Shown one piece after another: positions 1-64,000 of a DNA stretch of 64,000 bases; the stretch's first letter is position 1; the number at the start of each line of letters is the position of its first letter. The notes under the pieces were generated by a model. It was not told the origin of the DNA. It made no database searches and was given only the letters and a program-made list of their open reading frames with translations. The stretch lies in sequence record SRR20825006_505; one strand, written 5' to 3'. The translations under genes and the position numbers were made by a program.

Positions 1-568
1 TTGCAAGACTTGATCTTGCAATCCATTTGATCGCAACGACAACGCACATATCATGATAGAAACTCAACTTATAGTTGAATTGTAGATTCCAACAAAAGCT
101 AGAAACTTACTTACAGTAAGCACTCAACCCACTGAAAATAAATATAATTCCGTACGAACTTGACGCGTACTCCCGGCAAACTGGCATCGCCCAAACTTCA
201 AACTTATCCCCGCCCCTCAAGACCGTGATATAATGGAACCTATCTCCTGCCCCAAGCGGATGATTGACGGATGATCGGGGTATAAGTTGCCAGTTGGCGG
301 CATGAAGGGAGAGACGGTGGGTTTGCCGGACGCGGTGGCCGCGCTGCCATGTTGGTTTTGCCCGACACCGAGGGCGTTCTTTTTAAGGATGGGGATATTG
401 GGTCAGCACCCCAAGCCAGCTTGGCTGAGCGAAAAATGCCGTTGGCGCGAGATGGGAATAAGCTCATTTTCTAGCGCAACATAGCGAGTTTTGCACCATC
501 TCGTGCCCCGCAAATTTCCCCTGAATGTGCTGCATGTCGGGTGCTTTGGTGTGGCTGGTTTTAGCGAG

Positions 569-749
569 TTGGTCCCGGATCAAGTCCGGGACGGCCTAAG
601 AGGGTGGCGACATGGCATGCACAAGAACCGCACAAGCTGGGGCGCCAACCTAAAACCCTCAACAGCTGCAAAAGGGGCTAGATCACCATGGAGAGGAAAC
701 ATCAAATCCACCACACAACATGGCCGTCCCGGACTTGATCCGGGACCAA
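569..749. repeat. Pair of 28-bp REP-like palindromic elements in inverted orientation
   Basis: TTGGTCCCGGATCAAGTCCGGGACGGCC (569-596) is the exact reverse complement of GGCCGTCCCGGACTTGATCCGGGACCAA (722-749). Each copy is internally palindromic (GTCCCGGA-N5-TCCGGGAC), like the CCGGACTTGATCCGG-type extragenic repeats of alphaproteobacteria. Confidence 0.8.
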
Positions 750-771
750 TCCGAACCACGCCGCAGCCAAC

Positions 772-1188
772 CTATTTCGCCCTATCCCCAGAACCAAAAG
801 CATGAGGATGCTGCTTGCCATTATCGCCAATTTCATCCCATGCCGCGCGGGAGTGGGTGAAAATATGGTGGGCGACACGCAGGTTTTCGCCGCCTTCAGT
901 GATCAGGCCGACAGGCACATAGAGTTTTGTGTCATCGTTCCGGCCGGGCAAAGTGGAGCCGCAGATTTGGCAGAACCAACCTTCCCAATCTGCATCCGGC
1001 TTTTTCCAATATTGGATATGCTCTTGCCCGCGCAGCCAGGTGAAATCCTCATTCATAGCGAGCACCAGCGCCATGCCATTATTGCCAGTCGCCTTTCGGC
1101 AAATGGAACAATGGCAAATTATAACATCTTGAATGGGCTTATGAATTTCAAACGCCACCGCGCCGCAATTGCATTCACCTTTGGCCAT
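772..1188 (-). CDS. GFA / CENP-V family zinc protein
   Basis: GECNCGAV, CHCSIC and FCQICGS Cys motifs. Confidence 0.9.
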   Translation of the reverse strand: MAKGECNCGAVAFEIHKPIQDVIICHCSICRKATGNNGMALVLAMNEDFTWLRGQEHIQYWKKPDADWEGWFCQICGSTLPGRNDDTKLYVPVGLITEGGENLRVAHHIFTHSRAAWDEIGDNGKQHPHAFGSGDRAK

Positions 1189-1343
1189 AAATCACTCCCC
1201 AAGTTTCATTCACTATAAGGCGCTCCAGATGATTATCAACGGGATTAGCCAGATGCTTGATACGAAAAATAATTCATCCGGGGTGACAGCAAGTTGTAAG
1301 CCAGCTACACTGGTTGGACCACTGAGTCAAAAAGCAAAATCCA

Positions 1344-2729
1344 ATGAATGATCGCATCACGCCACTAATTTTGGCGGTGGCGCTGTTTATGGAGTTGATG
1401 GATGCCACCGTCATCGCCACAGCCCTGCCCGCCATTGCCGCCGATATTGGCACCGACCCCATTTCGCTAAAGCTCGCCTTGGCCTCCTATTTGGTGGCGC
1501 TGGCCATCTTTATCCCCATCAGCGGTTGGATGGCAGATCGGTATGGTGCGCGAAATGTGTTTCGCGGGGCCATCGTGGTATTTATGCTCGGCTCATTGGC
1601 GTGCGCCTTTGCAGACTCCCTGTTCTCCTTTGTCGCAGCGCGCTTTCTGCAAGGGGTTGGCGGCTCGATGATGACGCCGCTGTCGCGGCTTATCCTTATC
1701 CGCAATACCCCGAAAAAGGATTTGGTGAATGCTTGGGCTTGGCTCACCCTGCCAGCGCTGTTTGGCCCCTTGGCTGGCCCACCGATTGGCGGTTTCCTCA
1801 CCACTTATTTCTCGTGGCATTGGATTTTCTACATCAATATTCCAATCGGGCTGATTGGCATTGTGTTGGCCACCAAATTTCTGCCGGGCACTGGCTATCG
1901 TGAGAAGCGGAAGTTGGACTTTGTCGGCTTCGTGCTCACCGGCACGGCCTTCTCTGGCATTATTTTCGGTCTATCCGTGATCTCCATGCCCGCCTTGCCG
2001 CCAATGTTTGGGGCCAGCGTGGCCGCGCTCGGATTTGGCTCGGGCCTGCTTTACATTTTCCATGCGCGGCGCGTGGAGAGCCCGGTGCTTGATCTCAAAG
2101 TGTTTGACGAGCCGATCTATCGCACCTCGATCATTGCGGGGTTCATCTATCGGATTGCCGGGGGCGCTTTCCCCTTCCTGTTCCCGCTTATGTTGCAAAT
2201 CGGGTTTGGCTATAGCCCATTTGAAAGCGGCATGATTTCCTTCATTGGTGCAGGCGGTGCTATTTTGATGAAGTTCTGCCTCAAGCCTGCCCTACAAGTG
2301 TTTGGTTTTAGAATCTTATTGATCGTTGGCGTCATCATGTCGTCGCTCTTGGCGCTAACCCATGGCTTCTTCACGGCGCAAACACCGATCTGGGTTATGA
2401 TGTCCATCTTGCTGTTCATGGGCTTCTTCCGCTCCATGTATTACACCTCTTTGAACACCCTCACCTTCGCTGAAACGCCAGAACATCAATCTGGCTCAGC
2501 GACCGTCATCAGTTCAGTAAGCATTCAGTTGGCCTTCGCGCTTGGTGTGGCGTTTGCTGCGTTGATGCTGGATGTGTTCGCGCTGATCAATGGCACTGAG
2601 GTTGGCGTGAAAGAGATGCAGCTTTCCTTCTTCATTCTTGCTGGCGTTACTGCTTTGGCCATGCTGCCTATTTTGGGGCTATCCAAGCAGGTGGGCGACG
2701 ATGTTGCGGGGCACAAGGCAAAGGCATAA
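1344..2729 (+). CDS. MFS transporter, DHA2 (EmrB/QacA-like)
   Basis: DATVIATALP, GWMADRYGAR (motif A), RFLQGVGG, WHWIFYINIPIG; many hydrophobic helices. Confidence 0.9.
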   Translation: MNDRITPLILAVALFMELMDATVIATALPAIAADIGTDPISLKLALASYLVALAIFIPISGWMADRYGARNVFRGAIVVFMLGSLACAFADSLFSFVAARFLQGVGGSMMTPLSRLILIRNTPKKDLVNAWAWLTLPALFGPLAGPPIGGFLTTYFSWHWIFYINIPIGLIGIVLATKFLPGTGYREKRKLDFVGFVLTGTAFSGIIFGLSVISMPALPPMFGASVAALGFGSGLLYIFHARRVESPVLDLKVFDEPIYRTSIIAGFIYRIAGGAFPFLFPLMLQIGFGYSPFESGMISFIGAGGAILMKFCLKPALQVFGFRILLIVGVIMSSLLALTHGFFTAQTPIWVMMSILLFMGFFRSMYYTSLNTLTFAETPEHQSGSATVISSVSIQLAFALGVAFAALMLDVFALINGTEVGVKEMQLSFFILAGVTALAMLPILGLSKQVGDDVAGHKAKA

Positions 2730-2803
2730 TTTAGCGCCACTGGCGCTGATTTTGCCGCAATCTTGTGTTGCTTAAGGGCGTAACCTTTATTGAGGAGAGA
2801 TCG

Positions 2804-3187
2804 ATGTCGGTCATCAATTTCGCGATGTTTGCAGCTCTAATGGCAGCTTTTCCATCCAGCAACAATTGCACTGTTGAGGGTGAAGTCTTCTATGTGCAAC
2901 GCATTGCCCTGCCGGAAAATGCAGTGATCAGCGTGCGATTAGAAGAACAAGGCATCGCTGACAAAGCAGCGGAAATTTTTGCTGAAACTGAGTTTGGCAG
3001 CGCGGGAAAGCAAGTGCCGTTCCCTTTCAAACTGGAAGCTGATTGCGCTGTGTTGAAGGGTGCCGTCACGCCCGGCTTCACCGTGCGCATTATGGTGGAT
3101 GATAAACTGCGCTTTATCAACACAGTCTCGCATCCTTACGACGAAACGCAAGATGTGCAGCGGATCAAAGTTGATCCTGTCGGCTAA
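2804..3187 (+). CDS. YbaY-family exported protein
   Basis: V[16 protein letters not shown] and QVPFPF motifs; SD GAGGAG precedes ATG 2804. Confidence 0.8.
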
Positions 3188-3942
3188 CCTTTAAAGCCCT
3201 TGGCGATAAGGTAGCTTTCAGACGAATCCTTGCGCGATGCGGCGGGTTTGGCGTGGAACGTGGATTTAAAGTGGCGTTTTAGATGCGCCAGCAACTCGTT
3301 CTCGGTGCCGCCTTGGAACACTTTGGCGACAAATGCACCATCTGGCTTCAAAATCTGGATCGCAAAATCGGCCGCCAGCTCCACCAGCGCCATGATGCGC
3401 AAATGGTCGGTCGCCTTATGACCCGTGGTTGGCGCCGCCATATCTGACATGACAAGATCAACCTTGTGGCCGCCCAATGCATCGATCAGCATATCGGGCG
3501 CGTCATCATCGTTGAAATCCTTTTGCAGGAAAATCACGCCGGGCATGGCTTCCATCTCGAGATAGTCAATGCCCACAACTTTGGGATCTTCGGCGTCAGC
3601 GCCCATAATTTCAGTGGCAACTTCGCACCAGCCGCCGGGTGCGCAGCCAAGGTCTACCACCCGCATGCCGGGACGCAGCAGATTGTGCTTTTCATTCAGC
3701 TCAATCAGCTTATAGGCCGCGCGGGATCGACGCCCCTCTTTCTGGGCGCGTTGCACATAGGGGTCATTCAACTGGCGCTGCAGCCAAAGGGTCGACGAGA
3801 TTTTGCGGCCCTTCGCCGTCTTCACTCGGGTTTTCAAGTTGCGGTCAGACGCTTTTGATTTGGCTTTACCCGCAGCCTTCGCAATGGATTTACCACGGGC
3901 TTTTTTGCCCCCACCACCGGGTTTATTTGGCTTTTTACTCAT
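3184..3942 (-). CDS. rlmE: 23S rRNA U2552 2'-O-methyltransferase (RlmE/FtsJ)
   Basis: [40 protein letters not shown]...SSESY. Confidence 0.95.
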
Positions 3943-5192
3943 GATGATTTCGCCCCTTTTTCCCGCTTTTTATAAGGCTTTTTGCCAAATTGCGCCCCAT
4001 GCCCCTTCCCCGGTCGCTTGGACCAGACGCGGTCTTCGGACATTAGGGAGATCAAGATGCCTTCGCGCAAGCCACGGTCGGCCACGCGAATTCGGTCGCA
4101 TGGCCATTCGCGGCGGATGGCTTCAAAGATGGCGCAGCCGGGAATGACGAGATCGGCACGTTCGCGGCCGATGCAGGCGTTGGCGACACGGCGGTCATAA
4201 TTCATGTTCAACAGCACACGCATGGTGTCGATCACATGTTGCTCACCCATCCATAGTCCATCGACTTTCGAGCGGTCATATCGCTCTAGGCCCAAATGAA
4301 GGCCAGCTAGCGTGGTGACGGTACCCGAGGTCCCCACCAGATGCATCTTGCTTTCGGTGATCGCCCGCTTCAGCTTCTCTCGGCCTTTAAAGCGCTTCAG
4401 ATGGGTTTGCACATAGGCAATCATCTCTTCAAAGCTTTCAGGGGTAACATTGACGCCATCAAACTTTTCGGCAATCGACACCACGCCGACAGGCAGCGAC
4501 TGCCATGAACGGATTGAGGCGGCCATTTTGCCGCGTGCTTTGGGACGGCCGCCGCGAAAATCGAGCCATGCCAATTCCGATGAGCCGCCGCCAATATCGA
4601 AAATAACCGCGCCGCTGACGCCGGGTTCCACCAAATCGGCACAGCCAGTTACGGCCAGTTGCGCTTCGGTTTTGCGGTCAACAACTTCCAGCTCGATTCC
4701 CGTTTCCGTGCGAATGCGAGACAAAAATGCTTCGGCATTGCTGGCTGAGCGGCACGCCTCAGTTGCAATCAACCGCAACTTTGCGATTTTATGGTTACCT
4801 ATTTTGGATTGGCACTGTTTCAACGCATCAATCGTGCGATCCATCGCCGCGGGGGAAAGCGCACCGGTGGTGGACAAACCTTCGCCTAAGCGCACAATTT
4901 TTGAGAAGCCATCAACGACCTTAAACCCGCTGTCAGTGGGCCTTGCCAGCAATAATCGGCAATTGTTTGTGCCAAGGTCCAACGCCCCGTAAATGTTGGG
5001 GCGAGCATGGCTGCGGGCACTTGTGTGGCGTTGGCCATTTCGTTTATGGGTCCGCGATTGGCCAGGAGATCGCCCATGGCCACCTCTGGCGCCTTGGTCC
5101 TTTGGACCAGTTGCCAAATGCCCCTCACCTGTGCCCTTTATAGGGGGCTGCGCTGGGCGTTTCTGGTTTGCGGACCGAATCTTATCGGTCAC
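3939..5192 (-). CDS. Ppx/GppA family phosphatase (short form with basic N-terminal extension)
   Basis: [36 protein letters not shown]; 4-nt overlap with rlmE start. Confidence 0.9.
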
Positions 5193-5423
5193 TCTAATTG
5201 CTCCATCCAGTCCGGGTCGCTACGCTGTTGCGGCGCCCCAATGACGATGTGTTACATGTTGAAATTAAACCTAGAGCAAAGGGCCGAAATGCGCAATGGT
5301 GAAAGATAATCGGAATTTGGGAAAAAACTTAACTATTTGAAGAAGAATATATTCTAAATTCTTGATATAAGAATAATTCATTGCATGGCGTCTAGCATCG
5401 TCCAATTGTGTGTTGGTGATCAT

Positions 5424-7775
5424 ATGTTTAAAAGACTATTAGAAACAATTCAGTCCGAAAAAAATCTCTCTGTAACCATCCGGGCGCAACTGGTAGATGG
5501 GTTATTCCATCCATTTGCTTCGCTCATCTCTGGTGCAGTTGCAGGTTTGTTTATCGCGGCTGTTTTATCTTTCGCAGCCGATGATCATTTGGTGCAAAAT
5601 TTAGCCTATGCAGTGGTGCTTATTGCTGCATGTCGCATTGTGTTGGGCATTTACTATTTGCGCTCTGGCCAGCCTGTAAACGCCCAAAATGTGAATGAGT
5701 GGGAATGGGCCTATGCCATTGGCGGCACGGCCTTTTCACTTTGCTTGGGCATGGTTACGTTCTTCGCCGTTTTGCGCATCGACAATGGCGCCATTCATTT
5801 GATGCTCACCACCACAACGGCTGCTTACGCGGCCTCTATCGCTGGCCGCAATGCTAGCCGCCCTTGGGTTGCTCTCGGCCAGCTATATTTTGCATCGGTC
5901 CCGATGGGCCTTGGCTTGGTGCTGCATGACACATTGTTCTACGAAGTGGTTGGCGCTGCCCTTCTGATCTTTATGTTCGGCATGACCGATATTACGCTCG
6001 CTGTGCGCAAGACCATCATCAACGCGCTTGAGACGCGGGAACGCAATAAAGAGCTGGCGGATTCGTTTGAGCAGCAAGCCAATTTGTTCGATGGCGCGCT
6101 TAAGAACATGTCGCACGGCTTGTGCATGTTTGACCGCGACAACAAGCTTTTGGTGTGGAACCCGATTCTCTGTGACATTTTGGGCTGCCCGCCAGACAAG
6201 CTGCATAAAGGCGAATCGTTCGAAGAAGTGCTGCAATTGATCCATCCCGCTGACCGGGATCATTTCATTTGGAAAGGTGATGTGGAGGCGGACCAAGCCA
6301 AAGCAAATTTTGAACACACCATCCAATTGGAAGATGAGCGCTTTGTTGCCGTTTCTTCTCGCCAAACATCGACCGGTAATCGCGTTTTGGTGTTCGCTGA
6401 TGTGACCGCCCAGAAAAAAGCTGAAGCCAAGATCCGCAACCTCGCTCTTGTTGATCAACTCACTGGCTTGATGAACCGGACTTCCTTGCAAAATTGCTTC
6501 CGCGAAGTGCTGGAGAGCAACAAGTCTGATCAGGAAGTCGCTGTCTACTTCATCGATTTGGACCATTTTAAAAACGTGAATGACACGTTGGGCCACCCTG
6601 TGGGCGACGACTTGTTGCAGCAAGTGGCGAAACGCATTTGCGATGTGTGCATGGATGAATGCCATGTAGGCCGCATGGCCGGGGACGAATTTTTGGTGAT
6701 TCAGCGGTTGGCGCCGCACGCCCGAACGCCGGAGATTTTGTCGAGCCAGATTATTGAGGCGCTTAAACAGCCCTTTAATGTTGCATCGCACTATGTGCGC
6801 ATTGGTGCGTCTATCGGCATCGCTATTTCCCCTAAAGATGGGACCGAAGCTGCCCTGCTGCTAAAGCGGGCAGATATGGCGCTTTATGCCGCTAAAAATC
6901 TTGGTCGCAACCGCTATGAGTTTTTTGAGCCAAAGATGGATCAAAAAGCCCAGCAAGTTCGCGCGATGGAATTGGATATCAAATATGCATTGGAAGAAAA
7001 CCAGTTCCGGCTTTCGTTCCAACCGATCATCGATGCCAACACTTCAGAAATTTCAGGGTTCGAAACCCTGATCCGCTGGACGCACGAAAAGCGCGGACGG
7101 GTTGTGCCCTCAGTGTTTATTCAAGTGGCAGAGCAAACAGGGCAAATAATCGAGATTGGCCGCTGGGTGGTACGTGAAGCCATTCGCAACGCGTCGAAGT
7201 GGCCGACGGACACACCGATCGCAATTAATTTCAGTGCGGTTCAGTTCCAAGATACGGACTTTCCAAAATATCTGAAGTCTCAATTGCGTCGGTTCAAGAT
7301 GCCACCTGAGCGGGTTGAATTGGAGATCACCGAAACAGCCTTCTTCCAGGATGAGATGGCCACCCTCGATATTCTGCGTCAGTTCCAAGCAATCGGCGTG
7401 AAAATCTCATTAGACGATTTCGGGACAGGCTTCTCTTCTCTATCGCAATTGCGCACCTTCCCGTATCACAAGATCAAGATAGACGGCTCCTTTATCCGCG
7501 ATCTCGAAACCAACACCAGCTCAAAAGCTGTGGCGACCGCGGTGGCCCATATCGGACAGGCGCTGAAAATTCGCGTGGTGGCCGAATGTGTGGAATCTGA
7601 AGAACAGCTTGAATATTTGCGCGACGCTGGCGTGAGCGAAATCCAAGGCTTTTATATGTGCCGCCCGCTCAATTATGAAGATGCCGCAAGCCTGCTGGAA
7701 ATTGGCAATGGCAAGTTTGATCGGGAGTATCTTGAGCAAATAAAAAAGCGCAGCGATAAAACCGCTGCGCAATAG
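5424..7775 (+). CDS. Membrane-anchored PAS-GGDEF-EAL c-di-GMP enzyme
   Basis: About 6 N-terminal TM helices; PAS-like NMSHGLCMFD; DLDHFKNVND...GHPVGD...AGDEF; FETLIRW, ELEITET, DDFGTGFSS, KID. The ORF track starts at 5385. Confidence 0.9.
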   Translation: MFKRLLETIQSEKNLSVTIRAQLVDGLFHPFASLISGAVAGLFIAAVLSFAADDHLVQNLAYAVVLIAACRIVLGIYYLRSGQPVNAQNVNEWEWAYAIGGTAFSLCLGMVTFFAVLRIDNGAIHLMLTTTTAAYAASIAGRNASRPWVALGQLYFASVPMGLGLVLHDTLFYEVVGAALLIFMFGMTDITLAVRKTIINALETRERNKELADSFEQQANLFDGALKNMSHGLCMFDRDNKLLVWNPILCDILGCPPDKLHKGESFEEVLQLIHPADRDHFIWKGDVEADQAKANFEHTIQLEDERFVAVSSRQTSTGNRVLVFADVTAQKKAEAKIRNLALVDQLTGLMNRTSLQNCFREVLESNKSDQEVAVYFIDLDHFKNVNDTLGHPVGDDLLQQVAKRICDVCMDECHVGRMAGDEFLVIQRLAPHARTPEILSSQIIEALKQPFNVASHYVRIGASIGIAISPKDGTEAALLLKRADMALYAAKNLGRNRYEFFEPKMDQKAQQVRAMELDIKYALEENQFRLSFQPIIDANTSEISGFETLIRWTHEKRGRVVPSVFIQVAEQTGQIIEIGRWVVREAIRNASKWPTDTPIAINFSAVQFQDTDFPKYLKSQLRRFKMPPERVELEITETAFFQDEMATLDILRQFQAIGVKISLDDFGTGFSSLSQLRTFPYHKIKIDGSFIRDLETNTSSKAVATAVAHIGQALKIRVVAECVESEEQLEYLRDAGVSEIQGFYMCRPLNYEDAASLLEIGNGKFDREYLEQIKKRSDKTAAQ

Positions 7776-7788
7776 GTGTTCGCCCGCA

Positions 7789-8742
7789 CTATTCAGCTGC
7801 GGGCGATGTTTTTTTGGTCTGTGCAGCAACTAGTCGCTGCATCACTTTAAGTTCTTTCGGGCTGATCCGCATGCCCGCATCTGCCCACAAAGACACCACA
7901 TCATCCAACTCTTCAAATGGAATTGGATTGGCGCGTTTTGCCGCCTTGCGGTAGGTGCAGAGCGCGGCGTGCTTATGCTCATTTTTGGCGATAAAGCGTT
8001 GAACTGTTTTCAGCCCCTCGCCCTTCTCTGCCAAAATGTGCACAACGCCCATCTCATAAAGTTCTTCTGCACTTAATGTGCGACCTGTGCGCACCAACTG
8101 CTCTGCCTTGGCAAAGCCCAGAGAGCGCCCTAGGAAGGTGAGCGCGCCCATGCCGGGGAACAGGCCAAACATTTGCTCAGGAAAGCCAAATTTGGCTCCC
8201 TTCTCAGCGCAAATATAGTCAAAGGATAAGAGCGATTCAAAACCGCCGCCAAGGGCGTCGCCTTGCACCATGCCGATGGTGAGCACCTCACTATCAATGC
8301 TGCGCCAATTTTTATGCAAAATCTCCACACATGACCGCCCATAGGCATAAAGTGCCTCACGGTCTTTGGTGTTGATGCAATTGGCGAAGTAATCAAGATC
8401 ACCGCCCAAGCAAAAGAAATCAGGATGGCGAGAGCCAAGCACGACAAATTTGAAGTGCTCCCCCATTTCTTCTTTCAAGGCATGGATGTTGCGATGCCAC
8501 CCATGGAAGTCATTCAGCAAATTCGGGTTATATGCTGCTCGCCCTTCGAAGTTCATAAAACTCCACAGGGTGCCATGGGAAATGTCGAACGCATTTTCCA
8601 ATTGGCCCAGCTCTGGCCAAAATTTGTCTGACAGTTTTGTCGATGCTGCCTGACGTGGCACCAGCACCGTATTCTCGTTCTTGGGATTTTGTGTACCCGC
8701 AAAGTCAGCACTTTGCAGGTTTAAAACTGCATTTTCTGGCAT
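7789..8742 (-). CDS. rpfF: RpfF-like diffusible signal factor synthase (crotonase / enoyl-CoA hydratase family)
   Basis: VLGS...FCLGGDL..F, L..YGRSCV, VQGDALGGGFES, FGFPEQMFGLFPGMGA match the RpfF subfamily as I recall it; both catalytic Glu positions are present. Confidence 0.85.
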   Translation of the reverse strand: MPENAVLNLQSADFAGTQNPKNENTVLVPRQAASTKLSDKFWPELGQLENAFDISHGTLWSFMNFEGRAAYNPNLLNDFHGWHRNIHALKEEMGEHFKFVVLGSRHPDFFCLGGDLDYFANCINTKDREALYAYGRSCVEILHKNWRSIDSEVLTIGMVQGDALGGGFESLLSFDYICAEKGAKFGFPEQMFGLFPGMGALTFLGRSLGFAKAEQLVRTGRTLSAEELYEMGVVHILAEKGEGLKTVQRFIAKNEHKHAALCTYRKAAKRANPIPFEELDDVVSLWADAGMRISPKELKVMQRLVAAQTKKTSPAAE

Positions 8743-8781
8743 GATACTATTTACTAAAACATTTTTAAAATACGGACCTAG

Positions 8782-8797
8782 TTAACAACATCTTAAC
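8782..8797. promoter_or_regulatory. CtrA box upstream of rpfF-like gene
   Basis: TTAA-CAACATC-TTAAC is an exact TTAA-N7-TTAAC match about 40 bp upstream of the ATG; an N8 variant lies at 8839-8855. Confidence 0.65.
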
Positions 8798-8995
8798 GAA
8801 ATTTTCAATCAATTTTATTCAAATAGCAACAAAAATAATTAACCACAAAATTAACAAAATCGTTGTTTTACAATGTGTTAAACGGCGGCATTAAAGGAAA
8901 TGGGTAAAATTACCCACAGCTTTTATGCAAAGATAGGCATATGAGCATCTGTTTTACGGGTTGCTGATGTTTTGGCCGTTTGGCATATAAGCGGT

Positions 8996-9640
8996 ATGAC
9001 CAGACCTATTCTTTATAGTTTCAGACGTTGCCCCTATGCCATGCGTGGCCGGCTTGGGCTGCATGCCGCACAAATTGAAGTTGAGCTGCGCGAGATATTG
9101 CTGCGCGACAAGCCTGATTTGTTCCTCGAGCGTTCGCCGAAAGGCACTGTGCCTGTGCTCGACCTAGGCAATGAAGTGATTGAAGAAAGCCATGACATTT
9201 TGAAATGGGCATTGGCGCAAAGTGATCCAGACGATGTGCAGCATGGTGGCGAAGATTTGGATGCCATGCATGCGTTGATTGAGCAGTCAGACCGCGAATT
9301 CAAACCTTTGTTGGATCGGTATAAATATCCGTCGCGCTATGGATTGGAAAATGGCGATCCGGCGCGAGACGAGGCCCTGCCCTTTTTAGATATGCTCAAT
9401 GACCGCCTTGCGGATGGTGGGTTTTTGTTTCATGGCAGATCAAGTGTTGCAGATCTCGGGATTTGGCCCTTTATCCGCCAATTTGCCCATGTGGACCGCG
9501 ATTGGTTTTGGGCGCAAGACCGACCGCATTTGATTGCCTGGCTTGATTATTTTCTCGCCAGTGATCGGTTTAAAGCGATTATGCCAAAATTTACGCCGTG
9601 GACAGACGGAGACGATCCGGTACTATTTCCTACAAATTAG
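8996..9640 (+). CDS. Glutathione S-transferase family protein
   Basis: LYSFRRCPYAMR, SPKGTVPVL, IEES, FIRQFA. Confidence 0.9.
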   Translation: MTRPILYSFRRCPYAMRGRLGLHAAQIEVELREILLRDKPDLFLERSPKGTVPVLDLGNEVIEESHDILKWALAQSDPDDVQHGGEDLDAMHALIEQSDREFKPLLDRYKYPSRYGLENGDPARDEALPFLDMLNDRLADGGFLFHGRSSVADLGIWPFIRQFAHVDRDWFWAQDRPHLIAWLDYFLASDRFKAIMPKFTPWTDGDDPVLFPTN

Positions 9641-9721
9641 GGGCGAAAGAGCACGCCATTGCTTGATTCCAAACGGGGCGATGGCTAAAGCTATGATCCA
9701 AATTAGATAAGGAACAAGATT

Positions 9722-10594
9722 TTGGCTTCTCAACCCCATATGCCCGCGCAATTGGCGCAACCGCTTATTCGGCGCGCCGTGGAAAATGCGCTGCTGGAAG
9801 ATTTAGGCCAAGCGGGCGATTTGACCACGCAAGCCACGCTTTCCCCTTCCGCCACTGCCATTGCGGTGATGAATGTGCGCCAAACCGGCATTGTGAGCGG
9901 TATCGATTTGGCACGCGCGGCATTTACGCTGATCGGCGATGGCTTAGAGTTTGAAGCCCATGTGGCCGATGGCGATCTTGTTACACCCGGGCAAGACATT
10001 GCGACCATTCGCGGCAATGCGCGTTTAATCATGTCTGCTGAACGGGTTGCGCTTAATTTTATGTGCCATATGAGCGGCATTTCCACCTTCACCAAACGCT
10101 TTGTGGATGAGGTGCAAGGCACCGGAGCGAAAATCTGTTGCACGCGCAAAACAACGCCCGGCCTTCGTGCCTTTGAAAAATATGCAGTGAAGTGTGGCGG
10201 CGGTTCGAACCATCGGTTCGGCTTGGACGATGCGATTTTGATTAAAGACAACCACATTGCTGTGGCTGGTGGCGTGAGGCAAGCTGTTGAGGCAGCAAAA
10301 GCCTTTGCGGGCCATTTGGTTGCGATTGAGGTTGAAGTGGACACGCTAGAACAGTTTGGCGAAGCGCTTGATGCGGGCGCCACTGCTGTGCTGTTGGATA
10401 ATATGAAGCCGAAAATGCTGCGCGAAGCGGTGCATGCGGCAAAAGGATCAGCTCGACTAGAAGCTTCTGGCGGCATTGATCTCGATAGTGTGCGCAAAGT
10501 TGCTGAAACTGGCGTAGAATTCATCTCCACCAGCAAGATTACCATGGCGGCTGTGCCGCTTGATATTGGCCTTGATATCAAGATCGAACTTTAG
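9722..10594 (+). CDS. nadC: Quinolinate phosphoribosyltransferase
   Basis: ALLED...GDLT, TRKTTPG, NHRFGLDD, LIKDNH, EVEVD, LLDN, EASGGI. Confidence 0.95.
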   Translation: MASQPHMPAQLAQPLIRRAVENALLEDLGQAGDLTTQATLSPSATAIAVMNVRQTGIVSGIDLARAAFTLIGDGLEFEAHVADGDLVTPGQDIATIRGNARLIMSAERVALNFMCHMSGISTFTKRFVDEVQGTGAKICCTRKTTPGLRAFEKYAVKCGGGSNHRFGLDDAILIKDNHIAVAGGVRQAVEAAKAFAGHLVAIEVEVDTLEQFGEALDAGATAVLLDNMKPKMLREAVHAAKGSARLEASGGIDLDSVRKVAETGVEFISTSKITMAAVPLDIGLDIKIEL

Positions 10595-10608
10595 GACACG
10601 GCGCCCCC

Positions 10609-11430
10609 ATGCCTCAATTTGACGAACTCGCCCAGTGCATGCTTGATGCTGCGCTGGCCGCCAGCCAGATTATTCTTGATCATTATCAGGGCCATATTGC
10701 CGTAGAGCGCAAAGATGATGGGTCGCCCGTAACTGCGGCGGATGCGGCTGGCGAGGCGATTATCATCGAAAAGCTGAAATGCTTGAACATCCCCGTGCTC
10801 GGCGAAGAGAGCGTGGCAGAGGGCAAGATCCCACTATTGAGCGATCGTTTCTTCGTGGTCGATCCGCTAGATGGCACAAAAGAGTTTATCAAGCGCAATG
10901 GCGAGTTCACCGTAAACATCGCATTGGTGGAGCATGGCATTCCCACCTATGGGGTAATTATTGCGCCAGCGCTCGGCACCGCTTATGTGGGAAGCCCCAG
11001 CGGCACTTATAAAGCACTGATGGAAGATGGCGAGCCGAATGACTGGCAGCAAATTCACACTAATCCGGATATGGATTGTAAGATTGTGGCCAGTCGCTCC
11101 CATGCGCATGGGGCGATCAAATATTTCTTAGATGAAGCTGGCCCATGCGAAGATGTGTCGGTTGGCTCCTCACTCAAATTCTGTTTGGTGGCAGAAGGTA
11201 GTGCCCTGCACTATCCACGCTTCACGCCCACTTGCGAGTGGGACATTGCGGCGGGACATGCCATTTTAAGCCATGCGGGTGGCGCGCTGATCGAGGCAAG
11301 TGGCAAGCCCATGCGCTATGGCAAGGTGGAGGCAGATTTCCTCAATCCCTATTTTGCCGCGGCAGCCACCGAAGCACAGGCAAAAGAATGTGCGCTTATT
11401 ATGCAGCGGGCGCTTGAAAAGGCGCAGTAA
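10609..11430 (+). CDS. cysQ: 3'(2'),5'-bisphosphate nucleotidase
   Basis: KDDGSPVTAAD, VDPLDGTKEF, SRSH, GSSLKFC, EWDIAAG. Confidence 0.9.
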   Translation: MPQFDELAQCMLDAALAASQIILDHYQGHIAVERKDDGSPVTAADAAGEAIIIEKLKCLNIPVLGEESVAEGKIPLLSDRFFVVDPLDGTKEFIKRNGEFTVNIALVEHGIPTYGVIIAPALGTAYVGSPSGTYKALMEDGEPNDWQQIHTNPDMDCKIVASRSHAHGAIKYFLDEAGPCEDVSVGSSLKFCLVAEGSALHYPRFTPTCEWDIAAGHAILSHAGGALIEASGKPMRYGKVEADFLNPYFAAAATEAQAKECALIMQRALEKAQ

Positions 11431-11571
11431 CCACCTATTTACATTGAAAAATAGTCCAATCGTAACTTCTGTACGTAAGAATGCTTGGGTACAGAGGATT
11501 GGAATTTACCTTTTGTTGCCCTTTTACAAAAAAGTGATGGCGGAAACCTTGTCATTATGATTTTCCGTCAT

Positions 11572-11601
11572 ATATAGAGTTGATATATATCGATCCTATA
11601 T
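11572..11601. promoter_or_regulatory. Imperfect 30-bp palindrome, probable PadR operator
   Basis: ATATAG-AGTT-GATATATATC-GATC-CTATAT, 16 bp before the PadR start codon. Confidence 0.55.
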
Positions 11602-11617
11602 GAGGCAACGCTTTTAA

Positions 11618-12166
11618 ATGAATGTAAAAACCATCTGTCTCGCCATTTTGACCCAAGGCGAAACCACCGGATATGACATTCGCAAACGCTCCACTGAGGG
11701 CGATTATGCCTATTTCATGGAAGCCAGCTTTGGCTCCATCTATCCCGCTTTGTCTAAGCTTGAGGAAGAGGGATATGTGACCAGCCGCACGGTGGCGCAG
11801 GAAGGCAAACCTTCCAAACGGGTTTACCAAATCACCCCAACAGGACGCGAGTTCTTTATCAACTCGCTTTATGACGAGCTGAACGATGACATGTTCCGCT
11901 CGGAATTTTTGCTGTTTTTGCGGTTTGTGGAAGATTTGCCACGGTCGCTGGTGGAAAAGCGGATCAATGAGCGGGTCGCCAAATGCGACGACGCCATTGA
12001 GAACGTCAAAAAGTTGGAAAAAGAATTTACCAAGCCCTCTGAACGGTGGGTTTTGAACTTTGGGCAGCACTGCATGCGCAATGCCCGACAATATTTGATT
12101 GAACAAAAACACGAGATTATCGCGTTGGCGCAGGAAGAAGAAACCCCTGCCCGCGCTGCCGAATAG
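11618..12166 (+). CDS. PadR-family transcriptional regulator
   Basis: TGYDI, GSIYPALSKLE..G.V, KRVYQIT..GR. Confidence 0.9.
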   Translation: MNVKTICLAILTQGETTGYDIRKRSTEGDYAYFMEASFGSIYPALSKLEEEGYVTSRTVAQEGKPSKRVYQITPTGREFFINSLYDELNDDMFRSEFLLFLRFVEDLPRSLVEKRINERVAKCDDAIENVKKLEKEFTKPSERWVLNFGQHCMRNARQYLIEQKHEIIALAQEEETPARAAE

Positions 12167-12177
12167 GGACAAGATTT

Positions 12178-13389
12178 ATGCGTTTTCTACTGTCATATGG
12201 CGTAGCCTTTTTGCTGCTTTTGGGCATTGGCGGCTGGATGGCCTCTGGCTATTTGGTGCAAGGCGGACAAGGGCCGGGCAATGGCGAAACACAAGTGTTG
12301 GATGCCGTAGACTTGCCCGGCGCTGACAAAGCCAAAGATTTGATGACCGAATTCGGCATGATTGAAAGCGAAGAAGACGCCAAAGTGGCTGAAGCCGCTG
12401 CTGCGGAAGAAGCGGCAGTCGAAGAAGAAGCTACGGCCGAATTGCAATCCGTTCGCACGCAGACTTTCGCCGTACAGCAATTGCCGTTGACCGTGACCTT
12501 GCGGGGCAACACGAAGGCGAAAGCAACTGTGTCCATACGCGCGGAAACAACTGGAATTTTGGATGAACGCCATGTTGAAAAAGGCGATGTGGTGAAAGCT
12601 GGCGACCTGCTCTGCACAATTGATGCGGGCACACGGGAAGCGCGCTTGGCACAGGCAGAGGCGGCGCTTGAGAAAGCCAAGTCTGACTTTGAAACCAACG
12701 AAAAGTTGCGGGCAAAAGATTTTGCTTCGGCCAATTCGGCTGCCGCATATGAGTCTGCCCTCAAATCCGCACAGGCACAATTGGATGAAGCCAAGGCCGA
12801 GCTGGACCGCACAAAAATTTATGCGGAAACTGGCGGCATTGTGCATGACCCGATTGCTCAGGTGGGCGACATGCTTTCCGCTGGCGGCGCATGTGTGACC
12901 TTGGTGCAGCTTGACCCGCTGGTGTTTGTGGGCGATGTGGCAGAGAGCAAAATTGATGCGGTGCAAATTGGCTTGCCCGTGACTGTGAAAACAGTGACTG
13001 GTCGCGAAATTGAGGGCAAAGTTTCTTACATTAGCCCAACCGCCAACAGCTCTACCCGCGCCTTCCCTGTTGAAGTTGAATTGCCAAATCCAAACAACTC
13101 AATCCGCGCTGGATTGACTGCAGAAGCATCAGCCGTTTTGGGCAATGTGCCTGCGCATTTGGTGCCGCAATCTGTATTGACCCTCGACAATGAGGGCACA
13201 TTGGGCGTGCGCGCTGTGGAAGATGGCAAAGTGGTTTTTTATGACGTGGAAATTGCAGGCGATAGCCAAGAAGGTATCTGGGTGACCGGCCTGCCAAATT
13301 CAGTCGACATTATTACTGTAGGACAAGAATATGTGGTCGCGGGGCAAGCTGTCGCGGCTGACAATGTAAGCGAAGAGACAACATCATGA
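12178..13389 (+). CDS. RND efflux periplasmic adaptor (membrane fusion protein)
   Basis: N-terminal membrane anchor, lipoyl half-motifs (VEKGDVVKAGD), coiled coil, TRAFPVEV. Confidence 0.9.
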   Translation: MRFLLSYGVAFLLLLGIGGWMASGYLVQGGQGPGNGETQVLDAVDLPGADKAKDLMTEFGMIESEEDAKVAEAAAAEEAAVEEEATAELQSVRTQTFAVQQLPLTVTLRGNTKAKATVSIRAETTGILDERHVEKGDVVKAGDLLCTIDAGTREARLAQAEAALEKAKSDFETNEKLRAKDFASANSAAAYESALKSAQAQLDEAKAELDRTKIYAETGGIVHDPIAQVGDMLSAGGACVTLVQLDPLVFVGDVAESKIDAVQIGLPVTVKTVTGREIEGKVSYISPTANSSTRAFPVEVELPNPNNSIRAGLTAEASAVLGNVPAHLVPQSVLTLDNEGTLGVRAVEDGKVVFYDVEIAGDSQEGIWVTGLPNSVDIITVGQEYVVAGQAVAADNVSEETTS

Positions 13390-16300
13390 TTGGTGCACTC
13401 GAGAACATTCTCCGCCGCCCGAAAACCGTTATCGTCGTCATGCTGGTGATGCTGCTGGCGGGTGTTTCGGCCTATATTAACTTGCCTAAAGAGAGCCAGC
13501 CCGATGTGGATGTGCCTTATCTTTACGTCTCCGTGTCGCAAACAGGTGTTTCCCCTGGTGACGCTGAGCGTTTGTTGGCGCGCCCGCTTGAAAATGAGCT
13601 GCGCAATCTGGACGGGTTGAAAAACATCACTTCCACCTCAACCACTGGCCACGCGTCAGTGTTTTTGGAATTTGATATTAATTTCGACAAAGACCAAGCG
13701 CTGACTGATGTGCGCGAAAAGGTTGATAGCGCCAAAAGCAAACTGCCAGATGATGCAAATGAGCCAACGGTTCATGAAATCTCAGCCAATGGCTTTGCCA
13801 CGATCACTGTTGCGCTTTCTGGCGATGTGCCAGAGCGCACTTTGTTGCGTATTGCCCAAGATTTGCAAGAAGACCTTGAAGGCATCTCCACCGTGCGCGA
13901 TGTGGGCATGGCGGGCGACCGCGAAGAAGTGCTGGACGTTATTGTCGATCTGTTGAAGCTGGAAAGCTACAATTTGACCACCAACCAATTGTTCGACGCC
14001 TTGGCGCGGAACAATATGGTTGTGCCTGCAGGCACTTTGGACACTGGACAGGGCAAGTTTGCCCTTGAGGTGCCGGGCCTGATTGAGAATGCGCAAGATG
14101 TGTTCAATTTGCCGCTGAAAACCGACGGCAGCACCATTGTGACCTTTGGTGATGTGGCGACCATTCAGCGGACCTTTAAAGACGCAACCGACTTCACCCG
14201 TGTGAATGGCGAACCTGCCATCATTTTGGAAGTGAATAAGCGGTTGGGTGCGAACATTATCGACACGTCTGATTTTGTGCGCTCAACGGTTGAAAAAGCA
14301 GCTGCGGATTGGCCAAAAACCATTCACTATTCCTATATGCTGGACCAAGCGAAGTTCTCCAAAACCATGTTGGACTCGCTGCAATCTGCTGTTTTGACCG
14401 CGATTGCGTTGGTGATGATTGTGACCATTGCGATGTTGGGCATTCGCCCGGCGATCATGGTGGGCATTGCCATCCCAACCAGCTTTATGATGGCGTTCTT
14501 CTTCCTGCAGTTGATGGGCTACACCGTGAACATGATGATCATGTTCGGCCTGGTGTTGACCGTTGGTATGCTGGTGGATGGCGCGATCGTGATCGTGGAA
14601 TATGCCGACCGGAAAATTTCAGAAGGCATGCCGCGTAAAGAAGCCTTTATCCGTGCTGCCAAACTGATGTTCTGGCCCATCGTGTCATCAACGGCGACCA
14701 CATTGGCGGCCTTTACGCCCATGTTGTTGTGGCCGGGCATTATCGGTAAATTTATGAGCTATTTGCCGATCATGGTGATCATCACGCTGATCTCTTCTTT
14801 GATCACTGCGATGATCTTCTTACCGGTGATTGGTGGTTTGATTGCCCGGAAAAATGTGAGTGAGAAAGAACAAGCTGCGGCGAAGTCTCTTTCTGTACAC
14901 AATCATTTTGACCCGAAAAAAGTGCCTGGCTTGACCGGTGTCTATATTCGCTTTTTGAATATGATTATCCGCCGGCCATTGTTTGTGATTGCCTTTGGCG
15001 TGTCGATCATTGTCGGCATCTTCATGTATTACGGCAATAACCCGACAGGCACAGTGGCCTTCCCTGAGATTGAGCCTGAATATGCCACCGTGGCCATTAC
15101 TGGCCGGGGCAACTATTCGCCCGTGGAAATTCGCGACCTCTTGATCGAAGTTGAGCAAGAAGTGCTGAAAGTGGATGGCATTGAAGATGTGGTGATGAAC
15201 TTCGGTTCAACTGGCGCGGTGAGCGCAACACCACCCGACACAATCGGCAACTTGCAGCTTGAGCTTGAGCCGTTCCGTGACCGTCGCTATGCCAAAGATA
15301 TCTTTGAAGATATCCGCAACAATGTGGCGCACATTTCTGGCCTAGGCGTTGAATTGCTGGGTGCGGAAGAAGGCCCACCAACAGGTAAAGACGTGAATAT
15401 GCGTGTGGTTGCCACAAGCTATGAAGCGTTGGCCCCAGTTGTGGCTGAAATCCGCGACTATGTGGAAAATGACCTTGGCAACATGATTGAGGTTGAAGAT
15501 GGTCGTCCCCTCCCCGGCATTGACTGGGAGATCAAAGTGGACCGCGAAAAAGCGGCTCTATTTGGCCTTGGGGTGCGTGAACTTTCACCTTATGTGCAGC
15601 TTGTGACCTCTGGCGTGACCATTGGCAGCTATCGCCCGGATGACGCGAAAGACGAGTTGGACATTCAAGTGCGTTTGCCACAAGATCAACGCAGCTTTGA
15701 TGCGTTGGACAGCTTGCGCGTGATCACCAACCAAGGTTTGGTGCCTGTGTCTAACTTTATTGACCGTCAAGCCGTGCCAAAAGTGGCCAACATTGAACGG
15801 CGCAATGAGAAATACACAATGAGCGTGCGGGCCAATGTGGTGCCGGGTGAAAAAGAAGATGGCACCCCGATCAACGCGGCCACCAAGGTGGAAGAGTTGA
15901 AAACCTGGATTGGCGAGCAAACCTGGCCGTCAAATGTGGATTTTGAATTTGCTGGTGCGGACGAGCAAACTCAAGAAACCAACGCCTTCATGATGCAGGC
16001 TGGATTGGGCGCAATGTTCTTGATGTTCTTGATCTTGCTGACCCAGTTCAACAGCTTCTATCAGGTGTTCATCACGCTTTCGACCGTCGTGATGTCTGTT
16101 GCGGGTGTGTTGTTGGGCCTTGTGATCACACAACAATCCTTCTCGGCCATTATGACCGGCGTGGGCATTGTGTCGCTGGCGGGTATTGTGGTGAACAACT
16201 CGATCGTTTTGATTGATACGTTTAACCGCTTCCACCGCGAAGAAGGCATTGACCCGATCACCGCATCATTGATGACCGCTTCCCAACGGTTGCGGCCTGT

Positions 16301-16769
16301 GATGTTGACCACGATCACCACGATCTTTGGCCTGGTCCCAATGGCAATGGGTGTTTCTATCGACTTCTTTGCCCGCGAGATCTTGGTTGGTGACCCATCA
16401 GGCGCCTGGTGGATTCAATTGGCCACTGCCGTGATTGCAGGTTTGAGCTTCTCTACCCTGCTGACCTTGGTGATGGTGCCTGTGATGATCTCCGCCCCTG
16501 CGGTTTGGAAAGACTTCTTTGTGTGGGTTTGGACCTCAACAGCTGGCCGCAATGCGGCGAAAGAAAACGTTGCTGAGGACCAATTGGCTGAAGAGCAAGA
16601 GGCAGAGCCTGCGCTTGCTGCACAAGATCAGCCAACGGATGCTCAAATCCCAGGCCATGCGAATAGTGCCAAACAATATATCCGCACACCAGTGGAAGGC
16701 ACCTTGCTGGCGGAAGAAAAGAACGGCGTGACCATCGTGTCTCGCCCGACCCCGGAAGCGGCTGAGTAA
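13386..16769 (+). CDS. RND efflux permease (AcrB/AcrD/AcrF family) with acidic C-terminal tail
   Basis: GMLVDGAIVIVE, GIVVNNSIVLID, RLRPVMLTT; ATGA overlap with the adaptor gene. Confidence 0.92.
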   Translation: MIGALENILRRPKTVIVVMLVMLLAGVSAYINLPKESQPDVDVPYLYVSVSQTGVSPGDAERLLARPLENELRNLDGLKNITSTSTTGHASVFLEFDINFDKDQALTDVREKVDSAKSKLPDDANEPTVHEISANGFATITVALSGDVPERTLLRIAQDLQEDLEGISTVRDVGMAGDREEVLDVIVDLLKLESYNLTTNQLFDALARNNMVVPAGTLDTGQGKFALEVPGLIENAQDVFNLPLKTDGSTIVTFGDVATIQRTFKDATDFTRVNGEPAIILEVNKRLGANIIDTSDFVRSTVEKAAADWPKTIHYSYMLDQAKFSKTMLDSLQSAVLTAIALVMIVTIAMLGIRPAIMVGIAIPTSFMMAFFFLQLMGYTVNMMIMFGLVLTVGMLVDGAIVIVEYADRKISEGMPRKEAFIRAAKLMFWPIVSSTATTLAAFTPMLLWPGIIGKFMSYLPIMVIITLISSLITAMIFLPVIGGLIARKNVSEKEQAAAKSLSVHNHFDPKKVPGLTGVYIRFLNMIIRRPLFVIAFGVSIIVGIFMYYGNNPTGTVAFPEIEPEYATVAITGRGNYSPVEIRDLLIEVEQEVLKVDGIEDVVMNFGSTGAVSATPPDTIGNLQLELEPFRDRRYAKDIFEDIRNNVAHISGLGVELLGAEEGPPTGKDVNMRVVATSYEALAPVVAEIRDYVENDLGNMIEVEDGRPLPGIDWEIKVDREKAALFGLGVRELSPYVQLVTSGVTIGSYRPDDAKDELDIQVRLPQDQRSFDALDSLRVITNQGLVPVSNFIDRQAVPKVANIERRNEKYTMSVRANVVPGEKEDGTPINAATKVEELKTWIGEQTWPSNVDFEFAGADEQTQETNAFMMQAGLGAMFLMFLILLTQFNSFYQVFITLSTVVMSVAGVLLGLVITQQSFSAIMTGVGIVSLAGIVVNNSIVLIDTFNRFHREEGIDPITASLMTASQRLRPVMLTTITTIFGLVPMAMGVSIDFFAREILVGDPSGAWWIQLATAVIAGLSFSTLLTLVMVPVMISAPAVWKDFFVWVWTSTAGRNAAKENVAEDQLAEEQEAEPALAAQDQPTDAQIPGHANSAKQYIRTPVEGTLLAEEKNGVTIVSRPTPEAAE

Positions 16770-16795
16770 TCTAGCCCTTTCCAACCTCCAAAGTG

Positions 16796-16824
16796 AAACG
16801 GCCCCTTGCGGGGCCGTTTTTTTT
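16796..16824. terminator. Rho-independent terminator between convergent RND and ABC genes
   Basis: AAACGGCCCC-TTGC-GGGGCCGTTT followed by a T-run. Confidence 0.85.
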
Positions 16825-16850
16825 GTCGTCGATTAAGTTGGGAACCTGTT

Positions 16851-18767
16851 CTATTGAGCGGGTTCGTCTTCGGTCTTCACGGTGATGAAGCCCTCATTGC
16901 CCGCATCTTCGCGTGCTTTGCGCAAGCGCTCGCCAGCTTCATCCACTTCGCGTTGACGGTTCCACATTTGCGCGTAGAGCCCTTCTTGCGCCAACAGACC
17001 TTCGTGATCTCCACGCTCTGCAATGCGGCCATCGCGCAAGACTATGATTTCATCTGCATTGATGACGGTGGACAAGCGGTGAGCAATGACCAATGTTGTC
17101 CGGTCTTGCGCAACAGCATCCAGCGCCGTTTGGATTTCCCGCTCTGTTTGGGTATCCAATGCAGATGTCGCCTCGTCCAAGATCAAGATTGGCGGGCTTT
17201 TCAAGATGGTACGGGCAATGGCCACACGCTGCTTTTCGCCACCTGACAATTTCAGGCCACGTTCGCCCACTTGGGTGTTAAACCCATCCGGCAAACCGTC
17301 GATAAAGTCTGAAATCTGCGCCAGACGCGCCGCTTCACGCACTTCTGCATCAGTTGCATCCGGGCGGCCATAGCGAATGTTATATTCGATCGTGTCGTTG
17401 AACAGTACAGTATCTTGCGGTACCATACCGACAGCGGCACGGAGCGATTTCTGCGTGACATCACGCACATCTTGACCATCGATCTCCACGCTGCCTTCAA
17501 TCACATCATAGAAGCGATAAATCAGCCGCGAGATGGTGGATTTACCCGCACCGGAAGGGCCCACAACGGCGATGGTTTTGCCTGCAGGCACTTCAAAGCT
17601 GATGCCTTTGAGGATTTCGCGGTCTGGATCATAGTGGAACTTCACATCGTTGAACTTCAGCACGGGGCCATCCACTTTCAGCGGCTTGGCGTTTGGCTTG
17701 TCTTCAATCTCCGCATCCTGATCCAGCAAAGCGAACATTTGCTCAATGTCGGTAAGGCCCTGACGGATTTCGCGATAGACGAAACCGATAAAGTTCAAGG
17801 GTCGATAGATCTGCATCATGAAAGTGTTGATCAACACAAAGTCGCCCACGGTGATGGCACCGCTGACAACGCCCTGAACGGACATAACGCCAATCACAAT
17901 CATCCCCACCCAGAAGATCACCGCTTGGCCAAAGTTCAAGAAGCCGAGCGAAGTCCACATGCGGATGGCTGCGCCTTCATATTTGGCCATGGCGCCATCA
18001 AAGCGTTTGGCTTCCATTTCTTCATTGCCGAAATATTTGACGGTTTCAAAGTTCAGCAAGCTGTCAATGGCTTTAGAATTGGCGTCTGTGTCGCTGTCGT
18101 TCATGGCGCGGCGAATGCCGATCCGCCAGTTTGAGGCTTTGACCGTGAAATAGATGTAGAGCCAAATGGTGAGGACCAGCACGCCAAGATAGGAAATGCC
18201 GAACATCCACACAAAGACAGTGCCGATGATGAGAAACTCGACCAATGCAGGGGCCGTGTTGAGCATGGTGAAACGCACAATGGTTTCAATGCCTTTGGTC
18301 CCCCGCTCAATGACCCGCGACAAGCCACCTGTGCGACGCTGCAAATGATAGCGCAGGCTTAAGGCGTGCAAATGCTTGAACGTGCGATGCGCCAATTGGC
18401 GCACGGCATGTTGGCCGACAGAGGCAAACAGCACGTCACGCAATTGCATAAAGCCGCTTTCAATGATGGAGCCGAGGCCATAAGCGATTGCAAAAATGAA
18501 AGGCAAGGAAAGGCCCAGCCAAATGGCAGCTTCGGTGCCTGACGGCTCGCCCAAGCTATCTATGACGCCTTTATAGGCGAAGGGCACCAAGGTGGATGCG
18601 CCTTTTGCGGCGAGCAAGGCGACAATCGCCAAAATGACTCGCATTTTGAGTTCTGGTCGGTCGCTTGGCCACATATAGGGCCAAAGATTTTTCACCGTCG
18701 TGAGGACATCACCTTCTTCGGCGCTGACGGTTTGTTTTCTATTTTTGTTGGTCTGATTGTCTGCCAT
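16851..18767 (-). CDS. atm1: Atm1/ABCB7-type ABC half-transporter (heavy metal / glutathione exporter)
   Basis: RRTGGLSRVIERG, DSLLNFETVKYF, YRPLNFIGFVYREI, GPSGAGKST, LSGGEKQRV. Confidence 0.9.
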   Translation of the reverse strand: MADNQTNKNRKQTVSAEEGDVLTTVKNLWPYMWPSDRPELKMRVILAIVALLAAKGASTLVPFAYKGVIDSLGEPSGTEAAIWLGLSLPFIFAIAYGLGSIIESGFMQLRDVLFASVGQHAVRQLAHRTFKHLHALSLRYHLQRRTGGLSRVIERGTKGIETIVRFTMLNTAPALVEFLIIGTVFVWMFGISYLGVLVLTIWLYIYFTVKASNWRIGIRRAMNDSDTDANSKAIDSLLNFETVKYFGNEEMEAKRFDGAMAKYEGAAIRMWTSLGFLNFGQAVIFWVGMIVIGVMSVQGVVSGAITVGDFVLINTFMMQIYRPLNFIGFVYREIRQGLTDIEQMFALLDQDAEIEDKPNAKPLKVDGPVLKFNDVKFHYDPDREILKGISFEVPAGKTIAVVGPSGAGKSTISRLIYRFYDVIEGSVEIDGQDVRDVTQKSLRAAVGMVPQDTVLFNDTIEYNIRYGRPDATDAEVREAARLAQISDFIDGLPDGFNTQVGERGLKLSGGEKQRVAIARTILKSPPILILDEATSALDTQTEREIQTALDAVAQDRTTLVIAHRLSTVINADEIIVLRDGRIAERGDHEGLLAQEGLYAQMWNRQREVDEAGERLRKAREDAGNEGFITVKTEDEPAQ

Positions 18768-19087
18768 TAGGACTTGGTGCTCGCTTTGATTTTTTGTGTG
18801 GCGGCGGCGTCTTCAGCCAGGATATCTTCTATTCCAGCAATAAGCCGCTGAAACGGCTCTCTGCATATGGAATAGCAGTTTTTAGTGCCCTGCCCTTTGC
18901 GTTCAATAAGGCCCGCTTCCACCAGCACTTTGAGGTGCTGAGAGACTGTGGATTGAGCCAAATCGATGCAGGTGGTGACATCACCACAACAGGGTGTTTT
19001 TTGCTTCGACAGAAAGCGCAAAATGGCAACCCGTGCGGGATGGCCCACTGCGCGTGTGAGTGTTGCTAAATCATCATCTTGAGACAT
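18767..19087 (-). CDS. ArsR/SmtB-family repressor
   Basis: [39 protein letters not shown] stop/start overlap with atm1. Confidence 0.9.
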
Positions 19088-19090
19088 GAA

Positions 19091-19124
19091 AAACCCTTTA
19101 TCGTATTTTTACGATAAAGGGTTT
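19091..19124. promoter_or_regulatory. Perfect 15-bp-arm inverted repeat: probable ArsR operator and possible terminator for the LysM gene
   Basis: AAACCCTTTATCGTA-TTTT-TACGATAAAGGGTTT, 3 bp upstream of the arsR ATG. Confidence 0.75.
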
Positions 19125-19148
19125 GACGTTAAACTGCAAGTCGCAATT

Positions 19149-21380
19149 TTATTCGCTACGGTCCAACTCGGCTGGCAGATCAAAAACCTGACCAGGGAAA
19201 ATCAGATTTGGATTGCTGATCTCGTTGGCGTTTGCTTCGTAAATTGTGGTGTAGCGGATGCCTTGGCCATATACACGGCGGGCAATGGTCCACAAATTAT
19301 CGCCTTTGCGGATGATGGCTTTGCCGGAAACGAACCGCCCTTCTGCATCATCCACCGGCACGGCCGTGATGGTTGGAATAGACGCTTCGGCGGTTTCTTC
19401 AGAAGTCGCCTCTTCGGCTTCGCTCGCGGCCATGTCGACTGCATCTTCAGCAGGCAAAGGTGCTTCTACTTCCGCTGTTTCCACGGGCTGAACTTCTTCG
19501 CTTGGCGCAGGCTCTTCGTCCACCGCCTCTGGCTGCTCCGTTACAGGAGCGGTTTCAGTCGCAGCTTCTACTATCGGCTCCTCGGTAGCTGGTTGCGTTT
19601 CCTCAGCGGGTGCTTCTGTCGGTTCTGTTGGTGCTTGCGCTTCATCAACCTGCTCAACGGCTTCTTCAGCCACTTGAGTTTCAACTGTTTCTGCTGGTGT
19701 TTCCTCAACTGGCGCTTCGGCAACTTCGGTTACGGGCTCTTCCGTCACCTCTTCCGCTGGTGTGTCCGTTGCTTCTTCTGGCTCGGTTGTATCTGCCGTG
19801 GTTGCTGGCGCTGGTTCAGAAGGTGCTTCTTCGGCTGGGGCTGATGCTTCTTCGCTGGCCGCTGGGGCTTCGGCTTCTGTAGCAGCCTCAGCTTGTGCGG
19901 TTGCGATGCGTTGCACCACAAAATTGACTTCGGCGCGTGCAATAACACTTGCGGTGTTCGGGTCAATCAGGTCAGCGCGGACACGCTGACTTGGTTCGGT
20001 GAGAACATCTTCGGCCTCCACCAGCCAGCGGCCATCTTGCACTTCAGCGTCGGCCACATATTCATTGTCGACATAAAGCCGCACAACGCCGCCTTCCGGG
20101 CCGCCACCCGCGATGAAGTTCTGCACACCATCAATTTCGATGGCGTCGATAGAAGGCTGCACAAAGGCTTCCACGGCTTCCAATACATCTGCAGTTGTGT
20201 CAGCTGTCTCTTCCACTACTGGTGCTTCAACAGCCTCTGGTTCAACTGCGGCAACATCAGTTTGTGTTTCGGCTGGTGCTGCTTCTGTTTCCACAGGAGC
20301 GGGTGTTTCTTCAGTTGCGACTTCTGGTTCAGCCGGGGTTTCAGCCTCACTCGTGGCAGGTTCTGCAGCCTCTGCCACTTCAACCTCAGGCTGACTTTCA
20401 GAATCATTTGAATCGGTTGTCGCTTCCTCTTGAGGTTCTGATTCAGCCACTTCAACTTCTGATTCAACTGGCGCTTCTGTTTCTGAAGTGCTGTCGTCTG
20501 ATGTAACCTCTGCTTCAACGGGTTCAGCCGTTGCGACTTCGGTTTCTGATGGCGCTGCTTCTTCAGCAGGTTGCTCTTCAGTTTCGACTTCGTTTGTGGC
20601 GTTTTCCTCAACGGTTGGAGCGTCAGTGCTTACGTCTGCTTCTGCGACCTCGGTTGTTTCAGCTTCCTGTGGCGCGGCCTCTGCTTCTGGAGCTGCTTCA
20701 GCCAATTCGGTTGGCGCATCTGCAACTTGCTCAGGATAGCGATCTAATCCCTGAATGATTTCGCTCGCCTCGCCTGGCTCGCTGGCAATGACGATCGGCT
20801 CACGATCCATTGTTGGGTAAATCAACACCACTTCGGACTTGTTTGAACGCGCCACCAAACCGTCTGGATTGATGGATTCAACGGTGACTTCCACGCCGCC
20901 AGTGATCAATGGCTGTTCCGGTACGATCACCCATTCGCCATTGGATTCAGGCACAGTTTCGCCAATCGGTTCGCCATTGGCGCGGGCAATAATCTTCGTG
21001 TCGCGCGGATCGGCAGTGCCGACAATAACAACTGAACCATCAGGGCTGGCGCGGGCGATTGTGAAATCAGGCGGGAAAAGCGGCGGGGCGATTTGAGTTT
21101 CGCCAGTTTGTGCCTCTTCAGAAGCTGCTGGTTCTGCCTCAAGGCGATCTTGATCGGCAGCCTCATCTGACGTTTGCTCTGACCCTGTGGCCAGCTTGGC
21201 GCTTTGTTCCGTTGGCGCGCGATTGGTGATTTGATCCACCACGCAGCTCAAAAACGGGCCATTTTGCCCGGTACAAGCATTAATGGCGGGTGCAACAACA
21301 ACGCCGCCTACAATCAAAGTGGTTGCGGCTGCAAAGCCCAATGCCACATAAAGATTAGATTTTGATGCCGTATCAGCCAG
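19149..21380 (-). CDS. LysM peptidoglycan-binding protein with N-terminal anchor and long acidic E/A/T/P linkers
   Basis: C-terminal IIRKGDNLWTIARRVYG...IYEAN...LIFPGQ. Start placed at CTG 21380 behind GGAGG; the alternative is GTG 21347. Confidence 0.85.
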   Translation of the reverse strand: MADTASKSNLYVALGFAAATTLIVGGVVVAPAINACTGQNGPFLSCVVDQITNRAPTEQSAKLATGSEQTSDEAADQDRLEAEPAASEEAQTGETQIAPPLFPPDFTIARASPDGSVVIVGTADPRDTKIIARANGEPIGETVPESNGEWVIVPEQPLITGGVEVTVESINPDGLVARSNKSEVVLIYPTMDREPIVIASEPGEASEIIQGLDRYPEQVADAPTELAEAAPEAEAAPQEAETTEVAEADVSTDAPTVEENATNEVETEEQPAEEAAPSETEVATAEPVEAEVTSDDSTSETEAPVESEVEVAESEPQEEATTDSNDSESQPEVEVAEAAEPATSEAETPAEPEVATEETPAPVETEAAPAETQTDVAAVEPEAVEAPVVEETADTTADVLEAVEAFVQPSIDAIEIDGVQNFIAGGGPEGGVVRLYVDNEYVADAEVQDGRWLVEAEDVLTEPSQRVRADLIDPNTASVIARAEVNFVVQRIATAQAEAATEAEAPAASEEASAPAEEAPSEPAPATTADTTEPEEATDTPAEEVTEEPVTEVAEAPVEETPAETVETQVAEEAVEQVDEAQAPTEPTEAPAEETQPATEEPIVEAATETAPVTEQPEAVDEEPAPSEEVQPVETAEVEAPLPAEDAVDMAASEAEEATSEETAEASIPTITAVPVDDAEGRFVSGKAIIRKGDNLWTIARRVYGQGIRYTTIYEANANEISNPNLIFPGQVFDLPAELDRSE

Positions 21381-21433
21381 TTTTGCCTCCCCTTAGTCTT
21401 AAAGATTGGCACCCTTTTTGGCCCATTACTCCA

Positions 21434-23023
21434 TTAAGACTCGGTTTTCATAAGTTTATAAGTCACTGATTCATACAGCGCCTCGAACGATGCATCAATG
21501 ATATTTGGAGAAACACCTACGGTAAACCAGCGCTCGCCAGTATTATCTCTAGATTCAACCAATACACGGGTGACCGCGCCCGTGCCGCCGTTTAGGATAC
21601 GCACCTTAAAATCGACCAGTTCTAGGTCATCAATTCGGTCCGAATATTTGCCCAAATCTTTGCGCATAGCCAAATCGAGCGCATTGACCGGGCCGTTACC
21701 TTCAGCCACCGACATGAGCATTTCACCATCTACTTCGATTTTCACAATCGCTTCTGACATGGTGATCAAATCGCCATTGGCGTTGTAGCGCCGCTCAACG
21801 GACGTGCGGAAACTTTCTACTCGGAAAAATTGTGGCAATTGGCCAAAGGTGCGGCGCGCCAGCAAAGCAAATGACGCATCTGCCCCATCATAAGAATAAC
21901 CGCGCGCTTCGCGCTCCTTCACTTTGCGCAAGAGTTGATCCAGTCGTGGATCGTCTTTTTCGATTTTAAGACCGACCCGCTCCAACACAGTGAGCAGATT
22001 GGACTTACCCGCTTGTTGTGACACCATCACATTGCGCTCATTGCCCACCACAGCGGGATCAATATGCTCATATGACGATGGGTCTTTTAAAATGGCAGAG
22101 GCGTGAATGCCCGCCTTGGTGGCGAAAGCAGATGCGCCCACATAAGGTGCCTGCCGCGCAGGGGCGCGGTTTAGCAATTCATCAAACTGCCGCGATAGCG
22201 AAGTAAGGCCCTCAAGCTCCTTCTGCCCGACGCCGATTTCCAGTTCGTCACAGAAAGGCTTTTTAAGCGCAAAAGTTGGGATCAGGGAGATCATATTGGC
22301 GTTGCCGCATCGTTCGCCAATGCCATTCAATGTGCCTTGCACATGGCGCACCCCTGCCCGCACAGCAGCTAAAGTGTTGGCCACGGCTTGCTCTGTGTCG
22401 TTATGCACATGGATACCAAGGTGGCTGCCTGGCACAGATTGCTGCACGTGGGTGACGATGGCTTCAATCTCATCAGGCATAGTGCCGCCATTTGTGTCGC
22501 ATAACACGACCCAACGGGCACCTGCATCATAGGCTGCTTTAGCGCAAGAGATCGCATAATCCGGATTGGACTTGTAGCCATCAAAGAAATGCTCGCAATC
22601 GACGATGCATTCTTTTTTTGCACTGAGCGTTGCTTCAACGCTGGACTGGATGGCCTCGATATTTTCGGCCTGCGAAATGCCCATGGCCATTTCGATCTGC
22701 TTGTCCCACGCTTTGGCCACGAAGCAGATTGCTTTAGCCGCTGAATTGAGCAGGCCCTGCACACCGGGATCGTTTTCGACGGAGCGGCCTGCCCGTTTGG
22801 TCATGCCGAAGGCGGTGAACGTAGCGTTTTTGGTGCGGTCTTTTTCGAAAAATTCGGTATCGACCACATTGGCGCCAGGGTAACCGCCTTCAATATAATC
22901 AACGCCTAAATTATCGAGCAATTTGGTGATGGTAATTTTGTCTTCAACTGAAAACTCTACGCCCGCTGTTTGGGCACCATCGCGCAATGTTGTGTCGAAT
23001 AAATATAGGCGTTCTTTGGTCAT
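21434..23023 (-). CDS. cimA: Citramalate synthase (threonine-independent isoleucine route)
   Basis: DTTLRDGAQ, YIEGGYPGAN, DCEHFFDGY, LCDTNGG, HVHND, GNGPVNALD, DFKVRIL. Confidence 0.88.
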   Translation of the reverse strand: MTKERLYLFDTTLRDGAQTAGVEFSVEDKITITKLLDNLGVDYIEGGYPGANVVDTEFFEKDRTKNATFTAFGMTKRAGRSVENDPGVQGLLNSAAKAICFVAKAWDKQIEMAMGISQAENIEAIQSSVEATLSAKKECIVDCEHFFDGYKSNPDYAISCAKAAYDAGARWVVLCDTNGGTMPDEIEAIVTHVQQSVPGSHLGIHVHNDTEQAVANTLAAVRAGVRHVQGTLNGIGERCGNANMISLIPTFALKKPFCDELEIGVGQKELEGLTSLSRQFDELLNRAPARQAPYVGASAFATKAGIHASAILKDPSSYEHIDPAVVGNERNVMVSQQAGKSNLLTVLERVGLKIEKDDPRLDQLLRKVKEREARGYSYDGADASFALLARRTFGQLPQFFRVESFRTSVERRYNANGDLITMSEAIVKIEVDGEMLMSVAEGNGPVNALDLAMRKDLGKYSDRIDDLELVDFKVRILNGGTGAVTRVLVESRDNTGERWFTVGVSPNIIDASFEALYESVTYKLMKTES

Positions 23024-23025
23024 GT

Positions 23026-23502
23026 TCAGTCCTGACTATCGGGCCATTCGGCTGTGTCGTGATCGGGATGTTGGAAGTTTTTCATGCTCGAAAGCTGAGC
23101 TTGAAACTCAGGGTCTTCCGGGCGGATAGGCAATTCGTGCAAATGATCAAAGCTCTTGATACGCGCTTCGTAATCGAGCTGCTTAGTGGGTGAAACCTTG
23201 TTGGGATCGTCAAAGCTACCGATAGACAATGAAATGCCATCGCGGTCCCACTCATAGGTGAGCGGGGTGCCGCAATCTTTGCAAAAACCGCGTTTGGCCA
23301 CAGTGGAGCTTTGGAAATAGCTTGGCTGCCCCCGCGTCCAGCTCACCTTGTCGTTGCTAAAGGTGGCGAATGCGCCAAAATAGCTGCCAGACTGTTTTTG
23401 GCACATGCGGCAATGGCAGATTGAGCCGCCATATTCGTCGCCCAGCGCTTTATAGCGCACCGCGCCACATTGGCAGCCCCCGGTGTGAATCGTTTCAGAC
23501 AT
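23026..23502 (-). CDS. GFA / CENP-V family protein inside the cysS-cimA operon
   Basis: GGCQCGAVRY, CHCRMCQK, RGFCKDCGTPL. Confidence 0.9.
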   Translation of the reverse strand: MSETIHTGGCQCGAVRYKALGDEYGGSICHCRMCQKQSGSYFGAFATFSNDKVSWTRGQPSYFQSSTVAKRGFCKDCGTPLTYEWDRDGISLSIGSFDDPNKVSPTKQLDYEARIKSFDHLHELPIRPEDPEFQAQLSSMKNFQHPDHDTAEWPDSQD

Positions 23503-24945
23503 TTATGCGACCTCCCAATTGGTGATGCGGTTGCCCGCTTCGTCTTTACCGTCTTTCAGCTTGATGCCCATGGCGGTAAGCTCATCGCGGATCGCGTCTG
23601 CCTCGCCCCATTCTTTGGCGTTTAAATGATCCAAACGCGCTTGAATTTTGGCTTCAATTTCGTCTGCCTGTTCATGCTCTGGCCCTGCATTTTGCGCGGC
23701 TTGATAGGCTTTCATGTCATCAAAGCTGACCAGCCCCAAAAGCTGCATCGAGCCGAAGAGGCGCCGCGCATTGTGCTCACGATCACCACCTGCATGGCGG
23801 TGCAATTCAGCCAGCACGCCTGACATGTTCATATCGTTCGCCAAATGGGCCAACAGCTTTGAACATGGGCCTAAAGCTTCATATTCGGCGCGGTTTTCCT
23901 CCACAAAATCCAACCCCAGCTTCAACATTGTCGCCTTCCAGCGATTAAGGTTTTTCTCAGCTTCTTCAAGCCGTTTCAGGGTGAAATCGATCGGCTCGCG
24001 GTAATTTGTCATGATCAAACCAAGGCGCAACACATCGCCCGGCCATTTGCGGTTACCAAAGCTTTCGGTCTCCAGCAGGTCAGCAATAGTGTAAAAATTG
24101 CCCAAGCTCTTGGACATTTTTTCACCTTCGATCTGCAAAAAGCCATTGTGCAGCCAATAGTTGGCCATGCGATCTGTGCCGTGTGAGCAACGCGATTGGG
24201 CGATTTCATTTTCATGGTGCGGGAATACCAAATCGATGCCGCCAGCATGAATGTCAAACACTTTGCCCAAATAACGCTCGGTCATGGCAGAACATTCGAG
24301 GTGCCAGCCCGGACGACCCTTGCCCCATGGGCTATCCCAACCGGGCAGATTTTCATCGGACAGCTTCCACAACACGAAATCGCCGGGATTTTTCTTGTGT
24401 TCCTCCACTTCGACGCGGGCACCAGCTTGCTGCTCGTCGAGATTGCGGTTGGAGAATTTGCCATAGTCTGCCATGGAAGTGACATCAAACAACACTTCCC
24501 CACCCGCTTCATAGGCATGGCCTTTTTCGATTAGCGTTTCGATCATGGTGATCATTTGCGCAATATTGTCTGTGGCGCGGGGCTGCAAGTCTGGATCGAG
24601 ATTGCCGAGTGCGTGCATATCGGATTGATATTGCGCGGCGGTGCGCTCGGTGACTTCGCGAATGGCTTGGTTCAGCTCCATGCCCGGATGTTCTTTTGCC
24701 GCGCGGGCGTTGATCTTGTCGTCCACGTCCGTAATGTTGCGGGCATAGGTGACATGTTCAGCGCCGTAAACATGGCGCAACAGACGATACAGCAAGTCAA
24801 ATGCCACGGCAGAACGGCCATTACCAATATGGGCATAATCATAAACGGTGGGGCCACACACATACATGCGCACATTGTTTGGATCGATTGGATCGAAGCG
24901 TTCTTTTTGGCGTGTCAGTGTGTTGTAAAGTTGAATTTCAGTCAT
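23503..24945 (-). CDS. cysS: Cysteine--tRNA ligase
   Basis: [43 protein letters not shown]. Start set at ATG 24945 (MTEIQLY). Confidence 0.96.
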
Positions 24946-25052
24946 TTCCCTCAGCCCAAAATTGGTTTTGCGACCGGCCATGGTTGGCCGTCAGCGGCGA
25001 GGATTTTGCAATTTAAATGACAGAAGACAATACAAAACCGCGCCGCTAAAAT

Positions 25053-25106
25053 TTAGCGGATAATAATGCAGCCAATAATACAGATTTGGTTACGGTTTTG
25101 CTTCAT
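25053..25106 (-). CDS. Putative Ile/Cys-rich leader peptide MKQNRNQICIIGCIIIR of the cysS-cimA operon
   Basis: Minus strand reads ATG AAG CAA AAC CGT AAC CAA ATC TGT ATT ATT GGC TGC ATT ATT ATC CGC TAA (6 Ile, 2 Cys). Hairpin 25043-25059 overlaps the stop; a promoter-like TTGATT-N18-CAAAGT ends 6 nt before the ATG. Confidence 0.7.
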   Translation of the reverse strand: MKQNRNQICIIGCIIIR

Positions 25107-25170
25107 GAGCGCACTTTGAGCGAAAAGCGCTAAGAAAATCAAGCCAAAATGAAAAAATTCAGTCCACAAA

Positions 25171-25197
25171 TAAAAAGGGAGCCTTTCGGCCCCCTCA
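25171..25197 (-). terminator. Rho-independent terminator of the cytochrome c gene
   Basis: Minus strand GAGGGGCC-GAAA-GGCTCCC-TTTTTA. Confidence 0.7.
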
Positions 25198-25223
25198 AAT
25201 CTAAGCAACGAAATGGCTAAAAC

Positions 25224-25589
25224 TTAGCCTTTTTGCTCGCGATATTTGTCGTGACATTCTTTGCAAGAGCCACCCAATGTGCGGGCATCTGCGCCTGCCA
25301 TTGAATCTGCTTCGAGCTTGTCAAAAATGGCAACGAACTCATCCCATTCCTGCCAGATCAAATCTGTTGCTTCAGAATCGGCGCTTGTTGAGCCTTCTGG
25401 GAACAACATTTTGAGCTTTGCAGCCAATGGCGCAACATCACCCGGCTTGCCTGCTTTAAGCGCAGCACCCATATCTTTCATGGCTTGCTGACGCTCAGCG
25501 ATCACATCGCCCTGTGCGCTTACGCTGGAAACGGCACCCATGGCCAAAGCAACTGATGTTGCGGCGGCCAAAAACAACTTAAACTTCAT
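25224..25589 (-). CDS. Class II cytochrome c (c'/c556-like), short
   Basis: Signal peptide, ERQQAMK, LFPEGS, IWQEWDEF, C-terminal CKECH heme motif; SD GGGAG before ATG 25589. Confidence 0.9.
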   Translation of the reverse strand: MKFKLFLAAATSVALAMGAVSSVSAQGDVIAERQQAMKDMGAALKAGKPGDVAPLAAKLKMLFPEGSTSADSEATDLIWQEWDEFVAIFDKLEADSMAGADARTLGGSCKECHDKYREQKG

Positions 25590-25759
25590 TTTAATCTCCC
25601 TATCACATGCATGGTTCATGCTATGCCCGATCAAAGCAATTATGCCATTGAAAGATGACAATTGCATCGGTGAATGCGCGCAAATTAGCTGCGACGCACT
25701 CACAATTGCGTGATAGATGAGTTTAAAAATACGGCCTTTCTTAGGCCTAGGCGCTTTGT

Positions 25760-26305
25760 TTAAGAAACGTCAGCCAGTTCTTTTTGGTGCAGCCAGTCAG
25801 CGTGTTTCGGCGCTTTTTTGGTGCTGGACCATTCTTCCAGCATATCCCATTTCACTGAATCCAAGCGCTTGAGCAGCTCTTCTTCTTTGGGGTCAGGACA
25901 CGCCAATTCAACGCGATGGCCATTTGGATCGAAGAAATAGATCGAGTGGAATATTGAATGGTCGGTAACGCCCAAAACCTCAACGCCGTTCTTTTCAAGA
26001 TGCTCTTTATATTCGAGCAACTCATCGCGATCTTTCACTTTAAACGCAATATGTTGCACCCAAATCGGCGTATTCTCATCACGGCCCATTTCAGGCTTTG
26101 TTGGCAATTCAAAGAAGGCCAGCACATTGCCGTTACCTGCGTCTAGGAACAGGTGCATATAAGGATCTGGCTCATGGGTGGATGGCACGTGATCTTCAGC
26201 GATGGCGAGCACAAAGTCCATATTGAGCATCTTTGTGTACCATTCAACGGTCTCTTTTGCGTCCTTACAACGATAGGCCACATGGTGAATTTGTTCGATT
26301 TTCAT
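25760..26305 (-). CDS. VOC / glyoxalase-fold metalloprotein
   Basis: IHHVAYRC, YMHLFLDAG, QHIAF, SIYFFDPNGHRVELA; SD GGAGG before ATG 26305. Confidence 0.9.
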   Translation of the reverse strand: MKIEQIHHVAYRCKDAKETVEWYTKMLNMDFVLAIAEDHVPSTHEPDPYMHLFLDAGNGNVLAFFELPTKPEMGRDENTPIWVQHIAFKVKDRDELLEYKEHLEKNGVEVLGVTDHSIFHSIYFFDPNGHRVELACPDPKEEELLKRLDSVKWDMLEEWSSTKKAPKHADWLHQKELADVS

Positions 26306-26319
26306 GTCTTCCTCCAAAT

Positions 26320-26366
26320 TAGTTACGTTCGTAACTATATCGACATAATAGTTACGCTCGCAACTA
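26320..26366. promoter_or_regulatory. Two tandem 18-bp palindromic operators
   Basis: TAGTTACG-TT-CGTAACTA (26320-26337, perfect) and TAGTTACG-CT-CGCAACTA (26349-26366, one mismatch). Confidence 0.8.
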
Positions 26367-26426
26367 AATGCAACCGCAAAAATGCGGTACATGGTTTCGA
26401 CTTTTGTCGAAGGTCAATGAATGGAT

Positions 26427-27425
26427 TTAGGCGAGACGAACCGTCTGCTTGATTTCACCGAAAGGTGCTTCCCCCTCATCCGTGAGGAATTGGATCGAGA
26501 CCTGATCATCCTGTTTCAAGAAGGGTGTGCGCTGATCGGTATCGGCGGCTTTTTCAGCCATGCGGGCCTCAACAATGCAGGAGAACCCTACCCCGTCACT
26601 GCCGATCGGCAAAATCTCGTCATGGGTGTTGGCGACTGTGCCGCCCCCCAAGATAGTGCCAGCACGCAATTGCCGCGTTTGGGCGGCTGCTTGAATGAGC
26701 TGGTAGAAATCGAACACCATTTCTTTTTCGGTACGCGGTTGACCATAGAGCAAGCCATTGACGCGGCTTTGCAAGCGCCCGGCCACACGACCAGATTGCC
26801 AGGCGGCGCCCAGTTCGTTTGGAGTGACCACAACAGGTCCAAAGCTGGTGGCCGGCTTTGAATGGAAGAAGCCGAACCCGTCCTGCAAGTCAGCGGCAAC
26901 CAAGCGACGCAAGGACACATCGTTGCATTGGGTGACCAGACGCACCGCGTTGCGTGCTTCATCTTCGCTTGGGTTCATGGGCACATCGCCCAAAATCACA
27001 GCGATTTCTGCTTCATAGTCGAGGGCCAAATCTTCGCCCCCCACAACAATTGGCTTTTCCGCACCGACAAGGTGGTCAGAGCCGCCTTGATACATAATGG
27101 GCTTTTCGTCTTGCGGGTTTTGCAATGAGCCTTTGGCGGCGCGTACGCGCTGTAAATGTGGCAGATAAGCCGAGGCATCAATCCATTGATAGGCACGCGG
27201 CAGCGGCGCTAGGGTCAAATGTGGCTCAAAGGATTTGCCAGCAATATCGCTTTGGTTGAGCTTTTGGCTCAGCGTTTCAAGCGGGGCATATACTTCTGAC
27301 CAATTGTCGAGCGCAGCTTGCAAATTGGGGGCGATGGCCGAAGCGGAGGTGCAGCGCTTCAAATCTTTGCTGACAATCGCCAATTGCCCGTCACGTGTGC
27401 CATTGTCCAATGTTGCCAGTTTCAT
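26427..27425 (-). CDS. Fumarylacetoacetate hydrolase family protein
   Basis: MKLATL...RDGQL, APLPRAYQW, MYQGGSD, DYEAEIAV, NDVSLR, GFGFFHSKP. Confidence 0.88.
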   Translation of the reverse strand: MKLATLDNGTRDGQLAIVSKDLKRCTSASAIAPNLQAALDNWSEVYAPLETLSQKLNQSDIAGKSFEPHLTLAPLPRAYQWIDASAYLPHLQRVRAAKGSLQNPQDEKPIMYQGGSDHLVGAEKPIVVGGEDLALDYEAEIAVILGDVPMNPSEDEARNAVRLVTQCNDVSLRRLVAADLQDGFGFFHSKPATSFGPVVVTPNELGAAWQSGRVAGRLQSRVNGLLYGQPRTEKEMVFDFYQLIQAAAQTRQLRAGTILGGGTVANTHDEILPIGSDGVGFSCIVEARMAEKAADTDQRTPFLKQDDQVSIQFLTDEGEAPFGEIKQTVRLA

Positions 27426-27574
27426 AATGCCCCCTTCATGCCAAATCGGATATTGCCGACATTGTATTAAGAATCAGAATTAAATATGTTTTTGCCACAA
27501 TAATTTGCCAATGGTGGATAGTTTTTGCCACCAAATCGTCTAAAAGGGCGGTCACTGTGTCCCCTTCAATATAA

Positions 27575-28675
27575 ATGAACGGTGTTATGCTTCGCTTCGC
27601 TACCCTTGTGGTTATTTGTTTTTCTCTTGTGTTGCCGCAAAGCGTGGCCTTTGCGCAGGCCGATAGTTGCCGCACCTTACAACGGCAAATCCGGTCTTTC
27701 GAGCGTGACTGGGAATTCCGCAATTATCGTGACAATTATAATGGATTGCGTGAAGCGCAAAAAGAAGTGAAGGCATGGGAAAGCCAGTTTGTGCGCCGTG
27801 GTTGCCAAAAAGCACTGAATGCAGGCAAGCGACTGGACTCTACCTGCCGTTCCATTGGCCGCAAAATTCAAAGCGTTCGAAAAGATTATGCAACCTTGAC
27901 GGCGCGGGTGCAGCGCGGCGCTGAGGTGGCCAAGGCACGCGAGCAAGCCTTGCAGCAATATGCCCGCTTCGGCTGTGGCAGCAACGACACCAGCCGCAGC
28001 ACCAACAATCGCGAGCCAGAACGCAAATCATTGTTTGAACGGATTTTCGGATCGCGTGATGACGATAATATTGTTGAAGATGATTATTATGATCTGTTCA
28101 ACCGCGAAACCTACCGCACCGTATGTGCCCGCACCTGCGACGGCTATTATTGGCCGGTGAGCTTTTCAACATTGCCAGAATATATCCCTGACGATCAGGC
28201 GGTGTGCAAAGGCAATTTCCAGCAAGGCGATGTGAAGCTTTATTATTATTCAAACACTGATGGTTCGCCTGAAACCATGATTGATTTGAACGGCAATCCA
28301 TATAGCCAAAGCCCTAATGCGTTCCGCTATCGCCAAGTTTATGACGAAGCGTGCCAGCCGCAACAGGCCAATAATTACGGTAAAATTGAACTCGCCGAGT
28401 CTGGCGACACGTCAACCGCGATCATCAGCTTTGGTGACGTGAGCTTTCCCCTGCCCCGTCGTGACCCGCGCAAGAAGCTTGAACTGGAAGTGGCCACCGC
28501 GAGCTTTATTCCGCTGCCGCGCCCTGACCCAAGACGTGAAAATGGCGGCAACAACATTCAAGTCACTGCCGCCAGCTCTTATTCTGGACTTCGCCTTGTC
28601 AATTTTGGCGAAAAGACCGTTAGGATAGTCGGTCCAAACACGCCGTACGTCCCAGAAGCGGGAGAAGGGTCTTAA
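27575..28675 (+). CDS. DUF2865-like exported Cys-containing protein
   Basis: Signal peptide; [18 protein letters not shown] and PNAFRYR motifs. The start may be 27587. Confidence 0.75.
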
Positions 28676-29951
28676 GCTCTGGGCCGTGGCTTTGACCTGT
28701 GAGCGCCAAACGCAAAGGCATGAACAATTGCTTGCCTTTGCGGCCTGTTTCCGCTTTCAGATCATTTGTCCATTCTGACCAAGTGTTTTCGTCCCATGGC
28801 TCTTGAGGGAGGCGCTCAGCTGCGGTGGCGATAAAGTCTTTATCTTCATCAGCGACAGCTGTTTCAACAGGGCCCGACACAAGCTTTTGCCAATCACGAA
28901 TGTCTTGGACTTTCTCCAAATTCTCGTGAACCGCGTTCCACAAACGCTCTGCATCTTCGACGCCCATTTCAGCCAAACGATCTTTGACATCGTCGTAGCT
29001 AAGGCCATGCACCATGCGGGCGTTGAAGCCTGCCAATTCGGCTGGGTCAAAGCGAGCGGCGCTGCGCGACACCATGGAGATATCGAAGGTTTGGGCCAAT
29101 TCGTCTAGGCTTGCGTGCGGTGCAACAGGCTGGCTTGTGCCTGTCAAAATCGCGATTAAGGCAACAGCCAGAGATTCAAAGCCCTCTTCCCGCAAATTGG
29201 TAATGGACAATGAGCCTTTACGCTTGGAGAAGCCTTCGCCTGTGGCATCGGTCAGCAAATTGTGGTGGCCGAAAGTTGGGGCGGTTGCGCCCAAAGCTTC
29301 GAACAGTTCAATCTGTGCTCCCGTGTTGGTGACGTGATCTTCACCGCGGATCACATGGGTGACGCCCATATCGATATCGTCGACCACGGATGGCAAGGTA
29401 TAAAGATAAGAGCCGTCGGCACGGATCAAAACGGGGTCTGACATGGTGTCAGTGTTCACCACCTGATCGCCGCGCACCACATCATCAAAATGCACTTCTT
29501 TGCCTTCCAGCTTAAAACGCCAGTGGGGCTTGCGGCCTTCGGCTTCAAATGCCGCTTTTTCTTCGGCGGTCAGCTTAAGCGCCGCACGATCATAGATTGG
29601 CGGGCGACCCATTGCGCGAGCCCGCTTGCGGCGACGGTCCAGCTCGTCTGCGGTTTCATAGCAGGCGTACAGGCGACCATCTGCAATCAGCTTGTCACGC
29701 GCAGCATCATGCGCAGCTTTGCGCTCTGACTGACGCTCCAACCGATGTGGTTTGATGCCGAGCCAAGAGATATCTTTCTCGATGGCATCTGCATATTCTT
29801 TTTTCGAGCGCTCCAAATCCGTATCGTCAAAGCGCAAAATGAATTGACCACCTGTTTTCAGCGCGAACATCCAGTTCATCAAAGCTGGGCGCGCATTACC
29901 GAGGTGAATATATCCCGTTGGGGATGGTGCAAATCGCACGACTGTAGACAT
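28620..29951 (-). CDS. gltX: Glutamate--tRNA ligase
   Basis: [51 protein letters not shown]. Confidence 0.95.
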
Positions 29952-29959
29952 ATTGATTC

Positions 29960-31624
29960 CTAATTTCCTTCGTCGCGAAAACCGTTTGTGATGGGGTATT
30001 TGCGGCCCAGACCGAATGCTTTTTGCGTCAATTTCGGCCCAGGCGCGGCCTGTCGACGTTTATACTCGGCGATATAGAGCAATTTTTGCACTTTGGCGAC
30101 CACTTCCGGATCGTGCCCCTCGCCCACAATTTCGTCAAAGCTCTTTTCGCCTTCAACAAAGCCTTCCAAAATTGCATCCAGCACCGGATAGGGCGGCAGG
30201 CTATCCTGATCTTTTTGATCTGGCCGCAGCTCGGCGCTTGGTGCTTTATCAATGATATTTTGCGGGATCACCCGGCCTTCCGGGCCAAGGCAATTTTTTG
30301 GCATATTGTGATTGCGCCAATCCGCCAAATGATAGACCTGCATTTTATAAAGGTCTTTGATCGGGTTGAAGCCGCCATTCATGTCGCCATAGATGGTCGC
30401 ATAGCCAACTGCCATTTCAGACTTGTTGCCGGTGGTGATGAGCATCGACCCAAGCTTGTTGGACACGCCCATCAAATAGGTGCCGCGCATGCGCGACTGC
30501 AAATTCTCTTCGGCCAAGCCGGGCTTGAGCCCTTCGAATAGTGGCGCGAGGGCGTCATTTGCGGCTTCAACTGCGTCGCCAATGGCCACGACATCATAGC
30601 GAACGCCCAACATCTCGGCGCAGTCTTTAGCGTCTTTCAAGCTGTCTTCTGAGGTGTATTTGTAGGGCAGCATAATGCAGTGCACATTTTCGGCGCCGAC
30701 CGCATCGACAGCAATGGCTGCCACAACAGCGGAATCAATACCGCCGGACAGACCCAACACCACCTTCTGGAAATGGTTCTTATGCAAATAATCACGCAAG
30801 CCCAACACGCACGCACGCCATGGCGCGCCATCGGCTGAAGCCAAAGGCTCGGCTTTATCCGTATCGCAGATCCATCCTTCATCGCCGCGGTGCCAATCGG
30901 TGATGATCAATTCTTCCTCAAAACTTTTGCCGATAAAGGCCAAAGAGCGGTCTGCATTGATGCCGAAGGATGCGCCATCAAAAACCAGCTCGTCTTGCCC
31001 ACCAATTTGGTTGAGATAAAGCAGCGGCAAGCCACTTTCGACCACGCGCTCCACCACCACATTCATGCGCAGATCGTGTTTATTGCGCCAGTAAGGCGAC
31101 CCATTGGGACAGAGCAACAGTTCAGCGCCAGTTTCAGCCAAACACTCAACAACGTCTTTGCGCCAGATGTCTTCGCAAATCGGCACACCGATGCGTACAT
31201 TTTGAATGTTGAACGGGCCAGGCAAATTGCCGGGTGTGAAATAGCGCTTTTCATAAAACACGTCATCATTGGGCAAATCATGTTTGGCACGCCAATCAAT
31301 GATGTTGCCATCTTCTGCTAACAATACCGCATTATAGAGCTGGAAATTATCAACCCAGATGGAAGGGATCAGCAAGGAAATGTCTTTGTCGCGGCCATGC
31401 GCAGCCAGATCTTTAGCCGCCGCCATTGCCTTTTTGACAAATTGAGGTTTGAACAACAAATCTTCTGGGAAATATCCCGTAGGGAACAATTCTGGGAACA
31501 TCAAAATGTTCGCACCAGCGGCCACCGCTTCATCAATGGCGGCTTTGCCTTTTTCTACGTTCTTGGAAAGAGCGCCAACCGTTGGATTGAGTTGCGCCAA
31601 TGCAATTCGCAATTTATCAGCCAC
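29960..31624 (-). CDS. nadE: Glutamine-dependent NAD+ synthetase
   Basis: Nitrilase domain (FPEL, ICEDIW) plus [32 protein letters not shown]. Confidence 0.95.
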
Positions 31625-31700
31625 GCGGCCCGTCCATCATGAAGGTTCAAAACAGCCCATGCTTTAACGCTTTGGCCCTTTAAGAGCAAGGCCTTGCAAA

Positions 31701-31728
31701 TAAATAAGGCCGGGCAAAACCCGGCCTT
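31701..31728 (-). terminator. Rho-independent terminator of the outer-membrane protein gene
   Basis: AAGGCCGGG-N5-CCCGGCCTT, followed by ATTTATTT on the minus strand. Confidence 0.7.
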
Positions 31729-31751
31729 GAAGCATGTGTTTGGCAAAGATT

Positions 31752-32795
31752 TTAGAACGAGTAAGACAGTTCTGCCAAAATACCGTAGCGCCACATTGAG
31801 AAGGCGTCTAAATCAGTGACGTAATTTTGCAGGGCAACTGAGCCATCGGTCTCATATGTGCCGTCTGGTTCGCTGTCCACCGCATCTGTGATGGTTGCAA
31901 CTTCGTAGCGCGCTTCGCCACGGGCTTCCAAATACCATGCGCGACCGCCGACATTGAAATTCCAATTGTCAAAGCTGGTGCCCACCATCACTTGCGCGGT
32001 GCCGCCATAACCATTGCCGTTAAACTCGGTTGGGCCAGATTGAGTGACTTGATATGAGCCAAAATCAGTGGTTGGCACAATCCGCGCCGCCAAGGTGCCA
32101 TTGACCTGAGCATATGGAATGGCTGCGGCTTCAGCAGAAATGTGGAACGCGCCCAAATCAGCCTGCCCGACCACGCCCAAACGCAGAGCGTTTACGTCGA
32201 GATTATTAACGGTGCTGTCACCACCATAAATCGGCTGGCCTGTGCCAATATCCCATGACACGTCTGCAGCGCTATCGATGGTTGCGTAATTACCCCGACC
32301 CATATCTGGCGAGTCGTTCCAATATTGATAGCCAGCGATCAAACCCAAGCCGCCAGAATTGTCGCCATCTTCAAAGTGAATGGGCATATAGCCAAAATCA
32401 CCCATAAAGTAAGCGACCTTGCCATCCGTGATTGCGGCATCGGTTACGCCATCGGCACTGTTTGAAAATGTGCCATTGATCAATGCGGAATAGCCGCCAG
32501 CCAGATTGACGAAAGAGTTGGTGTAATTATCATCAACACGCAAATAAAGTTCGCCAAAATGTGTGGTGTCATTTGAGGTAAAGCTCTCGCCAAAACTCTC
32601 AACATTTTGCGCGCCCATGGAATACCAATAGCGCATGCCCGCGGTGAACTCGACGCCTTCAAATGGGGAATCTTCCCATCCCTGGTCGTTATAACCACCG
32701 CGCAAATCTGATGGAAAATCTGCTGCAAGGGCGGACTGGCCCGCAGTTAGCCCCATAAGAGCTGTGAGAATATAGCAAACTGGTGTGTGCCGCAT
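31752..32795 (-). CDS. Outer-membrane beta-barrel protein
   Basis: Signal peptide ending ALA/AD, Gly/aromatic amphipathic strands, C-terminal ELSYSF BAM-type signal. Confidence 0.75.
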   Translation of the reverse strand: MRHTPVCYILTALMGLTAGQSALAADFPSDLRGGYNDQGWEDSPFEGVEFTAGMRYWYSMGAQNVESFGESFTSNDTTHFGELYLRVDDNYTNSFVNLAGGYSALINGTFSNSADGVTDAAITDGKVAYFMGDFGYMPIHFEDGDNSGGLGLIAGYQYWNDSPDMGRGNYATIDSAADVSWDIGTGQPIYGGDSTVNNLDVNALRLGVVGQADLGAFHISAEAAAIPYAQVNGTLAARIVPTTDFGSYQVTQSGPTEFNGNGYGGTAQVMVGTSFDNWNFNVGGRAWYLEARGEARYEVATITDAVDSEPDGTYETDGSVALQNYVTDLDAFSMWRYGILAELSYSF

Positions 32796-32844
32796 GATGC
32801 ACTCCGAACTCAAAACAATTGTGCATATTTATGAGCCATTAAGG

Positions 32845-32871
32845 TTAATGCGGGGCTAAGTTTGTCTTAAC
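32845..32871. promoter_or_regulatory. Overlapping CtrA-like boxes upstream of the outer-membrane protein gene
   Basis: TTAA-N7-CTAA-N7-TTAAC: three half-sites in 11-bp register. Confidence 0.5.
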
Positions 32872-32872
32872 A

Positions 32873-32907
32873 AAAAGATAAGGGCGCCACAAAATTGTGA
32901 CGCCCTC
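32873..32907 (-). terminator. Terminator of the DAHP synthase gene
   Basis: AGGGCGCCACAA-AA-TTGTGACGCCCT hairpin, followed by TATCTTTTT on the minus strand. Confidence 0.65.
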
Positions 32908-32930
32908 ACCTGCAATTCAATTGAAATGAA

Positions 32931-34307
32931 TTAGATTGCGGCCAGTTTGCGCGGACGCTCTGAACGCTGAGTTTTCATTTCTTCTGCCACGAGGAAGGCC
33001 AACTCAATTGACTGAGAAGCGTTCAAACGCGGATCACAATGCGTGTGATAACGGCTAGACAATTCAGCCTCAGTGACTGCAGACGCGCCACCGACACATT
33101 CAGTTACGTCTTTACCTGTCATTTCAACATGCACGCCGCCAGCGTAAGTGCCCAATTGACGGTGAATCTCAAAGAAGCTCTTCACTTCAGACAAGATCCG
33201 ATCAAACGGACGGGTTTTATAGCCAGTTGATGCCTTCACCACATTGCCGTGCATTGGATCGCAAGACCACACAACTGTGCGCCCTTCTTTCTCAACAGCT
33301 TCAATAAGGCGTGGCAAATGCTCTTCCACCTTATCAGACCCAAAACGGGTGATAAGGGTTAGGCGCCCTGCTTCATCTTCCGGGTTCAATTTATCAATCA
33401 AGCGCAGCAAATCATCCGTTTGCATGGATGGGCCACACTTCATGCCGATTGGGTTTTTGATGCCTGTGAAATATTCCACATGCGCTTCATTAATGTCGCG
33501 CGTACGGTCGCCAATCCAAAGCATATGGCCCGAAGTTGCGTACCAATCATTTGTGATCGAGTCGCGACGGGTCAATGACTGCTCGTAACCCAGCAACAAT
33601 GCTTCGTGGCTGGTGTAGAATTTGGTTTCACGCAATTGCGGCGTGTTGTCGGCTGTGATGCCAAGCGCACGCATGAAGTCAATCGCGTCGTCGATTTTTT
33701 GCGCTACCCCTTCATATTTTTCATATGAATTGGTGCCTTTTACAAATTCCATCGTCCATTCGTGGTTACGCTCCAAATTGGCGTAGCCGCCGGAAGCAAA
33801 TGCACGAATGAGGTTTAATGTGGCCGCAGATTGGCGGTAAGCCATCAACATGCGCTGTGGATCAGGCACGCGAGACGTCTCGGTGAAATCGATATCGTTG
33901 ATGATATCGCCCCGGTAGCTCGGCAAGGTTACGCCATCAATGGTTTCATTGTCTGACGAGCGCGGCTTGGCGAATTGCCCTGCCACACGGCCAACTTTCA
34001 CCACTGGCTTTGAGCCACCATGGGTGAGCACAACAGCCATTTGCAAAAAGACGCGGAAAAAGTCGCGAATATGGTCGGCATGGTGCTCAGCAAAGCTTTC
34101 CGCACAGTCGCCGCCTTGCAGCAAAAAGGCTTTACCTTTTGCCACGTCCGCCAATTGATCTTTCAAACCGCGCGTTTCGCCTGCAAATACGAGCGGCGGA
34201 AAGTTTGCAAGGCGCTCTTCAACAGCAGCCAGCTCCGCCTTATCTGGATAAGCCGGAACCTGGCGGATGTCTTTCGATCTCCAACTATCAGGTGTCCAGT
34301 TATGCAT
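32931..34307 (-). CDS. Class II DAHP synthase
   Basis: [55 protein letters not shown]. Confidence 0.95.
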
Positions 34308-34482
34308 AATTTACTCGCTTTCAAATATATTAGGTCACATAACCCTCTGGATTTACCAGAGATTGATAGCATAAACCAGTTATTAAGGCCGTTTTGGGTA
34401 CGGCAAATGCGAAAAATCTCAACATAGACTCTCCATTTAAAGTGGATATATAGAGTCATGTTTTAAAGATTCGGAGTTCAAG

Positions 34483-35211
34483 ATGCGCGACCTCAACCAT
34501 TCTCATAAATTTGCAGACATCCATTCGCGCCTGAGCACCGGGCCGCGGATCAGCTATTTGCGCGACTGGATTTATGGTGGCATTGATGGCGCGGTGACCA
34601 CATTTGCCATTGTCGCTGGGGTTGTGGGCGCTGAACTCTCCACTGGTGTTGTTGTGGTTTTGGGCATTGCCAATTTGCTGGCTGACGGCTTTTCGATGGC
34701 CGCCTCAAACTATTCCGGCACCAAGGCCGAATTCGATGACTACAATCGAGTTTTAGAAGTCGAAAAGCGTCATATTCGCCAGCACCCGGAAGGTGAACGC
34801 GAGGAAGTGCGCCAAATCTTTTCCAACAAAGGATATTCGGGCGAAGAGCTTGATGAAATTGTCAACCTGATCACCACCCATGAAGATATGTGGCTGGAGA
34901 CCATGATGGCTGAGGAATATGGGCTTTCCAATGTGCAGCGCTCCCCCATTCGGGCCGCGCTTGCGACATTTTTAGCTTTCCTAGTATGTGGCGCGGTGCC
35001 GCTGCTACCCTATTTCTTGGGTCTGAACTCTGGCGCGGTGGTGGCTGCCACCATGACCGGCATTGTGTTTTTGCTGATCGGCGCAGTGAAATCGCTTTGG
35101 TCCACTTGGAGTTGGTGGGTCAGCGCGTTGGAAACATTTGCCATTGGCATGTCGGCTGCAGGTTTAGCCTATTTTGTCGGCGCTGCGCTGCGCGGACTTG
35201 TTGGGGCTTAA
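34483..35211 (+). CDS. VIT1/CCC1 family Fe/Mn transporter
   Basis: YLRDWIYGGIDGAVTTFA, ANLLADGFSMAASNY, MMAEEYG. Confidence 0.9.
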   Translation: MRDLNHSHKFADIHSRLSTGPRISYLRDWIYGGIDGAVTTFAIVAGVVGAELSTGVVVVLGIANLLADGFSMAASNYSGTKAEFDDYNRVLEVEKRHIRQHPEGEREEVRQIFSNKGYSGEELDEIVNLITTHEDMWLETMMAEEYGLSNVQRSPIRAALATFLAFLVCGAVPLLPYFLGLNSGAVVAATMTGIVFLLIGAVKSLWSTWSWWVSALETFAIGMSAAGLAYFVGAALRGLVGA

Positions 35212-35220
35212 GGAGAAATC

Positions 35221-35817
35221 ATGGCAAATGTGTTGGTGGTTTCCGCCCACCCATTAAAAGACAGTCTTTGCGCCCACCTTACTGGGCAAATTAAAGATGC
35301 ACTGGCGTCACGCAATGCTGTGGTGGTCCATCGCGACCTCTATGAGCAGCAATTTGACCCGCGTTTATCGCCAAAGGAAAGAGCTAGCTTTTATAAGAAC
35401 TTTGATCAGTCGCGCCTGATTGAGGAGATTACCGAGCTGCAGGCGGCGGACATATTGGTGCTGGCTTTTCCCACTTGGTGGTTTGGTTTTCCGGCAATTT
35501 TGAAGGGTTGGTTTGACCGGGTGTGGGCACCTGGGGTGGCATTTGAACATGCCGAAGATCTCTCAGCGCTGCACCCAAAGCTGCACAATCTAAAACATGT
35601 GATCGCCGTGACGACCATGGGGTCACCCTGGTGGGTTGACCAACTTATCCTTTGGCGCCCGGTGCGCCGGATATTGAAAACGGCACTGGTTGGTGTTTGC
35701 GCGCCCCAAGCCAAGTTTGATTTTTTCGTTCAATATCAAGCGGAAAAAATAGATCAGCATAAGTTGAACTGCCTTGTGCAACGCATCCGTCGCAAATTGG
35801 CGCAAGTTGTCGACTGA
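35221..35817 (+). CDS. Flavodoxin-like NAD(P)H:quinone oxidoreductase
   Basis: AHP...S, DLY...FDP, FPTWWFGFPAILKGWFDRV. Confidence 0.9.
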   Translation: MANVLVVSAHPLKDSLCAHLTGQIKDALASRNAVVVHRDLYEQQFDPRLSPKERASFYKNFDQSRLIEEITELQAADILVLAFPTWWFGFPAILKGWFDRVWAPGVAFEHAEDLSALHPKLHNLKHVIAVTTMGSPWWVDQLILWRPVRRILKTALVGVCAPQAKFDFFVQYQAEKIDQHKLNCLVQRIRRKLAQVVD

Positions 35818-35860
35818 TCATCTATTGGCGTGAGCGTTTTTGTGGTCCGATGGCGTTTTT

Positions 35861-36223
35861 CTAGTCTTTTGGCAACTCACCTGCGGGTGGCTCCCAAAGC
35901 TCAATGGTATTGCCTGCGGGGTCTAGAAAACGGAAAAATCGGCCATATTCCTCATCGTCTTCGCCGATTTCCTCTACACCATACGCGCGTAGTTTTTGGA
36001 TGAAATCATCGATGCCTTCCACCCGTAAGTTTATCATGAACTGGTTGGTCTTCGGACCAAAATAATCTGTATCCGGCTTAAAGGGTGCTATCACAGATGG
36101 CCCAGCCTCTTGATGCAGCCAGGTGCCAAGATTGATTTCGAATATGTCTTTATAAAATTTGGCGAGTGGGTCGCCAGCATCACTGCGGAAGAATATGCCG
36201 CCAATTCCCGAAATTTTGCCCAT
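35861..36223 (-). CDS. VOC family protein
   Basis: GIGGIFFR, FMINLRV, YGRF..FLDPAGN.IELWEP. Confidence 0.88.
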   Translation of the reverse strand: MGKISGIGGIFFRSDAGDPLAKFYKDIFEINLGTWLHQEAGPSVIAPFKPDTDYFGPKTNQFMINLRVEGIDDFIQKLRAYGVEEIGEDDEEYGRFFRFLDPAGNTIELWEPPAGELPKD

Positions 36224-36277
36224 CTCTGCCTCCCTAATTTGGGGGATTAAAGCGGCACAGTCGGGTCAAAGCAAGGT

Positions 36278-36305
36278 AAAAGGCGCCGGACTGAAAGCCG
36301 GCGCC
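36278..36305 (-). terminator. Terminator of gor
   Basis: GGCGCCGG-N8-CCGGCGCC stem followed by TTTT on the minus strand. Confidence 0.7.
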
Positions 36306-36312
36306 CTTAGAA

Positions 36313-37695
36313 CTATTCGACTTTTTTGCCGTATTCCAGCACGTAGCTGGGCTGTTTCATGGTCACCAACTCTTCAGCCGCGGTCGGATGCACAGCAATT
36401 GTGCGATCAAAGTCCGCCTTGGTGGCGCCCATCGTGACGGCAATGCCAGCCATCTGGATGATTTCACCCGCAGCGTGGCCAACCACATGCACGCCGAGCA
36501 CCTTGTCTGTGTCGGCATCTGTGATCAGCTTGTACATTTCTTTTTCGGTCTTATCGCCCAAAGTGTTCATCATCGGCCGGAAGGTCGCTTTATAGACATT
36601 CACTTTATGGTAGCGGTTGCCAGCTTGCGTTTCCGTCATCCCAATGGTGCCGATTTCTGGCTCTGAAAAGACCGCGGTTGGGATCAGATCATGGTGCACG
36701 AAAGTTGGATTGTCATTGTAGAAGGTTTCGGCAAATGCCGCGCCTTCGCGAATGGCCACGGGCGTTAGAGCGGCACGATCGGTCACGTCACCCACGGCAA
36801 ACACTGTTTTACATGAAGTACGTGATTGCTCATCGACGATGATTTCTTCGCGCGCGCCGACTTCGATATCTGTATATTCTAAACCCAAGCCCTTCGTGTT
36901 TGGCGATCGACCCGTTGCGAACATGACTTCACCAAATTCACCGCTTTGATCACTGTCAAAAGTGACGTTGATGCCTTTATCTGATTTTTCGAGTGCACTC
37001 AGATCAGTATTGGTCAAAATTTCGATGCCGCGTGCCTGCATTTGCTCCGCCACCATGTCGCGAACATCTTCATCAAAGCCACGCAAAATTTGCGGACCAC
37101 GATAGGCCAAAGTGGTTTTCACGCCCAAGCCCGCAAAGATGCCAGCAAACTCAACCGCAATATAGCCACCGCCAACAATCAGAATTTTCTCAGGCAATTC
37201 ATCAAGATGGAAGGCTTCGTTTGAGGTGATACCAAGCTCCGCGCCCGGAATGTTCGGTACAAATGGTGTGCCGCCTGTCGCGATCAAAATGCGATCAGCA
37301 GTGAGTTCTTCACCGTCTTTTTGCAGCTTGACAGAGGTACCGCTGGTCAGCTCTGCTCGGTCGCGAAATACTGTTACGCCGGCATTATCCAAGATATTGC
37401 CATAAATACCCTCAAGGCGTTGAATTTCTTTATCCTTATTGTCGCGCAGGGTCTGCCAATCAAATGTTGGCTCTTCCATTGACCAGCCAAAGTTTTTCGA
37501 AACTTCGAATTGTTCCGGGAAGCGCGACGCGTAAACAAAGAGCTTTTTGGGTACGCAGCCGCGAATAACGCACGTACCGCCCAACCGATATTCTTCAACA
37601 ACAGCAACTTTTGCGCCATAGGATGAGGCCAAGCGCCCGGCCCGCACACCGCCTGAGCCCGCACCAATTACGATCAAGTCAAAATGACGTCCCAT
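36313..37695 (-). CDS. gor: Glutathione reductase
   Basis: GAGSGG, GGTCVIRGCVPKK, GGGYIAVE, HPTAAEE; SD GGAG before ATG 37695. Confidence 0.95.
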   Translation of the reverse strand: MGRHFDLIVIGAGSGGVRAGRLASSYGAKVAVVEEYRLGGTCVIRGCVPKKLFVYASRFPEQFEVSKNFGWSMEEPTFDWQTLRDNKDKEIQRLEGIYGNILDNAGVTVFRDRAELTSGTSVKLQKDGEELTADRILIATGGTPFVPNIPGAELGITSNEAFHLDELPEKILIVGGGYIAVEFAGIFAGLGVKTTLAYRGPQILRGFDEDVRDMVAEQMQARGIEILTNTDLSALEKSDKGINVTFDSDQSGEFGEVMFATGRSPNTKGLGLEYTDIEVGAREEIIVDEQSRTSCKTVFAVGDVTDRAALTPVAIREGAAFAETFYNDNPTFVHHDLIPTAVFSEPEIGTIGMTETQAGNRYHKVNVYKATFRPMMNTLGDKTEKEMYKLITDADTDKVLGVHVVGHAAGEIIQMAGIAVTMGATKADFDRTIAVHPTAAEELVTMKQPSYVLEYGKKVE

Positions 37696-37733
37696 CGAAA
37701 CAACTCCATATTTAATTGCATGTGATTGACCAC

Positions 37734-37764
37734 AAAAAAGCCCCTCGGGCAACCCAAGGGGCTT
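37734..37764 (-). terminator. Terminator after rpiA-DUF2059
   Basis: Minus strand AAGCCCCTTGGG-TTG-CCCGAGGGGCTTTTTT. Confidence 0.75.
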
Positions 37765-37787
37765 CACATAATCGTGCGGCGAATTGG

Positions 37788-38285
37788 CTAGTTCAGCTCA
37801 ATGCCCTTTTCTTTCAACGCAGCTTTTACCTTGCGCTCATATTCAATTAGGAAGTTGTTTTCCCAAACTTCAACAGCTGCTTTCAGATCTCGGTTGATGC
37901 CGACATTGTTTTCCAGCAGCTTTTTGCCTGTATCGCTTTCGTAAAATGCGAGAATCTCATTCAGTTCTTCAGGTGTAAACCGAATAGCATAGATACGAGC
38001 AAATTGAGCATATAGTGGATTGCCAGCATCGATATATTCCTGTGCAACATCACGTGCAGTTGTCGCAATTGTTTCTGACGATTCAGGGCTTTGACGCGTC
38101 AACGCCTGCGCTACCCGGCGGATCGAATTCAAAAGGGAAACTTCATAAACCTTCCCTGTATCTGTCAATTCGACATATTTCTGGGCGGTTTCCAAATGTT
38201 CCGGCGTAATTTCCTGCGCGTTGGCCGAAATTGGCGCCGCAACGGCCAAACTGCCTGCAACGAACAAAGCGATCAATTTATTCAT
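37788..38285 (-). CDS. DUF2059-domain exported protein
   Basis: Signal peptide; IYA..FT.EEL..I.AFYES.TGKKL. Confidence 0.85.
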   Translation of the reverse strand: MNKLIALFVAGSLAVAAPISANAQEITPEHLETAQKYVELTDTGKVYEVSLLNSIRRVAQALTRQSPESSETIATTARDVAQEYIDAGNPLYAQFARIYAIRFTPEELNEILAFYESDTGKKLLENNVGINRDLKAAVEVWENNFLIEYERKVKAALKEKGIELN

Positions 38286-38307
38286 TCTGCTTAATCTCCC
38301 CACTTGC

Positions 38308-38994
38308 TTAACCAAGCTCTTTTACCCCGTTTGCATCGGCCAAATAGGCTTTAGCACAAAGGTCCAAAAATAGACCATGCTGCACAACACCGGGTACATT
38401 TAACAACTCATCTGACAATGCTTTTGCATCGGAAATACGGCCAAAAGATGCATCTAAAATGAAATGGCCGCCATCAGTAACAAATGGCGCATCATTTTGC
38501 TGACGCAACACAAGGCCACCTTCAGCCTTAAAATCTTGCATAATGGCAGCAACCGCATTTTGTGTTGCGCCGAGACCGAATTTATTGACTTCGATTGGCA
38601 GTGCAAACTTGCCCAAAACTTCTACTAGCTTTGACGTATCGGCAATCACCACCATTTTATCAGATGCTGCGGCAACGATTTTTTCGCGCAGCAAGGCACC
38701 ACCGCCACCTTTAATCAATTGCATTTGATCATCAATTTCGTCTGCGCCATCCACGGTCACATCTAAACGATCAATCTCATCCAAGGTCGTCAATGGAATA
38801 TTGAGCGATTGCGCCTGGTTCATTGTCGCAATGGACGTAGGCACGCAAAGACATTCAAAGCCTTTTGCAACTTCTGCCCCCAAATAATCGACAAAATGTT
38901 TTGCTGTGGAGCCCGTACCGAGGCCGATTCGCATGCCGGATTTGACTTCAGACATGGCCGCCAGTGCGGCTTGTTTTTTCAATTCGTCAGACAA
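38308..38994 (-). CDS. rpiA: Ribose-5-phosphate isomerase A
   Basis: GLGTGST, DGADE, KGGGGALLREK, VTDGG, PGVVQHGLF. Confidence 0.95.
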   Translation of the reverse strand: MSDELKKQAALAAMSEVKSGMRIGLGTGSTAKHFVDYLGAEVAKGFECLCVPTSIATMNQAQSLNIPLTTLDEIDRLDVTVDGADEIDDQMQLIKGGGGALLREKIVAAASDKMVVIADTSKLVEVLGKFALPIEVNKFGLGATQNAVAAIMQDFKAEGGLVLRQQNDAPFVTDGGHFILDASFGRISDAKALSDELLNVPGVVQHGLFLDLCAKAYLADANGVKELG

Positions 38995-39218
38995 GATGAT
39001 CTCACAATGTTTGTAGAACCCAATAAATTCCCCTTGGACTTAACAAAGAACAGGCCATTTTCACAATAAATTTATCCACTTGCGAAAATATTTTGGACAA
39101 GAACATTTCAGTTTCATATTGTTTTAACCTAAAACTTGCTTTTTAGGAGGGGTGCCGTTGAAGCGTGGGTTGCGCTTGGCGATGCACATTAGTGAATTCT
39201 TTTGGAGATGATGGGGCC

Positions 39219-39812
39219 ATGAAATTGCTCAAACGCACAATAATGTTGTTGCTAAGCGTGGTGTTGGTTGGCGGCAGCGTTCTTGAAGCGTCTGCGAACC
39301 GCGTTTACGACTCACGAAACAACCGCTGGGTTGATGCCAGTGAACTTCAGTCTACTGGCCGTCGCGGCTCTCGCATTAAGCGCGAAATTGTTGATTATGA
39401 TACAAAGTTGGCCAAAGGCACCATCATTGTAGAGACATCTGAGCGTCGACTCTATTTCGTATTGGGCGATGGCAAAGCGATGAAATATGGTGTTGGCGTT
39501 GGTCGTGATGGCTTCCGTTGGTCGGGTACGCACCGCATTACGCGTAAAGCGGAATGGCCTGGCTGGACACCTCCACCTGCGATGCGCAAGCGTGTTCCTG
39601 GTTTGCCAGCTTACATGCCTGGCGGCCCGAACAACCCGCTCGGCGCACGTGCGCTGTACATTGGCAGCACGATCTATCGTTTGCACGGCACAGCAGAGCC
39701 TTGGACAATTGGCCAAGCCGTTTCTTCTGGCTGCATTCGTTTGACCAATGACGATATTATTGACCTTTACAACCGCAGCAAGGTTGGTGCCCGCGTGATC
39801 GTTCGTCACTAG
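39219..39812 (+). CDS. L,D-transpeptidase (YkuD/ErfK family)
   Basis: Signal peptide, EWPGWTPP, PGGPNNPLGARALY, LHGT...SSGCIRL. Confidence 0.92.
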   Translation: MKLLKRTIMLLLSVVLVGGSVLEASANRVYDSRNNRWVDASELQSTGRRGSRIKREIVDYDTKLAKGTIIVETSERRLYFVLGDGKAMKYGVGVGRDGFRWSGTHRITRKAEWPGWTPPPAMRKRVPGLPAYMPGGPNNPLGARALYIGSTIYRLHGTAEPWTIGQAVSSGCIRLTNDDIIDLYNRSKVGARVIVRH

Positions 39813-39838
39813 GCTCACATAAAGATCAAAATGAATTG

Positions 39839-39869
39839 AACCGGGTTTTGCAAAAAGCCCGGTTTTTTT
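39839..39869 (+). terminator. Rho-independent terminator
   Basis: AACCGGGTTTT-loop-AAAGCCCGGTT followed by a T-run. Confidence 0.8.
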
Positions 39870-39917
39870 CTTGCGCAATTGATTGCACCAAATCGGCGCA
39901 GCGGCTATTTTCCCCAC

Positions 39918-40931
39918 ATGAATGAATTCGCGCAAGCGCGCCCTCTTATCGACCAATTTGGCCGTGCCGTAACATATTTACGGATTTCGGTGACTGACCG
40001 CTGTGACTTCCGCTGCACTTATTGCATGGCGGAGAGTATGAGCTTTTTGCCAAAGTCCGAGGTGTTAAGCCTAGAAGAAATTGAGCAGATTGCGAAAATC
40101 TTTGTCGCGCGCGGCGTCACGAAATTGCGCCTGACCGGCGGCGAACCATTGGTGCGCCGCGATATCATGACGCTGATTGAGAGACTGGGTCAGTTAAATA
40201 CTGAAGGGTCGCTTAATGAACTGACCCTCACCACAAATGGGAGCCAGCTCAAACGGTTTTCCACGCAATTGGTGGAGAGTGGGGTTGAGCGGATCAATGT
40301 ATCGCTAGATACGCTGGATGCAGATAAATTTGCGAAAATCACGCGTTGGGGCCGTTTGCAGCAGGTGCTGGATGGCATTGAGTGCGCATTGGACGCTGGA
40401 CTGAAAATCAAGATTAATATGGTGGCGCTGCGGGGCGGAAACGACCATGAAATTGTGCCCATGATGGAATGGGCGCACGGCAAAGGGATGGATTTGACGT
40501 TAATCGAAACCATGCCGATGGGTGCTGTTGACGTGGATCGGCAAGGCCAATATCTGCCGCTGACCGAGGTGATCGAGACAATAGGCTCCCGCTACACGCT
40601 GGAAGATTTACCTTTGGATACGGGCGGCCCAGCCCGATATAAACGGGTTCAAGAAACAGGTGGCCGGGTTGGCTTTATTCGTCCCCTCACCCACAATTTT
40701 TGTGAAAGTTGCAACAGGGTGCGACTGACGGCGACTGGTGAACTTTATCTTTGCCTGGGGCAAAATGATAAGGTGAATTTGCGCGACGCATTGCGCCAGG
40801 ATGGACCGCAGGCGGTGGCCGATCTGCTCGACCACGCCATGGCTATTAAGCCCAAAGGGCACGACTTTGAGATTGATCGGCAGAAGCCACAAAAACATGT
40901 GGGCCGCCATATGTCTGTGACAGGCGGCTAG
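39918..40931 (+). CDS. moaA: GTP 3',8-cyclase MoaA
   Basis: CDFRCTYC radical-SAM motif, LTGGEP, FCESCNRVR...C, C-terminal GG. Confidence 0.95.
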   Translation: MNEFAQARPLIDQFGRAVTYLRISVTDRCDFRCTYCMAESMSFLPKSEVLSLEEIEQIAKIFVARGVTKLRLTGGEPLVRRDIMTLIERLGQLNTEGSLNELTLTTNGSQLKRFSTQLVESGVERINVSLDTLDADKFAKITRWGRLQQVLDGIECALDAGLKIKINMVALRGGNDHEIVPMMEWAHGKGMDLTLIETMPMGAVDVDRQGQYLPLTEVIETIGSRYTLEDLPLDTGGPARYKRVQETGGRVGFIRPLTHNFCESCNRVRLTATGELYLCLGQNDKVNLRDALRQDGPQAVADLLDHAMAIKPKGHDFEIDRQKPQKHVGRHMSVTGG

Positions 40932-40934
40932 CCT

Positions 40935-41414
40935 TTACTTCTCTTTTTCAATTTCTGAAAAGTCGAGCGGCAAGGCCGTGGTGTATTTTATCTGCTCCAT
41001 GGCGAAGGCGGAGCTTACGTCGCTCATGGACATCTCTGAAATCAGTTTTTGGTAGAAACGGTCATAGTGTGCAATGTCTGGCACCACCACGCGCAAAACG
41101 TAGTCTACGTCGCCGCTCATACGATAAAATTCGACAACTTCATCGTGGGCTTCCACCACACTGGCGAATTTTTTGAGCCATGCTTCATTGTGCTGGTTTG
41201 TGCGGACGGAAACGAACACGGTGACACCGGCATTTACTTTGGCCGGGTCCAACACCGCAACGCGGCGCTTGATGACACCATCTTCTTCCATCTTTTGGAT
41301 GCGCCGCCAACATGGCGTGGTGGACAAGCCAACTTTACGGCCAATTTCAGCCACAGGCATTGTGGCGTCCTTTTGCAATAGCGCAAGAATTTTGCGGTCA
41401 ATTTTATCCAACAT
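40935..41414 (-). CDS. Lrp/AsnC regulator, DecR(YbaO)-like
   Basis: LDKIDRKIL, LSTTPCWRRI, RMSGDVDY, FAMEQIKYTTALP. Confidence 0.9.
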   Translation of the reverse strand: MLDKIDRKILALLQKDATMPVAEIGRKVGLSTTPCWRRIQKMEEDGVIKRRVAVLDPAKVNAGVTVFVSVRTNQHNEAWLKKFASVVEAHDEVVEFYRMSGDVDYVLRVVVPDIAHYDRFYQKLISEMSMSDVSSAFAMEQIKYTTALPLDFSEIEKEK

Positions 41415-41509
41415 AACGCACCAATTAAAAAATAGTTCTATTTCGCGTGATATTGTTACGCCACTTTAAAAATCGGAGCAAGATTTATTCGCCATATCGG
41501 TACATCATT

Positions 41510-42061
41510 CTAAAATGGCCAAAATGACCATAACCAACCCAACATGGAGGTTTCTGCGGCACCGCGACGTGCGCGCCATTTGTGTGGTTCTTCAAACTCA
41601 CTTGCCCAAATGCCGCGTCGATCACGGCGGGCCAGCACTTCATCGATGGCATAATCATTGTACGACACAGCCCATCCCTCACGCACCAACCAAGCATTGA
41701 GATCTTCGCGACCCAAATAGCAGGTGGCCAAAAGTCGGCGATATTGATCCAATTTCTCACCAACACAAGTGACGGCATTGCTGTTGATTTTTGCGGCAAG
41801 CGCTTGCTTTGAGGCTTGGCCACATGCCCAGTCTTCGCCTTGTTTCACACAATTTTGCTGCAACTCTGGTGCATCAATTCCGATAAGGCGGACGCGTTGG
41901 CGATTGATGCGCAAACTATCTCCATCGCTGATTTGCGCCGCGCCCTGAAGCGCCTTATTTTCTGGGGTTTGCGTGCCAATCACCATGGCAATAAGCAGTG
42001 CTGCAATCGACACAAAAGTGACCGCCCGACGGATCGAAAAAAATCTGCGCTTCATGGTCAC
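41510..42061 (-). CDS. Thermonuclease (SNase) family exported protein
   Basis: DGDSL, RLIGIDAPE, DQYRRLLA, LVREGWA, RGIW. Confidence 0.9.
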   Translation of the reverse strand: MTMKRRFFSIRRAVTFVSIAALLIAMVIGTQTPENKALQGAAQISDGDSLRINRQRVRLIGIDAPELQQNCVKQGEDWACGQASKQALAAKINSNAVTCVGEKLDQYRRLLATCYLGREDLNAWLVREGWAVSYNDYAIDEVLARRDRRGIWASEFEEPHKWRARRGAAETSMLGWLWSFWPF

Positions 42062-42075
42062 TCCTCTTCATTTTC

Positions 42076-42116
42076 GTAACGAGGAGTTAACCATCACCCG
42101 TTAGATTATTCTTAAC
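42076..42116. promoter_or_regulatory. Two one-mismatch CtrA-like boxes
   Basis: GTAA-N7-TTAAC(CAT) at 42076-42091 and TTAG-N7-TTAAC at 42101-42116. Confidence 0.55.
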
Positions 42117-42152
42117 CGTAGTTTTCGGACAATTTGTGAGTATTGCGTTCTA

Positions 42153-43679
42153 ATGTCCATAGGCTCTTCACCAGAGGCAAATAAAGCTGTGCGCACTGAT
42201 CGCGGGAAATCGCATCAGCGGGCGGTGAATGATGCACGCCAACGCCTGACATCCAGTTCAGGCACGATGGCATCCTATGATTTTGAATTGCTCCAAGAAT
42301 ATGCAGGCACACGCCTTTCTGGCAAATATGCAATGCCTGTCCTCATTGTGGCGATTGCCCTACTGACTTCTATCTGGGTTCCCCTGCTCTATATGCTGAC
42401 TTGGGCTGCAATTGTTATTGTGGGCCATGTTTCTGTGATGCTCTCGTGCAAACAGTTTTTGAAGGCAAGCCAAGGCAAATTTAACGCGCGGCGGCAAACC
42501 ACAACATTTGTGATGTTTGAAACCATCTATGGCGTGGGCTGGTCCACCATCGCACTGTTGCCAATTTCCAATGCGGCACAAGAAGTTGCGGTGATCCAAT
42601 GGGCAATTTTACTTGTTGGGGTTGCGGCGAACGCGATTTCCTCCCGTGCGGTGCCGACGGCAACCTTGGCAAATTCTGTACCGGGCATCATCACCGTTGG
42701 CTCCATGTTGGTGATCAATGGCGGCATGTTGAACTACGCTTTGGCGGTTTTGGCGGTTGGCGCTGGGATCTTCTTCAACTTTTTGGCGCGGACTTTGCAC
42801 AAATCAGCAATTAAATCGCTGGAGCACCGAGCAGAAAAGGACATGCTGATTTTTGAGCTTGAAGAAGCCAAAAGCATGTCAGATGAGGCACGGCGCGAGG
42901 CTGAACAGGCTAACATTGCAAAATCTCGCTTTTTGGCGACGATGAGCCACGAACTGCGCACACCGTTGAACGCAATTATCGGCTTTTCAGAAGTGATGTC
43001 TTCTGAAGTTTTAGGGCCGATGGAAAACCCAAGCTACAAAGAATATTCGGCTGATATTCATGCTTCTGGCCAGCACTTGCTGAACCTGATCAATGAGCTG
43101 CTTGACCTTTCACGGATTGAAGCTGGCAAATATGAGCTGAATGAAGAAGCCATTTCGCTGGTGAATATTGCGGAAGATTGTAGGCGGATGCTTGAAATTC
43201 GTGCCCGGTCTAAAGGTATCGAGTTGGTGGCTGACTTTGACGAGAAGCTGCCGAAATTGTGGGGCGATGAGCGGGCGATCCGTCAGGTTTGCTTGAACCT
43301 GTTGTCCAACGCGATCAAGTTTACCCCACAATCTGGTCGAATTATCTTTAAAGTCGCTGCGGGCGAAAATAATTGTCAGATGATCTCTGTGCGTGACAAT
43401 GGTCCAGGCATTCCTGAGAATGAAATTGCCACCGTGCTGTCGTCATTCGGTCAAGGTTCGCTGGCGCAAAAGACCGCCGAGCAAGGCGCAGGCCTCGGCT
43501 TGCCAATTGTACAAAAGATCATGGAATTGCATGGCGGCCGCTTCGACTTGTTCTCCAAGCTGCGCTTTGGCACCGAAGTAATTGCCACGTTCCCACGCTC
43601 TCGGGTGATGGAAGCAATGGCGCCCGTACGTGGCGAGCGCCGCAAATTGCAAATCTACAAAACGGCATCAGAAGGCTAA
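42153..43679 (+). CDS. Membrane histidine kinase of the PleC/DivJ-homolog (PdhS2-like) type
   Basis: About 6 TM helices; H-box KSRFLATMSHELRTPLNAIIGFSE; NLLSNAIKF, DNGPG, GAGLGL; lies next to cobT/cobS. Confidence 0.85.
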   Translation: MSIGSSPEANKAVRTDRGKSHQRAVNDARQRLTSSSGTMASYDFELLQEYAGTRLSGKYAMPVLIVAIALLTSIWVPLLYMLTWAAIVIVGHVSVMLSCKQFLKASQGKFNARRQTTTFVMFETIYGVGWSTIALLPISNAAQEVAVIQWAILLVGVAANAISSRAVPTATLANSVPGIITVGSMLVINGGMLNYALAVLAVGAGIFFNFLARTLHKSAIKSLEHRAEKDMLIFELEEAKSMSDEARREAEQANIAKSRFLATMSHELRTPLNAIIGFSEVMSSEVLGPMENPSYKEYSADIHASGQHLLNLINELLDLSRIEAGKYELNEEAISLVNIAEDCRRMLEIRARSKGIELVADFDEKLPKLWGDERAIRQVCLNLLSNAIKFTPQSGRIIFKVAAGENNCQMISVRDNGPGIPENEIATVLSSFGQGSLAQKTAEQGAGLGLPIVQKIMELHGGRFDLFSKLRFGTEVIATFPRSRVMEAMAPVRGERRKLQIYKTASEG

Positions 43680-43696
43680 GCAGCCTTCCCCCAAAC

Positions 43697-44734
43697 CTAG
43701 TGGGTGGTTTGCTGCCCGCCTGCCACGGCCGCCTCTTCGAAGGTGGCCATATTTTTATGCAGGTGTAGCGCGGTTTTGACCATTGAAGCCGCAACTGCAG
43801 CGCCAGAACCTTCACCCAGCCGCATGCCCAAATCAAACAAAGGCTTTTTGCCCATTTTGGCCAATACTTCAGTATGTGCCGCTTCAGCGGACTGGTGAGC
43901 AAAAATACAGTGATCTAGCGACATTGGATTGGCCGCATGCAGCACCGCAGCGGCGGAAGTGGCGACAAATCCATCGACAATCACAGGCAATTTGTTGTGA
44001 CGGGCGGCGATGATCGCGCCAGCCATGGCAGCAATTTCGCGGCCACCAAGACGTGCCAAGATCTTCAATGGCGTATCCAAATCGTCTTTGTGCAACTCAA
44101 GACCGCGATTCACCGCATCGGCCTTGCGCTTCAACCCTGCGTCATCAACACCGGAGCCACGGCCAACCCAATCTTCGCCTGTGCCACCGAATAGTGCGGC
44201 ATAGATGGCGGCGGCAGGCGTAGTGTTGCCAATGCCCATTTCGCCAATGCACAACAGGTCTGGTTTGCCCGCGATAGCTTCCATACCATAGGCGATAGTG
44301 GCTGCGCAGGTGCGATCATCCATCGCTGCGGTTTGAGTGAAATCGCCTGTTGGCACTTCCAGCGCCAATTCAAACACACGCAAATTAATCTCATGCAATG
44401 CGCAAATTTGCGAAATAGCGGCACCGCCATTGGTGAAATTGGCCACCATTTGCTGTGTCACTTCTGGTGGGAATGCGGAAACACCTTGATTCACCACGCC
44501 ATGGTTACCAGCAAAAATCGCAACCATTGGGTTGTTCAATGTTGGACTTGGCTTTTCCTGCCAGCGGGCGAGCCATTCGACCATTTTTTCCAGTTCGCCC
44601 AACGATCCTGCTGGCTTGGTGAGCTGCGCATCGCGCGCTTGCACCGCTTCTACTGCTGCTTCGCTGCCGTTTGGCAACAGCATCAATAGCTCTTGGAAAT
44701 CATCGAAAGGGCTTTTCTGGTCTTGTTCGGTCAT
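43697..44734 (-). CDS. cobT: Nicotinate-nucleotide--dimethylbenzimidazole phosphoribosyltransferase
   Basis: LTKPAGSLG, FAGNHGV, GEMGIGNTT, VDGF, MRLGEGSGA, MATF. Confidence 0.95.
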   Translation of the reverse strand: MTEQDQKSPFDDFQELLMLLPNGSEAAVEAVQARDAQLTKPAGSLGELEKMVEWLARWQEKPSPTLNNPMVAIFAGNHGVVNQGVSAFPPEVTQQMVANFTNGGAAISQICALHEINLRVFELALEVPTGDFTQTAAMDDRTCAATIAYGMEAIAGKPDLLCIGEMGIGNTTPAAAIYAALFGGTGEDWVGRGSGVDDAGLKRKADAVNRGLELHKDDLDTPLKILARLGGREIAAMAGAIIAARHNKLPVIVDGFVATSAAAVLHAANPMSLDHCIFAHQSAEAAHTEVLAKMGKKPLFDLGMRLGEGSGAAVAASMVKTALHLHKNMATFEEAAVAGGQQTTH

Positions 44735-44797
44735 GGTATCGACTCGCATCTGGGTTAAACGGACGTCCCCTTTTAGCCAACATTTAAGGAAAAGCAA

Positions 44798-45631
44798 TTG
44801 ACCAGCGTGCCGCCACCATCAGTAAGCCCCATCAATGACAATGAGGCAGGTGCACCACCGCCTGAAAAGCTATCGCCAGTGGATGCGATTATCATGGGCG
44901 TACGGTTTTACTCTCGCTTACCCACAGGGGACAGCCCTCACCTGCCACTTAATTTTGGCAAGATGATTCATTTTCTGCCTGTCGCCAGCTTGTTGATTGG
45001 CGTGTTTCCTGCCTTCACCATTTTGCTGCTCGGCGCGTTTGGCGTTCAATCATTGTTTGTGGCCACAGTCGCCATTGCCATGAGCGCCGTGATCACCGGG
45101 GCGATGGCGGAAGACGCATTTGGCGATGCCATGGATGGTTTGTTTGGCGGACATGATGTGGCCAGACGCTTGGAAATCATGAAAGATTCCCGCCATGGCA
45201 CCTATGGCGTTTTGGGGCTGATCGCGCCCTTTATGCTGCGGGTAATAACCCTTGGCACATTGATTGCGCTGAGCCCAGTGGCGGCCTCCATCTTGTGGCT
45301 GGTTTCTGCCTTGCTGGCGCGACAGGCCGCGCCAATTGTTGCGGTGATGTTGCCGCCTGCGCGCAGCGACGGTGCATCGGCTGGGGCCGGCATTTTGGCG
45401 CAGAAAGACTTCGCCATTGGCTTGGTGCCCGCGCTCGCGCTTTTCTGCTTTATGGCGTTGTTGTTTGCCGGGCCAATCGCTTTGTTCTTAGCGCTAATTT
45501 TTGGGGTGGGGCTTTGCTTTTTCTGGCTGAAATTGCTGACGCGTTTGTTGGGCGGACAAACGGGTGACACAATAGGTGCGCTACAGTTGGTTCTTGAAAT
45601 TGCCGCATTGAGTGCCTTTATTCTTCTTTAG
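44798..45631 (+). CDS. cobS: Adenosylcobinamide-GDP ribazoletransferase (cobalamin synthase)
   Basis: FYSRLP, TGAM.ED..GD..DG, LEIMKDSR.GTYG, GGQTGD..GA. Confidence 0.9.
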   Translation: MTSVPPPSVSPINDNEAGAPPPEKLSPVDAIIMGVRFYSRLPTGDSPHLPLNFGKMIHFLPVASLLIGVFPAFTILLLGAFGVQSLFVATVAIAMSAVITGAMAEDAFGDAMDGLFGGHDVARRLEIMKDSRHGTYGVLGLIAPFMLRVITLGTLIALSPVAASILWLVSALLARQAAPIVAVMLPPARSDGASAGAGILAQKDFAIGLVPALALFCFMALLFAGPIALFLALIFGVGLCFFWLKLLTRLLGGQTGDTIGALQLVLEIAALSAFILL

Positions 45632-45660
45632 GCTTCGGCCCGAAGTGAAAGGAAACTGGT

Positions 45661-46347
45661 TTGATTTTTATTGGCATCGCGCTGCTTGTGGCGCTCGCCC
45701 TCACCTTTTTGATCTCGTCAAATGCTGGCGCAATGATTGGCCTCGCGGAACAAGATTTTGGCCAATTGGTGATTTTGATCGCGGTGCTGGTTTTGGTGGC
45801 GGGTGGCGCATTTGGTCGCCGCATTCGGCTAGGCGAAATGTTGTCCGGCATCGTGATGTGGGGTGCCATATTTTCTGCCATCATCATCGGCTATAGTTTC
45901 CGTACGGATTTTGAACGATTTGGCGCACGATTGTGGGCGCAACTCTCTCCCGGCGCAGGCTATGTGGATACCGAAAGCGGCACAGTAATGTTTAGCCGCG
46001 ACACGAACGATCATTTTGTGATCAATGCCCAAATCAATGGTGTGGAAAAGCAATTCCTGTTCGATACTGGAGCATCCAGCATTGTGCTGACTGCAGATAG
46101 CGCCCGCGCTGCTGGGTTTGACCCATCGCGCTTGATCTATTCCATTCCGGTGCAGACGGCCAACGGCCAAACAGAGGCGGCGCTGATCAAACTGGACCGA
46201 ATTGAAGTGGGCGGCATTGTGCGCGAAAACATCGACGCAATGGTGGCGCGACCAGAAGCATTGAATGCCAACCTATTGGGCATGAATTATTTGCAGACCC
46301 TACGCGGCTTTAGCGTGGAAGGCGATCGGCTGACCTTTACCGATTAA
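45661..46347 (+). CDS. Clan AA membrane-anchored aspartic protease (TIGR02281-like)
   Basis: N-terminal TM helices; HF, FLFDTGAS, TANG, LLGMNYL. Confidence 0.88.
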   Translation: MIFIGIALLVALALTFLISSNAGAMIGLAEQDFGQLVILIAVLVLVAGGAFGRRIRLGEMLSGIVMWGAIFSAIIIGYSFRTDFERFGARLWAQLSPGAGYVDTESGTVMFSRDTNDHFVINAQINGVEKQFLFDTGASSIVLTADSARAAGFDPSRLIYSIPVQTANGQTEAALIKLDRIEVGGIVRENIDAMVARPEALNANLLGMNYLQTLRGFSVEGDRLTFTD

Positions 46348-47339
46348 GCAGCGGCTTGGCGGGCAGCGATCAACAGATCAAACGCCTCTTCAATCAGCTC
46401 TACGCCCCGATCAGATTTCACCGCTTCCACGGTGAGCAATTGACGGAAGCGCCGAGCGCCCGGCTTGCCAAATCCAAGGCCCAGCATATGGCGCACAATC
46501 TGATTCAATTTGGCGCCCTTAGTCATTTGAATTTCAGCATAATTTGTCATCAATTCACAAAGTGATTCAAGTGAGATCGGCGGTGTGTCATCGCCAAAAA
46601 TTTCACGATCAACATCCCACAGCAGGCCCGGATTGTGATAGGCCGCGCGACCCAGCATGACGCCATCCACATGTTGCAAATGAGTTTTGGACTGGTCCAA
46701 ATCTTCAATCCCGCCATTGATCATCAAGGGCAGATCACCCACGTGCTTTTTCAGGCGGTAAACGCGATCATAATCGAGCGGCGGCACTTCGCGATTTTGC
46801 TTTGGTGACAAGCCTTGCAGCCATGCTTTGCGGGCGTGCACATAAAGTGCATCCACTTTCGCCTCCAGCATATGATCGACGAACACGCGCAGATCTTCTT
46901 CGCTATCCTGATCATCAATGCCGATGCGGCATTTTACAGTGATCGGCGTATCTGTAACATCGCGCATGGCCCGCACACAATCAGCGACCAGTTTTGGCTC
47001 TGCCATCAGGCAAGCACCGAAACGACCAGATTGCACCCGGTCTGACGGGCAGCCCACGTTGAGGTTCACTTCATCATAGCCGAATTGATCGCAAAGCTTT
47101 GTCGCCTCGGCCAGCTCTTGTGGATCGGATCCGCCCAACTGAACGGCGATGGGATGCTCAACATCGTCATTATAATTGAGCAACCAATCAGCCCCGCCAC
47201 GGATCAACGCAGCGCTGGTCACCATTTCAGTAAACAGCAATGTGTGACGCGACAAATGGCGGTGGAAAAACCGACAATGGCGGTCTGTCCAATCCATCAT
47301 GGGGGCCACAGAAAATTTGCGCGCTTGCTGAAGGCTCAT
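46344..47339 (-). CDS. dusA: tRNA dihydrouridine(20/20a) synthase
   Basis: APMMDWTDRHCR, QLGGSDP, NLNVGCPSDRVQ, HARKAWLQGLSPK.NR. Confidence 0.95.
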   Translation of the reverse strand: MSLQQARKFSVAPMMDWTDRHCRFFHRHLSRHTLLFTEMVTSAALIRGGADWLLNYNDDVEHPIAVQLGGSDPQELAEATKLCDQFGYDEVNLNVGCPSDRVQSGRFGACLMAEPKLVADCVRAMRDVTDTPITVKCRIGIDDQDSEEDLRVFVDHMLEAKVDALYVHARKAWLQGLSPKQNREVPPLDYDRVYRLKKHVGDLPLMINGGIEDLDQSKTHLQHVDGVMLGRAAYHNPGLLWDVDREIFGDDTPPISLESLCELMTNYAEIQMTKGAKLNQIVRHMLGLGFGKPGARRFRQLLTVEAVKSDRGVELIEEAFDLLIAARQAAA

Positions 47340-47410
47340 GCTTATTTTTCACATCAATTGGGGTTAAACGGGCGCTGCCTAGCACAAAATGTGCGGCTTG
47401 TCGCCTGTTT

Positions 47411-47435
47411 GGAACCAAATGGCGGTCCACACGTT
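47411..47435 (+). promoter_or_regulatory. EcfG (RpoE2/SigT)-type general stress promoter
   Basis: GGAAC-N16-CGTT exact consensus, 20 bp before an ATG with a GGAGG SD. Confidence 0.7.
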
Positions 47436-47455
47436 GGCTAGATAACGGAGGTATT

Positions 47456-47674
47456 ATGCAAAATCAAGAAAATGAACAGGCAGAAACCGTAACCAAAACC
47501 GAAGCACGGCAGGGCCAAAGAGGCTTTAACATTCGTGTTTTGCTGATTTCACTGGTCGTGATTGTGTTGGCCTTTGCGGCCATCTACTTCTACGCAGAAG
47601 CGAATGATAAGGAAAATCCAACGGTGGTGGATGCACCGAGCGTTGAGAGCAACGAGACCACGCCAAGCAACTAA
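47456..47674 (+). CDS. Small single-pass membrane protein (72 aa)
   Basis: Strong SD; TEARQG motif followed by one TM helix and an acidic tail. Confidence 0.8.
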   Translation: MQNQENEQAETVTKTEARQGQRGFNIRVLLISLVVIVLAFAAIYFYAEANDKENPTVVDAPSVESNETTPSN

Positions 47675-47798
47675 CTCCCCCTCCCCTTGCTCATGGCGAA
47701 CCGCATTGGGCGCGAGGGACCTTGCCCCAGCCTTTTCATGAGGTTAAAAGCGCAATGTCCCTTGCCGCCTGATGCGGCCTATTGCGTTGGAGAGCCCT

Positions 47799-48710
47799 AT
47801 GACAAAGCTGATTTCCATTGGCGAATGCATGATTGAAATGAGTGCATTGGAGGACGGGCTTTATAAAAAGGGATATGCTGGCGACAGCCTCAACATGGCA
47901 TTTTACGCCCGTGCCTTTTTGCCAGATATGGCATCAGTCGACTATTTCACCGCGCTCGGCGACGATGCGGAAAGCCAAGCGCTGGCAGCCAGCATCAAGG
48001 CCCATGGCATCGGGACAGATTTGATCCGCATTTTGCCGGGCAAAGCGCCGGGCCTTTATATGATTTCGCTGGAAGATGGCGAGCGCACCTTTAGCTATTG
48101 GCGCTCAACATCTGCTGCCAAGGAAATGGCGCAAGACCTATCTTACCTGACCCAGACTTTCTTGGGCGACAATGCGTTGTTCTTTTCTGGGATCAGCCTT
48201 GCCATTTTGCAACCAGAAACGCGTGAACAATTTTTAGATGTGTTGAGCAAAGCGAAAGCGGCCGGGCAACAGGTGATTTTTGACAGCAATTTACGCCCTT
48301 CTCTGTGGCAAAGCCGTGAAGAAATGGCCGAATGGACCGCAAAAGCTTCTGCCGTGAGCACCATGGCGTTGCCCACCGTGCCCGACGAATATGTTTTGTT
48401 TGACGAAAAATCGTCTGAACACGTGGCCGAGCGTTATTTGAATGCTGGCTGCCGCGAAGTGGTGGTGAAGGCCGGGCCCGAAGCAGCTTTGTTGACCGAT
48501 GGCAGCCAAAAAGAATGGATTGGCCCTGCGGCGGCGGTGCAACCTGTGGACACCACAGGCGCTGGCGACAGCTTTAATGGCAGCTACATTGCCGCGCGGC
48601 TGAGTGGGCGCAGCATGGTTGACGCCGCGCAATTTGCGCACAAGGTTGCCGGACACGTGATCCAGCATCGGGGCGCCTTGGTGCCGAACATCCAAAGCCT
48701 AGTGGGATAA
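47799..48710 (+). CDS. PfkB-family sugar kinase, 2-keto-3-deoxygluconate kinase-like
   Basis: IGECMIE, AGDSLN, FDSNLRP.LW, DTTGAGDSF. Confidence 0.88.
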   Translation: MTKLISIGECMIEMSALEDGLYKKGYAGDSLNMAFYARAFLPDMASVDYFTALGDDAESQALAASIKAHGIGTDLIRILPGKAPGLYMISLEDGERTFSYWRSTSAAKEMAQDLSYLTQTFLGDNALFFSGISLAILQPETREQFLDVLSKAKAAGQQVIFDSNLRPSLWQSREEMAEWTAKASAVSTMALPTVPDEYVLFDEKSSEHVAERYLNAGCREVVVKAGPEAALLTDGSQKEWIGPAAAVQPVDTTGAGDSFNGSYIAARLSGRSMVDAAQFAHKVAGHVIQHRGALVPNIQSLVG

Positions 48711-48898
48711 ACCCCAACTCTCCACAAATTCTGTGTTGATAAAAGAGCTTGACTCACATGCCTCTTTTAGCGACACGCGATCTATGCAATGCTAGTGGCA
48801 ACTGTTTTATGCATCAGTATGTGCTGCGCCGAATTGCGCGCTGGGGAAATTAGCATAAAGCTTAAAAAATCACGGGAAACGTCTTACTTGAGGTCCTT

Positions 48899-49804
48899 AT
48901 GAGAATTGCAATGCTTGCGCGCAACTCTTCGCTTTATTCGCACCAACGTTTGAAGGAAGCGGCTGTAGCGCGCGGACACGAACTCGATATCGTCAATACT
49001 TTGCGCTGCTATATGAACATTGCTTCGCGGCGACCAGAGGTGTTTTACAATGGTGAAAAGCTGACTGGTTATGACGCGGTGATTCCGCGTATTGGCTCGT
49101 CCATCACCTATTACGGCCTTGCCGTTTTGCGCCAATTCGAAATGATGGGCGTTTATCCATTGAATGAATCTGTGGCCATTGGCCGATCTCGCGACAAATT
49201 GCGCTCCATGCAATTGATGGCGCGTGATGGTATCGGCTTGCCTGTAACGACATTTGCCCATGACCCACGCCAAACCGAAGAAGTGCTTCGCCTGGCTGGC
49301 GGCGCGCCATTGGTGATCAAACTGCTGGAGGGCACGCAAGGCATTGGTGTGGTTTTGGCGGACAGTAACCGCTCGGCCAAATCAGTGATCGAAGCGTTCC
49401 GCGGCGCTGGCGTGAACATTTTGGTGCAAGAATTCATCAAAGAAGCTGGCGGCACAGACATTCGCGCCATTGTGATTGGCGGCAAAGTGGTTGCGGCGAT
49501 GGAACGGCGTGGCGCTGAGGGCGATTTCCGCTCTAATTTGCACCGCGGCGGTTCCGCCCGGAAGGTGAAGATTACCCCGGAAGAGAAATCAACGGCCATT
49601 CGGGCAGCCAAGTCTATGGGGCTGAATGTGTGCGGCGTTGATATGCTGCGCTCTAACCACGGTGCAGTGGTGATGGAAGTGAACTCCTCACCCGGGCTTG
49701 AAGGCGTTGAAACCGCCACTGGTTTGGATATTGCGGGCAAAATCATCGAGTTTATGGAGAAAAACCATAAGCCGTGGGCCACAAAGACCAAAGGCAAAGG
49801 CTAA
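48899..49804 (+). CDS. rimK: RimK ATP-grasp alpha-L-glutamate ligase
   Basis: [54 protein letters not shown]. Confidence 0.95.
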
Positions 49805-49810
49805 GGCCCT

Positions 49811-50851
49811 ATGAAGCCAGATGCGTTTGAGATTGGGGGCGAGCGCATTGCGCCCGGTGAGCGACGGACCGTCGATTTGCCCGTAAGCGTTTTGTCGGAT
49901 CACACACCGGTGACCATGTCCACCCATGTGATCCACGGCAAGCGCCCTGGCCCATCTATCTTTGTGAGCGCTGCCATTCATGGCGATGAGGTGATTGGCG
50001 TGGAGATTGTGCGCCGGGTGCTGCAATCGCCAAAATTGCGCGGCCTGCGCGGCACATTGATCTGCATTCCCATCGTCAATGCATTTGGCTTTATCAATCA
50101 TTCGCGCTATTTGCCTGATAGGCGCGACCTTAATCGCTGTTTTCCGGGATCTGAAACCGGATCGCTGGCGGGCCGTTTGGCACATTTGTTTATCACGGAG
50201 ATCGTAAAACGGTGTGACTATGGTATCGATTTGCACTCTGCGGCGAGCAACCGCGACAACTATCCGCAAATTCGTGTGACGCCCGGGCGCCCTAAGCTGA
50301 CCGAGATGGCGCATATGTTTGGCGCACCGATTATGTTGAAATCGAAAGTGCGTGAAGGCTCGCTCCGCGAAGCCTCATCGATGCTGGATTGCGATGTGCT
50401 GCTATATGAAGCTGGCGGCGGCTTGCGGTTCGACGAATTTGCAGTACGTGTGGGCACCACTGGCGTGCTGCGCACACTGCATGGTCTCGGGATGATTTCT
50501 GGCAAACCGATTGCCCCATCAAAAGCAAAACCACTGCATTGCAGTGGCAGCCATTGGCTGCGTTCGCCTGCTGGCGGCTTGCTGCGGACCTATAAACGGT
50601 GCGGCGACACGGTGAGCGATGGTGACATTCTGGGTGTCGTTTCGGACCCGTTTGGCGAGGTGGAAACGCCCATTTCAGCTCATGGTGATGGGGTGATTAT
50701 TGGCCGGAGCGAATTGCCGATTGTGAATGAAGGCGATGCGATTTTTCACGTGGCGCAGCCAGCGCGCAACCGCAATGCGGAAACTGCGCTGGACCAATAT
50801 ACCGCCGATGTGGAAGGCTCCACCCTGTTCGACGAAGACGAGATTATCTAA
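49811..50851 (+). CDS. Succinylglutamate desuccinylase / aspartoacylase (M14) family deacylase
   Basis: AAIHGDE, DLNRCFPG, IDLHS, YEAG; 6 bp downstream of rimK. Confidence 0.9.
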   Translation: MKPDAFEIGGERIAPGERRTVDLPVSVLSDHTPVTMSTHVIHGKRPGPSIFVSAAIHGDEVIGVEIVRRVLQSPKLRGLRGTLICIPIVNAFGFINHSRYLPDRRDLNRCFPGSETGSLAGRLAHLFITEIVKRCDYGIDLHSAASNRDNYPQIRVTPGRPKLTEMAHMFGAPIMLKSKVREGSLREASSMLDCDVLLYEAGGGLRFDEFAVRVGTTGVLRTLHGLGMISGKPIAPSKAKPLHCSGSHWLRSPAGGLLRTYKRCGDTVSDGDILGVVSDPFGEVETPISAHGDGVIIGRSELPIVNEGDAIFHVAQPARNRNAETALDQYTADVEGSTLFDEDEII

Positions 50852-50860
50852 AGGCCGATC

Positions 50861-53281
50861 CTAGCTTTCAGACTTATCATCCGACTTTGGCTTAGACCGC
50901 GTGCGCGGCTTGCTAGGCGTTGCGCCTTTGCCTGTGAGTTGTGCCAGAATCTTTGGGTCTGCCGTGCGCAAATTAAGGTCGCGTTGTGGGAATGGAATTT
51001 CCACTTTTGCCTCACGGAATGCATGATCAATGGCGAACAACAAATCGGTCTGCACACGCGGATAGATCGTATAATCATTCACGTGTATGCGTAGTTGGAA
51101 ATTGATGGAGCTATCGCCAAAGCCCTCAAAGAACACAAAGGGTTCTGGGCGTTTGAGCACATTGTCATGATCGTGCGCGAGCTCCAGCAAAATCTCGCGC
51201 ACCAATTCCAAATCGCTGCCATAGGCGACGCCGATGGGAATATCCACCCGGCCTGACCGGATTTTGTGTGTCCAGTTGCCCACAGGCGCGTTGATGAAAT
51301 CGGCATTGGGAATGATGATGGTTTGGTTGTGGATCGTGTTGATCTCCGTAGCGCGGACACTGATTTTTGACACGGTGCCAGAAAAACCGCTCGCCTGCAC
51401 AAAGTCACCAACTTTAATTGGCCGTTCGACCAGCATAATCAATCCGGACACAAAGTTTGACACCACATTTTGCAAGCCAAAACCAATGCCCAAGGACAAG
51501 GCACCAGCAACGATGGCCAAGCTGCCTAAATCGACCCCTGCCCCGGTGATGCCCAAAAAGATGGAGAGTGCGATCCCCACATAGCCAACGCCTGTACGGA
51601 TGGAGTCTTTTACCCCATTGTCGGCGCGCGTCCGCTCCAACACTGTGTTGCCCAGCCAGCTTTGGAAAACACGGGTGACTGCCAAGCCTAAGGCAAAGAT
51701 GATGATGCCATAAAATATGCTGGCGAGTGAAAACTCAAAGCTGCCAATTTGAATGCCGATGATGGCTTGGCGCACCCATGCCACCAAATCTTCGACACGA
51801 GAGCCCCATTGCAACAGAATTGCGGGGATTGCTGCCATCAACACCAGCACAAAAAAGCCAATGCCTGCAAAGAGCGCATATTGGTCCAGATCGCTCTCTT
51901 CAATTGAGAAGCGCTGCTGCACCCACTGCCCTAGGCGCGTTGGGGCGAGAACGCCGGGTTTACCCACTTCGTGGGATAGCAGATAGCCAAGAAAGGCGGT
52001 GACCAAGATGGTGCCGGTGACGACCAATTGCTGCGCCATAAAGCGTGCGAGGCCAATATAACCAGCAACAGCCGCGAGAATGATGGCGATGGAGGCGAGC
52101 AAGAGCGGGATGCGTACCCATGGCGGCAAGCTGCGGGACACTTCGTCTTCCCGCTTGTCGCGTACACGCGCCAATGCCAGCAGCAGCACGGCAATCAACA
52201 CTGCCGCCAAGAAACTGTTACCGATGGTGAAAGCCAAGGGCGCATTGACCAGTTGGCCCAATTGGCGTGCCAGATAATCCAGCGCATGAACGATGGCCAG
52301 CGTGCTGACCAGCAAATGCATCCGCTTGGCGGCAAAGCTGGAAATGGGCAATAGCCGCAATTCAGAATTGTTGGGTGCGAACAGGGCGTGGCTGAGCCGC
52401 AACGCAAACGACACCCCAAAGACCACCAAAAACAGGGTGCGGACAAATATCCGCAATTCAGTGGTGAACAATGCTGCAAAGTCGATGGCCCAATAGCCTA
52501 GCGCCAACGCCAAGGCCAGCAGGCCAGAAGGCACAATTGTGCTGACAAAGGGCCGCAGCAATGCGTTTAAGCGTGTGGCGCTTGACGAGAGATAGCTTTT
52601 TGCGCGTTTAGAAAGCACAACCGATCCCGCCAGCAAAATGGCGAAGAAGGAGAATACGATGGCGAATGGGCGCGGATCGGGCGCGACCTTTACGGCCCAC
52701 CAGGTACGCAATTTGGATTGCAAGCGGGTGAAGGTGGTAATGCTGTCGCCCGAGATACTGGCCAGCAAATCAATGGTGATGGGTGAGCGTTGAGAAAGGC
52801 GATTGGTGAACACTTGCCGCCGCAGCTTTGCAATTTCTTCAAATGCAGCGTCGATTTTTTGCTCAAGCTCCTGCGCGCGCGTGGTGACGATGCGTAAATC
52901 TTGCCGCTGGTCTTTAGCGTCTTTCCGCTCTTCCGCAATCTGCGGGCTTTCCTTTTCGCCTTCGGCAGGCTCCGGCCCCAGTGCATCAAGTTGGCTGGTG
53001 AGCACAGCGAGCTGATCTTCAACAGGTTTGACGATTTCCTCAATCTCGGGCTGCACATCCAACAAGCGAGACCGCGCATTGATCAGGGAATTATCATTAT
53101 CTGCGTTTTCGATGGTGCCAGCAATACGCTCAATCCGAATTTCGATCTGATCGAGCTGTTCAAGCTTTTGTTCGACTTCAACAATTTGCGCGCTGGACAT
53201 GCTGACCAGCATCGCCAAGGCGAGCAAAGGAATGATGATGGAACGCCACGCTGATAAAGCGACAAAACTGAGTATTTTCAT
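50861..53281 (-). CDS. Large MscS-family mechanosensitive channel with periplasmic coiled-coil
   Basis: GALSLGIGFGLQN.V.NFVSG, ERPIKVGD, IIPN, GVAYGSD, IPFPQRD. Confidence 0.92.
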   Translation of the reverse strand: MKILSFVALSAWRSIIIPLLALAMLVSMSSAQIVEVEQKLEQLDQIEIRIERIAGTIENADNDNSLINARSRLLDVQPEIEEIVKPVEDQLAVLTSQLDALGPEPAEGEKESPQIAEERKDAKDQRQDLRIVTTRAQELEQKIDAAFEEIAKLRRQVFTNRLSQRSPITIDLLASISGDSITTFTRLQSKLRTWWAVKVAPDPRPFAIVFSFFAILLAGSVVLSKRAKSYLSSSATRLNALLRPFVSTIVPSGLLALALALGYWAIDFAALFTTELRIFVRTLFLVVFGVSFALRLSHALFAPNNSELRLLPISSFAAKRMHLLVSTLAIVHALDYLARQLGQLVNAPLAFTIGNSFLAAVLIAVLLLALARVRDKREDEVSRSLPPWVRIPLLLASIAIILAAVAGYIGLARFMAQQLVVTGTILVTAFLGYLLSHEVGKPGVLAPTRLGQWVQQRFSIEESDLDQYALFAGIGFFVLVLMAAIPAILLQWGSRVEDLVAWVRQAIIGIQIGSFEFSLASIFYGIIIFALGLAVTRVFQSWLGNTVLERTRADNGVKDSIRTGVGYVGIALSIFLGITGAGVDLGSLAIVAGALSLGIGFGLQNVVSNFVSGLIMLVERPIKVGDFVQASGFSGTVSKISVRATEINTIHNQTIIIPNADFINAPVGNWTHKIRSGRVDIPIGVAYGSDLELVREILLELAHDHDNVLKRPEPFVFFEGFGDSSINFQLRIHVNDYTIYPRVQTDLLFAIDHAFREAKVEIPFPQRDLNLRTADPKILAQLTGKGATPSKPRTRSKPKSDDKSES

Positions 53282-53356
53282 AAAAAGAATTTAGGCCGGG
53301 TGCCAAATTTTGGCAACTCGAATTCGCGCCATTCCACGCAAAGCTGTTGTGGCTGT

Positions 53357-53641
53357 TTATGAATTTACGCCGATGATTTCTGCTGCTGACGACAAATGCT
53401 GCTGCGCATCGCTCAGGGCATTGGCCTGACACAAATCAGTTGCTGCCACGAGCGCTTCAATCAATTCATTAAATTGCTCAGCATCTAGCTGAACAGCAAG
53501 TGACTGGGTTTCGATGGCTTGGACGTGATCCAAACAGGCCTGCTTAGACGCAAAGGCTGTTTCAGCCTGGGCCGAAAATGCTGTCAGCATGCCCCCAAAC
53601 AGGGTGGCGACCAACAATATGGATCTCTTTCTCGTGTTCAT
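53357..53641 (-). CDS. Small secreted helical protein with two Cys (94 aa)
   Basis: Sec signal MNTRKRSILLVATLFGGMLTAFSAQA; paired Cys in the mature part. Confidence 0.7.
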   Translation of the reverse strand: MNTRKRSILLVATLFGGMLTAFSAQAETAFASKQACLDHVQAIETQSLAVQLDAEQFNELIEALVAATDLCQANALSDAQQHLSSAAEIIGVNS

Positions 53642-53810
53642 TTTGCCTATCTCGCTTCGCCGCTGTCTCTTATGTAACGCAACAGACGAGCAATTGGTTT
53701 CTTTGGCCATGATATGGGGCCGAGATTTAGTCTTTTTGAGGGCGAATATTTGCCCTCACTCAAATGATTTATAAGTGTGATTTAATTGTCGCACCCGCTT
53801 ACTTACGGGC

Positions 53811-54671
53811 TTATGAATTGGCTGCTCCTTTCGACAAGATTTCATCAATAGTAGCACCAGAAATACTGTTGCTCAAACTGCGCATATCGCCGCTCTCGAA
53901 CATTTGTTGCGCGGCATCATAGATAATTTTGTGCACGGCACGGGCCAGGCTGCTGCCCAAGCTGATCCGCGTGACGCCAATTTCGCCAAAATCCGCCACG
54001 CTATATTTGGTGAATGGCCCTGCACACAGAGCATTCACTGGCACATTTACGCTGCGCACAATGGTTTTCAAATCGTCGAAGCTTTGCGGCATCGGCACAT
54101 AAATCACATCAGCGCCCGCTTGCTCGAACGCCTTGATGCGTCGCAGCGCTTCATCCAAATCATAGGCCCCTGTCATCAACCCATCTGCCCGTGCAGTGAG
54201 GGTGAAGGTGCTATTGTGATCGGTACAGGCCGCTTTTTTGGCAGCAACTGTGGCTTCAATGCGCGTTACCGCTTCTTCAAAGGCATAGGGCTTTTGCGTC
54301 GGGAACTGGATATCTTCAATGCCGCAGCCAGCAAGCCCCTTCTCCACAGATTGGCGCACGGTTGCTTCAACATCTTGCAGCTGATCACCAAAGCCGTTTT
54401 CGAGATCGGCATTTACGGGCAATGGCGTTGCGCCATTTATGTCCGCCGCATGATCAATTGCCTCTTGGCGGCAGATTTGCCCACCGTCTGGACGGCCCAA
54501 AGTGAACGCATGAGCGGCGGATGATGTGGCCAATGCCTCAGCCCCAAGCGCTGCCATCATTTGCGCGGTGCCCGCATCCCAAACATTTGCCAAAATAAAT
54601 GGGCCTTTTTGGTGCAGGTCGGCGAATTTTTGCGCTTTTGCCTTTTGTTGGGCGACAGATTGGTCTGACAT
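53811..54671 (-). CDS. Isocitrate lyase / PEP mutase superfamily protein
   Basis: NVWDAG, ATSS, PVNADLENGF, GCGIED, TARAD, AGADVIY. Confidence 0.9.
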   Translation of the reverse strand: MSDQSVAQQKAKAQKFADLHQKGPFILANVWDAGTAQMMAALGAEALATSSAAHAFTLGRPDGGQICRQEAIDHAADINGATPLPVNADLENGFGDQLQDVEATVRQSVEKGLAGCGIEDIQFPTQKPYAFEEAVTRIEATVAAKKAACTDHNSTFTLTARADGLMTGAYDLDEALRRIKAFEQAGADVIYVPMPQSFDDLKTIVRSVNVPVNALCAGPFTKYSVADFGEIGVTRISLGSSLARAVHKIIYDAAQQMFESGDMRSLSNSISGATIDEILSKGAANS

Positions 54672-54880
54672 AAAGCAACCTTTGCGGAGTCAATGACGTA
54701 AAAAATCATCACCAGTTTGGCGCAATCAATTGGGTTTGACAATCGAAAGCCAAACACATGCACCAAAGCAAATATTAACCTTAGCGTGAATTAGTTTAGC
54801 TAAATCCCTGATGTTAAACCCTATTGTCATAAGCGGCCGATAAATTTGTATCATGTGAAGGTAAATTTGGGGACGAGGAA

Positions 54881-55825
54881 ATGCTCGATCGACGGATTGA
54901 CGGGGTTTTGACCGACTGGAAGGCGCACTATGCCAGCCTGTTCGGGCAGCATCCCTTACGCTTACAACATAGATTGGCAGATACGGGCCTGTTCACTGAC
55001 GAAGCGCTTGAAAGCATTTTGGAAAATGTGGATCGGCAGGATTATCACGTCAATTATATGGACCCGAACACGGGCGTTCGCCGCGAAGGTGAATTTGGCA
55101 AGGCCAGCGGCAAAGAGATTTTGGACGCGGTGAAGAGCGGCAATATTTGGATCAACTTGCGGGCGCCGGGACGGCAAAACCCAGCATTTGATGACATGTT
55201 GCGCGCTATCTATGATGATTTTGAGAAACATGTGCCGGGTTTAAAAACCTATAAGCAAAACATGACCATCTTGATTTCCTCGCCTAATGTGCGGGTGAAA
55301 TATCACGTGGACGTGCCGGGCCAATCGCTTTGGCAAGTGCGTGGTCGTAAGAAGGTTTTTGTTTATCCAGCGGAAGCACCCTTTTTGAGCCCGAATGGGA
55401 TTGAAAAGGTGGTGATCAACGAAGCGCATGAAACCGATATCCAGTTTCAAGAATGGTATGATGACTACGCCACCATTTATGATTTGGAACCAGGCGAAAT
55501 GCTGCATTGGCCGCTGAACTGCCCACACCGGGTGGATAATTATGATTGCATGAACGTGTCTGTAACCACAGAACATTGGACAGATGCGTTGCGGAACAAA
55601 TATGCGGTGAACTTCGCCAATGGTATGCTGCGCAAGATGGGCATGAACAATCTCGATCGCGGCACTCGGGGGTTGAAATTTTATACCAAGCTGGCTTTGG
55701 CCGGCGCGGTGAAGTTTTCTGGTATCCAGCGTAAAGATGTTAAACCTTACACGGTAGATTTTGCAGTTGATCCCAATTCGCCAGACGGCGTGAAGGATAT
55801 TACGGCTTATCAATTCACTAAATAG
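54881..55825 (+). CDS. JmjC / cupin-like Fe(II)/2-oxoglutarate oxygenase
   Basis: ISSP....YHVD....LWQVRGRK and LEPGE.LHWP...PHRV give an HxD...H facial triad. Confidence 0.8.
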   Translation: MLDRRIDGVLTDWKAHYASLFGQHPLRLQHRLADTGLFTDEALESILENVDRQDYHVNYMDPNTGVRREGEFGKASGKEILDAVKSGNIWINLRAPGRQNPAFDDMLRAIYDDFEKHVPGLKTYKQNMTILISSPNVRVKYHVDVPGQSLWQVRGRKKVFVYPAEAPFLSPNGIEKVVINEAHETDIQFQEWYDDYATIYDLEPGEMLHWPLNCPHRVDNYDCMNVSVTTEHWTDALRNKYAVNFANGMLRKMGMNNLDRGTRGLKFYTKLALAGAVKFSGIQRKDVKPYTVDFAVDPNSPDGVKDITAYQFTK

Positions 55826-55846
55826 CTTCGGGGCTAGGGCTATAAA

Positions 55847-56980
55847 ATGACCTTTACAACAAAGGTGTTGCGCACAGCCGATGAAATCTGTGCGATGAAA
55901 GAACAATGGATGGCTTTGGAAAAACGGTCACAGGGGACCCATATTTTCCAAAGCTACGATCTAAGCAAACATGTGCTAAACCTCACAGGGCGGGAACATG
56001 AGAACGCCTATTATGTGATTTGTGTGCTGGAGGCCGACAAGCTTGTCGGCCTTTTGCCTTTAGTGGTGTGGCACAAGAAGGGACGCAAAATTCTGACCGG
56101 CTTTTCGGAGCCCTATCAGCAATATACGGAAATGCTGTGCGATCCAGATTGTGATCCCAAACAGGTTTTTGAGCAGATGCAAAGCTGCTTTAAAGACAGT
56201 GGTGCTGATTATGTGCATTTGGGGCAAGTGCGGCATGATGGGCCGCTTTTTGCTGGCTGCGAAAGCTGTTTTGACCATTCGGAAGAAGAAAAGGCGGCGC
56301 CTTTTGTCGATTTGACCCAGTGGGAAGATTATGACGGCTATTACAACCATTTGAAGCGCGCTACCCGCAAACGCATCCGCAATGGCTATAACCGCTTTGA
56401 CCGGATGGGCACATTGGACCATGTGCATGGCAGCGACCGTGAGCTTTTGGTGAGCGTGATCGACCGTTCTTACGAAGGTCGTGTGGATTGGCAGCGCCGA
56501 TTGGGGCTAACGTCACGTGCCTTCCAGGATGATGCCTTCAGAGAGTTTCTGGATCGCTTTAAAGATTCAGATGATCAGAACCTCAAAGTTGCGGCCTTCT
56601 GCTTTATGCTGAATGGCGAGCCTGTGGCTGATCAATGGGGCTTTATCTATGACGATTGCTATTATGCCTATATGTCCACCTGGGACGAGGAGAAGGCAAC
56701 GGCAGGACCCGGCAAGCTTCATTTGGGTGAAGTGATCAAATCTTGCTACGAGCTTGGCTTGAAACGCGTCGACTTTTTGATCCCGTCTGTTCAATATAAA
56801 ATGGTGTATGCCACTGGCGAAGTTGAAGCGAGTGACTTTATTAAGCCATTGAATGGCAAAGGCTATCTCTATGCCAATATTTGGTTGAAGCAGGTGCGCC
56901 CAAAGCTGAAAGCGATTATGCAGGCCATGCCCGCAGAGCAACGCAAGAAGATTATCAACACGGTGTTTAACCGGAAATAA
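55847..56980 (+). CDS. GNAT-family acyltransferase (CelD/BcsL-like)
   Basis: W..LE......FQS, LVGLLPL, TRKRIR...R, GPGKLH, DFL....YK. Confidence 0.8.
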   Translation: MTFTTKVLRTADEICAMKEQWMALEKRSQGTHIFQSYDLSKHVLNLTGREHENAYYVICVLEADKLVGLLPLVVWHKKGRKILTGFSEPYQQYTEMLCDPDCDPKQVFEQMQSCFKDSGADYVHLGQVRHDGPLFAGCESCFDHSEEEKAAPFVDLTQWEDYDGYYNHLKRATRKRIRNGYNRFDRMGTLDHVHGSDRELLVSVIDRSYEGRVDWQRRLGLTSRAFQDDAFREFLDRFKDSDDQNLKVAAFCFMLNGEPVADQWGFIYDDCYYAYMSTWDEEKATAGPGKLHLGEVIKSCYELGLKRVDFLIPSVQYKMVYATGEVEASDFIKPLNGKGYLYANIWLKQVRPKLKAIMQAMPAEQRKKIINTVFNRK

Positions 56981-57048
56981 GTGCTGCGTTAGCAAGAAAT
57001 ATACGTGATGTGCGCTAGGTGTGGCGCACATTTTGTTTGGAGAACTTT

Positions 57049-58371
57049 ATGGGTGAACGCCGCCAATTGGCTTCTAAATCAGCATTGATCTTCGCTGTAC
57101 GCATTGGTGGCGCGGGCGTGATTTTTCTTGCACAAGCCATGATTGCGCGCCTTTGGGGGGCCGCCCAGCTTGGCGAATATTTGCTCGCCATCGCCGCTGC
57201 TAATTTGATGGCAATTGCGCTGCCCCTTGGCTTCCAAACAGTCGGCTCCTATTTCGCTGCAGAATATAAAGCCAAAAATGATGGCACCACTCTCTCCCGC
57301 TTTGCTGTGCTCGCCTATGGCATGGCGATTTTTCCGGGATTGGCGCTGCTCTACATTGTTGGCCAGCTGATCCATTTGATTGGTCCTGCCGGGACTTTGC
57401 TGCAAAGCATTTGGCCCACCATCGCCATGATGGCGTTTGGCACGGCAATTGTGAATTTGAACGGGGCCATTCTGGTCGGGTTGAAAAAGCCGTTTTTCGG
57501 CTTGTTTGCCGATACGATTTTCCGCCCGCTCTTTATTGTGCTAGGCATTTTGATCGTGCTGTTTATCGGCGTGGAAGATGACCGCGTTGGCGCGTTGATC
57601 TGGTGGGTGGCGATTTTCTATCTCGGCTTGGCCATGCTGCACTTTTTTGTGACGATCAAGGCGATTAGAGAGTTGCCGCGCGACACGGAAATGCCAGCCA
57701 AAGAAATGCAGCGTTGGTGGGTTTATGCCCTGCCCTGGATTATCGTTGCGCTCAGCTCTGATTTCTTTTTTGATATTGACCTGCTGCTGCTTTCTGGCTT
57801 GCTGGACAAGGAGCAAATTGCGATTTTCGGGGTCTGCGCACGGATATTCGTGCTGGCCTCCTTCGGCATTATCGCCATTGGCGCTGTGGTGTCGCCAGAT
57901 TTGCTGGACGCAGAAGAAAAGAAGGATTTTGCGGCGCTTGAGGCGAAGATTGGCGATGCCAATTTGGTCGGCACCGGGCTGGCCATTGTGTTGACCATTG
58001 GCGTGATGATTTTCAGCCCTCTCGTATTTTATTTCTTCGGGCCGGAATTTAATCAGGGTGTGATGCCACTGACCATTTTGTGCAGCGCGCTGATCGCGCG
58101 GGCCGCGTTTGGCCCAGGCGCAGTGATCCTTTCGTCGCGCAAAAAGCCATATGCCAGCTTGCCTGCCATATTGTTGGGTTTGGTGGTGCTTTTGGTGGCG
58201 AATTATATTTTGGTGCCTATGTTCGGGCTGGTCGGCGCAGCCAGCGCGGCGGCTATTTCCTTTATCATTGGCGCGGGTGCCATTTGGCTAACCACATGGC
58301 GGCTAACCGGGCTTAATGTTTCTTTGGCCCCTGCGGTGAAGAAATATCTTGTGCGTGACACCCAGAGTTAA
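57049..58371 (+). CDS. Polysaccharide flippase (Wzx / MOP superfamily)
   Basis: Many TM helices; ARLWG....G.Y, D..LL.......AIF, FG.EF, N..LVP.FG..GAA.A. Start set at ATG 57049. Confidence 0.82.
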   Translation: MGERRQLASKSALIFAVRIGGAGVIFLAQAMIARLWGAAQLGEYLLAIAAANLMAIALPLGFQTVGSYFAAEYKAKNDGTTLSRFAVLAYGMAIFPGLALLYIVGQLIHLIGPAGTLLQSIWPTIAMMAFGTAIVNLNGAILVGLKKPFFGLFADTIFRPLFIVLGILIVLFIGVEDDRVGALIWWVAIFYLGLAMLHFFVTIKAIRELPRDTEMPAKEMQRWWVYALPWIIVALSSDFFFDIDLLLLSGLLDKEQIAIFGVCARIFVLASFGIIAIGAVVSPDLLDAEEKKDFAALEAKIGDANLVGTGLAIVLTIGVMIFSPLVFYFFGPEFNQGVMPLTILCSALIARAAFGPGAVILSSRKKPYASLPAILLGLVVLLVANYILVPMFGLVGAASAAAISFIIGAGAIWLTTWRLTGLNVSLAPAVKKYLVRDTQS

Positions 58372-58373
58372 AT

Positions 58374-59063
58374 CTAGAAATATGCCAGTGGATCGACGCC
58401 GATCACGGGGCCGTGGGCGTGTAAAATCGCCATATAAGCGATGATGCCGACCACAAGCTCAATGGCCAATTGCCAATCCAAAGCACGACGAGCACGCTGT
58501 GACCAGCTGCCTGCTTCTTTTTGTTTGGCCAATGCGTAATCTTCTGCACTGAGCTTTTTCGGCTTCGACGTGTTTAGTCGCACAATGCCCAGCACCGAGA
58601 ATGCCAGCATTATGCCAAACAGCAAGATATTGGCCAGCTCGCCATTGACCAAAATGTGTGCGAACGCCCATAGGCCAAAGGCCGTGATGATCGGGTGCCG
58701 CACCAATGCGAGAATGCCAGGATGGGCCACTTCTTGCTGAAGGTTGCGACGAAATGACACTGAAAGTGAGTTGGACCGCGCGGCGCCCATGACGAACAGG
58801 ATGATGGCGACCAGCATAAGTGCCATGGCGATGCGCACCGTGAATGGATCAGGCGCATAAAAAATGGTGCGCGGCGCACGCAGAGCGGCGGAAACCAGCC
58901 ACACCAAAAGCACGGTTGAAAAGATCGAATAGCCAATTATGTATGTTTTTCGGCTGGTTAGCGAAATGATCTTGCCGCGAAGGTCGCCAATTTGTGGCAA
59001 GATGTGCGCAAACAAAAACACGAAAAGAGCGAGCGAAAATTCAAGCATAATCCCAGCGTCCAC
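58374..59063 (-). CDS. NnrU-family membrane protein
   Basis: FL.AH..P, YS..S, GI....RHP....F..WA..H...NG, HG..IGV.PL. Confidence 0.85.
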   Translation of the reverse strand: MDAGIMLEFSLALFVFLFAHILPQIGDLRGKIISLTSRKTYIIGYSIFSTVLLVWLVSAALRAPRTIFYAPDPFTVRIAMALMLVAIILFVMGAARSNSLSVSFRRNLQQEVAHPGILALVRHPIITAFGLWAFAHILVNGELANILLFGIMLAFSVLGIVRLNTSKPKKLSAEDYALAKQKEAGSWSQRARRALDWQLAIELVVGIIAYMAILHAHGPVIGVDPLAYF

Positions 59064-59245
59064 TTTGAAAATCTACTCTTTGTAGAACACAGGGATCGCA
59101 ACATATGCAATGGCAAACGCCACCTGATGGGTGTGACACCAGCGCACAGCTTATGCGGTTACTACGCAATTTCGGGTTGATTTAGATTTGAGTTTTCTCA
59201 GCGATCGCCTTATGATGAGGTTAAATCTCAAGTTAGGACAAAGCC

Positions 59246-59713
59246 ATGCGTTTAACTAAACAGTCCAATTATGCTGTGCGCATTCTGATGTATTGCGCCA
59301 GCAATGAGAAATTGAGCAAGATTTCTGACATTGCTGAGTTTTATGACATCTCAGAAACCTTTCTTTTCAAGATCTTACAGATTTTGAATGCATCTGGCTT
59401 TGTGGAAACGGTGCGTGGTCGCCATGGGGGCATCAAGCTCAAACGCCCTGCTGATGAGATTGGCTTGGGCGAAGTGATCCGCGCAACGGAAGATAATTTC
59501 GACATGGCAGAATGTTTTGATCTCGAATCGAACACCTGCCCGCTGATCGGCACTTGCGGCTTCAACCATGCGCTTTATCGCGCCCTAAATGCGTTTTTCG
59601 ATGTGCTGGATGAATATAATATCGCCGACCTTACTGACAATCGTCGCAATATTCGTGTGCTGTTGGAATTGGACAGCGCCGTGCGCAGCGCGCCAAAACG
59701 CGTTGAAGCATAA
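59246..59713 (+). CDS. rirA: Rrf2-family Fe-S regulator, RirA-like
   Basis: MRLTKQSNYAVRILMYCA, FLFKILQ, TVRGRHGG, AECF...CPL..C...AL..ALNAFF.VL. Confidence 0.8.
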   Translation: MRLTKQSNYAVRILMYCASNEKLSKISDIAEFYDISETFLFKILQILNASGFVETVRGRHGGIKLKRPADEIGLGEVIRATEDNFDMAECFDLESNTCPLIGTCGFNHALYRALNAFFDVLDEYNIADLTDNRRNIRVLLELDSAVRSAPKRVEA

Positions 59714-59777
59714 TCGTTTGTAATTAGGGGCGAACTAATAGATACTGCAACCTATTGATCGGTTGCGGATTTATTTA

Positions 59778-60131
59778 ATGTCATTCACTCAGAAGTATGA
59801 AAACGCCCTGCGCGAAATTCAAGATTGCGGCCTGATGTCGATTGTGCAGCTGCGTTGGCTGGACAATTCATTCCATCGGTTTGGCTTGCCGATCCGCCCA
59901 TTACATTATCGCCCCATTTTGCAATTGTTTGTGCAGCAGACTTTGCTGTTTGGCATTTTGGTTAGCATGGCAAACTGCATCTGGCTCAAGAACATTTTTG
60001 GCTTCTCATTACCCCTGCCCTTTTTGCCCCTGATGTTCGTGACTTACGGCCTGTTGTTTGCGACATTTTTCTGCGCACAGGCAGAGAATGAGCGCGACGC
60101 CTGCACCTTGTCTCGGTGGGAAGATTTGTAG
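59778..60131 (+). CDS. Small membrane protein, DUF6404-like (copy 1)
   Basis: MSF..KY..A..E, G..IRPLHY, two TM helices, L..W.DL C-terminus. Confidence 0.7.
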   Translation: MSFTQKYENALREIQDCGLMSIVQLRWLDNSFHRFGLPIRPLHYRPILQLFVQQTLLFGILVSMANCIWLKNIFGFSLPLPFLPLMFVTYGLLFATFFCAQAENERDACTLSRWEDL

Positions 60132-60138
60132 CAGTTCG

Positions 60139-60486
60139 ATGAGCTTTGATGAGAAATATCAAAAGGCGACTGAAGAGCTCCGTGCCTCAAAGATCTGGGG
60201 TGCTAATCACGACCAACCACTCAATAAGATTTATCGGATGATGGGCTTAAAGGTCCGCCCGCCGCACTACGCCACTTTTGGCCAAGTGTTTCTGGCCCAT
60301 GGTGTTTTTTTCCTGATTATGTGGGTTGTGCTGTGGCTCTTTAACCCGTTCAGTTGGCCGGGCATGACGCTGCCTTTGATGATCGGCACCGGCCTGCTGG
60401 GTGGATTGATCTATTCAGCGATTATGGCGGCTTACTATCACTGGGATCGCAAGCGCCATAACCTTACCCTTTGGGATGAGCTTTAG
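60139..60486 (+). CDS. Small membrane protein, DUF6404-like (copy 2)
   Basis: [26 protein letters not shown]...RKR..L..W.EL. Confidence 0.75.
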
Positions 60487-61517
60487 TCCTGATCCATCGG
60501 CCAAGTGTCGCTGAGGCGGTAGCCTTCTGGCCAGGGGTCGGATGGGTCCAGCATGTGCTGGTGCGTGCCCGTGATCCAGGCGCGGCCATTGATGCGGGGC
60601 AGGATGGCGTTGCGGTCGCCGCATTTGACTTGTTCGGCAATATCGCAGTTGAACTTTGAGCCTGTGATCGAGGTGGCAATATATTTATCGCCAGCTTCCA
60701 TCTCTCCTTTGGCCAGCATCAGCGCCATGCGCGCGGAGCAGCCTGTACCCGTTGGGGAGCGGTCAATTTTGCCCGGACGGATGGCCACGGCATTGGCACC
60801 GGAAAGGGTGTTTCGTTTGCGGGTGGTTTTACCCATAAATTGGCAGAAGGAAATATGATCCCAATCCGGGTTTTCTGGGTGGGTGAAGCCAAGCTGTGCA
60901 TTGGCAGCAGCGGTGATTTTGGTGCCGAGGTCTGCCAGTTTTTTGGCATTTTCTGGTTCAATCTCAACGCCTAGTGCGTCCGCATCCACCATCACAAAGC
61001 TGTCGCCACCATAGGCGGTGTCGACGATGATTTCGCCCAATCCCTCGACTTGAAGCGGCACCTGCAGTTGGTCGACGAAGCTTTTCACATTGGTGACAGT
61101 GATGCTTTCGGCTTTGCCATTTTTGCATTGCGCCACCACTTTAATCAGGCCGCCCGGTGCTTCCAACGTTAGATTCGTTTCAGGCTCTGTCATGGGCAAG
61201 ATGCCGCTGTCGAGCAGCACGGTGGACACGCAGATTGAGTTGGAGCCGGACATGGGGGGCGTGTCAGCGGGTTCCATGATGATGAAGCCCATTTGCGCCT
61301 CAGGATGCTTTGGCGGCACCAGCAGGTTCACATGGCGGAACACGCCGCCGCGCGGCTCGTTCAGCACGAAATTGCGCAATGTTTCATCCTGCTCGATAAA
61401 TTTGCGCTGTTCCCAAAGGGTTTCGCCCGGCGGTGGCGCAACGCCACCGACAATCACATCGCCCACTTCCCCTTCTGCATGGCAGGACACCACATGAATG
61501 GTTTTGCTCGACCGCAT
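60483..61517 (-). CDS. Proline racemase superfamily, Ser/Thr type: probable trans-3-hydroxy-L-proline dehydratase
   Basis: PMSGSN and DRSPTGTG instead of the Cys/Cys pair. Confidence 0.8.
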
Positions 61518-61518
61518 A

Positions 61519-62625
61519 TTAGCCTCTCAATTCAAATTCGGGTTCACCCAAAACGTCAAAATCTGGCTCTACGCCCAAGCCCGGCGCATCCGCTGGTGAC
61601 ATAAAGCCATCCACGCGCTTGGGGGCGCCTGCGGCGAAATCGACGGTGCCGTAGGAGTTAAAGTCAGTAGCGGAGAAGGAGAATGCTTCCGGTGTGGACG
61701 CGGCCAGATGGGCGATGGTGGCGGTGACGATGTCGCCGCCCCATGTGTCCTCAATGGTCATCGCCACGCCCGCGCTCACGCAAATATCTCGCATCAAACG
61801 CGCTTTGGTGAGGCCGCCAACTTTTGAGATTTTCAGATTGATCGCGTCCATCGCATCGTCGGCCAAGCCTTTGCGCAACATGGCTTCGTCAAAGATGTTT
61901 TCGTCCATAATGAAAGGCCGCGCGGTGCGGCGGCGGATAGACAAGCATTCCTCATAAGTCATGCAGGGCTGTTCGATATAAACATCCAGATGGGCCACCG
62001 CGGCAGCGACGCGCGCGGCTTCGTGACGGTTCCAGCCAGTATTGGCATCAGCCACCAGCACCTCGCCACGATCCAACACCTCACGGGTTGCGTGGATGCG
62101 GGCAATGTCATCATTGGCATCGCCGCCGACTTTGAGCTGGAACTTGGTGTAGCCTTCATTGCGGTAGCCATCGATTTTCTTGGCCATCACCTCCGGGTCT
62201 TCCTGCGAGATGGCGCGGTATAGCGCCACCTTTTCTTGCTGTTTGCCGCCCAACAGGGTGTAAACAGGCAGGTTTGTGGCTTTGCCCAAAATGTCCCAAC
62301 AGGCAATATCGATTGGGGCTTTGGCATAGAGGTGACCTCGCAAGCCCGCGTCCATGGCGTTGTTGATGATGTTCAAATCGCGTGGATCAAGGCCGATCGC
62401 GTGGGGTGCCAGCTCTTTCAAGCCTTCGCGCACGCCTTTGGCATAGCTAGGCAAATAGGCGGAGCCGAGCGGGCAACACTCGGCATAGCCAGTGATGCCT
62501 GCATCGGTTTCCACCGCCAGAACGGTTGAATCAAACACTTCAACAAAGTTGCCGTTTGACCAGTTGTAACGGCCTTCTCTTAGCGGCAAATCAATTTGAT
62601 AGACGCGCAGTGCTGTGATTTTCAT
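61519..62625 (-). CDS. Enolase-superfamily enzyme, probable cis-3-hydroxy-L-proline dehydratase
   Basis: FQLKVG, DAN, IEQP, MDE, NLKISK, IEDTWG; sits between two proline-racemase-family genes as in characterised hydroxyproline clusters. Confidence 0.8.
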
Positions 62626-62648
62626 AATGTTCCTCCCTCACCTTCTGC

Positions 62649-63650
62649 CTATGGCAAAATGAAGCCATGTTTGAATGGGTCACGATCATCGACAAAGATC
62701 GTGTTGTATCCGGTTTTGCGGGCCCAGCCGCCAATTGATGGGATGATCGCATCGCGGTCGCCCACCTTGGTGGCCGCCTCCACCCGGCCGCGGAACAGCG
62801 AACCGATAATGCTTTCATGCACAAAATCTTCGCCAACGGCCAAATCGCCAAGCGCAACCCAATGGGCCATGCGGGCCGATGTGCCAGTGCCGCAGGGTGA
62901 ACGGTCGATGGCTTTATCGCCATAGAACACCGCATTGCGGGCAGTGGCTTCTGGATCACGGGCGGCACCTGTCCAGAGGATGTGGCTTAGGCCGTTAATC
63001 TCAGGATGCTCGGGGTGCACAAACTCGTATTTTTCATTGAGCGCGGCGCGCAATTGCGGTGACCAGCGGATCAAATCGAGGGATGACAGGCCTTCAATAT
63101 CCTTGAAATTTTCTTGTGCCTCGACGATGGCGTAAAAATTGCCGCCATAGGACACATCGACGGTGATTTCGCCCAAATCCGGTACAGTGGCGGTGAGGCC
63201 TTTGGCATAGAGGAAGCTCGGCACATTGGTGATGCGCACTTCTTCCACATAGCCGTCCTTCATTGTGTATTCGGCCTTGATGCGCCCGGCTGGCGCATCG
63301 AGATAGAGCACGCCCGGTTCTTTTGGCGTGACCAGCCCTTCTTCCAACGCCATGGTGACCGTGCCAATGGTGCCGTGGCCACACATGGGCAAGCAGCCGG
63401 ATGTCTCGATAAACAGAATGGCGATATCGCAATCGTCGCGGGTGGGCGGATAGAGGATCGCGCCGGACATCACGTCATGCCCGCGCGGTTCAAACATCAG
63501 GCTGAGGCGCACCCAATCATATTCGGCCAGAAAATGGGCGCGCTTTTCGATCATGTTCGCGCCTTTCAGGTCTGGCCCACCGCCCGCGACAAGGCGCACG
63601 GGGTTGCCGCAAGTATGTCCATCAATGCAGAAAAAGCTGTGTTTCGCCAT
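62649..63650 (-). CDS. 4-hydroxyproline 2-epimerase
   Basis: DGHTCGNP, EPRGH, PMCGHG and DRSPCGTG (Cys/Cys pair). Confidence 0.9.
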   Translation of the reverse strand: MAKHSFFCIDGHTCGNPVRLVAGGGPDLKGANMIEKRAHFLAEYDWVRLSLMFEPRGHDVMSGAILYPPTRDDCDIAILFIETSGCLPMCGHGTIGTVTMALEEGLVTPKEPGVLYLDAPAGRIKAEYTMKDGYVEEVRITNVPSFLYAKGLTATVPDLGEITVDVSYGGNFYAIVEAQENFKDIEGLSSLDLIRWSPQLRAALNEKYEFVHPEHPEINGLSHILWTGAARDPEATARNAVFYGDKAIDRSPCGTGTSARMAHWVALGDLAVGEDFVHESIIGSLFRGRVEAATKVGDRDAIIPSIGGWARKTGYNTIFVDDRDPFKHGFILP

Positions 63651-63659
63651 GGGAAATTC

Positions 63660-64000
63660 CTAAAAACGAGATGGATTAAAGGGAGTTAAATCAAGTGACG
63701 GGGTTTGACCGTCAATCAGTTCGGCCATCAGTTTGCCCGTGGCAAAACACTGGGTGAGCCCCAGATGGCCGTGGCCGAAGGCATAGCTGATATTTGGTGT
63801 GTGGGCGCTTTTGCCGATGGCAGGCAACGTATCTGGGAAGGAAGGTCGAAAACCCATCCATTGGGTGCCCTGCTCGGTTTTTAAATCAGGCATAAAGCGC
63901 TTGGCTTTTTGCAGCATGATCTCTGAGCGTTTGAAATTTGGCGCGGCGTCCAGCCCGGCAAATTCAACTGCGCCGCCGACACGGATACCAGTGGAAAGCG
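63660..64000 (-). CDS. FAD-dependent D-amino acid oxidase / D-hydroxyproline dehydrogenase, C-terminal part (runs off the window)
   Basis: Frame open to the edge: RVGGAVEFAG, WMGFRPSFPDTLPAIG, AFGHGHLGLT. Confidence 0.85.
   Translation of the reverse strand, partial: LSTGIRVGGAVEFAGLDAAPNFKRSEIMLQKAKRFMPDLKTEQGTQWMGFRPSFPDTLPAIGKSAHTPNISYAFGHGHLGLTQCFATGKLMAELIDGQTPSLDLTPFNPSRF

Follow-up and report, generated by a model that had tools for sequence, protein, structure and literature searches.

A short open reading frame dominated by isoleucine and cysteine codons lies upstream of the cysS-GFA-cimA operon in the window analyzed here (the whole 64-kb stretch of DNA). Comparison with relatives supports its being a conserved cis element ahead of a conserved cysS-(GFA)-cimA operon. 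On balance, and with somewhat better than even confidence, we take it to be a ribosome-mediated leader-peptide attenuator of these genes, belonging to the same RNA family as a cysS leader motif of Rhodobacterales. A ribosome stalling in this leader would probably report a shortage of either Ile or Cys, and we favor a leaderless ribosome-stalling switch with a translational output.

The operon occupies the minus strand. Based on profile matches, its genes are cysS, encoding cysteine--tRNA ligase (23503..24945; TIGR00435, 458.2 bits, cut-off 340), a GFA-family gene (23026..23502; Pfam GFA PF04828, 87.6 bits) and cimA, encoding citramalate synthase with HMGL-like and LeuA_dimer domains (21434..23023; TIGR00977, 606.4 bits, cut-off 450). 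The TAA of cysS directly abuts the ATG of the GFA gene (0 nt) and the TGA of the latter is separated by 2 nt from the cimA ATG. Ahead of cysS on the same strand, the uORF (25053..25106; ATG at 25106, TAA at 25055-25053) consists of 17 codons plus TAA and encodes MKQNRNQICIIGCIIIR, in which 8 of the final 10 residues are Ile or Cys. Its 17 codons include 6 for Ile and 2 for Cys, the candidate control codons being Ile8, Cys9, Ile10, Ile11, Cys13 and Ile14-16, and its stop codon lies 107 nt from the cysS start at 24945. Among the ORFs of at least 12 aa in the six frames of the 64-kb window, this is the only one with at least seven Ile/Cys in the last 10 residues, and 20 shuffles of the window yielded no such ORF. 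The sequence-only reading of this DNA had proposed a 17-codon minus-strand uORF at these positions with the same Ile/Cys content, placed about 108 nt before a cysS gene tightly packed with GFA and cimA; these features were confirmed.

The upstream neighbor is a cytochrome c' gene (25703-25224, minus strand; Pfam Cytochrom_C_2, 42.6 bits). It ends at an intrinsic terminator-like hairpin with a T-run (25175..25196, minus strand; 9-bp stem, 6 GC pairs, tail TTTATTTGTG), and the cysS transcription unit is bounded by it on the 5' side. Downstream of it, a promoter-like element (25113..25142, minus strand) is formed by TTGATT (25142-25137), an 18-nt spacer and CAAAGT (25118-25113), 6 nt from the uORF ATG. 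A generic sigma-70 scan made no call at this element. The promoter region, CTTGATTT, is kept across the Devosiaceae leader family: TTGNNN begins at position -36 or -37 relative to the ATG in the majority of the 59 family sequences, with 6-7 nt between the -10-like hexamer and the ATG. The SD-like 4-mers GGAG, GAGG and AGGA are absent ahead of the uORF ATG, both in the window and in the family sequences (0/59). With a promoter adjoining an ATG that lacks an SD, the uORF mRNA would be leaderless or close to it, and the uORF appears to be leaderless, as had been suggested in the sequence-only reading from the same promoter spacing and the missing SD. A relative about 97% identical is represented by two metatranscriptome contigs that cover the upstream gene, the leader and cysS, and that may contain DNA; all four public RNA runs considered consist of assembled contigs, from which starts, ends and levels are not readable.

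In Devosiaceae, every one of 18 relatives' loci (18/18) has a uORF of the type MKT-x-ICIxGCIIIR ahead of cysS, even where CysS identity drops to 54%. The order cysS-(GFA x0-4)-cimA is likewise found in all 18 judgeable loci (20 were retrieved and 2 were too short to judge), the number of GFA copies varying from 0 to 4 among relatives. A strict DNA pattern derived from the leader matched 83 of 243 Devosiaceae genomes, distributed over 17 of 24 genera and with one match each, against 2 matches for a reversed-pattern control; a variant Ile/Cys uORF was present in the 5 pattern-negative genomes examined (5/5). When contigs were scanned with the leader pattern, cysS was just downstream in 68 among the 80 matches listed, and 3 more were cut by the contig end. 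The hosts are Devosia, Maritalea, Pelagibacterium, Cucumibacter, Devosiaceae MAGs and two Paracoccaceae MAGs. Nine of the 80 matches listed come from unrelated phyla without cysS nearby and were discarded as chance matches.

The 59 distinct sequences of the family have uORFs of 14-18 codons, each with 3-6 Ile and 1-4 Cys, the number of Ile being the more constant of the two across all of them; tandem CC is present in some Devosiaceae leaders. At the level of sequence comparison the Ile codons are as conserved as the Cys codons, which is a new observation. They show synonymous change (ATT 191, ATC 116), and ATT accounts for 62% of the Ile codons in the uORFs versus 24% in the adjacent cysS genes, a bias that fits selection for slowly read control codons. 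The nucleotides ATTAT in the last Ile codons do not vary.

Five segments of the leader (all minus strand) can form alternative pairings. Segment A, with which the uORF begins (AUG...CAAAACCG; 25093..25106), is the 5' strand of helix P1, whose 3' strand is segment C2 (CGCGGUUUUG) with the start of the pyrimidine-rich linker (25026..25042). Helix P2 (25043..25059) joins segment B, CCGCUAA, which comprises the last sense codon and the stop, to segment C1, UUAGCGG, across the loop AUU. Segment D (UUGCAAAAUCCUCGCCGCUGA; 24991..25011) is complementary to C1 and C2, C2 being also the 5' half of the C:D helix, and its CCUC faces the cysS SD. Segment E (24943..24952), with the cysS RBS GAGGGA (24952-24947) and the start codon (24945-24943), is the proposed target of D. 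Segment C is therefore shared by A:C2 plus B:C1 and by C:D, so that the two sets of pairings are mutually exclusive, and both exceed slid controls. In the structural model, P1 would sequester the 5'-terminal AUG.

Across the family, P1 and P2 together are 88.6% paired, compared with 40-58% for slid controls. P1 (helices 1-2, specified by hand) is 86-88% paired against the same 40-58%, and its compensatory variants include AAAACC/GGUUUU, GAACCA/UGGUUC, GAAGAC/GUCUUC and AAAACCC/GGGUUUU. P2 (helix 3) is 90.6% paired and shows changes on both sides at two pairs; the uORF stop codons of the 59 sequences (TAA 40, TGA 10, TAG 9) are accompanied by compensating changes in the hairpin, the third base covarying with its P2 partner (AU 26, GC 9). 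RNAalifold called only this stop-codon hairpin in the 5' domain. The C:D helix is 82.0% paired, against 37-54% for slid controls. Its covariation score of 0.221 (versus 0.173) is reached by 0 of 500 shuffles and its double changes exceed all 500. The C:D duplex has a predicted energy of -25.5 kcal/mol in the window and a mean of -26.4 over the 59 sequences, and own partners (-26.4 kcal/mol) pair better than swapped partners (-22.2). Covariation is limited because the leader core is nearly invariant. The fold of the leader from the window sequence alone is of unexceptional stability (z = -1.53, equaled by 15 of 200 shuffles), so that stability by itself is uninformative. The sequence-only reading had pointed to the hairpin CCGCTAA-N3-TTAGCGG over the stop codon, here at 25059-25053 and 25049-25043 with loop ATT, and to a pairing of the early uORF, CAAAACCG (25100-25093), with CGGTTTTG (25040-25033) just downstream. 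It had also named relatives as the place to look for Ile/Cys uORFs upstream of cysS and for covarying stems: the uORF was kept in every one of the 18 loci described above, and both pairings are conserved with some covariation.

The data directly show conservation, alternative pairings and gene order; we infer leaderless translation, ribosome stalling, dual sensing and a translational rather than transcriptional output, which would operate as follows. Transcription would start at or beside the uORF AUG, so that translation of the uORF would be leaderless. With both tRNA-Cys and tRNA-Ile well charged, the ribosome would complete the 15-17 codons of the uORF and depart, A and B would clamp C in P1 and P2, and D would then be available to fold over the ribosome-binding region of cysS, keeping expression low. 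When Cys-tRNA or Ile-tRNA is scarce, the ribosome would stall at the ICII or CIII codons and cover A or B; C would then pair with D, freeing the cysS start region so that cysS is translated, and expression of GFA and cimA would rise with it through coupling or polarity. In effect, the leader would be an OR gate raising CysS for Cys charging and CimA for threonine-independent Ile synthesis. Citramalate-dependent synthesis provides about 80% of the Ile flux in an alphaproteobacterium (PMC2749216). Masking the 5' 36 nt, which mimics a ribosome halted at the initial Ile/Cys cluster, raised the number of sequences with at least 8 C:D pairs from 10/59 to 33/59. With the late CIII codons or the stop codon masked instead, the predicted equilibrium did not move toward C:D (10/59 and 11/59), yet the CIII codons are the best conserved; under this model a late stall would have to act kinetically or via queued ribosomes.

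Predicted accessibility of the cysS SD hints at a translational output. In the unconstrained MFE fold of the window, CCUCGCC of D pairs with GGGCUGAGGG, which places the CCUC of D on the SD GAGG. In the window, the SD has a 0.16 probability of being unpaired when the 3' domain is folded by itself, and masking D raises this to 0.35. Over the whole family D makes little difference: 0.38 versus 0.51 with D masked and 0.43 in shuffles, or 0.26 versus 0.32 for the SD core. D:E pairing scores -14.4 with its own partner, -13.1 with swapped partners and -12.9 with D reversed. The slightness of this evidence for SD sequestration leaves some room for the same sensing with a different output, premature termination, through P2 and P1 followed by a U-rich tract as an unusual intrinsic terminator of the kind proposed for the Rhodobacterales motif uORFC-8-2, or through Rho at the C-rich linker; C:D would then be an anti-terminator-like or stabilizing alternative. 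We consider this possible but rather unlikely. The linker is indeed pyrimidine-rich and G-poor, most sequences have GGUUUUCUUCAU after the GC-rich segment C, and uORFC-8-2 was described with a U-run that would suit a terminator stem (Brewer et al. 2021, RNA Biol, PMC8632094). However, a terminator scan found no site in the leader between 25106 and 24945 while it called the terminator of the upstream gene, and the canonical arrangement of a GC-rich stem and then a U-run is absent between the leader ORF and cysS, in keeping with the earlier remark that no clean U-tract occurs there. The P2 stem is separated from the U's by a gap of 5 nt. Moreover, these U's form one side of P1, its 3' strand, and change in concert with the start of the uORF: sequences with GAAGAC in A have GUCUUC in C2 and no U-run. 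D lies downstream of the U tract and could not prevent termination, yet it is conserved and covaries with C.

Beyond Devosiaceae, we surveyed one genome from each of 109 alphaproteobacterial families, and cimA was co-linear with cysS in 49 of them. Upstream uORFs with at least 3 Ile and at least 1 Cys in 10 aa were detected at 11 of the 49 linked and 2 of the 60 unlinked loci (reverse-complement control, 2/49 and 1/60), an association with Fisher p = 0.0027 among families that are not independent and are uncorrected for phylogeny. By this count, Ile+Cys-rich leaders accompany cysS-cimA linkage. By the criterion used, 38 of the 49 linked families have no Ile+Cys uORF, and some cimA-linked families have Cys-only leaders of the CxCxC type or no recognizable leader. 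In the unlinked family f151 a Cys-only uORF is conserved in the 3 of 3 loci with enough upstream sequence; for the families of two Cys-only leaders, 4 genomes each were sampled. We set aside several of the apparent Cys-containing uORFs of other families (e.g. L105, L117, L157), which lie within the last part of the upstream gene, at its 3' end.

The sampled Rhodobacterales family has cimA after cysS in 29 of 30 sampled loci and in 2 MAG loci, one locus being too short. Ile+Cys uORFs of 11-15 codons are present in 32/32 of these loci, most of the sampled ones with tandem CC. R1, a covariance model built from Devosiaceae only, recognized the leader in its expected place in 19 of the 32 loci. Thirteen of these matches had E < 0.01, these E-values being rough, and none of 14 other loci was matched. 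With 100 loci from other alphaproteobacterial families it gave two weak matches (L078, 27.1 bits; L104, 22.5 bits). Apart from Ile/Cys richness the leader peptide is free in Rhodobacterales and other families and the nucleotides are unalignable across families; as judged from their sequences, the Ile/Cys leaders of other families are mostly too diverged to show homology.

Ile sensing and cimA co-regulation, which we infer from codon content and gene order, have to be weighed against a Cys-only attenuator like uORFC-8-2, an alternative that we hold to be unlikely. There, something other than sensing would preserve Ile (leaderless loading on an unstructured A/U-rich tract, nucleotide constraints or a hydrophobic nascent chain) and the cimA linkage would be inherited gene order. 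The invariance of ATTAT as nucleotides, the Cys-only or missing leaders of some cimA-linked families and the lack of a significant difference between loci with and without cimA linkage in how enriched Ile is near CC/CxC clusters (p = 0.18) are compatible with it, and the published reading of the Rhodobacterales motif names Cys alone (PMC8632094). Against it, the Ile residues are kept at the amino-acid level through synonymous ATT/ATC change and in leaders that are otherwise unalignable across families, and their number is steadier than that of Cys in 59/59 sequences. Ile-rich Cys leaders also occur almost only with cimA (11/49 versus 2/60), and the clear Cys leaders of unlinked loci are without Ile.

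A much wider version of the dual-sensing attenuator seems doubtful to us: an ancient alphaproteobacterial OR gate, leaderless, terminator-free and translational, that ties tRNA-Cys charging to the citramalate route of Ile synthesis since the two stresses are physiologically linked. In E. coli, excess cysteine poisons threonine deaminase and leads to Ile starvation. With such a link, tRNA-Cys shortage or Cys-induced Ile starvation would switch on CysS, the thiol-related GFA proteins and the CimA bypass. Citramalate-dependent synthesis provides about 80% of the Ile flux in an alphaproteobacterium (PMC2749216).

Two readings in which the peptide itself is the effector are very improbable. A trans-acting hydrophobic micro-peptide like Sinorhizobium peTrpL, its place before cysS being incidental or secondary, has an alphaproteobacterial precedent (PMC7298713) and would fit the peptide conservation within Devosiaceae, but across families composition is conserved and sequence is not, the single copy per genome is at cysS, the RNA pairings overlapping the ORF are conserved, and a trans role would in any case be compatible with a cis role. 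A nascent-peptide arrest sensor of the TnaC/SpeFL type, in which ICIxGCIIIR-stop stalls on a small molecule instead of on tRNA charging, would account for C-terminal residues, including Gly and the final Arg, that are unusually conserved for a starvation leader; however, the Arg CGC and the stop are explained by P2 (in one genus CGC is UGC with a G-U pair retained), the peptide in Rhodobacterales and other families is free beyond Ile/Cys richness, and the operon suggests no ligand except the two amino acids.

Leader-peptide attenuators are textbook devices; those known to us read the amino acids of a single pathway. If the dual-sensing attenuator is correct, one leader would read two unrelated amino acids and control a tRNA synthetase together with an enzyme of the other amino acid's pathway, forming a compact natural two-input sensor, seemingly without an intrinsic terminator. 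It would re-interpret uORFC-8-2, whose conserved Ile codons and cimA cargo appear to have gone unremarked, widen its range from Rhodobacterales to Devosiaceae and other families, explain the adjacency of cysS and cimA in nearly half of the sampled alphaproteobacterial families, and offer a regulatory handle on the citramalate Ile route in marine and soil Alphaproteobacteria. If Cys alone is sensed, the leader would be an ordinary new member of a described motif. The conservation of Ile, the cimA co-linearity, the counts relating Ile+Cys leaders to linkage and the Cys-only leader of the unlinked family f151 are new.

Several known systems resemble this leader in part. In E. coli, the thr (Thr+Ile) and ilvGMEDA (Ile/Leu/Val) leader peptides hold control codons for several amino acids, and the pheST operon is an example of a tRNA synthetase operon under leader-peptide control. 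These classical leaders have a canonical intrinsic terminator and SD-bearing leader ORFs, whereas the leader described here lacks a canonical terminator and its uORF is apparently leaderless; the multi-amino-acid attenuators among them combine amino acids of one pathway, whereas Ile and Cys are metabolically unrelated. In the translational attenuation of ermC, the ground state pairs 1:2 and 3:4, and a stall on segment 1 leads to 2:3 pairing and frees the RBS in segment 4. The leader analyzed here has a similar four-segment logic, with an extra helix, P1, closing the 5'-terminal AUG; the erm stall is drug-induced and depends on the nascent peptide, whereas the stall proposed here is presumably induced by starvation. 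A permissive Rfam 15 scan of positions 24000-26000 gave 6 matches, all far under their gathering scores and none relevant.

A further parallel is offered by the leaderless poly-Cys sORFs of mycobacteria, in which ribosome stalling relieves RBS sequestration (Canestrari et al., 10.1101/834739). As described there, a leaderless short ORF with Cys codons heads the operon, structure acts on the downstream RBS and control is translational. They differ in phylum, in having unrelated sequences with Cys only and in preceding Cys metabolic genes, and their mechanism was demonstrated by mutagenesis, whereas that of the Devosiaceae leader is a proposal. In Deinococcus deserti, from an unrelated phylum, the cysS mRNA likewise opens with a Cys peptide (10 codons, two Cys), its AUG coinciding with the TSS, and this peptide was proposed as an attenuation leader in an account that mentions no Ile codons, cimA or structure model in the portion concerned (de Groot et al. 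2014, PMC4007540).

The closest relative is uORFC-8-2, reported from 145 examples before cysS, exclusively in Rhodobacterales, and read as a Cys attenuator with tandem Cys at positions 14-15; the text on the motif names neither Ile codons nor cimA (PMC8632094). The sequence-only reading had supposed that the leader was undescribed, which does not hold in view of this related published motif. In the window, Cys stands at positions 9 and 13 of 17, split by Ile-Ile-Gly instead of the tandem at 14-15, Ile codons outnumber Cys codons, and the hosts of this type are Devosiaceae (Hyphomicrobiales). As far as the published description goes, both are alphaproteobacterial cysS leaders with an AUG-started short uORF, conserved Cys codons, proposed stalling on Cys, two stems and a U-rich 3' part. 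Membership in one RNA family, which together with the attenuator reading we judge a little likelier than its opposite, is based on the Rhodobacterales loci sampled here rather than on the published alignment. These loci share with the window an SD-less promoter adjoining the ATG, a stop codon within a hairpin, a 5' end that pairs after the hairpin and a GC-rich complement downstream.

The uORF reads MKQNRNQICIIGCIIIR and runs on the minus strand from the ATG at 25106 to the TAA at 25055-25053 (ATG plus 16 sense codons). All the elements that the sequence-only reading listed around it were found on the minus-strand reading: the hairpin CCGCTAA-ATT-TTAGCGG at the stop codon (25059-25043), the alternative complementarity between CAAAACCG (25100-25093) and CGGTTTTG (25040-25033), the pyrimidine-rich tract after the latter, and a promoter-like TTGATT-N18-CAAAGT ending 6 nt before the uORF ATG, which has no Shine-Dalgarno sequence before it in the window. 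No other ORF in the window had a comparably Ile/Cys-rich end, and none appeared in 20 shuffles. The upstream neighbour, a cytochrome c' gene (PF01322; 25224-25703, minus strand) whose product carries a CKECH haem motif close to the C-terminus, has its own terminator-like hairpin in the terminator scan (25196-25175, minus strand), so that the uORF appears to head a separate transcription unit. In other Devosiaceae, too, the leader often has this gene next to it. AUGAAG at the uORF start has a complement in the linker CUUCUGUCAU (25016-25026, minus strand), and so, apart from one mismatch, does the cysS start AUGACUGAA (24937-24945, minus strand), a pairing predicted in the unconstrained MFE fold of the window.

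The tight packing claimed for the downstream genes was borne out, the genes being 0 and 2 nt apart, and all three have profile matches: cysS (start 24945; TIGR00435, 458 bits), a GFA-family gene (23026-23502; Pfam GFA) and, 3' of it, cimA (TIGR00977, 606 bits), all on the minus strand, with cysS and cimA scoring above the curated cut-offs. A 732-residue protein with a C-terminal LysM/peptidoglycan-binding domain is encoded 3' of cimA (19149-21347, minus strand), and a LysM-type protein also follows cimA in several Devosiaceae loci. Twenty Devosiaceae loci were fetched; leaving out two truncated ones, all 18 long enough to judge show the order cysS-GFA-cimA, the GFA gene varying from 0 to 4 tandem paralogous copies (L020-L039). 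No locus among the 109 from other alphaproteobacterial families gave a GFA match between cysS and cimA. In each of five family genomes a single protein, the cysS-linked one, exceeded the citramalate-synthase cut-off. The same genomes carry a separate LeuA-like gene; since threonine dehydratase homologues are also present alongside cimA, both routes to 2-oxobutyrate may exist. In another alphaproteobacterium, Roseobacter denitrificans, labelling is reported to assign about 80% of Ile to the citramalate route (PMC2749216).

The leader is real and deeply conserved. A DNA search found the region in 18 of 41 related genomes; in other genera the match was limited to the promoter, uORF and hairpin stretch and did not cover the cysS start. 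Ile/Cys-rich uORFs do occur in relatives, as the earlier proposal would have it: a uORF ending in ...ICIxGCIIIR lies 140-165 nt before cysS in 18/18 loci, with CysS identity down to 54%. A strict pattern across the stop hairpin occurred once per genome in 83 of 243 family genomes (17/24 genera), against two occurrences of the reversed pattern, and diverged versions were present in 5/5 examined genomes without it. Scanning 185,579 species genomes gave 85 stretches; among the 80 listed, 68 lie just upstream of cysS, three are cut short and nine are chance matches in unrelated phyla. The host names point to the Devosiaceae (Devosia, Maritalea, Pelagibacterium, Cucumibacter), and the genus of the window is Maritalea or near it. 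In 59 distinct sequences the uORFs have 14-18 codons with 3-6 Ile and 1-4 Cys. Their Ile and Cys codons vary synonymously, all three stop codons occur, and the base at the third position of the stop covaries with the one opposite it in the hairpin. Together these features mark it as a leader that is translated and acts in cis.

Alignment of the 59 leaders defined five segments: A at the 5' end (AUGAAAACCG), B (the stop and the sense codon before it), the nearly invariant C (GGCGGCGCGGUUUUCUUC), D about 40 nt downstream (GAAGAGCCCGCUGCC) and E, the cysS ribosome-binding region. The pairing of the early uORF with a downstream segment proposed for the window is conserved as P1, between A and the 3' half of C, with compensatory variants (AAAACC/GGUUUU, GAACCA/UGGUUC, GAAGAC/GUCUUC); P2 joins B to the 5' half of C. 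Jointly, P1 and P2 are 88.6% paired versus 40-58% in slid controls. The competing C:D helix is 82.0% paired (37-54% in slid controls), covaries (GGUGGC with GCCACC, GGCGCGG with CCGCGCC) with a score reached by 0/500 shuffles, and has a mean duplex energy of -26.4 kcal/mol against -22.2 with swapped partners. By these pairing patterns, C would toggle between the uORF (A and B) and D. The terminator scan found no site in the leader, the U's that follow C form part of P1 and vary together with the 5' end, and D is located past them; hence a canonical terminator is not among the conserved features, in line with the lack of a clean U-tract pointed out before.

A translational output is somewhat more likely than termination. 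D overlaps an anti-SD: the MFE fold of the window has CCUCGCC paired to GGGCUGAGGG, and in many genera CUGCC pairs with GGCAGGA. Quantitative support from folding models for sequestration of the ribosome-binding site by D is weak. The SD was unpaired with a probability of 0.38 in the 3' domain alone and 0.51 once D was masked, shuffles giving 0.43; full-length folds gave 0.26 versus 0.32 for the SD core. The D:E energy was -14.4 with the own partner, -13.1 with swapped partners and -12.9 for reversed D. A mask over the first 36 nt, which mimics a ribosome stalled on Ile8-Ile11, gave the C:D fold in 33/59 leaders versus 10/59 unmasked, whereas masks at late codons or at the stop produced no such move (10/59 and 11/59). 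The equilibrium model hence covers the early cluster and not CIII, the best conserved codon cluster of the leader; a stall at CIII would act only if D captured C1 kinetically or if ribosomes queued.

As to the signal, we sampled one genome per alphaproteobacterial family, leaving out one unpublished genome (151 genomes, 150 with cysS, 109 loci examined). In 49 of these 109 loci (L067-L175) the gene directly after cysS is cimA, a citramalate-synthase homologue; the range of this gene pair far exceeds that of the window's family. A sense-strand uORF with at least three Ile and one Cys in 10 residues preceded 11/49 linked and 2/60 unlinked loci (Fisher p = 0.0027, uncorrected for phylogeny), the reverse-complement control giving 2/49 and 1/60. 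Both unlinked matches sit in AT-rich DNA and look random. The count of 11 is conservative because the criterion missed L078 (2309-2396, minus strand), a cimA-linked locus of another family whose short uORF has tandem Cys followed by Leu-Ile-Ile and which the Devosiaceae covariance model matches weakly (27.1 bits). A conserved peptide ...LLPLIG-R-RA..RL... encoded just upstream of cysS in L067, L105, L117, L142, L152, L157 and L169, from several families, was rejected as a false uORF call, being the 3' end of the upstream gene, perhaps the C-terminus of glutamyl-tRNA synthetase (gltX-cysS adjacency).

Sensing of Cys alone is unlikely. Where unlinked loci have a clear leader, it is of a Cys-only type (tandem CC or CxCxC), with CxCxC in 3/3 loci of one unlinked family having enough upstream sequence; a few linked families have Cys-only leaders too. 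The CxCxC class, found in other alphaproteobacterial families (L072, L097, L099, L111, L112, L120, L138, L291-L293), has a longer uORF, basic residues before the cluster and no Ile. No Ile+Cys uORF was found by the above criterion in 38/49 linked families, and Ile within five residues of a CC/CxC cluster did not differ significantly between linked and unlinked loci (p = 0.18), so that comparative support for Ile sensing appears real but moderate. A further hint is codon choice: 62% of Ile codons in the 59 uORFs are ATT (191/308) versus 24% (203/831) in 39 adjacent cysS genes, as expected of slowly decoded control codons, and nucleotide constraints could explain this excess as well; the last Ile codons contain an invariant pentamer, ATTAT. 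On balance we lean, by a modest degree, towards a ribosome-stalling switch that senses both Cys and Ile.

The leader had been thought undescribed; its kind, and probably its family, has already been published as an attenuator of cysS that senses Cys. The motif uORFC-8-2 is reported from 145 examples, all of them before cysS in Rhodobacterales; it has tandem Cys codons that are conserved, a pair of stems and a run of U's, and was interpreted as a Cys-tRNA-sensing attenuator (Brewer et al. 2021, PMC8632094). The section on the motif mentions neither Ile codons nor cimA. Leaderless ORFs with Cys codons are reported elsewhere too: in Deinococcus deserti, a cysS leader with two Cys (de Groot et al. 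2014, PMC4007540), and mycobacterial poly-Cys short ORFs on which stalled ribosomes relieve sequestration of the ribosome-binding site (Canestrari et al., 10.1101/834739). Our literature search found no paper joining cysS, cimA/citramalate synthase and a leader peptide. Because two Paracoccaceae MAGs were among the pattern matches, their family was sampled: cimA follows cysS in 29/30 sampled loci, the other being cut short, and in both MAG loci, and each of the 32 has a uORF that lacks an SD, spans 11-15 codons and is rich in both Ile and Cys (e.g. ...IICCIT...). These Rhodobacterales leaders are laid out like the window leader: a hairpin holds the stop codon, the stretch right behind that hairpin pairs with the 5' end, and a GC-rich complementary segment lies further downstream. 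A Devosiaceae-only covariance model matched 19 of the 32 (13 at E < 0.01) and 0/14 other loci, and we therefore think that, judging by our own sample of that order, the window leader probably represents the uORFC-8-2 family in Devosiaceae, as a member or a variant. What is new is its occurrence in Devosiaceae, its apparently leaderless translation, a predicted toggle between two covarying folds with no canonical terminator, an Ile richness equal to its Cys richness, and its position before an operon whose last gene is cimA, in a pattern that follows Ile content from family to family.
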